IMG/VR virus record: IMGVR_UViG_3300044630_002232
Location: 1 to 28,237 of that record
Length of the DNA stretch: 28,237 nt
DNA from: a virus
Lineage: Duplodnaviria > Caudoviricetes
Direction: 5' to 3' (one strand)
Shown: one piece after another, positions 1-28,237 of the stretch
Layout: each line of letters begins with the position of its first letter
How positions within the stretch are numbered: position 1 is the stretch's first letter
Translations under genes and position numbers: made by a program
The notes under the pieces: model-generated
Databases searched by the model: none
Seen by the model: only the letters and a program-made list of their open reading frames with translations
Told to the model about the DNA's origin: nothing

Positions 1-232
1 GGTATATCTTGGCGTGAAGGTAACGGGTGTATTTGGATGGCCTGCAGTTCCAAACGCAGTGAAGCAAGCCGCGATTATTCAGGCTGGTGCTGTGTGGTCA
101 TCTAGGACAAGTCCATTCGGCATTATTGGCTCGCAGGAGCTGGGTGGAATTTTGCGCCAGACACGCGCACTGCATCCTGAAGCCCAGGTGTTGCTTGATG
201 GATTCCGCAAGCGGGATGGGTTGGCGCGGTGA
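1..232 (+). CDS. Head-tail adaptor/connector, 3' fragment (variant of 27009-27614)
   Basis: Translation nearly identical to the C-terminus of 27009..27614; truncated by the window start. Confidence 0.85.
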   Translation, partial: VYLGVKVTGVFGWPAVPNAVKQAAIIQAGAVWSSRTSPFGIIGSQELGGILRQTRALHPEAQVLLDGFRKRDGLAR

Positions 233-672
233 GCTTCAACGATGTCACCATTATCAATGCGCTCGCAGCGCACCTAACGGCGGCAACACCGCCTACCGGC
301 TACACGCTGCGCACGGTGCACGCATACCCCCCAGATAATCTTGCGGTGGTGCCAGCAGTGGTGATTGTTCCAGCTGATGACAGCGTGAGTTACGGCGCTG
401 CCAATAGGCAGGTAACGCTTAACCTTGCGCTTACTGTGTACCTACAGCCTCAGGCTGATATGGGGCGTAAGTATCAAGACCTGATGGCTTGGCGCACCTG
501 GCTGCGTGATTGCCTCATTGACGGGGTAACGCTTAACGGCACTGATGCGGTGGCGCAAGCCAGCGTGACGGGCACCAGCATTGGAAATGACCAATGGAAT
601 GAGATGGATTACCTAACCGTGACAGCCACCGTAGAGGTGTCAAGCGTGGAGGCGATTAATGCCACCGCGTAA
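229..672 (+). CDS. Putative tail terminator / tail-completion protein (147 aa)
   Basis: GTGA overlap with the adaptor, position before the tail tube gene, YPP..P.VVI motif. Mostly synonymous changes versus the second copy support coding. Confidence 0.65.
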   Translation: MSFNDVTIINALAAHLTAATPPTGYTLRTVHAYPPDNLAVVPAVVIVPADDSVSYGAANRQVTLNLALTVYLQPQADMGRKYQDLMAWRTWLRDCLIDGVTLNGTDAVAQASVTGTSIGNDQWNEMDYLTVTATVEVSSVEAINATA

Positions 673-874
673 AGTAACTGAAAACTCAGAGCAGATTGAA
701 GTGCAGTATGTTGAAGGCTCGCTCGCTAGTGGAGAGTTTGTAGGCGGGTTACCGCTTGACGGCTCTACAATCAGCGTGCCTGCTACTATTGCTCAGGCGT
801 GGATTCAGGCGGGCGTTGCCAAGCCTGTAAATAAGACAGCCGCACCAGCGGCTATTGAAAAGGAGTTTGAGTAA
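659..874 (+). CDS. Small virion-module hypothetical protein (71 aa)
   Basis: GGAGG RBS upstream, frame conserved in the variant copy, TAATG overlap with the next gene. Shares a motif with 26489..26737. Confidence 0.75.
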   Translation: MPPRKVTENSEQIEVQYVEGSLASGEFVGGLPLDGSTISVPATIAQAWIQAGVAKPVNKTAAPAAIEKEFE

Positions 875-1881
875 TGCCAGCAGCCAGCGCCGGTAATGTG
901 ATTTTTAGCAAACTGGTGGCCTTCAGTGAAGCCACCCCAGGCACCACGCCAACGCTCACGAGCGGCGGGCGTAAGCTCTTGGTCAGCCCAACGGGGATGC
1001 TCACCACGGGCACCACAATTGAGCTTGGCGCTGAGCGCAGCGTTGCGCTCCGCAATCCTTTGCTCGCAACCACTGGCACAATCGTTAGCGTTGAGCCAAC
1101 ACTGAGCGCAACGGTTCCAGCAATCAGCATTGGTGAGTTGCCAATTTGGCTATCAATGACAAAGACCGTTACGCCAAGCGGCACGGCTGCGCCATACGGC
1201 TGGGATTACAACTATTCAATGACCACTGCCAATGACCCAAAAACCTACAGCCTTGTGGCTACCGATGGGCAGCAGCAGTATGTGGTTGATTACTGCCTTG
1301 CGGAGTCAATCACCATTGCGGCAGACCGCAGCGGCTTGACAAACCTGAGCGCAAACCTGTTTGGTCAGACCATTACCAAGAGCAGCGCAACGCTTGCTGA
1401 CGGCACGCCAACCAGCCCATTTATGGCTGGGCGTTTGTGGAATATGTTCCAGCACGGCACCGCCTTCCCAGGCACCGCTGACGGTACGGCTTTCCAATAC
1501 CTGCTTGATTTCTCACTTGAGTTCAACGCTGGTATTACCAAGCAAGCGTACCTTGCGGGAACCACGAGCTTTAGCACGCACAGCGAAAGCAACCCATTTA
1601 TGGGCACACTGACCGCAACGGTGAGCAGCACCGCTTCAGCCGTCAGCGTGTGGTATGACGCTTACCAGGCTGCAACGCCTGTTGGCATCAGGCTCACCTG
1701 GACATCAGGAAGCTTCAGCGCGCACATTCTCGCATTCGTAGTGCCTACATCAGTTCAGCCAATGGCTGGCGCTGAGGATGGCCTAACTACAATGGCGATT
1801 GAAGGCACGCTGGTATATGACGCTGTGAGCGCCAAGAGCCTGCAGATTGTTGTGAATAGCGATTTGAGCGCCTTGCCATAA
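874..1881 (+). CDS. Major tail tube protein (335 aa)
   Basis: Thr/Ser/Gly-rich, N-terminal E.TPGT motif, AAGGAG RBS, located before the chaperone and tape measure genes. Confidence 0.8.
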   Translation: MPAASAGNVIFSKLVAFSEATPGTTPTLTSGGRKLLVSPTGMLTTGTTIELGAERSVALRNPLLATTGTIVSVEPTLSATVPAISIGELPIWLSMTKTVTPSGTAAPYGWDYNYSMTTANDPKTYSLVATDGQQQYVVDYCLAESITIAADRSGLTNLSANLFGQTITKSSATLADGTPTSPFMAGRLWNMFQHGTAFPGTADGTAFQYLLDFSLEFNAGITKQAYLAGTTSFSTHSESNPFMGTLTATVSSTASAVSVWYDAYQAATPVGIRLTWTSGSFSAHILAFVVPTSVQPMAGAEDGLTTMAIEGTLVYDAVSAKSLQIVVNSDLSALP

Positions 1882-1907
1882 GGCTGGGCATAGTAGAGGG
1901 GGTTAAA

Positions 1908-2198
1908 GTGGCACAGAGCAAGCCAGAGTTTCGTACAGTAACCGTTGACCTGCCAGCACCTTTTGAGGGCTGGCAGGCAACACTTAAGGCAGAGGGCATT
2001 AGCGCGCGCGTGCTCATTGAGCTGCAAAGCAATGACAGCGCACGCGCAATGAAGGCGCTAGGCAACCTGATTGTTAAGCACAATTTCCTTGACGATACCG
2101 GCGCACCAGCGCCCGATGTGCTTGACTGCCCAATGGACGCACTCACCGCAACGGTGCAGGCGTGGAGCGATGCGGTAGCAGCACTCCCCCCGCGGTAA
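1908..2198 (+). CDS. Tail assembly chaperone (lambda gpG-like)
   Basis: Directly after the tail tube gene, GAGGGGG RBS, ends in a slippery heptamer with an overlapping -1 frame ORF. Confidence 0.8.
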   Translation: MAQSKPEFRTVTVDLPAPFEGWQATLKAEGISARVLIELQSNDSARAMKALGNLIVKHNFLDDTGAPAPDVLDCPMDALTATVQAWSDAVAALPPR

Positions 2199-2241
2199 GG
2201 CTGGATGCGCAGCGCCTAGCTGCGGGTAGGAGTATCCAGCC
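2186..2241 (+). promoter_or_regulatory. Programmed -1 ribosomal frameshift signal (C CCC CCG plus downstream stem-loop)
   Basis: Heptamer 2186-2192 in X XXY YYZ register, 6-nt spacer, stem GGCTGGAT(2199-2206)/ATCCAGCC(2234-2241) with inner CGCAGC/GCTGCG. Confidence 0.75.
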
Positions 2242-2386
2242 AGACCCACTAATTGTTGCGCACCTGGTTGGCAAAGAGTTCGGCATTCCACCGCACGAGG
2301 TTATGGATTGGGAGGCGGGTGACCTGCTCCGCACTTTTATGCTGATGACAGACCTGCAACCAAAGGAAGGGGTACGGCGTGGCTGA
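2186..2386 (+). CDS. Frameshift extension of the tail chaperone (gpT-like part of a G-T fusion)
   Basis: -1 frame ORF (track 2162..2386) lacks a good start of its own; the LVGKEFGIPPHEVMDW helical motif is typical of gpT-like segments. Confidence 0.7.
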   Translation, partial: PPAVRLDAQRLAAGRSIQPDPLIVAHLVGKEFGIPPHEVMDWEAGDLLRTFMLMTDLQPKEGVRRG

Positions 2387-2948
2387 GGGTGGCATTAACT
2401 TCACACTTAAGGTTGACCCTAAGTTCAAAGCCTACGAGCTGGGCTTTCTAGAGGGTTCAAACCCCACGGCGTACCGGCGGCTTATGTCATTTGCAACCGT
2501 AAACGCGGCGCGTACCTACAGCAAGCCGATTAAGGCACTGGCACCGCGTGGCAAGAGCGGAAACCTTGCCAAAGGTGTGAAGGCACGCGCTGGGCGCTAC
2601 TCCAAGCCAAGCGCAGTGGTAGGGCCGCTCTTTGCTGGGCGCGGCTCTAAGAAAAATCCGTGGTACCGCTGGATTGTGGTGAAGGGCACCAGCGGCAGGC
2701 GCAAGACAAAGCGCGGCATTGTTTCTGTTAAAGCAATCACGCCAAACAAGTTTGTCAATAGGGCGGTTGATAACCGTACCAATGAGCAAAAGGCTGTTGA
2801 TGCATTCCACAATACCGTGGAAGCCTTTTATAACAACACCGTGTTTAGGGGTAGAATTTTGCAGTTCAGGCGCGGCGGGCAGCTGGCGGGTATGGGCACC
2901 ACTGCTAAGAGTTTCTTTGGGATGATTGGAAGGCTGGTTAAATACTAA
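2379..2948 (+). CDS. HK97 gp10-like tail-completion/neck protein (189 aa, basic)
   Basis: Pattern IKALAPRGKSGNL...WY...KGT...PNKFVNRAVD resembles the HK97-gp10 family. Confidence 0.6.
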   Translation: MAEGGINFTLKVDPKFKAYELGFLEGSNPTAYRRLMSFATVNAARTYSKPIKALAPRGKSGNLAKGVKARAGRYSKPSAVVGPLFAGRGSKKNPWYRWIVVKGTSGRRKTKRGIVSVKAITPNKFVNRAVDNRTNEQKAVDAFHNTVEAFYNNTVFRGRILQFRRGGQLAGMGTTAKSFFGMIGRLVKY

Positions 2949-4619
2949 ATGGCAAGCGCAACTAGCACCGCAGTATTCGCCATTGTTGCAAAGGATGCAG
3001 CAAGTGCCGTAATGGGCAAAGTTGGCAAGTCTATGGGCAAACTGCGCTCTGTTGCAGGCGTTGCGTTTAAAGCCATTGCAGCAGGGGCTGCCATTGCAGC
3101 CGGTGCCCTCATTGCGTTTGCGGTTGACGGAGTAAAAAAGGCGGCGGCATTCCAGACCGCAATGCTCAATGTAAACAGCATTGCAAAGGAAACACCTGAA
3201 GCGTTTAAGGCAATGCAAGATTCGGTGCTTGAAATGTCCAAGCGCCTGCCCCAAAGCGCCGAAACACTTGCGGCAGGTTTGTACGATATTTCATCAAGCG
3301 GCTTTGCAGGTGCTGACGGCATCCTTGTGCTTGAGGCGGCTGCGAAGGCAGCCTCAGCAGGACTTGCAGAAACATCCGAATCAGCCGCGGGTATTACCGC
3401 GGTGCTCAATGCGTATTCATACGAAGCCGATGAGGCGCAGCGTGTTTCCGACATCCTTTTCAAGATTGTTGATAGGGGTGTTATCACCTTCCCAGAGTTG
3501 GCTCAAGAAATTGGTAAGGTAACCGCACTCTCATCCCCACTTGGTGTTTCTCTTGAGGATGTTGGCGCTGGCTTGGCAGTGCTGACTAAAAACGGAATTG
3601 ACGGCGCAAACGCAACCACACAACTTAACGCCATTATGCAGGCGGTGCTGAAGCCAACAAAAAAGGCAAAAGACATTGCAAAGGGGCTTGGTCTTGACTT
3701 CAGCGCCACGGCACTGCGTACCAAGGGTCTTAGTGGGTTTATGGCAGACCTTATTAAAAAGACAGGCGGCAGCAGTGAAAAAATTGCTGCACTGCTTGGC
3801 GACTCTCGTGCAATCCGCGGTGCCTTCGTGCTTGCAAAGAATGGCGGCGAGCAGTTTAACAAGGAGCTAGAGCTAATGAAGGGCGCAGCCGGCGCAACCG
3901 ATACGGCGCTGAGCTACCAAAAGCAAGGGCTGCAGTATCAACTTGATGTTTTGGGCAATAAGTTTGACGCAGTGGCAATTGAGGTTGGCAATGTGTTCAT
4001 TCCTAAGCTCACAGAGCTGGTGGGCTTTGTTGAGCAAAACCTGCTGCCAGCATTTAGTGATTTTGCAAATGGGCTTGCAAATGCGGTAGGGCCAGCAATC
4101 AGTGATATTGCTGGGGAGATTGGCAAACCGGGCGGGTTGATTGACAGCGTGGCGGAGGTTGCCGGCTCAATCGTTGAGGAGTTTTCGCCAGAGCTTGAGG
4201 CGGCGGCAGATGCCCTGATTGGCCCTGACGGTCTATTTACTGCCGTTGGCAAACTTATCGGCGCGCTCTGGGGCGATGGCGAGGGCGCTCTTGCCTTTGC
4301 ATTTAAGGCACTTGGGCTGGCAATTGAATCAGCCTTTGCGCTTGCCAAGCCATTCTTTGATGCGCTTAAGTGGCTGGTTAACAATATTGCAAGCGTGATT
4401 GACGCGCTCAATAAGTCATCAAGAGCGCCAGCGGTTGCAGCACGAACAGCTGCGCAAAACGCAGCCGCAGGAAGCACCGCATTCGGCCTTGGCGCTTCAA
4501 CGGGCGGGGGCAGCACTACGGTTATGACAAACATTATGCTTGATAAAAAGGTGGTTGGGCAGGCAGCCGCATCCTATCTTGGATTGCTTGACCCTAACCC
4601 GCGTCGCACCTATCCATAA
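2949..4619 (+). CDS. Tape measure protein (TP901-type core, 556 aa)
   Basis: Ala/Gly-rich helical protein; N-terminal IVAKDAAS; core F..AM..V...LAAGLYDISSSG...GVSLEDVGAGLAVL typical of phage TMPs. Confidence 0.92.
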   Translation: MASATSTAVFAIVAKDAASAVMGKVGKSMGKLRSVAGVAFKAIAAGAAIAAGALIAFAVDGVKKAAAFQTAMLNVNSIAKETPEAFKAMQDSVLEMSKRLPQSAETLAAGLYDISSSGFAGADGILVLEAAAKAASAGLAETSESAAGITAVLNAYSYEADEAQRVSDILFKIVDRGVITFPELAQEIGKVTALSSPLGVSLEDVGAGLAVLTKNGIDGANATTQLNAIMQAVLKPTKKAKDIAKGLGLDFSATALRTKGLSGFMADLIKKTGGSSEKIAALLGDSRAIRGAFVLAKNGGEQFNKELELMKGAAGATDTALSYQKQGLQYQLDVLGNKFDAVAIEVGNVFIPKLTELVGFVEQNLLPAFSDFANGLANAVGPAISDIAGEIGKPGGLIDSVAEVAGSIVEEFSPELEAAADALIGPDGLFTAVGKLIGALWGDGEGALAFAFKALGLAIESAFALAKPFFDALKWLVNNIASVIDALNKSSRAPAVAARTAAQNAAAGSTAFGLGASTGGGSTTVMTNIMLDKKVVGQAAASYLGLLDPNPRRTYP

Positions 4620-6025
4620 TGTCAAACCCGTATTCAGTAACAATTGCTGGCGTGGGCGGCGGCACCGCAAACCTGCTGACGCTGCCGCTCTCAACTGCTG
4701 GCACCACCCCATACATTGAGCTTGGCAGCCTGAGCGCAAATGTAAGCGCTGACGGCGGCGGCAGTATGTCATTTGATGTATTGCAAACTGAAACCCCCAT
4801 TGCTGGCCCGTGGTGGAAGTCTGGCAACATTCCCGATAATGCGCGTGTTCAATTTCTAGACACACGCTATTCATCAGGTACGGCATTGTTTCTTGGGTAT
4901 ATCACCGGCATTGATGCAGAGATGTTGGGCAGCGGGTTTGGCACGAGGGCAAGGGTTAGCGTTGCCGACGCTGACGGCTGGCTTGCAAAAACATTGGTCA
5001 GAAAGTCATACACGGGCACAGACATTTACCAAACCGTGGGTTCATTTAAGCAGAGTGGCAATAGCCTTACTGACCGTAACCACATTAATGCTCTGCTCGC
5101 CAGAATCCACAACCAGGTAAACGATGCAACCACGCGGCAGATTCTAGACACCAGCGTTATCACTGGCAGCACTCGTGCCGTCTATTCTGGAACAGCCGTA
5201 ACGCTTGGCACGCTGGATTTCAAGCCAACTACTCTAACCAGCGCAATTAGCCAGATTTCAGAGGAAGCAAGTGGGATAACTGGCACCCCATACAATTTCT
5301 ATGTTGATGGAGCTGCGCGCCTAAACTATGGCCCCATTACTGTGCCAGGCACGGCTACTGCGCCAGCCGAAATCGTCACTGACCCTACGGCTGCGCGCAC
5401 TGGAAGCGCTGGTACTGCCACGCGCCTGCTCGCGCACAATCTTTCCGTGACCCTAGACCACGATTCCATTGTGAAGGGTATTTTTGTGCAGGCAGCAGAC
5501 TCGCGCGCTGACCGCGATGGCAATGCAAGACCTATTACCAATCAGCCATACTTTCGCACCTATAACGGCGGCACGCCATTTATCGGCTCTGGGCTTACTG
5601 CGCGCACTGGCCCGCTCCCGCAAGAGGTGTTTAGCGCGCCAAAGGTGGGCGGCTTTGGGCTGAGCGCTCGCTCCAATAAGGTGCAACGTCTCACGCGCGG
5701 CACGATGCAGGTGCGCTCAAAGCCGGTGCGCACCGTTTCCTTTGATATCTCTGGTGCTAACCTTGCACAGACAGCAAACCCAAATTGGGAATATGGGCTG
5801 GTGCAGGGCTACTCATCAGCAGGCTCTCTGGTGTCTGCTTGGCTGCCAGGCCAATTTGTGAAGGTGACCGCTTTAGAGCTTGACCTTAATGAAATTCTGC
5901 GCATTGCAAGCGTCACCTACTCTTTTGAATCTGGCGGCTCTTATCAGCTGCGCGTAGGCATTCAAGCAGAATACACAAAGCGCAGTGCGATTGCCGCGCT
6001 GCTTTCAAAGTTTGGAGGTAGATAA
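4619..6025 (+). CDS. Tail tip / baseplate hub protein (468 aa)
   Basis: Follows the TMP with TAATG coupling; LFLGYITGID, FYVD and C-terminal LPGQFVKV...LRIASV motifs are typical of hub/Tal proteins. Confidence 0.7.
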   Translation: MSNPYSVTIAGVGGGTANLLTLPLSTAGTTPYIELGSLSANVSADGGGSMSFDVLQTETPIAGPWWKSGNIPDNARVQFLDTRYSSGTALFLGYITGIDAEMLGSGFGTRARVSVADADGWLAKTLVRKSYTGTDIYQTVGSFKQSGNSLTDRNHINALLARIHNQVNDATTRQILDTSVITGSTRAVYSGTAVTLGTLDFKPTTLTSAISQISEEASGITGTPYNFYVDGAARLNYGPITVPGTATAPAEIVTDPTAARTGSAGTATRLLAHNLSVTLDHDSIVKGIFVQAADSRADRDGNARPITNQPYFRTYNGGTPFIGSGLTARTGPLPQEVFSAPKVGGFGLSARSNKVQRLTRGTMQVRSKPVRTVSFDISGANLAQTANPNWEYGLVQGYSSAGSLVSAWLPGQFVKVTALELDLNEILRIASVTYSFESGGSYQLRVGIQAEYTKRSAIAALLSKFGGR

Positions 6026-7908
6026 TGGCAGAGCGATACGGCACAGACCTGACGGCGCTTGGAGGCTACGAGGGCGGCGTAAACAGCGAGCAGGGTGCAG
6101 CGCTCGTCAGCACGAGCAGCGCTGGTGAAACAGCCCTGCTATTCGGGCCAGCCGCGCTGCGCGAGATTCAAGCCGGTGTTGCCAATGGTGACTTTGCCAT
6201 TGCGCCTGATGACTCAACTGGAACTATCACCGCTGAGAATCCGCTGCCCTACTGGACATTCACCGATGTAAACAGCGCTGGCGCAATCACCTGCGCCATC
6301 GTGCCAGACACTGGCGTTGGCTCAGGCAATCTGCTCAAGTTTAGTGTTGCCAGCGGCACTCTGACTGGCAAGAGCGCAACGCTCACACGCTACATTCCTG
6401 TTGCATCGTCAGCCTCTCGCTCATTCTCTTACTACCTTGAGGCTTCATTCCTAAACGGCTCAGCCGCGCCTGAGGGTACTGAGGCAACGGTGCAAGTATC
6501 TGGTCAGTTTTACGAGCAAGACCAGACCACAACAACCGGCTCAGCATTTGTTGGAGCCGCTGAAACATTTAGTTTTTTCGCCTCGCCATCCGCAAGCGGC
6601 ATTGTCGCACCAGATTTCTACGCGGCAACGCCTGACCTTGACAACACCACAGTGCCAGCGGCGGCGGCATTCCTGAAAGTCACGGTCACTATTGCAACGG
6701 TTGCGACGCAGACCGCAACCAACGAAATCAGTCTGACTGAGGTGCGAGCAACGAACGGACTCCCTGAACTGCTGCTCACGGATAGGACTCAGCCAGACAT
6801 TCACGGCCCAGCACTTATCACCGCTGACTTTGGCGAGTTGGGACTTAGGTCAGGCAGTGGCGATGGAACCATTGACCTTGGCGCTGACACCAACATTTTT
6901 GGCGCAGACAGCGTGAACATCAACACCAGCGGCGATGTGTCAATAAACGCAGAAACTGGCGTTTTCATCACGCAGAGTAGTGGAACCGTTGCTGGGCGCC
7001 TCAACTCAGGCAGTCTGCGCCTATCTGACACCACCGATGCGAGCCTGAGCAGCACAGGTCACGCATTCCAGATTGGCGCGAGCAGCGGTCAAAACCTACG
7101 CATTGACGGCAACGAGATTATGGTGGTGAACAACGGCGGCACGGCAGCGATGTTCCTTCAGGGCGATGGCGGCACGCTTGGAATCGGCGGCAACACAGAG
7201 ATTGACGGCAACCTGACAGTCAATGTTTCTGGTGTGGAGGCACTAACTCTGGACGGCTTCATTGCGGTTGACCGCGCCGCCGCAGGAAACACCGTCTTTC
7301 AGTCAAAAATCCCTGCCGATTCAGCCAACCGATTCTTAGTTGAGACAGACGGAACGCTCAACTGGGGTTCAGGCAGCGCAACGCGTGATACGAATCTGTA
7401 CCGCTCTGCTGCAAACGCACTAAAGACCGACGATGATTTGTACGTTGTCGGATTCATAAATGTCACAGGTTCATCAACTTTTGCCAACAATGTCTCCGCA
7501 GCGAACATAAACCTATCTGGCGCAAACGGATTGCGGCACGATGAACCTGCAACTACAACTTCAACGGCCAGCGCCGCAATCTGGGTCACCGTATCTGGTA
7601 CGAACCGCCAACTCCGCCGCAACTCATCATCCGCGCGCTACAAGACAAACATTGTGGATGCCGATGAGGTGGTGCTTGAGGCGGCACGCAAAGTCAAGCC
7701 GCGCCACTATGAATCCACGATTGAGGATGAGGCGGGCGCGACGCGCTTGGGCTTCATTGCAGAGGAGATTCACGAGGCTGGGCTGACGCACGCTGTAGGG
7801 TATGATGCTGACGGCAAGCCAGAAACGCTTGACCCTGTAGCACTGATTGCGGCGCTCTGGCACCGCGTGAATGACCTTGAAAGCAGACTGAGGGAGTTAG
7901 AGAAATGA
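6025..7908 (+). CDS. Tail fibre/spike with C-terminal intramolecular chaperone (peptidase S74)
   Basis: Gly/Ser/Thr-rich beta repeats; C-terminal SSARYKTNI...LGFIAEEI...coiled coil is the S74 autocleavage signature. Confidence 0.88.
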   Translation: MAERYGTDLTALGGYEGGVNSEQGAALVSTSSAGETALLFGPAALREIQAGVANGDFAIAPDDSTGTITAENPLPYWTFTDVNSAGAITCAIVPDTGVGSGNLLKFSVASGTLTGKSATLTRYIPVASSASRSFSYYLEASFLNGSAAPEGTEATVQVSGQFYEQDQTTTTGSAFVGAAETFSFFASPSASGIVAPDFYAATPDLDNTTVPAAAAFLKVTVTIATVATQTATNEISLTEVRATNGLPELLLTDRTQPDIHGPALITADFGELGLRSGSGDGTIDLGADTNIFGADSVNINTSGDVSINAETGVFITQSSGTVAGRLNSGSLRLSDTTDASLSSTGHAFQIGASSGQNLRIDGNEIMVVNNGGTAAMFLQGDGGTLGIGGNTEIDGNLTVNVSGVEALTLDGFIAVDRAAAGNTVFQSKIPADSANRFLVETDGTLNWGSGSATRDTNLYRSAANALKTDDDLYVVGFINVTGSSTFANNVSAANINLSGANGLRHDEPATTTSTASAAIWVTVSGTNRQLRRNSSSARYKTNIVDADEVVLEAARKVKPRHYESTIEDEAGATRLGFIAEEIHEAGLTHAVGYDADGKPETLDPVALIAALWHRVNDLESRLRELEK

Positions 7909-8090
7909 CCGCAAGCCAAAGCACAGAGATTCTGAAGCGGCTAGACCGCATTGAGCGTGACCTTACCGAAATCAAGGTAGACCTTGCAGAAAGCAGGGGC
8001 GCGTTGAAGCTCGCTAAGGGCATTATTTTCCTATTGGGGATGACCGGCTTAGGCGGCTTGCTTACTTGGATGCAGGGGCAGGGCAAATGA
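7905..8090 (+). CDS. Small coiled-coil plus TM protein, holin/XhlA-like (61 aa)
   Basis: N-terminal heptads RLDRIERDL, one C-terminal hydrophobic helix, sits before the endolysin. Confidence 0.6.
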   Translation: MTASQSTEILKRLDRIERDLTEIKVDLAESRGALKLAKGIIFLLGMTGLGGLLTWMQGQGK

Positions 8091-8662
8091 TTCTAAAAGT
8101 ACGCTCCCAGCTTGGCTTGGCAGAGCGCCTTGGCGTAAAGGCTATGGATGATTGCGGCCCTGCAAGCCTTGCAACCGCAGCTACCGCCCTTGGCATTGAT
8201 ACAAACACCAAGGCAGCGCACAAGGCGTGCGCGCAGGCTGGGCGTGTAGATACGCCTACCGGCGCAGAGGGCACCAGCGCAAAGCAGGTGCGCGATGCCG
8301 CAAAGATTCTGGGGCTGAAGGCACGCATTGTTTATGACTGGAGCGAGGCGAGCAATCAGGTAAAGGCTGGCAGCATCCTCATTCTGAATATCCAAGCCAG
8401 CCAAAAGGTAGTGCCAGACCGCCTACGCTCAAAGTGGCAGCGCGATTACTGGCGCAAGCAGCCGCTGGCAACCTACGGGCACTGGGTGGTGCTGGCATAT
8501 AGCAATTCAACTTGGGAGTATGCGTGCCCTACAATGAAAGAGGGCGTTGCGGGGCGCTGGGCTACACCTGATGAGGTGAAGGTGCTGCGCGATAGCAAGG
8601 GCAATGCTGGGTTTCCAACACCGCCCGCAATGGTGTTGATTAGCAAGAGGGGAGCCGCGTAA
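8087..8662 (+). CDS. Putative endolysin, peptidase C39-like cysteine peptidase (start revised to ATG 8087)
   Basis: SQL...DCGPASLA catalytic Cys and GHWVV catalytic His; lies between two membrane proteins; ATGA overlap. Confidence 0.75.
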   Translation: MILKVRSQLGLAERLGVKAMDDCGPASLATAATALGIDTNTKAAHKACAQAGRVDTPTGAEGTSAKQVRDAAKILGLKARIVYDWSEASNQVKAGSILILNIQASQKVVPDRLRSKWQRDYWRKQPLATYGHWVVLAYSNSTWEYACPTMKEGVAGRWATPDEVKVLRDSKGNAGFPTPPAMVLISKRGAA

Positions 8663-8991
8663 TGAATCCGATTATTAGTGACCTATTGAATGCGCTGATT
8701 GTGGGCTTGGTGCCTGTAGCAATTGGTGCGCTTGGCTATCTGGGCAAGCAGGTGATTGACTTTTTGCAGGCGCGTATGAGTGCTGAGCAGTTTGGAATGG
8801 TTGAGGCGATTGCCCGCACGGCGGTGCGCTCCATTGAGCAGACACTTGGCACAGAGGAAGGCGAAGCCAAAAAGGCAGCCGCCCTTGCGCTGGTGAAGTC
8901 TGAGTGCCTAAAGCGTGGCTACAAGCTGGACGATGAAGCCATTGGGGCGGCCATTGAGGCTGCCGTGTACCAAGAGCGCCTGAAGCGCTAA
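8662..8991 (+). CDS. Holin, LL-H family-like
   Basis: N-terminal TM helix then AVRSIEQ...GEAKK..A...IEAAV motif. Confidence 0.8.
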   Translation: MNPIISDLLNALIVGLVPVAIGALGYLGKQVIDFLQARMSAEQFGMVEAIARTAVRSIEQTLGTEEGEAKKAAALALVKSECLKRGYKLDDEAIGAAIEAAVYQERLKR

Positions 8992-8997
8992 CCGGCA

Positions 8998-9192
8998 ATG
9001 GCATACGCTGCCGCCAAAGAGCCGCCACCCTGGGGGCGCTGTGAGGTGTGTGGACTGAGCAGCCGCGTGTGGAAAGCCAATGAGTCTATCGTTGCGCTAG
9101 GCGCTGGGTACGCGGTGGTTGAGGGTGAGGGCTATTGCCGCGATTGCATTGCGCTGGCTGTTGAGCTGGCAGGCTCAGAGGATATTGACTAA
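8998..9192 (+). CDS. Small zinc-finger protein (CxxC...CxxC, 64 aa)
   Basis: CEVC and CRDC pairs; last ORF before the tandem hairpins. Confidence 0.6.
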   Translation: MAYAAAKEPPPWGRCEVCGLSSRVWKANESIVALGAGYAVVEGEGYCRDCIALAVELAGSEDID

Positions 9193-9245
9193 GCAGCCCT
9201 GAGAGGCTGCTTGACCCCCGCCCGTACCCTCCTCACGGGCGGGGG
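9191..9245 (+). terminator. Tandem hairpins ending the late operon
   Basis: AAGCAGCC/GGCTGCTT (9191-9212) and CCCCCGCCCGT/ACGGGCGGGGG (9215-9245). No clear U-tract, so the terminator role is uncertain. Confidence 0.5.
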
Positions 9246-9290
9246 CTACCCTCCGATTGTTACTATCCAGCCTGCATAAAAAATAGCCAC

Positions 9291-9339
9291 GCAACAACCG
9301 TTGCAAACGCTTGACAAGCGTTGCAGGGGGGTATACCTT
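9291..9339 (+). promoter_or_regulatory. Early promoter P1 with palindromic operator
   Basis: TTGACA 9311-9316, 17-nt spacer, TACCTT 9334-9339. Palindrome AACGCTTG-A-CAAGCGTT over the -35 and GCAAC-N4-GTTGC at 9291-9304. Confidence 0.8.
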
Positions 9340-9345
9340 AGGGGA

Positions 9346-9387
9346 GTCAGGGAGTGAATCCACCAAACGGTGGGCCTGGCAGGGAGT
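9346..9387 (+). promoter_or_regulatory. Structured 5' leader, copy 1
   Basis: GTCAGG/CCTGGC outer stem, GAGTGAA bulge, TCCACC/GGTGGG inner hairpin, then AGGGAGT RBS. Confidence 0.65.
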
Positions 9388-9393
9388 AAAGAA

Positions 9394-9687
9394 ATGGCTT
9401 TTGATGGCACACATATCTCAGTGGATTTGATTGCTAATGCCAGCGATTTGACTACAGAGGAAAAGATTAAAAGCTTGCGCGGAAAAATGGCTGCACAAAC
9501 CAGACAAATTAACGCTCTAAATATTTGGATTATCCGCTACAGCTCGCCGGATTATGTACCTACCAGCTACAACACAATGAGTGGTGCAGAAAATATTGTG
9601 TGGTGCGAAAGGGAAATCATTAGACATACGGCACAGCGCGAGCGCATTGCCGGTTTGCTTGCCGATGTGAAAAAGGCGGTGCGCTGA
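9394..9687 (+). CDS. Hypothetical early protein (97 aa, lower GC; start revised to ATG 9394)
   Basis: AGGGAG RBS at 9381-9386; TGATG coupling to the next ORF. Confidence 0.75.
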   Translation: MAFDGTHISVDLIANASDLTTEEKIKSLRGKMAAQTRQINALNIWIIRYSSPDYVPTSYNTMSGAENIVWCEREIIRHTAQRERIAGLLADVKKAVR

Positions 9688-9908
9688 TGCGCAGCACGCG
9701 TTATTGGGTAGTTGAGCGTGACGCTCACGGCGATTGCGTGGGCGATTACCTGAGCGCGGCTATACATAGCGATGCACTCAAGCTTGCCGGTCAGATTAAG
9801 CGCAGCGCTGACGCTGACACGGTGAGCATTGAGCTGGGCAAGATTGTTGACTTTGAGGGGCCTGCCCAAAATGAGCAGGTGCTAAAGGTGTGGGAGGTGG
9901 CACGATGA
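9687..9908 (+). CDS. Hypothetical early protein (73 aa)
   Basis: Coupled at both ends (TGATG, ATGA). Confidence 0.7.
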   Translation: MRSTRYWVVERDAHGDCVGDYLSAAIHSDALKLAGQIKRSADADTVSIELGKIVDFEGPAQNEQVLKVWEVAR

Positions 9909-9991
9909 TTACCAAGATTGCTGAGGCGCTGAGTGTGGCGCTGTTTATGTTTGCAATGGTGCTGCTACTTGCAGCGGGAGGGATGCAGTGA
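9905..9991 (+). CDS. 28-aa single-TM microprotein (not in ORF track)
   Basis: MITKIAEALSVALFMFAMVLLLAAGGMQ; GGAGGT RBS; ATGA and GTGA overlaps. Confidence 0.65.
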   Translation: MITKIAEALSVALFMFAMVLLLAAGGMQ

Positions 9992-10152
9992 AACTGAACA
10001 GGGCTAATGAGCCGGTGGTGCTCACTGATATGCGCCCGCTCAGCGTGCCGCGCTTGGTGCGCGGTGAGCAGCGTGCAGACAAACTGCGCTTTATTGCGCA
10101 GCTGCTTTTTGCTCTTGCTGGCTGGGTGTTTATCTATGCGTGGTTGAGTTAG
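9988..10152 (+). CDS. 54-aa protein with C-terminal TM (not in ORF track)
   Basis: MKLNRANEPVV...FIAQLLFALAGWVFIYAWLS; GGGAGGG RBS; coupled at both ends. Confidence 0.65.
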   Translation: MKLNRANEPVVLTDMRPLSVPRLVRGEQRADKLRFIAQLLFALAGWVFIYAWLS

Positions 10153-10340
10153 TGCCGCTCTATGTGTATCAGTGCCCCGTATGCAAAGCGCTTGATGAGC
10201 GCCTGCAAACGATTGATGCGCCACTTACTCCGCGCTGTGAAAAGTGTGGGTGCTTTATGCCCCGCGTAATCAATGCACCGGCGGTGCAATACAAAGGCTC
10301 AGGGTGGGCAAAGCAGGATAGAAAAAAGGAGGGAAAGTAA
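10152..10340 (+). CDS. FmdB-family zinc-ribbon protein (start revised to GTG 10152)
   Basis: MPLYVYQCPVC...CEKCG...RVINAPAVQYKGSGW is the FmdB/CxxC_CxxC_SSSS pattern. Confidence 0.85.
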   Translation: MPLYVYQCPVCKALDERLQTIDAPLTPRCEKCGCFMPRVINAPAVQYKGSGWAKQDRKKEGK

Positions 10341-11276
10341 ATGGCAAGAGTGTTTGAATTCGTGAAGGCCGCGCAGCGCTCACCTATATGGTTTGAGTTG
10401 CGCAAGGATGGAATCACAGCAACTGATGCGGTGGTGATTGCAGGGCTGTCACCGTACAAAACCCGCTACGAGCTGTGGGCACAAAAGAGCGGGCTGATTG
10501 GCGAGCAGCCAGCAGGTGAGGCTGCCACCCGCGGCATCCTGCTTGAGCAGGCTGTGGCTGATTGGTACACGCTAGAAACCGGCAGGAAGTTGAAGCGCAG
10601 CAATGGCATTGTGCGGCGCATTGATATCCCGTGGGCAATGGCAAGCCTTGACCGCACGGTGGTGGGTGAGCCTGGTTTGGTGGAGGTGAAAACCAGCACC
10701 AGCAGCCGCTGGCAGCTGTACCCAGTGCCGCCTGAATATGTGGCACAGGTTCAGTGGCAGGCATTCTGCACAGGCGCACCGTGGGTTGATGTGGTGGCGC
10801 TGCTAGGTGGGCTGAAGTTTAGGTGTGAGCGCGTAATGGCTGACCCTGACTATCAGCAAGAGCTGTACCGCAAGGCGGTTGAGTTTCGTGAGCTGATTGC
10901 CAGCGGCAAGCCGCCAGAGGTGATTGGCACAGACTCAGACACGCTGGCAAAGGTGGTACCGCAAGCCAGCGATGAATGGGCACACGCTGATGACGGCATT
11001 GAGCGCGTGGCTGAGCAGTATGCTGACGCGCTCTATGAGAGCAAGCTGGCTGATGAGCACCTACAGAATCTGGCAGTGGTGATTAAGGAAGCCATTGGGG
11101 ATAAGGTGGGCGTTACCGGCAAGGGCTGGTACGCCAGCTGGAAACAGAATAAGCCAAGCCGCAAGGTGGATTACAAGGCGGCGCTGGAGGCGGCAAAGGT
11201 GCCGCAGGAAATCATTCAAAGCGCAACTCAGGAAGTACCTGGGGCGCGGGTGTTTAAGTTTAAGAGGGGGGAATGA
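10341..11276 (+). CDS. YqaJ-like (lambda Exo family) 5'-3' exonuclease
   Basis: W..LR..GITATD, SPYKT, G..LE, ASLD, EVKT, Y..QVQWQ motifs. Confidence 0.92.
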   Translation: MARVFEFVKAAQRSPIWFELRKDGITATDAVVIAGLSPYKTRYELWAQKSGLIGEQPAGEAATRGILLEQAVADWYTLETGRKLKRSNGIVRRIDIPWAMASLDRTVVGEPGLVEVKTSTSSRWQLYPVPPEYVAQVQWQAFCTGAPWVDVVALLGGLKFRCERVMADPDYQQELYRKAVEFRELIASGKPPEVIGTDSDTLAKVVPQASDEWAHADDGIERVAEQYADALYESKLADEHLQNLAVVIKEAIGDKVGVTGKGWYASWKQNKPSRKVDYKAALEAAKVPQEIIQSATQEVPGARVFKFKRGE

Positions 11277-12010
11277 TGAGCAAGGAAATCGCAGCGGCGC
11301 TTAGCGCGCCATTTGAGGCTAAGGATTTGAAGCAGCGCCCAGGCAGGGCTGGGCTGGTGTTCACCTACGCGGATGCCCGCGCAGTTGCACAGCGGCTTGA
11401 TGATGTGCTGGGTATCGCTGGCTGGCAGTTTGAGGTAAAGGTGGCTGACCCTGCTAGGTGCGTGGTGCACGGCAGCTTGGCGCTGGTGATTGATGGCAGC
11501 ACCACAATCCGCCAAGATTACGGGTATCCCAATGGCCCGCAGGATGATGAGCCGCTGAAGTCAGCGGTGAGCGATGCGCTCCGCCGGTGCGCGGCGCAGG
11601 TGGGGGTAGGCCGCAGCCTTTACAGCCCCGATAAGAGCGCTGGGGCTACCAAGCCCCACATTGCAGCGGCACCAGCCCTTAGCGTGGCGCAAACCACCCC
11701 TGCAGGGCATTCTAGCGAGGGGGTCACAGCCCCTTCAAACGATGACCTGCTGGCAGTGAAGGCTGCAATGATTTTTGCAGAGTCAACCACTGAGGGCACT
11801 TGCAGCCACGGGCAGGCTTGGAGCCTGAAGCCAGGCGGGGTAAGCAAAGCTACGGGGAAGCCCTATAACCCATTCTGGGCAGCGAGCCACAAGGCACCTG
11901 ATGGCTCGTGGTGCAAGGATAAGCCAAGCAATCAGTGGGTAGCAGCCCACAGCAAGCCCGCGGCACCGGCACTGGTGCCTGAGGATACCTTTGAGGATTT
12001 GCCTTTTTAG
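11273..12010 (+). CDS. Rad52/Rad22 (Sak)-family single-strand annealing protein
   Basis: LSAPF, YADARAVAQRLDDVLG...W, KSAVSDALRRCAAQVGVGRSLY; adjacent to the exonuclease. Confidence 0.88.
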   Translation: MMSKEIAAALSAPFEAKDLKQRPGRAGLVFTYADARAVAQRLDDVLGIAGWQFEVKVADPARCVVHGSLALVIDGSTTIRQDYGYPNGPQDDEPLKSAVSDALRRCAAQVGVGRSLYSPDKSAGATKPHIAAAPALSVAQTTPAGHSSEGVTAPSNDDLLAVKAAMIFAESTTEGTCSHGQAWSLKPGGVSKATGKPYNPFWAASHKAPDGSWCKDKPSNQWVAAHSKPAAPALVPEDTFEDLPF

Positions 12011-12020
12011 GGTTCAGCAA

Positions 12021-12052
12021 TGGGTGGTGGCGGCGGGTTACGCCACCACCCA
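12021..12052 (+). promoter_or_regulatory. Strong intergenic hairpin before the replication initiator
   Basis: TGGGTGGTGGCG/CGCCACCACCCA 12-bp stem, no U-tract on the + strand. Confidence 0.55.
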
Positions 12053-12071
12053 CAAAACAGGGAGGGAATAA

Positions 12072-12512
12072 ATGGCACAAGGCGCGTGGATTAAGTTGAG
12101 CGTGGGATGGGATGAGGATGAGCGGATTGCGGTGCTACCACCGCTGGCGCAGCTCACCTATCTGAAGGTGTTGACACGGGCGAAGCGGCAGCGCCCTCAG
12201 GGTAGCTTTGGCAGCATTGAGCATTTGCGCACTCTGGTGCCTGCTAACCTGCACAAGCACTTATCAACATTGGTGAAGGTTGGCTTACTTTTTGAGTCAA
12301 ATAAAAGAATTTGCGTAGACAACTTTTCTAAATATCAAGTAGACCCTAGTGCAACGGAGCGCTCAAACAGGTTCAGAATGGCGCAACGCAACGGTTTTGC
12401 AACGCAAATGCAACGCACTGAGATAGAGAAAGAGAAAGAGAGAGAGAAAGAGAAAGACACTCTTACTAAACAGCCAATGCAAGTAGGCAAGATTTTGAGA
12501 GGCGGTATCTGA
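12072..12512 (+). CDS. Replication initiator / replisome organizer (lambda O / Phage_rep_org_N-like)
   Basis: N-terminal WIKL, wHTH-like L..L...GLL, NFSKYQ...ATERSNRFR, EIEKEKE linker; internal repeats. Confidence 0.8.
   Translation: MAQGAWIKLSVGWDEDERIAVLPPLAQLTYLKVLTRAKRQRPQGSFGSIEHLRTLVPANLHKHLSTLVKVGLLFESNKRICVDNFSKYQVDPSATERSNRFRMAQRNGFATQMQRTEIEKEKEREKEKDTLTKQPMQVGKILRGGI
12350..12458 (+). repeat. Putative replication origin: GCAACG iterons followed by a purine tract
   Basis: GCAACG at 12351, 12383, 12388, 12399, 12410 (last three 11 nt apart), then an A/G tract at 12420-12457 inside the initiator gene. Confidence 0.7.
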
Positions 12513-12880
12513 TGATGCGCAATGAGGGAGCAACCCACATTGACACCACGGGCATTGAGGGGATAGTTCCAGCAAACCCAAAGTGGGGTTTCTCAAACAT
12601 TGACCTTATCGGTGAGCGCAAGGGTAGGTTTCTGGTACAGGAATGGAAGCGCCCTAATGAGCAGTTGAGCACAGGGCAGAGGATTCTTTTAGAGCAGTTG
12701 GCGAAGCAGCCAGCCTTCACCGTGCTCGTGGTTACAGGGCACACCGCCGGTACGGCAATGACGGTGCACGCGGTGCACGAGATTATCGGCGGCAAGGCGC
12801 AACTCATTGCCACCACCACGGAGGCATTTAGGGAGTGCATCAGTGTCTGGTACGGCAAGGTTGAGCGTGGTGAGCTATGA
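12512..12880 (+). CDS. Hypothetical protein with PD-(D/E)xK nuclease-like motif
   Basis: NIDLIGE...FLVQEWKR...LSTGQ. Confidence 0.55.
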   Translation: MMRNEGATHIDTTGIEGIVPANPKWGFSNIDLIGERKGRFLVQEWKRPNEQLSTGQRILLEQLAKQPAFTVLVVTGHTAGTAMTVHAVHEIIGGKAQLIATTTEAFRECISVWYGKVERGEL

Positions 12881-13452
12881 AGCGCACGGTTGCCCTAATC
12901 GGGCCACAGGGCGCGGGTAAAACTACCTTGGCTGAGTTGCTGGTTGAGCACCGCGGCTACAGGCGGCACGGCATTGCTGATGGCATCAGGCGCGTGCTGC
13001 AAATGGCATACCGCGAGGGTGTCAGCAAGGGCGAAACCATTGACCTTCAACGCTTCAGCGGCAAGGTGACCCTCACAGGGCGCGAGCTGATGCAGGAAGT
13101 AGGGATGGCACTCCGCGATGTTGACCTTCATTTTTGGCTGCGCGTGTGGTCAGAGGGGTATAGCCAACTTTGGCAGAATGGCGTGCCCGTAGTGGTTGAC
13201 GATGTAAGGCTGCCCAGCGAGGTGCAAATGCTGCGCGTGATTGAGCCAAGCATTGCCATTGTGCGGGTGCACGCTGATGCTGAGGTGCGCAGGGAGCGTA
13301 GGGCTGGTGAATACACCGGCAATGGTGATATCACTGAAACAGGGTGGGAGGGGGCAGCGTTTGATGCCACGATTGACACCACCGCTTGCACGGTGCAAGA
13401 GGCATATGCAGCCCTGGTGGCTGCGATTGATGGAGGGAGTGAGAATGTTTGA
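12877..13452 (+). CDS. Deoxynucleoside monophosphate kinase
   Basis: P-loop GPQGAGKTT, RELMQEVG...R, VVDDVRLPSE. Confidence 0.85.
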   Translation: MKRTVALIGPQGAGKTTLAELLVEHRGYRRHGIADGIRRVLQMAYREGVSKGETIDLQRFSGKVTLTGRELMQEVGMALRDVDLHFWLRVWSEGYSQLWQNGVPVVVDDVRLPSEVQMLRVIEPSIAIVRVHADAEVRRERRAGEYTGNGDITETGWEGAAFDATIDTTACTVQEAYAALVAAIDGGSENV

Positions 13453-13645
13453 GCAGTTGAACACGCTATGCGCAATGGTGGGGTATCAGTTTGATGCCCT
13501 GCTGGCGGTTCCAAGCGGCGGCTTTGTCTGCGTGCTCGTGGATAGGCTTGATGGCGAGCTGGAGTTTAAGGGCGAAACCCCACAGGCAGCCGTGCAGGCC
13601 GCCATTGACCGGCTTGAGGTAGTAAGTGGGAGTATTGCCCATTGA
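13445..13645 (+). CDS. Hypothetical protein (66 aa; start revised to ATG 13445)
   Basis: GGAGGGAG RBS; GETPQAA.QAA motif seen in small phage proteins. Confidence 0.65.
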   Translation: MFEQLNTLCAMVGYQFDALLAVPSGGFVCVLVDRLDGELEFKGETPQAAVQAAIDRLEVVSGSIAH

Positions 13646-13824
13646 ATACCTTTAACGCTCTAGGGGTAACGCTGGCAGTGCTGCAGCTCACGATGGCAAT
13701 ACTGGTTGCGCTTTCTATCCCCACTGCAAGCAAGCGCGGCAGCGGTTGGCTGGCTGCTATGTACGCAGTGCTTGGGTTTGCTACCGTGGTGTGGATTATG
13801 AGGGCGGCACTATGGCAGGCGTAA
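13642..13824 (+). CDS. Small two-TM membrane protein (60 aa)
   Basis: Two hydrophobic helices; TTGA overlap; GGGAG RBS. Confidence 0.6.
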   Translation: MNTFNALGVTLAVLQLTMAILVALSIPTASKRGSGWLAAMYAVLGFATVVWIMRAALWQA

Positions 13825-13991
13825 AGACTTCACGGGGCGGCGCAAGCAAGGCACCCGTGTTTGCGCCTACCCCGTGCGCTGAGTGCGGGCAAACCATTGA
13901 CACCGGCAAGGATGCCACCCGTGTGCTGCGCATTGGCTATGAGCCCAAGCAGCGCAGGCTGGAGTGGATGCACAAGGCGCACATAAAATGA
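13812..13991 (+). CDS. Small Zn-finger-like protein (start revised to ATG 13812)
   Basis: GAGGG RBS; CAECG...HKAH. Confidence 0.55.
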   Translation: MAGVKTSRGGASKAPVFAPTPCAECGQTIDTGKDATRVLRIGYEPKQRRLEWMHKAHIK

Positions 13992-14224
13992 CCCGCAGGC
14001 GATGGCGCTGCACTTTTTGCAGGCAGCAATTTGCGCCACCCAAGGATGGCAAGATTCCTTGGCTATGGCTCTGCGCGCCCTGCGAGATAATGAAAATTGA
14101 GCAGGCTGCGGATTGGGTGAGTTCAGAAGTTACGCACTTTGTACGCGCAAAAACAAAAGGCACGCAGCCAAATTACTCACGGCTATCTTGGGCATTACGG
14201 GAAGCAGAGAGGTACGCCAAATGA
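13988..14224 (+). CDS. Small CxxC...CxxC protein (start revised to ATG 13988)
   Basis: ATGA overlaps at both ends; CTFC and CAPC. Confidence 0.55.
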   Translation: MTRRRWRCTFCRQQFAPPKDGKIPWLWLCAPCEIMKIEQAADWVSSEVTHFVRAKTKGTQPNYSRLSWALREAERYAK

Positions 14225-14514
14225 CCCGCATAGAGCGAGCTGCACCATTCCTTGATGAGCGCGTGATTGCGGTGCAAGAGGGCGCTGATGCGTGGTGCTA
14301 TGAGCCTGGGGTTGGAGGCAGGGCGTGGTGCATTCTCAGCCAGCGCTTTGCTGATGCGGTAGCGCCTGAAGGCTGGTTTTTTCTGTACGAGGGAATTGGA
14401 AACCGAAAAACAAACCTAGACCTTGTGAAGCACGGGCTAATGGAATTGGAGCAGAGCCGGTTCACCTTGAGCGATGGCGGCACCGCGCAGCTCGCAAGGC
14501 TTTTAGAGGAATGA
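14221..14514 (+). CDS. Hypothetical protein (97 aa; start revised to ATG 14221)
   Basis: GAGG RBS and ATGA overlap. Confidence 0.65.
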   Translation: MTRIERAAPFLDERVIAVQEGADAWCYEPGVGGRAWCILSQRFADAVAPEGWFFLYEGIGNRKTNLDLVKHGLMELEQSRFTLSDGGTAQLARLLEE

Positions 14515-14594
14515 GCAAAATGCCCGTGCCATTTATTTTTTACGCACAAACTAAAAATGTGTTGAGCGTGAAAGTTAGTGAAACGGAAAAACAG

Positions 14595-14669
14595 CGTTGC
14601 ACCGTATGGTATAATGGTGTTAGCAGTGAGGAAGCAAACCAAAAGGTTTGCACTGCAAAAGGAGTGAGA
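14595..14669 (+). promoter_or_regulatory. Promoter P3 (extended -10) with CGTTGCA box and structured leader, copy 2
   Basis: CGTTGCA 14595-14601; TGGTATAAT 14607-14615; GCAGT/ACTGC stem, GAGGAA bulge, GCAAACC/GGTTTGC hairpin; AAGGAG RBS; AT-rich upstream. Confidence 0.75.
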
Positions 14670-14672
14670 GGA

Positions 14673-14849
14673 ATGCAAAAGAAAAACTGCATTGGTGTAA
14701 AGCGTAGAGCTGGCGATGACGGCAAGTGCAACAAGCCTAGACTTCATAGCTGGAAATACAACGGCAAAAAACTATATTGCACTGATTGCTTTACTTACAA
14801 AATCAATGAGATGAAGCTGCGAGATACCAGGGTTCGGTTCGGAATCTGA
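14673..14849 (+). CDS. Small basic Cys-rich protein (58 aa), likely true start inside track ORF 14511..14849
   Basis: In-frame ATG 14673 after AAGGAG RBS and promoter P3; low GC; C...C...CxxC. Confidence 0.6.
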   Translation: MQKKNCIGVKRRAGDDGKCNKPRLHSWKYNGKKLYCTDCFTYKINEMKLRDTRVRFGI

Positions 14850-15232
14850 TGGGGCACTTCAAGGATGAGGCGATTAAGCAAGGCATTGACCCAGCCAAGA
14901 GCCGCAAGGGTAAAAACAGCCGCCAACGCGGGCACGCGTTTGAAAGATTTGTGGCGGAGAAACTTGGCGGTAGGCGTGTTGGACACTTTGGCGGAAAAGC
15001 AGATGCCACCGGCGGTGAAGGTGAATGGCTGCAGGTGCAATGTAAAGTGGGCGGCAGCTTCAGTGAGCGCCAATGGGATTGGCTGCAGAGTGTGCCCGTA
15101 AAGAGTGACCAGCTGCGTGGCTTGGTGATTGGTGACAGCCCAGGCGTTGGAGGCGGGCGAAGGCGCGCAGTTATCGTGCTGGATTTGGATGACTTCACAG
15201 AGTGGTTTGTAAGCAAGCCAACCGATGAGTAG
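14849..15232 (+). CDS. Holliday-junction-resolvase-like PD-(D/E)xK nuclease
   Basis: SRQRGHAFERFVA...AD...VQCK...LDLDDF pattern typical of phage Hjc-like resolvases. Confidence 0.7.
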   Translation: MGHFKDEAIKQGIDPAKSRKGKNSRQRGHAFERFVAEKLGGRRVGHFGGKADATGGEGEWLQVQCKVGGSFSERQWDWLQSVPVKSDQLRGLVIGDSPGVGGGRRRAVIVLDLDDFTEWFVSKPTDE

Positions 15233-15806
15233 CGCCAACTTTGCGGCGCGCTTTGCACCGCACCTAGGCGCAACCCGTAGGTGGCAGGCGTTTGTGTTTA
15301 TCGCTGATGCCCTCGCTGAGCTGCGCAGACCTATCGGCATTGTTGAAACAGGATGCTTGCGCCAGCCAGATAACTGGGCAGGTGACGGCCAGAGCACCGC
15401 GGTGTGGGATTGGCTGCTTAATCAGCACGGCGGCTATGGGCATTCCTATGACATCAGCCCAGACAGCGTGGCAGCAGCCCGCGCAGCGGTAAGCAAGATG
15501 GAGGTGCACCAGCAGGATTCTGTTGAGGCGCTGCGCACATTCCCAAATGCCAGCACCATTGACCTGCTCTATTTGGATTCCTATGACTGGACGGCTAACA
15601 GCGATGCCAGCGCCCTGCACCACCGCGCTGAGCTGGACGCTATCTATGACCGCCTGCGCCCAGGGTGCCTCATTGCGGTTGATGACTGTATGGGCAAGAG
15701 CAAGGGTAAGCACGCGCTGGTGCTGCCGTGGCTGGCTGAGCGTGGGGTTGAGCCTATTGTTACAGGGTATGTATATGTGTGGCGCAAGCCACCTGCAACG
15801 GCTTGA
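15225..15806 (+). CDS. Class I SAM-dependent methyltransferase (Methyltransf_24-like; not a DNA MTase)
   Basis: IVETG, YDI, DSVEAL, IDLLYLDS, LRPGCLIAVDD motifs. Confidence 0.85.
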   Translation: MSSANFAARFAPHLGATRRWQAFVFIADALAELRRPIGIVETGCLRQPDNWAGDGQSTAVWDWLLNQHGGYGHSYDISPDSVAAARAAVSKMEVHQQDSVEALRTFPNASTIDLLYLDSYDWTANSDASALHHRAELDAIYDRLRPGCLIAVDDCMGKSKGKHALVLPWLAERGVEPIVTGYVYVWRKPPATA

Positions 15807-15885
15807 CACCGTTGCAACAGGGGTGCTAGGATTGCTTCAGCAGCGAGGAAACCGGCAAGTTGCTGGAGCTGCAAAAGGAGTGAGA
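15794..15885 (+). promoter_or_regulatory. Promoter P2 with palindromic operator and structured leader, copy 3
   Basis: TGCAACGG-CTTGACA-CCGTTGCA (15794-15816); TG-C-TAGGAT 15824-15832; GCAGC/GCTGC stem, GAGGAA bulge, CCGGC/GCTGG hairpin; AAGGAG RBS. Confidence 0.8.
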
Positions 15886-15887
15886 AA

Positions 15888-16088
15888 ATGAATGCAACCG
15901 CTCTAAGGATTGCAACGAGGATTATCACCGAAACCTACCCTGCCGCTGTGGTAACGGCGCTTGGCAAGTTTAAGTTCAATGGCACTGACTTTACCGGCAA
16001 GGTGCGGGTTACTGGTTACCAGATGCGCCCAGTAATTTATGCAGTCACCGCTAAGGGCTCTGCAGTATCCCTAAAGGCGGTGCGCTAA
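15888..16088 (+). CDS. Hypothetical early protein (66 aa)
   Basis: Strong RBS; TAATG coupling. Confidence 0.7.
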   Translation: MNATALRIATRIITETYPAAVVTALGKFKFNGTDFTGKVRVTGYQMRPVIYAVTAKGSAVSLKAVR

Positions 16089-16336
16089 TGAAGCTGACCA
16101 TTGCGCACATTGAGGCGCTGATGTTCAACCCAGCACGCGGGGGCTTTGGCTACCTTGGGTGCCGTGAGTATATGACCGGCAAGCAAAAGGCTTACGGTGA
16201 CCGCCAGCTACTAAAGTTTGCCAATGCAAATGGCTGGGATATGTCTGACCTGTTCTACTGGGCTGACAGCAAGGCAGGCCGCTGGTTTGGTGATGCAATT
16301 GTTGGCGGTGGTAAGCCCACCGTACAGGCTGACTGA
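16088..16336 (+). CDS. Hypothetical protein (82 aa)
   Basis: Coupled at both ends; SKAGRWFGD motif. Confidence 0.7.
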   Translation: MKLTIAHIEALMFNPARGGFGYLGCREYMTGKQKAYGDRQLLKFANANGWDMSDLFYWADSKAGRWFGDAIVGGGKPTVQAD

Positions 16337-16725
16337 TGACCGCCCTGCTGCTGGCGTTGAGTTTAGTGCTCAACCCAGCAGCTCCACCCCGCTCTCACGG
16401 CGTGGCCTCGTGGTATGACGCAGAGCGCAAGGGGCAAAGCAGCTGGTACAGCCGCGCAGGCATAATCAATTACGCAGCTGCTGCAGGCTGGCGCTGGGGG
16501 CAAAAACCTTATATGCTGCGGGTCTGCCGGCAGGATGACAAAAACAAATGCGTGGTGGTGACCGTAGTTGACTGGTGTGGCAGGTGTAATAAAGATGCGG
16601 GGAGAAAGTGGAAAAAAAACAGCAGGATTCTAGACCTATCACCGGCAGCGTTTATGAAACTGGAAAGCCTGGGGCGCGGGCTAGTACGCGTAAGCATTCA
16701 GGCAATCCAACCGCGCGGGCGCTAA
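16336..16725 (+). CDS. Secreted RlpA-like double-psi beta-barrel (lytic transglycosylase/expansin-like) protein
   Basis: Hydrophobic signal peptide, GVASWY, VVVTVVDWCG, RILDLSPAAFMKL...GLVRV. Confidence 0.85.
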   Translation: MTALLLALSLVLNPAAPPRSHGVASWYDAERKGQSSWYSRAGIINYAAAAGWRWGQKPYMLRVCRQDDKNKCVVVTVVDWCGRCNKDAGRKWKKNSRILDLSPAAFMKLESLGRGLVRVSIQAIQPRGR

Positions 16726-17129
16726 TTGACGATTTCTCGCACGCGGTGCGTATATGGGCACACCGCCTGAAGGTAAGCCCAAACAAACTCTTTGGGATGA
16801 CTGAGCACCACCAGCGCAGCGTGCACTGGATGCGTGAGCGCTACTTTGGTGGCGTGGTGCCAACACTTGATGAGGTTGAGTGGGTGAAGGCGTATGCCCT
16901 AGCGATTACACAAACCCTTGCAGAGCCTACGCAACTGAAGCGCTACCAGCTAGTGGTTGAGCAAATGTGCCGCACTTGCGTAGGCGCAGAGCAGCGTGAC
17001 CGCTACCCAAAGTGCTGGGATGCAACCTGCCCACTGCGCCCCATTAGCCCGCTGCCGTTGGCGGATAGTGCCAAGACCAAGGCACCGCTTGACGCTGACC
17101 GCGCCTATGAGCGCCCAGGCGAGGCGTAG
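16608..17129 (+). CDS. Hypothetical protein with C-terminal CxxC...CxxxxCPL metal-binding motif (start uncertain)
   Basis: Only long + strand ORF filling the gap; the GTG 16608 start overlaps the RlpA-like gene by 118 nt. Confidence 0.6.
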   Translation: MEKKQQDSRPITGSVYETGKPGARASTRKHSGNPTARALIDDFSHAVRIWAHRLKVSPNKLFGMTEHHQRSVHWMRERYFGGVVPTLDEVEWVKAYALAITQTLAEPTQLKRYQLVVEQMCRTCVGAEQRDRYPKCWDATCPLRPISPLPLADSAKTKAPLDADRAYERPGEA

Positions 17130-17142
17130 TGTAGGATTCGGC

Positions 17143-17212
17143 AACGCCTGTGATTCACTCCACAGGCACCCCGCCCGCTGGTGGTGTCCTCCCACCGGCG
17201 GGCGCTATTATT
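17143..17212 (+). ncRNA. Candidate two-hairpin small RNA with anti-SD loops
   Basis: TAGGAT -10-like at 17132-17137; hairpin GCCTGTG/CACAGGC (loop ATTCACTC); 13-bp hairpin 17172-17204 (loop TGTCCTC); then CTATTATT. Confidence 0.5.
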
Positions 17213-17216
17213 AGGC

Positions 17217-17298
17217 GGGGCGGCGTAGATGCAGCGGCTCATATAGGCAATGCCTGAGCGTGCTAAACGCGGGGTGCAACTCCCCGCCCGCTCCATCA
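17217..17298 (+). ncRNA. tRNA-Ala/tmRNA-TLD-like mini RNA
   Basis: Acceptor GGGGCGG/CCGCTCC with G3:U70 and discriminator A; T-arm GCGGGG-TGCAACT-CCCCGC; no D-stem and no canonical anticodon loop. Confidence 0.6.
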
Positions 17299-17318
17299 TC
17301 AGAGTTAAGGGGAGGCGT

Positions 17319-17735
17319 ATGGCAAAGCAATCGGCAGCAGATAAGTGGACAGTGCTTACCGCCTACCTTGCTGAGCTGCAGGCTGCCTTGCTGCTCTCGC
17401 ATTGGCGCGTGAGCGTTGCACAAGATGCCAGCGATGTTGATGCCTGGGCTGATATCAGCGTTACCAGCCAAGCGGCCTTCACCGCTGAGATGCGAATAAG
17501 CCACGATTTCTGGCGGCAAGAGCCTGAGCGCCAGCGTGAGGTAATGATTCACGAGCTGCTACACCTGAATGCACACCAGGCTGATTCGGTGGTTGACAAT
17601 CTTGAAAAGCCGCTGGGTGAGATTGCGTGGGCAGTGTTCAGCCCACAGTACGAGGATGCCACTGAGCGCACGGTTGACCATATGGCAAAGGTGCTGGCGC
17701 AATTCCTACCGCTGCCAGAGTTTCCCAAGGCGTGA
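17319..17735 (+). CDS. HEXXH zincin-like protein (138 aa; start revised to ATG 17319)
   Basis: GGGGAGG RBS; VMIHELLH plus downstream E (TERTVD). Confidence 0.7.
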   Translation: MAKQSAADKWTVLTAYLAELQAALLLSHWRVSVAQDASDVDAWADISVTSQAAFTAEMRISHDFWRQEPERQREVMIHELLHLNAHQADSVVDNLEKPLGEIAWAVFSPQYEDATERTVDHMAKVLAQFLPLPEFPKA

Positions 17736-18046
17736 GGTTTCAGCGCCCCTGCCTTGATTGCGGAATACTCACACAGGGCGGAAACCGCTGCGAGGTGCAC
17801 CGGCGCGTAGCTCAAGCAAAGTGGAAGCAGGGCAGACCCAACCCGTACCTAAACCCAGCGTGGCGCAAGCTGAGCGCCCAGGTGCGCGCTAAGCGCCCGT
17901 GGTGTGAGGGATGCGGTGCCACTGGGGTGAGGCTGACCGTTGACCATATCCAGCCCCTGAGCGCAGGCGGGGCGCTGATTGTGCCAGAGCACGCGTTAAG
18001 GGTACTATGCTTGCAATGCCACGGCAGAGTGACGCGGCACAAATAG
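17732..18046 (+). CDS. HNH endonuclease (HK97 gp74-like packaging cofactor)
   Basis: RPCLDCG...C..H; Y...WRKL; CEGCG; VDHIQPLSAGG; LCLQCH. Confidence 0.9.
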   Translation: MRFQRPCLDCGILTQGGNRCEVHRRVAQAKWKQGRPNPYLNPAWRKLSAQVRAKRPWCEGCGATGVRLTVDHIQPLSAGGALIVPEHALRVLCLQCHGRVTRHK

Positions 18047-18059
18047 AGGGAGGGAAGCA

Positions 18060-18470
18060 ATGCCATTTAAAAACCCAGACCACAAAATTGCGGCACAGAG
18101 GCGAAGGCGAGGGGTGCTCAGCAGGCAGCAACTCAACGCTATGAATTTGAAGCAGCGCGCTTACAGGTATGGCATTACGATTACTGAAATTGAGCAGCAC
18201 ATTGCTCGTGGTTGCTTGGCGAAGCACATTAGTGACTGCAATGGCCCCATTCAAATTGACCACAGCCATAGTTGCTGCCCAGGCAATAACTCTTGTGGCA
18301 ATTGCGTCCGCGGGGCATTATGCCGGAGGCATAACATAGCGCTTGGCTATATAGAGATTGACCCAGCATTTACTGCGTGGGCAATTGCATCATATGCTCC
18401 ACTGTTTGATGCTCGCAATGAGATGCCAAGCAAGATTGATTGGGCAAAATTATTGAGGGGGGAACAATGA
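18060..18470 (+). CDS. Endonuclease VII-like nuclease
   Basis: YGIT...IDHSHSCC...SCGNCVRGALC..HN.ALG; lower GC. Confidence 0.85.
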   Translation: MPFKNPDHKIAAQRRRRGVLSRQQLNAMNLKQRAYRYGITITEIEQHIARGCLAKHISDCNGPIQIDHSHSCCPGNNSCGNCVRGALCRRHNIALGYIEIDPAFTAWAIASYAPLFDARNEMPSKIDWAKLLRGEQ

Positions 18471-19687
18471 GCCGCATTGCTTGGTATTCAAACAGCTGTG
18501 CCGTGCCAAGTGGCTATGGCCAGCAATCGGCTCAAGTGGTGCACAGGATGGTGCAGGACGGGCACGAGGTAGCGATTAGCGCCAACCACGGCGCAAGCGT
18601 AATGATGAATTGCGCGAGCGGGCACATCATCCTGCCTGAAGGGTTGATGCGCTACAGCATTGACGCTGCGCCAGAGAATATGAAAGCGTGGGCTGAGGGC
18701 AAGCCAGATTCGTTTGGGGTGGTGCTTTTTGATTTGTGGCCGCTCGTAGGTGTTGAGGGCTTTAAAGAGTTAAACCTTGCCTGCTGGACACCCGTAGACC
18801 ATAAACCCCTGCCACCAATGGTGCTGCAGTTTCTGCGTGAGGGAAGCCACCACGCTATTGCAATGAGTCAGTTTGGCGAGCAAGAGCTGCTTAGCGCGGG
18901 AGTTCCGCGCGCGGAGGTTTCCTATATTCCGCACGCCATTGACCGCACCGTGTTTAAAGACACAGGCAAGGGTGCGCGTGAGGCTATGGGGATTCCAGCG
19001 GATGCATTCCTCGTGGTAACTAATGCGGCCAACCGCGGGCGCATTCCCGTGCGCAAGGGCTTTGGTGAAATGGCTGATGCGATGAGCCGCTTGATGGCTG
19101 ACCGCAAAGATGTCTACTGGATGCTTCACACCGAGCCTAATGGGTTTAGCGAAGGCGTAAACATTCCGCGCCTAGTGGCGCACCTTGGGATTGACCAGCA
19201 GCGCGTGCGTTACCCGCACCCAATGCATTGGCGTAACGGAATCGCTGACAGTTCCATTGCCGCGATGTATTCAGCAAGCGATGTGCAGCTCCTGACTTCA
19301 ATGGGGGAAGGGTTTGGGATTCCTGCCGTGGAGGGGATGAGTGCAGGCCTGCCTTGCGTGGTTTCAGATTTCAGTGCACAGGCTGAGTTGATTGGCGTGC
19401 ATAGCCACAAGGTGCCGGTGCAACGCGTGTGGGATGAATACCAGCAATCCTTTTTCGGAATCCCGAATGTGGAGGCAATCTACAAAGCGCTGCAGGATGT
19501 CTATGAGGAAACCAAAGCGGGGAAGGTTGACCGCGCTGCCGTGGCAGCAGAAATGGCACGCTATGACGCTGACACCGTCTATGAGGAAAAGTGGAAGCCA
19601 CTCATTGCAATGATGAGCGCACGCCAGAAACCAGCGGCACAGCAGCCGCTTAACCGCGCAGCGCGCAGAGCGAAGGGGGGAAAGTAA
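18467..19687 (+). CDS. GT-B glycosyltransferase (GT4 / Glycos_transf_1-like; start revised to ATG 18467)
   Basis: SGYG, IPHAID, NAAN..RKG, MYSASDV...EGFGIPAVEGMSAGLP (EX7E). Confidence 0.92.
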   Translation: MSRIAWYSNSCAVPSGYGQQSAQVVHRMVQDGHEVAISANHGASVMMNCASGHIILPEGLMRYSIDAAPENMKAWAEGKPDSFGVVLFDLWPLVGVEGFKELNLACWTPVDHKPLPPMVLQFLREGSHHAIAMSQFGEQELLSAGVPRAEVSYIPHAIDRTVFKDTGKGAREAMGIPADAFLVVTNAANRGRIPVRKGFGEMADAMSRLMADRKDVYWMLHTEPNGFSEGVNIPRLVAHLGIDQQRVRYPHPMHWRNGIADSSIAAMYSASDVQLLTSMGEGFGIPAVEGMSAGLPCVVSDFSAQAELIGVHSHKVPVQRVWDEYQQSFFGIPNVEAIYKALQDVYEETKAGKVDRAAVAAEMARYDADTVYEEKWKPLIAMMSARQKPAAQQPLNRAARRAKGGK

Positions 19688-20166
19688 TGCACGATTACGA
19701 GGCAGCCTTTAAGCAGGGGCATTATTACAATGAGCTCGTGGGCGAGTACCTTGCGGTGCACGGAATTGCCAACACCGTACCGGCACTGGAGCTTGCAAAG
19801 GATAAGGCTGACCGCGCACGGTTCACCGCGCTTGAAAAGGATGTGGTGCTACTTGATGGGCGGGTGATTGAGGTAAAGGGTGTGAGCCCTGACTTTGACT
19901 GGGAGCCATCCAGCTACAAAGCCCGCAACACAATCATTGTGGACACAGAGAGCGGCTACCACGGCAAGGTAGTCAAGCCCATTGCCTATGTGTTTGTGAG
20001 CCGCGTGAGTGAGGCAATGCTGGTGATTAGCACGAAAACATTTGGGCAGTGGGAAGTTAAAGAGTTGCCAGACCATAGCCGCGGCATTGACCGTGAGCGC
20101 TTTCTGGTGGCGAGCACGAGCCTGCTCCGCCCGATGGATAAACTCATTGAGCACCTTGCTGCTTAA
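19687..20166 (+). CDS. Hypothetical protein with PD-(D/E)xK nuclease-like motif
   Basis: G...E, KDVV...IEVKG. Confidence 0.55.
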   Translation: MHDYEAAFKQGHYYNELVGEYLAVHGIANTVPALELAKDKADRARFTALEKDVVLLDGRVIEVKGVSPDFDWEPSSYKARNTIIVDTESGYHGKVVKPIAYVFVSRVSEAMLVISTKTFGQWEVKELPDHSRGIDRERFLVASTSLLRPMDKLIEHLAA

Positions 20167-20261
20167 TGGGGGGCGGGTTAGAATCTGCGCGCACGCACCC
20201 ACAGGGAATCCAGCGCCGAGTGCTCCGCACGCACCGTCATTTGCAGGGGGTAGGGGTTTAG
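20167..20261. other. Candidate cos/packaging-initiation region
   Basis: Non-coding gap just before TerS starting with GGGGGGCGGGTTAGAATCT, with GCACGCACC twice. This is the usual cos position in HNH plus P27-TerS phages (inference). Confidence 0.45.
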
Positions 20262-20747
20262 TTGCCTAAGGCAGTAGTTCCAAACGAAGTCAAAGCAAAG
20301 CGCGGCACGCTCAGACCTGACCGCGTGCCCACAGTTTCGCTAACGAATAGCCTCACGGGCGCAGCCGAATTGCCACCGCCTGAGGGCTTGGGTGTGGTGG
20401 CGCTGGAGGCTTGGCACCGAATCTTGGCGCACGCTGGCGGCTGGATTGCCGCTAGTGACCGCGAGGCGCTGACGATGCTGGTGCAGGCGATGGAGTTTCA
20501 CGCGCAGCTGAGCAAGCAGGTTGCAGAGCAGGGGGCAGTGTTACAAACAGACAAAGGCTATGCTTATGCCAATCCAGCAGTTGGAATGCGTGCAACCCAA
20601 GAGGGGGAAATTAGAAAGTGGATGAATCACTTGGGCTTGACACCGGCAGACCGCGCCAAGCTAGGGCTGGCAATGGTGGAAAGCGTAAGCAAGGTAGAGC
20701 AGTTTCGGCGCAGGATGCAAGGCAAGGATGGCCACCCCGCTGGCTGA
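20262..20747 (+). CDS. terS: Terminase small subunit (P27 family)
   Basis: K..RGTLRPDR, PPEGL, NPAV, LGLTPADRAKL. Confidence 0.92.
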   Translation: MPKAVVPNEVKAKRGTLRPDRVPTVSLTNSLTGAAELPPPEGLGVVALEAWHRILAHAGGWIAASDREALTMLVQAMEFHAQLSKQVAEQGAVLQTDKGYAYANPAVGMRATQEGEIRKWMNHLGLTPADRAKLGLAMVESVSKVEQFRRRMQGKDGHPAG

Positions 20748-22240
20748 CCCCGCTAGACCCCGCTGACCTTGAGCGAAGCCTTGGGGATGTGGTTGCGGAT
20801 TTCGCTGAGGCACTGGTGCCCATTGCCAAAGACTCACTGGGCGGGCTCGCAGGTGAGCCGTTGCAGTTCAGGGAATGGCAGCGCAGCCTACTCCGCCACC
20901 TGTTGGCGCGTAAGGCTGACCTATCTTTTACGCACCGCTTTTTCCTTGTAGGCGTTGCACGCAAGAATGGTAAGACCGCGCTGGCATCCACCCTGCCTAT
21001 TTTCTTTGGGCTTTATGGGGATAAGGGCGGGGAGATTCTAAGCGCAGCCAATGAGCGCGAGCAAGCCAAGCTGGTGTTCAGCCACGCCAAGCGGGCAGTG
21101 GAGTTAAACCCAGAGCTGGGCGCACAAATCAAACTGTACCGCGATGCTATGGAGTTTAAGGGTACGGGCACCGTATACAAAGCCATTAGCGCAGAGGCGT
21201 ACAGCAAGGAGGGCTTAAACGCTTCGCTGGTGCTCTATGACGAATTGGCTGCCGCGCCTAACCGTGAGCTGTTTGATGTGCTCAGCCTTTCAATGGGTGC
21301 AAGGCGTAGCCCGCTCTTTGTGGCAATCACCACGGCTGGCCCTAAGGTTGACACCACAGGCGTTGACTCCATTGCCTACACGCTTTACCAGCTCGCAAAG
21401 CGGCGCGTTGCCGGTGAGTCTGATGACACCACACTTGGTATGGCGTGGTGGGAAGCGGCAGAGGATGCCTACGAGGATGAAAGCCGCTGGCACGAGGCTA
21501 ACCCTGGGCTGCTTGGCGAGCAGCCAATTCTGAGCCTTGAGGATTTGCGCAGTGCGCGCAAGCGCACACCTGAGAGCGAGTACCGCACTAAGCGGCTTAA
21601 CCAATTCACGAATAGCGCCACAGCCTTTCTGCCTACAGGCGCGTGGGATGCGTGCGGTGACGCAAGCCTTACCCTTGCGCCAAGTGAGCCAATTGTTTTG
21701 GCGGTGGACGGCAGCTTTAGCAATGACAGCACGGCAGCCGTTGCGTGCCGCTTGAGCGATAAGGCGCTATTTGTGCTTGGTCATTGGGAGCGCCCAATTG
21801 ACGCTGACCTTTCGTGGCGTGTTTCTATGGATGAGGTTGAGGGGCGCATCATTGAGATTTGCCAAAACTACAATGTAGTGGAGGTTATCTTTGACCCATT
21901 CCGCTGGCAGCGTAGTATGGAGGCGCTGGCACAGCGTGGGCTGCCCGTAGCAGAAATGCCACAAACACCTTCACGGATGGTGCCAGCAACCAGCGGAATG
22001 TATGATGCGGTGGTGAATGGCAAGATTCGGCACACAGGTGACCCACGGCTTGCGCGGCACGCAGCCAATGCCACCCCGTACTACAGCAGAAATGGGATGA
22101 TGGTGCGCAAGCAGGCAGCCCACAGCAATAAAAAGATTGACTTGTTTGTTTCCGCTATTATGGCGTTGAGCCGTGCTGATACACTAGCAACAACAGTTGC
22201 GCCAAAGGCTGCGCCTGCGGTTCAGTTCATTGAGCTATAG
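20618..22240 (+). CDS. terL: Terminase large subunit (Terminase_1 family)
   Basis: Walker A VARKNGKT, Walker B LYDE, ITTAG, DGSFSND, FDPF, KKID. Confidence 0.96.
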   Translation: MDESLGLDTGRPRQARAGNGGKRKQGRAVSAQDARQGWPPRWLTPLDPADLERSLGDVVADFAEALVPIAKDSLGGLAGEPLQFREWQRSLLRHLLARKADLSFTHRFFLVGVARKNGKTALASTLPIFFGLYGDKGGEILSAANEREQAKLVFSHAKRAVELNPELGAQIKLYRDAMEFKGTGTVYKAISAEAYSKEGLNASLVLYDELAAAPNRELFDVLSLSMGARRSPLFVAITTAGPKVDTTGVDSIAYTLYQLAKRRVAGESDDTTLGMAWWEAAEDAYEDESRWHEANPGLLGEQPILSLEDLRSARKRTPESEYRTKRLNQFTNSATAFLPTGAWDACGDASLTLAPSEPIVLAVDGSFSNDSTAAVACRLSDKALFVLGHWERPIDADLSWRVSMDEVEGRIIEICQNYNVVEVIFDPFRWQRSMEALAQRGLPVAEMPQTPSRMVPATSGMYDAVVNGKIRHTGDPRLARHAANATPYYSRNGMMVRKQAAHSNKKIDLFVSAIMALSRADTLATTVAPKAAPAVQFIEL

Positions 22241-22251
22241 GGAGAAATAGA

Positions 22252-23439
22252 GTGGGAATTATTGACCGCATCCTTGGGCGAGAAACAGAAACTGAGCAGC
22301 GCGTTGTTGCACCGTGGTGGCCCTCAGACTATCCGCAACGCACCGCCGGTGTTTCAATCACACAGGAAAATGCTACCGCAATTGGAGCCGTATGGGCCGC
22401 GGTGAATCTCTATAGTTCAACGGTGGCAAGCCTGCCGTGGGGCGCATTTATCCGTGATGCTGGTGTGCGCAGACCCGTTAACCGCCCGCGCTGGATGGAT
22501 GTGCCAATTCCTAATAACCCTAACTACACGCCATTTGATTTCAAGCACCGTTTGGTTTCCAGCTTGCTGCTTGACGGCAACGCATTCATTCTGGTGCTGC
22601 GCTCACCTGACGGCGTAGTTGTTGAAACCCGCGTGCTTGACCCGCAAAAGGTTGAGTGCGTGCGCGGCGAGATGGGCGAGCCGCTTTACAAAATCACTAC
22701 ACAGGAAGGCAGCAGCACCCTTGGCGCTGAAAACATTGTGCACATTCCGCTGTTTGCAACGGGCGAGCATATGCGTGGAATGTCACCAATTGAGCACCAC
22801 CGCGTAACCCTTGGGCTTGCAAGCGCATCCCAATTGTTTGGCGCGAAGTTCTACGAGCAGGGCGCAACGGTTGGCGGTGTGGTGAAGGTGCCTGGTGAGT
22901 TGACGGCAGACCAAGCAGAGAATCTGCGCGCAGGATTTGCACGCAGGCACGAGGGTGTTGACCGCGCTTGGCGCGTTGCAGTGCTCACCGGCGGTGCTGA
23001 CTATTCACAGATGAGCGTAAAGATTTCTGACCTGCAGCTTGTAGAAACTCTGCACTGGGGTGTTGAAAGCATTGGCCGTATCTATGGTGTGCCCCTTCAG
23101 TACCTGCAATACCCAGGCGGCAACACATCCTACGCAAGCGCAGAGGCTCTTGGGCAGGCCTGGCTAGTTTTGGGGCTTGCTCCAATGCTTGCACGCATTG
23201 AGGCTGGCTTGCAGCGCCTTATCGTTGGAGAAACTACATTTATCAAGTTCAACACCGCTGGATTGCTGCGAGCAACGCAGCGTGAGCGTATGGATTCCTA
23301 TGCGGTTGCTTTGCAAAACGGAATTCTCACGCTAGATGAAGTGCGCACTTATGAGGATTTGCCGCGGCTCGCAGTTGGCGGTGACCAGCATTGGAAGCCA
23401 CTAAACATTGGCGTAGTAGGGGAGGAGCCGCAGCCTTGA
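22252..23439 (+). CDS. Portal protein, HK97 family
   Basis: V.SLP, LLLDGNAF, GMSPI, IGRIYGVP, GILTLDEVR..EDLP. Confidence 0.95.
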   Translation: MGIIDRILGRETETEQRVVAPWWPSDYPQRTAGVSITQENATAIGAVWAAVNLYSSTVASLPWGAFIRDAGVRRPVNRPRWMDVPIPNNPNYTPFDFKHRLVSSLLLDGNAFILVLRSPDGVVVETRVLDPQKVECVRGEMGEPLYKITTQEGSSTLGAENIVHIPLFATGEHMRGMSPIEHHRVTLGLASASQLFGAKFYEQGATVGGVVKVPGELTADQAENLRAGFARRHEGVDRAWRVAVLTGGADYSQMSVKISDLQLVETLHWGVESIGRIYGVPLQYLQYPGGNTSYASAEALGQAWLVLGLAPMLARIEAGLQRLIVGETTFIKFNTAGLLRATQRERMDSYAVALQNGILTLDEVRTYEDLPRLAVGGDQHWKPLNIGVVGEEPQP

Positions 23440-25151
23440 GCTACATAATCACAGACATTGACGGCACACTTACCACCACAGGCGATACGCCAAACCAGCC
23501 CTACATTGACTGGCTTAAGAGTTGGGTGCAGGATACTGGTGATGAGGTGATTGTGGTAAGCGCCCGCCCAATTTCACGATTTGCTGAAACAGAGCGATGG
23601 CTTAATGAAAACTCTGTGCCATACGCGCAGATGTTTCTGCAAGATTTCAATGAGGCTGGCGGCCCTGCTGTTAATGAAGCCTTTAAGGCATATAAGTATT
23701 CAAAACTGCAAGAGCAGTATGGCGATGAAATCCTATTTTTGGTTGACAATGACGCGGAGGCGCGTGATGCCGCTGAGGGTATGGGAATCAAAGCCTACAC
23801 GCCTGATGAGGTGCTAAGCGCCCAGCCTGAGCCTGACAGAGCGCTACCAGATGCGTACCGCCCAGCCGGTACGGATGGCGCACCAGCAGGGCAGAATTGC
23901 GGAAACTGTGCCTTTTACAGTGACGGCTATTGCACAAAGTGGGATGCCAATGTTAAGAGGAATTATTATTGCGCGGCTTGGAAAGCGGTGGCGCAAACCG
24001 CTCCGCAAACTGCACCAGCAGAAAGCCCAAGCTCATACAGCGCAGACAATACAGAGCACGATGAGGCACGCGTGGTAATTGATGTGCCTGAGTTCATCCG
24101 CGATGCTGCCGCCAAAGGCTTGACCTATTACGAGAATGGCTACGCGGGTGACGGCTTGCAAGAGCAGACCGTTGAGGAAGCGCGCCAGCTGCGCGCTGGG
24201 CAGGTTGAGGATGACAAAGTTACGCGTATGCGCGCGTGGATTCTCCGCCACCGTGGCGATTGGGAGGGGGTGCCACAGAATAGTGACGCTGCCAATGATG
24301 ACTTCCCAGGCCCAGGCGCTGTTGCCGGTTATCTGTGGGGCGTGGAGGTAACACAGGCTGATGGCACAGACAGAGTCCTACAATGGGCAGACCGCGTGCT
24401 AAACACGCTGGCAAATGATGAAAGGTTTGATGTGAAAGAGTTTGAGCGCCGCGCCCTCCCAATGGGTGACTTCACAGTTTCCGAAACTGAGGATGGGCAA
24501 AAGACCTTTAGCGGCTATGCCGCTTTGTTTGATACACCAAGCGCAGGGCTGCCATTCACTGAGGTGATTGCGCAGGGCGCATTCAAGCGCACGCTCTCAC
24601 GCGCTGCCGCTGGCAGCAAGGTGATTGCATTCCTGTTTGGGCACGATGAAACCCGCGCACTTGCCACTACTGCAAGCGGGCGGCTCTCACTCCAAGAGGA
24701 TGAGCGAGGCTTGCGCGTTGAGGCGAAGCTTGACCCTGCTGACCCTGATGCCGCCGGTGTTATTTCTAAGTTGACACACGAGGCCGCTGCGATGGGTATG
24801 AGCTTTGGCTTTTCGGTGACAAAGGGTATGGATGAGTGGCAGGGCGATAAGCGCACCATTCGTGAAGTCAATCTGTTTGAGGTTTCCGTGTTGAGCGCTG
24901 GCCAAACCCCAGCCTACCCTGCAACGCTTGGCCTCACCGCTGTGCGCAAGCTCTCCGCCGATAAAATCGGTGTTGAGGCTGAGCGCCTTATGACTACCCT
25001 TGAGGCAATCAAAGCTGCGCAAACGCTCAGCGATGATGACCTTGAGGTTATTGACCAGGTACGCAGTAAGTTGGCACCGCGCAAGGGGATTGACCCCAGC
25101 GTTGCGGCTGCAAAGTTGCTGCTTGAGCGCCTGGCAAACGATACGCTCTAA
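23436..25151 (+). CDS. Multi-domain prohead protease: HAD phosphatase + HiPIP-like Cys domain + unknown helical domain + HK97 protease (start revised to TTG 23436)
   Basis: DIDGTL/VSAR/K/VDND; CGNC-x7-C-x12-CAAW; FSGYAALF...GHD...GMSFGF...LFEVSV...PAYP; GGAGGAG RBS and TTGA overlap. Confidence 0.88.
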   Translation: MSYIITDIDGTLTTTGDTPNQPYIDWLKSWVQDTGDEVIVVSARPISRFAETERWLNENSVPYAQMFLQDFNEAGGPAVNEAFKAYKYSKLQEQYGDEILFLVDNDAEARDAAEGMGIKAYTPDEVLSAQPEPDRALPDAYRPAGTDGAPAGQNCGNCAFYSDGYCTKWDANVKRNYYCAAWKAVAQTAPQTAPAESPSSYSADNTEHDEARVVIDVPEFIRDAAAKGLTYYENGYAGDGLQEQTVEEARQLRAGQVEDDKVTRMRAWILRHRGDWEGVPQNSDAANDDFPGPGAVAGYLWGVEVTQADGTDRVLQWADRVLNTLANDERFDVKEFERRALPMGDFTVSETEDGQKTFSGYAALFDTPSAGLPFTEVIAQGAFKRTLSRAAAGSKVIAFLFGHDETRALATTASGRLSLQEDERGLRVEAKLDPADPDAAGVISKLTHEAAAMGMSFGFSVTKGMDEWQGDKRTIREVNLFEVSVLSAGQTPAYPATLGLTAVRKLSADKIGVEAERLMTTLEAIKAAQTLSDDDLEVIDQVRSKLAPRKGIDPSVAAAKLLLERLANDTL

Positions 25152-25255
25152 CAGCCCCGCTACCGCAGCCCCGCCACCTTTGAGTGCGCCCGCTGCAGAG
25201 TAAGCCCGCTAGGCGAGCACGATAGTAAAAAAACATAGAGAATAGGAGAATAGAA

Positions 25256-26413
25256 ATGTCTGATATTAGGAATCTGCACGAGAAGCGTGCAAGCCTTTTG
25301 ACTGAAGCGCAGTCAATCGTTACTGACCTTGCTTCAAAGGGCGAAGCCCTTGAAGGCGAGTCACAGGTTCGTTTTGAGAAGCTTACCGCTGAGGCAGCAA
25401 CTGTTGCCCAGGCGATTCGCTCCGAAAAGGAAGCCACCGAAGCCCGCACCGCTGCTGACGCTGCTCGCGCAGAGTTTGCTGCTGTGATTGCTCCGGCTGC
25501 TGCAAAGGTTGACGCTGATGAGAATGCGGAGCTTCGTGCTCTTGCGCGCACCGGCGGCACGCGAAACTTTGAGTACCGCGATGTTACGAAGTCAACGGGT
25601 CTGGGCAATCCAGTCACCATTGCTGACCGCGTAAATGTTATTGCGGGGCAGTTCAACCCATTCCTCAATGCTGATATCGTCACGGTTATCCGTGCTGCTA
25701 CCGGCAATACGCTTTCAATTCCTCGTGTCACGGCTCTAGGCACTGCTGGTTCAGTGGCTGAAGCGGGCACAATCGGGGAATCGGACGGAACGCTTTCAAA
25801 GCTTGACCTTTCGCCAGTAAAGTGGGCAACGCTTATTCAGGTTTCTGATGAGCTTGCAAACGATGCGGCCTTTGATTTGTCAGCGATGATTGCGGATAAG
25901 TGCGGCCAGGAAGTGGCCGTAGCGCACGGTGCGTTTGCTGGCACAGCAATTGCTGCAGCTGCAACCATTGGCGCAACTGGCTCCGGCACGGTGTCAATCA
26001 ACCCAACCTACACTGACCTTGCAAAGCTTAAGGCTTCGGTCAATCAGGTTTACCGCCGAGCTCCAAAGGCTGGCTGGTTGATGAATGACACCACGCTTGG
26101 TGTTGTCACGGGATTGGTTGACACCACGGGCCAGCCAATTTTCCGCGCAGGTGACTCCAATAATCCTGACCGCCTCCTTGGCGCGCCAGTTTATTCGGCG
26201 GCACTTATTGACCTGACCGATGACACCGCGGGCGCAATCCTGTTTGGTGACCTTGGACAGATTTACACGGCGCTTGTTGGCGGCGTGCGCATTGATGTTT
26301 CGCGAGAGTACGCATTCAACCTTGGGTTGGTTTCGTACCGCTGCGAAGTTCGCGGTGCTTCGGGTCTTGTTCAGGCTTCGGCTGTCAAGAGCTACAAGAG
26401 CGCGAATGTCTAA
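25256..26413 (+). CDS. Major capsid protein, HK97 fold with N-terminal coiled-coil delta domain
   Basis: VAEAG.I.ES, VSDELAND, WLMN, LVDTTGQPI, LLGAPV, ILFGDL. Confidence 0.95.
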   Translation: MSDIRNLHEKRASLLTEAQSIVTDLASKGEALEGESQVRFEKLTAEAATVAQAIRSEKEATEARTAADAARAEFAAVIAPAAAKVDADENAELRALARTGGTRNFEYRDVTKSTGLGNPVTIADRVNVIAGQFNPFLNADIVTVIRAATGNTLSIPRVTALGTAGSVAEAGTIGESDGTLSKLDLSPVKWATLIQVSDELANDAAFDLSAMIADKCGQEVAVAHGAFAGTAIAAAATIGATGSGTVSINPTYTDLAKLKASVNQVYRRAPKAGWLMNDTTLGVVTGLVDTTGQPIFRAGDSNNPDRLLGAPVYSAALIDLTDDTAGAILFGDLGQIYTALVGGVRIDVSREYAFNLGLVSYRCEVRGASGLVQASAVKSYKSANV

Positions 26414-26467
26414 TCTCTAAGAGTTAGAGATTGATGACGAAAGGGGCTGGGCGAAAGCCCAGCCCCT
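26412..26467 (+). terminator. Two hairpins after the capsid gene (attenuator or mRNA-stabilising)
   Basis: AATCTCTAA/TTAGAGATT (26412-26432) and AGGGGCTGGGC-GAAA-GCCCAGCCCCT (26442-26467); weak U-tract. Confidence 0.6.
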
Positions 26468-26488
26468 AAGTCTTAGAAAGGAAATTAA

Positions 26489-26737
26489 ATGCTAGTGCGA
26501 ATGCTTGAGCGAATCCTTGGCACGCGCAACGGGGTTGCCTGGCCGCCACGCGGCGGGGTGATTGACCTGCCTGACGCAGAGGCTCTAGCTCTATTCGCGC
26601 ACGGATACGCACAGCCCGTACCCCCTGCTAAAACCCCCGCATTTGCCCCTACGGAGCCCGTAGAGGCGGCTGTAATCCACGAGGCTAGGGAGAGTGCCAC
26701 CGTTAAGCGCACCAAGAGGGGGAAAAGCGCCCAATGA
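26489..26737 (+). CDS. Small post-capsid hypothetical protein (82 aa)
   Basis: AAAGGA RBS; GGVIDLPDAEA..L...GYAQPV. Confidence 0.75.
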   Translation: MLVRMLERILGTRNGVAWPPRGGVIDLPDAEALALFAHGYAQPVPPAKTPAFAPTEPVEAAVIHEARESATVKRTKRGKSAQ

Positions 26738-27009
26738 TTCAACACCTAAGCAGCCGGCAAATGAGCGTAGGCACGGCAGCAGCATCAGTCTGTGAGGGCT
26801 ATGTGGCGGGCACTGAAGTGCACCTGCACGCGCTGGCTAATAACTCCAAGGATGTGCTGATTGGCGCAAGCAATCTCACGCTTGCCAATGGCTTTGTGCT
26901 ACGCAAGGGTGAACACATTACAGTTAGGCTAATGGAGCGGCAGACCCTGTATGCTATCGCAGAGAATAACGGGCAGATTTTGACCGTACTTGAAGTTGGG
27001 GGTATTTAA
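26734..27009 (+). CDS. Hypothetical beta-rich virion protein (91 aa)
   Basis: Coupled at both ends; V.IG......NGF.L..GE...LYAIA pattern. Confidence 0.7.
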   Translation: MIQHLSSRQMSVGTAAASVCEGYVAGTEVHLHALANNSKDVLIGASNLTLANGFVLRKGEHITVRLMERQTLYAIAENNGQILTVLEVGGI

Positions 27010-27614
27010 TGAGTTACGCAACGCTGGCAGAATTCAAGAGCGCTATTGGGATTGGCACCGCTGACACCACTGATGATGGTGCGCTGCAATCTGTGCTTGA
27101 TGCAACTGATGCGCTGATTGACCTTTACACAGACCGCAAGCAGGGCTTTGGCACTGCAACTGAAACGCGCTACTACACCGCCGGTGATTGGTCATATGTG
27201 CTGACTGATGACATTGTGAGTGTCAGCCAGCTGCAGACTGATGATAACGGTGACGGCACTTACGAAACCACCTGGACGGCGGCAACGGATTATGTGCTTG
27301 CTCCGCGCAATGCTGCGCTTGATGGCTGGCCTTACACAGAGATTGATACGAGCACACCAGCGCCTAAGGCATTCCCTGTTGCGGTATATCTTGGCGTGAA
27401 GGTAACTGGCGTATTTGGCTGGCCTACAGTTCCAAGCGCAGTGAAGCAAGCCGCAATTATTCAGGCTGGTGCTGTGTGGTCATCTAGGACAAGTCCATTC
27501 GGCATTATTGGCTCGCAGGAGCTGGGTGGAATTTTGCGCCAGACACGCGCACTGCATCCTGAAGCGCAGGTGCTGCTTGACGGATTCCGCAAGCGCGATG
27601 GGTTGGCGCGGTGA
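27009..27614 (+). CDS. Head-tail adaptor/connector (HK97 gp6 / SPP1 gp15-like, 201 aa)
   Basis: YATLAEFK, L..ATDALID.YT.R, GWP.VP.AVKQA. Confidence 0.85.
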   Translation: MSYATLAEFKSAIGIGTADTTDDGALQSVLDATDALIDLYTDRKQGFGTATETRYYTAGDWSYVLTDDIVSVSQLQTDDNGDGTYETTWTAATDYVLAPRNAALDGWPYTEIDTSTPAPKAFPVAVYLGVKVTGVFGWPTVPSAVKQAAIIQAGAVWSSRTSPFGIIGSQELGGILRQTRALHPEAQVLLDGFRKRDGLAR

Positions 27615-28054
27615 GTTTCAACGATGTCACCATTATCAACGCGCTCGCAGCGCACCTAACAGCGGCAACACCGCCTACCGGCTACACACTCCGCAAGGTG
27701 CACGCATACCCGCCAGACAATCTTGCGGTAGTGCCAGCAGCGGTGATTGTGCCCGCTGATGACAGCGTGAGCTACGGGGCGGCAAATAGGCAGGTAACGC
27801 TCAACCTTGCGGTTACGGTGTACCTGCACCCACAGGCTGACTTGGGGCGAAAGTACCAAGACCTTATGGCGTGGCGCACCTGGTTGCGTGATTCTCTTAT
27901 TGACGGTGTTACACTTAACGGCACTGACGCGGTGGCGCAAGCCAGCGTGACGGGCACAAGCATTGGCAATGACCAATGGAATGAAATGGATTACCTAACA
28001 GTGACAGCCACCGTAGAGGTGTCAGCAGTGGAGGCAATTAATGCCAGCGCGTAA
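27611..28054 (+). CDS. Putative tail terminator, variant allele of 229..672
   Basis: Same length, few amino-acid differences. Confidence 0.65.
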   Translation: MSFNDVTIINALAAHLTAATPPTGYTLRKVHAYPPDNLAVVPAAVIVPADDSVSYGAANRQVTLNLAVTVYLHPQADLGRKYQDLMAWRTWLRDSLIDGVTLNGTDAVAQASVTGTSIGNDQWNEMDYLTVTATVEVSAVEAINASA

Positions 28055-28237
28055 GCCATACGAAACAGCAGACCAAATTGAAGTGCAGTATGTTGACGGC
28101 TCGCTGCCTCGTGGAGAGTTTGTAGGCGGGTTACCGCTTGACGGCTCTACAATCAGCGTGCCTGCTACTATTGCTCAGGCGTGGATTCAGGCGGGCGTTG
28201 CCAAGCCTGTAAATAAGACAGCCGCACCAGCGGCTAT
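28041..28237 (+). CDS. Variant allele of 659..874, truncated by the window end
   Basis: MPARKPYETADQIEVQY versus MPPRKVTENSEQIEVQY. Confidence 0.7.
   Translation, partial: MPARKPYETADQIEVQYVDGSLPRGEFVGGLPLDGSTISVPATIAQAWIQAGVAKPVNKTAAPAA

Follow-up and report, generated by a model that had tools for sequence, protein, structure and literature searches.

Bulged leader hairpins at three promoters of an uncultured phage, and a candidate C4-like antisense RNA complementary to them

Introduction

What does a bulged hairpin, placed at the start of the RNA from three separate promoters of one phage, do for the genes behind it? The window analysed here, a 28-kb stretch of uncultured phage DNA (28,237 nucleotides), carries three such leaders, and we searched the whole of it for leader-like sites. 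The best named match of the phage's TerL (45%) is to a Pontimonas phage, which has no copy of the motif (best score 11.6 bits, E 0.22); a genome scan for the host gave a single weak locus. We suggest, at about even odds, that the three leaders and a two-hairpin element, S2 (17146-17204), constitute the target sites and the RNA of a C4-like antisense system, likely repressing early translation. Even if the pairing with S2 is not real, the leader is, on sequence grounds, a well-supported cis-acting RNA motif that is absent from Rfam.

Results

All three leaders lie on the plus strand and fold with the stems originally described. The P1 leader (9346-9380) consists of a 6-bp stem, a GAGUGAA bulge (9352-9358), a second 6-bp stem and an AAAC loop, and is followed by an RBS (9382-9387) and a first ORF (9394-9687). 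The P3 leader (14623-14656) has a 5-bp stem, a GAGGAA bulge (14628-14633) and a 7-bp stem, ahead of the RBS GGAGUGA (14661-14667) and a first ORF at 14673-14849; the P2 leader (15840-15872) has a 5-bp stem and a 6-bp stem, ahead of the same RBS motif (15877-15883) and a first ORF at 15888-16088. The description of a bulge holds for P1 and P3 but not for P2, where GAGGAAA (15845-15851) faces A15867 in a 7x1 internal loop. The exact 17-mer said to be shared by P3 and P2 is there (14653-14669 and 15869-15885), as is the spacing of 6 (P1), 7 (P3) and 7 (P2) nt between -10 and stem; the GGAGU of the RBS, which had been thought to adjoin the hairpin directly, begins after a gap of 2-4 nt.

Shuffled sequences of the hairpins with their flanks folded equally well in 4/200 cases for P1, 0/200 for P3 and 13/200 for P2, and with flanks the minimum-energy fold of P2 retains the lower stem and loses the inner one. 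A stem-bulge-stem descriptor run over both strands of the window returned exactly three sites, the P1, P3 and P2 leaders. These scored 43, 41 and 37 bits with covariance model R1, against 9 for the next site in the window, the leaders being part of the training set of that model. The motif was rightly called unfamiliar: no Rfam 15 covariance model matched any of the three hairpins at its gathering threshold. A K-turn was rejected on sequence, since G-A occurs on both strands in P2 but not in P1 or P3, and a likeness of the bulges to purine-rich loops of rRNA, RNase P and SRP found no support in Rfam and was dropped.

Covariation is in favour of the original prediction: in a set of 38 leaders taken from related phages, 10 of 12 stem pairs covary and a purine bulge, mostly GAGGA+A/C, is retained, while the downstream gene differs between relatives. 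GAGGA, the complement of a conserved UCCUC, is contained in 27 of the 38 bulges and AGGA in 6 more; bulge length and sequence vary among parsed leaders. Four positions (G7, C21, G26, C33) never vary and three others (C5, A22, G35) hardly do in these leaders, whose operators differ; the stem starts 5-7 nt past the -10 in nearly all that were parsed. Phages of the window's clade have 2-3 copies, and distant relatives have one per locus, at the first promoter. The conserved leader kept through changes of gene bears out a cis-acting RNA, whereas coordination of several promoters, the other half of that proposal, applies only to the window's clade.

The promoters themselves are likely early, with transcription presumably beginning from the -10-like boxes. 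P1 has a -35 hexamer TTGACA (9311-9316) and, 17 nt after it, TACCTT (9334-9339, plus strand), a match to consensus only; P3 has an extended -10, TG-N-TATAAT (14607-14615, plus strand; TATAAT at 14610-14615), without a -35 hexamer; and P2 has a -10 TAGGAT (15827-15832). An operator-like DNA palindrome, absent from the original account, is common to all three. It is perfect at P2 (TGCAACG-N9-CGTTGCA, 15794-15816, with the -35 at 15803-15808 within its spacer), carries one mismatch at P3 (14579-14601; perfect in relative L020), and at P1 (9303-9325) keeps the AACG-N9-CGTT core with a degenerate left arm over the -35 hexamer. A scan with the operator pattern gave 80 distinct contexts, mostly unrelated. 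The candidate binder is a helical protein with four cysteines (ORF 16608-17129, conserved core 16725-17129, plus strand), whose fold matches to XRE-type HTH proteins were below significance.

S2 lies downstream of the leaders. Its hairpin A (17146-17167) exposes the loop AUUCACUC (17153-17160), and its hairpin B (17172-17204) has a 13-bp stem, the loop UGUCCUC (17185-17191) and a partly U-rich tail. A -10-like TAGGAT (17132-17137, plus strand) precedes it without a -35 consensus, and most of the relatives inspected have a TA...T hexamer about as far from the element. Hairpin B is highly stable (S2 as a whole about -41 kcal/mol) and scores terminator-like, with a U-rich tail that is not conserved among relatives; its stem covaries, and it was found in 186 of 191 locus rows. 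It is missing from L251, L252 and L262, all in a distant group with degenerate or missing leaders, although L251 retains a bulged leader. Loop B reads UUUCCUC in five relatives (L014, L018, L020, L022 and L249), and on the 8 phage contigs that carry loop A this loop stays the same while the stem of hairpin A shows a compensatory change. A second two-hairpin element, S1 (9190-9245, plus strand), stands just 5' of P1, with ACCCUCCUC (9226-9234) as its second loop; it is likely the 3' end of a late transcript and possibly a second pairing RNA. The best Rfam scores of S2 and S1 were far below gathering, those of S1 being sub-threshold to atoC, sX13 and 6C only. G-U pairs place the leaders and S2 on the plus strand and disfavour reading S1 and S2 as minus-strand decoys.

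Because its loops are complementary to the leaders, S2 would likely act as a small RNA, lowering early gene expression by pairing with them, and is a concrete candidate partner for what had been offered as an sRNA-binding bulge. GGAGTGAATC occurs once on the plus strand of the genome, in the P1 bulge, and its reverse complement once, in loop A. With flanks, loop A complements the P1 bulge over 10 nt, and it complements the P2 and P3 RBSs over 7 nt; among 235 hairpins on both strands, no other exceeds 6 nt of complementarity to that bulge. The P1 bulge, P3 RBS and P2 RBS make up three of its top four predicted targets and rank 1, 2 and 4 of 610 sites with one flank and opening costs included, and 1, 2 and 7 of 304 for the bare loop. 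For loop B, complementarity to the P2 and P3 bulges spans 5 nt in the window, and in most close relatives it covers the whole 7-nt bulge of P2, the UUUCCUC form ranking the P2 bulge 1/134 in L014 and 2/129 in L020. The GAGUGAA bulge and loop A occur together in 8 loci and are both absent from 73, with one locus combining loop A with P3 and P2 leaders only; the co-occurrence comes from one clade. In that clade, by complementarity only, two loops match two sites on the target mRNA, one of them at the RBS.

Several results weigh against this pairing or limit it. The allele-specific match is confined to one clade and so represents one evolutionary event; outside it, no covariation links loop B to the bulge (p=0.37, n=25), and bulges come no higher than ranks 10-40 among about 200-320 sites for the bare loop. 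When hairpin A was sought with other loops, 13 loci came up, 8 phage contigs and 5 unrelated; the 8 phage contigs all have the identical loop, which gives no second covariation event, and within the partial loci of L251 and L266 no loop complements their odd bulges. The window's own loop B ranks the P3 bulge 28 and the P2 bulge 50 of 589. Match numbers are moreover inflated, because every loop resembles an anti-SD and every target an SD, and in a whole-leader comparison under a 10/7/7 criterion a second region (22504-22546) passed as well. RBS targeting showed no early-versus-late bias (p=0.56-0.79), which leaves a sparing of late genes by the loops unsupported. Nested co-folding formed no loop-bulge duplex, kissing being beyond a nested model. 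In many relatives loop B could instead pair in cis with a downstream GAGGAC, and conserved stem letters (CRG/CYG, and the C-A..G loop closure) are unexplained by S2 pairing.

Discussion

If the leaders are targets of S2, the stem at the mRNA 5' end would keep the bulge open as a toehold, and the purine bulge and adjacent RBS would be the likely docking sites for a phage-made RNA produced later than the early mRNAs. On P2 and P3, loop B would sit on the bulge and loop A on the RBS; on P1 the arrangement would be reversed. Such pairing may keep the 30S subunit from loading or speed up decay, on top of repression through the DNA palindrome that the promoters share. We would extend this only tentatively, and with more doubt than belief, to a scheme in which every early transcription unit is silenced by the two-loop RNA, made later, which kisses pre-formed bulges of the 5' hairpins together with the RBSs. 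One-base changes in bulge and loop would then serve as address codes, so that the specificity of shut-off or superinfection exclusion differs from lineage to lineage, with no lysogeny involved.

The main rival, which we consider unlikely yet better placed than the others, is that a phage or host protein binds the bulged hairpin and controls how the first early gene is translated; complementarity to S2 would then be secondary. Leader control by protein binding has precedents in Mu Com and CsrA, and this rival gains from the invariant and near-invariant leader positions listed above, which persist despite differing operators, from the GGA in most bulges, and from the small Cys-rich proteins of the phage, one of them an FmdB-family zinc ribbon (TIGR02605, E 6e-9). 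FmdB-like genes also occur, however, in motif-less relatives among the matches listed, the bulge varies in length and sequence, and the unique 10-nt loop-bulge complement is left unexplained. A further, rather improbable proposal has the hairpin only shielding the 5' end of the mRNA, with the bulge as an SD-like 30S standby site raising early expression; it leaves loop A unaccounted for. Such shielding agrees with the near-constant distance from -10 to stem, with 5' hairpins at other promoters of the phage family and with the RBS-like look of the bulges, but leaders at those other promoters have no purine bulge, and GAGGA+A/C matches the canonical anti-SD core over only 4 nt, against 5 for UCCUC. 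The original suggestion of a 5' stabiliser explains the stem and leaves the bulge unaccounted for; its antitermination option obtained no support.

Pairing could also work in the reverse direction: early leader RNA might bind S2 as the attenuator or leader of a later operon, switching on or antiterminating later genes, or join both ends of one early transcript. The position of S2, with the early block on one side and the later operon on the other, would suit this, as would the terminator-like score and partly U-rich tail of hairpin B and, with UUUCCUC, a P2 match that extends two base pairs into that hairpin. We think it the least probable of the alternatives: hairpin B is very stable, its tail is unconserved, and loop A also matches the P2 and P3 RBSs, which points to the leaders being the targets.

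If the antisense pairing is real, a C4-like circuit with no sequence relationship to those of coliphages operates in a large uncultured phage family without recognisable lysogeny genes. The module is compact and open to testing, consisting of a target of 35 nt and an RNA of 60 nt. The natural allele pair GAGUGAA / UUCACUC would then predict the outcome of compensatory mutations. Orphan phage leader motifs might be read in the same way, by seeking a matching loop elsewhere in the same genome.

The leader/S2 arrangement had no counterpart in the RNA family library searched, and a literature search found the motif undescribed in the titles or abstract openings retrieved. HK022 put is a structured RNA with a bulge behind early promoters, formed of two stem-loops acting on RNA polymerase, whereas each leader here is one hairpin adjoining an RBS. 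In the files of PMC10690425 searched, which are part of that resource, five short motifs had no match, two of the five, along with three contig ids, being also absent from file 4; the motif may be among its candidates. GUC and CY flank the stem in the supplement rows seen for the GUCCY-hairpin (Weinberg 2010), whereas GUCCUC in S2 is loop. S1 and S2 resemble the adjacent hairpins with variable stems and conserved C/U-rich loops of cuckoo and other anti-SD-loop sRNAs, as portrayed in the sections consulted (PMC4615179); cuckoo RNA has 2-4 hairpins each with the loop CCUCCUCCC, whereas the S2 loops AUUCACUC and UGUCCUC differ from it and from each other, and S2 is phage-borne and without an Rfam match.

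Closer parallels come from phages. In the portion of the PeSL account used here (T4-type phages RB49/phi1; PMC2839356), a promoter, stem-loop and SD cassette is repeated before variable small ORFs, and the leaders likewise repeat a sigma-70-like promoter, stem-loop and SD before variable ORFs. Most PeSL stems there are placed between the -35 and -10 boxes or overlap the -10, and they act as terminators, whereas the leader stem is 3' of the -10, its bulge is conserved and a partner matches it; the closer analogue of the PeSL stem is the S1 hairpin 5' of P1. PeSL cassettes are further marked by mini-circle recombination. S2 also resembles the P4 CI RNA (seqA/seqC), a small phage RNA described, in the part consulted, as pairing with two early-leader sites (PMC4825925). 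CI RNA is encoded between its two targets inside the leader it controls, is cut out of that transcript and causes termination, whereas S2 lies 1.3-7.8 kb downstream of the leaders with its own -10-like box, and the sites it matches include RBSs. The nearest relative in design appears to be the C4 RNA of phages P1/P7 (RF01695, c4-a1b1). It differs in having three stem-loops against two side-by-side hairpins in S2, and a covariance search with RF01695 matched neither the leaders nor S2. Each of our leaders offers as target the bulge of one 5' hairpin, whereas the c4-a1b1 rows seen look like two tandem hairpins. C4 is also marked by RNase P processing and a role in lysogenic immunity; searches of this phage genome turned up neither an integrase nor a repressor family. 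As far as the consulted part of the C4 description goes (PMC5320573), the likeness is that of a phage RNA with two exposed loops, one over the RBS and one specific to an upstream site; in C4, loop changes of a few bases set specificity.

Conserved leader hairpins in the window and its relatives

The three leader hairpins originally predicted behind early promoters, P1 (9346-9380), P3 (14623-14656) and P2 (15840-15872), were present with small corrections only. The P2 hairpin stood, but its supposed bulge is a 7x1 internal loop; the ribosome-binding site (RBS), thought to follow each hairpin immediately, lies 2-4 nt beyond it; and the P3 promoter has its -10 box, an extended -10, but no -35. 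A stem-bulge-stem descriptor (at least 5 bp, GAG[GT]G?AA, at least 4 bp) matched P1, P2, P3 and no other site in the window, and a covariance model with all three in its training set scored them at 43, 41 and 37 bits, versus 9 at the next site. The Rfam search proposed as a check of novelty returned no match over the leaders.

We retrieved relatives using YqaJ, a Rad52 alignment and a metallopeptidase alignment (best 80 of 287, of 125 and of 122 in three fetches), for a partly redundant set of 243 loci that includes the window. Close relatives retain all cassettes, though the first gene differs. A promoter-anchored pattern scan of 17 of 64 parts of the viral collection yielded 120 loci, 22 distinct ones passing a fold test (16 family-like, 6 chance-like). 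When 38 leaders, partly fold-selected, were aligned by sequence only, pairing held in 87.8% of cells and two-sided changes occurred at 10 of 12 pairs; the pairing or covariation score was equalled by none of 500 shuffles, slid controls paired at 22-37%, and RNAalifold recovered 10 of the 12 pairs. Bulges in these leaders read GAGGA (27), AGGA (6), GAGUGAA (4) or other (1). With the anchor placed instead on a hairpin of S1, a two-hairpin element just upstream of P1, 104 loci gave 36 distinct leaders; 32 have the motif, and the four without it come from a single distant group. Over 91 loci the covariance model gave 66 strong matches, many of them training sequences, with one match per locus in distant relatives and, within the window's clade, two to three at most loci. 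We conclude that the leader, its fold and conservation demonstrated, is a real phage RNA absent from Rfam.

S1 itself (9190-9245, + strand) has an anti-Shine-Dalgarno (anti-SD)-like loop and no U tract; it is kept in most relatives, was not found in L299, and likely marks the end of the late operon.

Genome context and promoter palindrome

The window is one entire phage genome of ~27.4 kb with overlapping termini and all annotated genes on the + strand. Over its first 300 nt the overlap (1-855 / 27383-28237) reaches just 96% identity and encoded amino acids differ, which suggests that two strain variants were joined during assembly. Two different metallopeptidase loci from one 37-kb contig (L355 and L348) suggest a chimeric or two-phage assembly there. 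Downstream of P1 lie small ORFs, an FmdB-type zinc ribbon, YqaJ exonuclease, a Rad52-like annealase, a replication initiator and a dNMP kinase, and we call these genes early on the basis of what they encode. Scans of 41 and 28 proteins turned up no integrase or repressor family. GCAAC/TTGCA-type repeats cluster at 12388-12415 in the replication-initiator gene (ORF 12072-12512), possibly origin iterons or additional operator half-sites. A hairpin at 26429-26493, separating the capsid gene from the ORF that follows, is probably a terminator plus RBS; its - strand suhB score is weak (25 bits; gathering 41). A fourth promoter-like site in the window, TACTAT, precedes a leader hairpin without a purine bulge (both within ~18001-18042, +) and is kept in relatives, upstream of a glycosyltransferase gene.

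A palindrome built on an AACG-N9-CGTT core lies at each of the three promoters (9303-9325, 14579-14601, 15794-15816) and ends 8-10 nt upstream of the -10; palindromes differ in other clades. Of 41 leader rows, 18 combine this core with an ORF 16608-17129 homologue and 11 lack both; the homologue occurs without the exact core in another 11, and the core occurs alone in one. This helical, Cys4 protein is a candidate regulator at the palindrome, as a lead only: its predicted structure is moderate (mean pLDDT 63) and none of its fold matches, which are mostly to XRE-type HTH proteins, is significant (best E 0.55).

S2 as a candidate antisense partner

S2 (17146-17204) comprises hairpins A (17146-17167) and B (17172-17204), a fold equalled by none of 200 shuffles; most of 21 representatives have a TA...T hexamer ahead of it. 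In 186 of 191 locus rows the metallopeptidase gene has hairpin B, its loop ending UCCUC, on its upstream side, two other rows having different hairpins and three none; among 29 sequences preselected as hairpins, every stem cell pairs and 10 of 12 pairs change on both sides. In a distant group without hairpin B, a long multi-hairpin intergenic region follows the metallopeptidase gene (L251 12420-12595, L252 16327-16589).

Complementarity to the leaders is demonstrated in both loops. Loop A (17153-17160) reads AUUCACUC; the 10-mer across the P1 bulge has a single + strand copy, and its reverse complement is likewise single, in loop A, alone among 235 hairpins in complementing that bulge over more than 6 nt. 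Its four best predicted targets are, in order, the P1 bulge, the P3 RBS, an RBS at 13436 and the P2 RBS. Eight loci have both the GAGUGAA bulge and loop A and 73 have neither; one further locus has loop A with only P3/P2 leaders. Five close relatives have UUUCCUC as loop B, which complements the P2 bulge GAGGAAA in full and ranked it first or second in the two relatives tested. Given these matches, each leader offers one site per loop, and P2/P3 reverse the roles that bulge and RBS have in P1; at the P1 RBS, loop B matches a short stretch of 5 nt, some of it within the stem. By sequence, S2 is a specific candidate antisense partner of the leaders in the window's clade.

Directly after S2 lies a 79-nt tmRNA-like element (17217-17295, +) with an acceptor stem, a G3-U70-type pair and a T arm, without an mRNA-like domain. 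It has 30 distinct versions among relatives, was not detected by ARAGORN, and is of one type with the TLD-only RNA known from phage DS6A (PMC4131195). Its 5' processing could release the S2 3' end.

Proposed repression by S2 and competing readings

Our preferred reading, at about even odds (0.5), is an antisense repression system, whose transcription, timing, binding and sign we infer: the leader stem likely caps the mRNA 5' end and displays the bulge, and S2, likely produced later, would occupy the bulge and the RBS and prevent initiation. Against it, the loop-bulge match is a single event in one clade. A loop B/bulge register test gave p=0.004 over 35 combinations and p=0.37 once restricted to the 25 that lie outside the clade, where bare loop B places bulges at ranks 10-40 among some 200-320 sites; for the window's own loop B (UGUCCUC, 17185-17191) bulges rank only 28 and 50 of 589. 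One further region equals S2 in its match to whole leaders if only length is considered, and kissing is beyond what nested co-folding can represent.

The invariant stem letters of the leader better fit a bulge bound by protein, a reading we hold to be somewhat unlikely beside the loop A match. Also against antisense repression, the loops resemble anti-SD sequence, S1's best predicted targets are mainly ordinary RBSs, no early bias in RBS targeting by the loops was seen over 46 start coordinates (two slightly off), and loop B could pair in cis in many relatives. A leader serving as stabiliser with a standby SD is unlikely, and that the pairing is real and acts in the reverse direction seems to us quite improbable. 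Mu Com and CsrA are precedents for the protein reading, HK022 put is a structured RNA behind early promoters, and the canonical anti-SD core matches GAGGA+A/C bulges over 4 nt, against 5 for UCCUC.

Comparison with known systems

The main-text matches of Weinberg 2017 (PMC5737381) held nothing resembling the leader motif, and an earlier computational listing is possible, for example in the Fremin 2023 alignments. c4-a1b1 and GUCCY-hairpin (Weinberg 2010, PMC2864571) differ in layout from leaders and S2 in the rows compared. PeSL has a similar cassette layout, but its stems are placed elsewhere and terminate (PMC2839356). S1 and S2 are reminiscent of cuckoo RNAs (PMC4615179), and the likeness to P4 CI is loose, short of membership (PMC4825925). 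Leaders and S2 also fall outside C4, the antisense RNA of phages P1 and P7, by its membership criteria; they would nevertheless work alike, the C4 loops occupying an RBS plus an upstream specificity site (PMC5320573).

Follow-up and report, generated by a model that had tools for sequence, protein, structure and literature searches.

Layout of the genome and of the early/late boundary

The window, that is, the whole stretch of 28,237 nt analyzed here, contains the whole genome of a tailed phage of ~27.4 kb with a terminal repeat, and every annotated gene lies on the + strand. Early genes (RecE-like, Rad52-like, rep and kinase) extend from 9394 to 17129, and late genes (HNH, terminase, portal, capsid, tail and holin) are found from 17319 onward. 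No match to integrase or repressor families was obtained among the 41 ORFs. The closest terminase of a cultured phage is 45% identical, and a GTDB protein search found no relative; one match to a pattern was due to chance. Over the 300 nt compared, identity between the two copies of the terminal overlap (1-855 and 27383-28237) is only 96%, so that the assembly may join two strain variants. GATC and TCGA are wholly absent and GGAC/GTCC strongly depleted in the clade of this genome only, as seen across the whole genome and in the related locus L008, which suggests a host with different restriction systems.

A two-hairpin element on the + strand is located at the boundary between the early and late genes. 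It begins downstream of the -10 box of a likely late promoter (17132-17137), which lacks a -35 in the genome's clade, and is followed by a tRNA-like element of 79 nt (17217-17295, + strand) and by the first late gene (17319-17735). The latter encodes an HExxH protein with weak, below cut-off peptidase-like Pfam matches, and served as the anchor for finding relatives. The segment 17144-17212 folds as two hairpins with a z-score of -7.2, a value that none of 200 shuffled sequences equaled. Hairpin 1 (17146-17167) has a 7-bp stem and an 8-nt loop, AUUCACUC (17153-17160), which is clade-specific; hairpin 2 (17172-17204) has a 13-bp stem and a 7-nt anti-SD loop, UGUCCUC (17185-17191), and is the strongest terminator-like call within 8500-19000. 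One RNA sequencing run (share 0.05), compared at a likeness of 80%, gave contigs of relatives at low depth, one of them of 613 nt over 16953-17530; as such contigs show neither ends nor strand, they speak neither for nor against expression.

The initial annotation had described this region as a candidate sRNA whose first loop is antisense to early leaders, and every match that it stated was confirmed. Reverse complementarity between 17152-17161 and 9351-9360 is exact, and the 10-mer is found once. On the + strand, GGAGTGA is confined to 9351, 13436, 14661 and 15877, and TAGGAT to 15827 and 17132, with no -35/-10 pair called at the latter position. The 10-nt complement stands, but only eight of its nucleotides are unpaired, as the outer two bases form the closing pair of the hairpin; in the same way, the anti-SD loop of hairpin 2 was recovered, with the last two C of the annotated UCCUCCC placed in the stem. 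The warning that a 10-nt match could arise by chance was well founded: among 123 hairpins of this genome with a stem of at least 7 bp and a loop of 7-9 nt, 11 have their whole loop and closing pair complemented elsewhere on the + strand. The loop-1 match is thus unremarkable alone, and matters only through where it falls.

The same annotation had assumed a phage with no visible repressor, a premise that is unsafe in view of two HTH-like proteins and of operator-like palindromes whose changes follow those of repeats inside rep. The model of the replication initiator Rep (12072-12512, + strand; PHROG 3926) is winged-helix-like, and that of the 173-aa product of the ORF directly upstream of the late -10 (16608-17129, + strand), which also carries four cysteines, is an XRE-type HTH. 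Fold scores were weak, with no match at E ≤ 0.001; most of the listed fold matches of the 173-aa protein are XRE-family HTH proteins. PDB sequence and Atlas searches with both proteins returned nothing informative. We consider the 173-aa protein a candidate transcription regulator. Its cysteine motif was not found in L012/L014/L218-type loci; in some of these loci the late promoter includes a -35-like box. Operator-like palindromes lie at the early promoters (9299-9324, 14592-14604 and 15795-15815), and the internal repeats of rep (12351-12415) resemble them. A stretch of at least 7 nt is common to promoter spacer and rep-gene repeats in 27 of 44 cognate pairs compared with 28% of non-cognate ones, with 7.7 vs. 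5.1 nt in clade A and 7.3 vs. 4.5 nt in clade B. Palindromes and repeats therefore change together between clades, ambiguously so for the L023 clade, whose operators fit the rep of clade A as well as their own. From these patterns, Rep may both start replication and control the early promoters. A hairpin with a GCGGGUUA loop, possibly a protein-binding site, precedes the rep gene at 12021-12051; it occurs in several relatives and constitutes hairpin 1 in the late leader of L013.

Conservation of hairpin 2 and of the tRNA-like element

Scans of IMG/VR provided 144 oriented loci, the genome itself counted, after three loci of the first scan without upstream sequence were dropped; one A5 row contains half a hairpin only. 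Trees were built from 62 and 97 distinct rows, with 27 loci missing from the latter. Hairpin 2 precedes the first late gene in 139 of the 144 loci, with an uninterrupted stem of 12-13 bp and a 7-nt loop that, in 88 distinct contexts, reads [AU]GUCCUC in 83, UUUCCUC in four and CUUCCUC in one. Among 28 hand-picked variants the stem is 100% paired, with two-sided changes in 10 of 12 pairs (0/500 shuffles), and the frequency of G-U pairs places the hairpin on the + strand. A pattern scan gave 119 matches, 97 of which have a homolog of the first late gene within 1.3 kb, and nine previously unseen contexts retrieved in this way have the same layout; a hairpin-2 model did not score in 19 unrelated loci. 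Hairpin 2 is missing from this place in L269-L273. In L269 the two leaders have no bulge, in L270-L273 P1 was not located, and in L270-L273 the tRNA-like element alone stands behind the -10.

In 85 of the 88 distinct contexts, the 75 nt preceding hairpin 2 include a TAnnnT box, compared with a background of 1.4% per five positions, and the nearest box, which was the one chosen (by hand in five rows), ends 0-9 nt before the first stem. The interpretation given in the initial annotation is supported in part, and these data speak for one of its components, a structured RNA below a conserved -10, here at the start of the late operon. Most relatives have no U-tail after hairpin 2. It therefore fits the beginning of the late transcript better than a terminator, and intrinsic termination was rejected as its role throughout the family. 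A coding explanation of the conservation was likewise rejected, as the upstream genes differ and the stems covary. Overall, the two hairpins form a real, conserved and uncatalogued RNA element, with a regulatory target that is plausible and partly supported. The initial annotation had been built on hairpin 1; across the aligned relatives, it is hairpin 2 that forms the family-wide core, and a cis partner of hairpin 2 in many relatives, as well as the tRNA-like element downstream, had been overlooked.

The 8-nt loop 1 occurs in 10 of the 139 loci, all belonging to one clade (support of 100/99 in the 62-row tree and 0.99 in the 97-row tree), where it is invariant despite two compensatory changes in its stem. 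In other clades the hairpin-1 position is mostly taken by 4-nt loops or by no hairpin. When metagenomes were scanned allowing any 8-nt loop, the three true loci among 15 matches all had the same loop 1, and a 14-mer loop scan for further variants of the clade gave mostly chance loci.

The tRNA-like element combines a 7-bp acceptor stem bearing G3-U70 and A73 with a T stem of 6 bp; where the D and anticodon arms would be, it has an irregular hairpin. All seven acceptor pairs, G3-U70 and all six T-stem pairs are kept in 33 of 33 distinct copies, and CCA is encoded in the element of other clades. No ARAGORN or Rfam call was obtained for 17217-17295. Its distribution is patchy, with 66 of 139 loci having it and 73 not; in L263 and L355 it is reduced to acceptor and T arm. 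Alanine identity elements with a T arm and no D stem, and a tRNA-like fold 3′ of a structured RNA, are known from the tRNA-like domain of tmRNA and from mascRNA. The G3-U70 acceptor, A73, T arm and missing D stem of tmRNA are found in the phage copies (33/33), and, as with mascRNA, the fold lies 3′ of a structured RNA; the only mascRNA score was a sub-threshold one in one relative (E 0.82). Unlike tmRNA, the phage element lacks an mRNA domain with tag and pseudoknots, and its acceptor-T branch has 13 bp (7+6) instead of 12. According to PMC5389517, G3-U70 is the main element for alanyl-tRNA synthetase, and 7+6 is not among the acceptor/T branches listed there (7/5, 8/4, 9/3, 8/5 and 9/4). No such tRNA mimic was found in the main-text literature searched.

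The tRNA-like element could be a processing signal, with RNase P cleaving at its 5′ end to release both hairpins as an RNA of ~73 nt, or a decoy for alanyl-tRNA synthetase or SmpB. Since 73 of 139 loci lack it and most relatives have no U-tail, a free sRNA is not general, and about half of the family would need another release route or would use the hairpins as an mRNA leader.

Early leaders and their complementarity to the loops

The early leaders (n = 68) share an architecture: right after the -10, a stem with a purine bulge of 5-8 nt and an inner hairpin is followed by an unpaired SD. The bulge has a nearly invariant AGGA core. In this genome, where all of the following early elements are on the + strand, promoter P1 (9311-9339), with its operator-like palindrome and conserved layout, is followed by a leader hairpin (9346-9380) whose bulge, GAGUGAA(U), occupies 9352-9359. 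The P3 leader (14623-14667) has the bulge GAGGAA (14628-14633) and the SD GGAGUGA (14661-14667), the P2 leader (15840-15883) the bulge GAGGAAA (15845-15851) and the SD GGAGUGA (15877-15883), and the 66-aa early ORF at 13445 an SD at 13436-13442. The first gene behind each early leader varies among close relatives whereas promoter and leader are constant (9394 onward and 15888 onward), an arrangement of modular cassettes.

When + strand sites were ranked with accessibility, the four sites that the initial annotation had named for loop 1 took ranks 1-4 genome-wide, in the order P1 bulge, P3 SD, SD of the ORF at 13445, and P2 SD. Across the family, the leader bulge pairs with its cognate loop over 5-7 bp in 21 of 22 distinct loop/bulge sets, compared with a 1% background for loop 2; the exception consists of the bulges of L016/L018, with only 4 bp. 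With loops from outside the genome's clade, the P1 bulge of this clade, GAGUGAAU, makes only 3 bp; with loop 1, it makes 8 of 8. Of the 53 loci for which both regions are available, seven have both loop 1 and the changed P1 bulge, 46 have neither and none is discordant (L069 and L003, among the loci scored, look near-identical). The co-change comprises two complementary insertions at corresponding positions, a U on the side of the bulge and an A on that of the loop. Of the co-variation of loop and target in relatives that had been proposed as a check, a co-change at the level of the clade was observed; all of it falls on a single branch (100/99) and represents one event. Neither partner varies within the clade, and the P1 bulge is invariant in all 20 true clade P1 leaders, from 22 pattern matches, while the downstream SD and gene vary. 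We infer from the relatives that the match between loop 1 and the P1 bulge is more than chance.

The usual loop 2 of the clade, UUUCCUC, pairs with the P2 bulge over 7 of 7 positions, and the P2 and P3 bulges rank 4 and 6 among its sites. Loop 2 of the genome itself and of L001 is UGUCCUC, with only 5 bp to the same bulges (ranks 47 and 26). The G-to-U change could be explained without RNA pairing by the clade-wide depletion of GGAC/GTCC, a three- to fourfold shortage seen on both strands in the genome and L008 (22 against 66 expected, and 5 against 20), unlike in four other loci. Within the clade, GAGUGA is present in seven of 73 early start regions and in none of 54 late ones. One late SD, in L005, complements loop 1. 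Outside the clade, GAGGA is equally common in early (140/492) and late (61/215) start regions, as counted from rough gene calls. Loop 2 thus cannot choose early genes by RBS alone, and avoidance of the target motif by late genes outside the clade was rejected. More generally, being SD-like or anti-SD-like, the two pairing partners have no a priori independence.

At P2 and P3, the site for loop 2 (bulge) lies 5′ of that for loop 1 (SD), which is the antiparallel order expected for a two-contact complex. Cofolding of the hairpin RNA with the leaders predicted no strand invasion; any complex would therefore be of the kissing type, and an extended duplex was discarded. A K-turn reading of the leader bulge was dismissed on inspection.

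Proposed repression of early leaders and rival explanations

The best reading of these data, to which we assign a probability of roughly one half, is that the hairpins of a late RNA repress the early leaders by kissing contacts similar to those between RNAIII and rot. It builds on the folds and their conservation, on the complementarity and on the co-change seen at the level of the clade, all of which are established; transcription from 17132, its late timing, pairing in the cell and a repressive sign of the effect are inferred. The late promoter would fire, perhaps activated by the HTH protein encoded upstream, and produce a transcript with the two hairpins at its 5′ end. Their exposed loops would pair with the 5′ leaders of early mRNAs, loop to bulge and loop to SD: at P1, the 8-nt bulge would be recognized by loop 1, and P2 and P3 would each make two contacts, one between the bulge and loop 2 and one between the SD and loop 1. 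Pairing would lower early translation initiation once late transcription is on and perhaps invite RNase III. In the genome's clade, RNase P may cut at the tRNA-like element to give an RNA of ~73 nt (about 17144-17216). Such an RNA would be a second layer of control beside the protein regulators, not necessarily the switch itself.

A more far-reaching version, which we regard as possible but doubtful, would see an all-RNA late-to-early feedback in a lytic phage family. The hairpins would be freed at an alanine-type tRNA mimic by a mascRNA-like release and kiss the bulge and SD of every early leader, the second loop having evolved to recapture a mutated tag.

PMC2837412 describes C-rich hairpin loops of S. 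aureus RNAIII acting on rot and coa mRNAs through two loop-loop contacts, in the 5′ UTR and at the RBS; C-rich loops are likewise seen in the phage RNA, and two contacts are proposed for P2 and P3. Unlike RNAIII, the phage RNA has ~70 nt, its predicted targets are the phage's own early leaders, pairing would involve a stem bulge, and there is no sequence relation. The Cuckoo, RSs0680 and ar14 sRNAs, as presented in PMC4615179, share modular adjacent hairpins, variable compensating stems and anti-SD loops with it. The two hairpins fall within the two to four adjacent ones of Cuckoo RNAs; the CCUCCUCCC that these carry in each loop was not found, the phage loops being AUUCACUC and [AU]GUCCUC/UUUCCUC. 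Also unlike Cuckoo RNAs, the phage loops differ from each other, and the element is confined to one phage family in IMG/VR. Rfam covariance models run over the element in the genome and five relatives gave no match at E ≤ 1, neither Cuckoo nor C4-type.

C4 and CI RNAs are phage RNAs that act on the phage's own leaders and maintain immunity in temperate elements. According to PMC5499578, P1/P7 C4 and P4 CI are RNase P substrates. Targets in the phage's own leaders are found here as complementarity only, and the adjacent tRNA-like element is no more than suggestive of a similar maturation. In contrast to the temperate elements with C4/CI, this genome has no integrase or repressor match, and its RNA lies at the late promoter and has no Rfam C4 match. 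The phage sRNAs found in the literature are concerned with lysogeny, with a single antisense partner or with genes of the host. A trans RNA silencing the phage's own early leaders was not encountered in that literature, which included two of the six parts of a 2025 review (PMC12197685); 38 uncharacterized sRNAs are tabulated in the supplement of that review.

Alternatively, hairpin 2 may be a cis element: an extra GAGGAC just ahead of the first late SD would pair with its loop into an H-type pseudoknot that tunes late translation or stability, the early match being a by-product of SD likeness. Of the 38 contexts without the tRNA-like element, 26 have a 6-7 bp cis partner for loop 2, in 25 of them 9-13 nt past the stem, and the extra motif occurs at none of 320 other SD-like sites (not deduplicated). 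The geometry is canonical (1-nt L1 and 6-bp S2), and in five contexts hairpin 2 begins 8 nt past the -10. In L009, L014, L029, L218 and their kin, the extra GAGGAC completes the pseudoknot. The genome's clade, the large L023 clade and the L012 group nonetheless retain the loop although they lack the partner, and loop 1 has no target in the late leader, its best sites all being early. We consider this explanation unlikely.

A generic function is rather improbable, but would account for a second anti-SD hairpin, H0 (9215-9245, + strand), which has an 11-bp stem and the loop ACCCUCCUC (z = -4.2). It lies upstream of P1, where the late operon ends, and a hairpin of this kind and size is found in 22 of 23 distinct P1-upstream regions. 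Its position closing the late operon suggests a more general use of anti-SD loops: hairpin 2 and H0, at both ends of the late unit, might act on SDs broadly, host mRNAs included, or protect the ends, the bulge being a standby site for 30S or a site for a protein, and the matches having arisen by convergence. That late genes outside the clade do not avoid GAGGA fits this explanation, as does the AGGA core of the bulge, whose near-invariance is expected of a protein site. However, the exactly complementary departure of loop 1 and P1 bulge from the family consensus would be left unexplained, and the late SDs of the clade are G-rich and fit the standard anti-SD. In L012-type genomes, the H0 loop is an 8-nt complement of the SD of the first P1 gene.

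The 3′ ends of type I toxin mRNAs fold back on the 5′ leader and time a burst of translation. By analogy, the hairpins could be the 3′ end of read-through transcripts from P1, P3 and P2 that fold back on their own 5′ leaders and time a burst of early translation. All genes are on the + strand, P2 is just 1.3 kb upstream, and the terminator-like score of hairpin 2 would agree with such a role; against it, the -10 conserved close upstream points to a separate transcript, most relatives lack a U-rich tail, and P1 is 7.8 kb away, which leaves it with little probability. Lastly, that proteins alone, with Rep at the palindromes and the 173-aa protein at the late promoter, make the early-to-late change while the RNA match has no regulatory part seems very improbable, since the operator/rep-repeat sharing and HTH-like models in its favor are compatible with the RNA model, the fold matches are weak, the L023 operators fit two reps equally well, and loop conservation would be unexplained.

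The compact Ala-type tRNA mimic is a puzzle separate from the repression model. The latter, with an RNA of 70 nt and 8-nt partners defined in loop and bulge, lends itself directly to a reporter test. If true, repression of early leaders by the late hairpins would constitute a minimal kissing-loop switch and a case of co-evolution between a regulator and its target.
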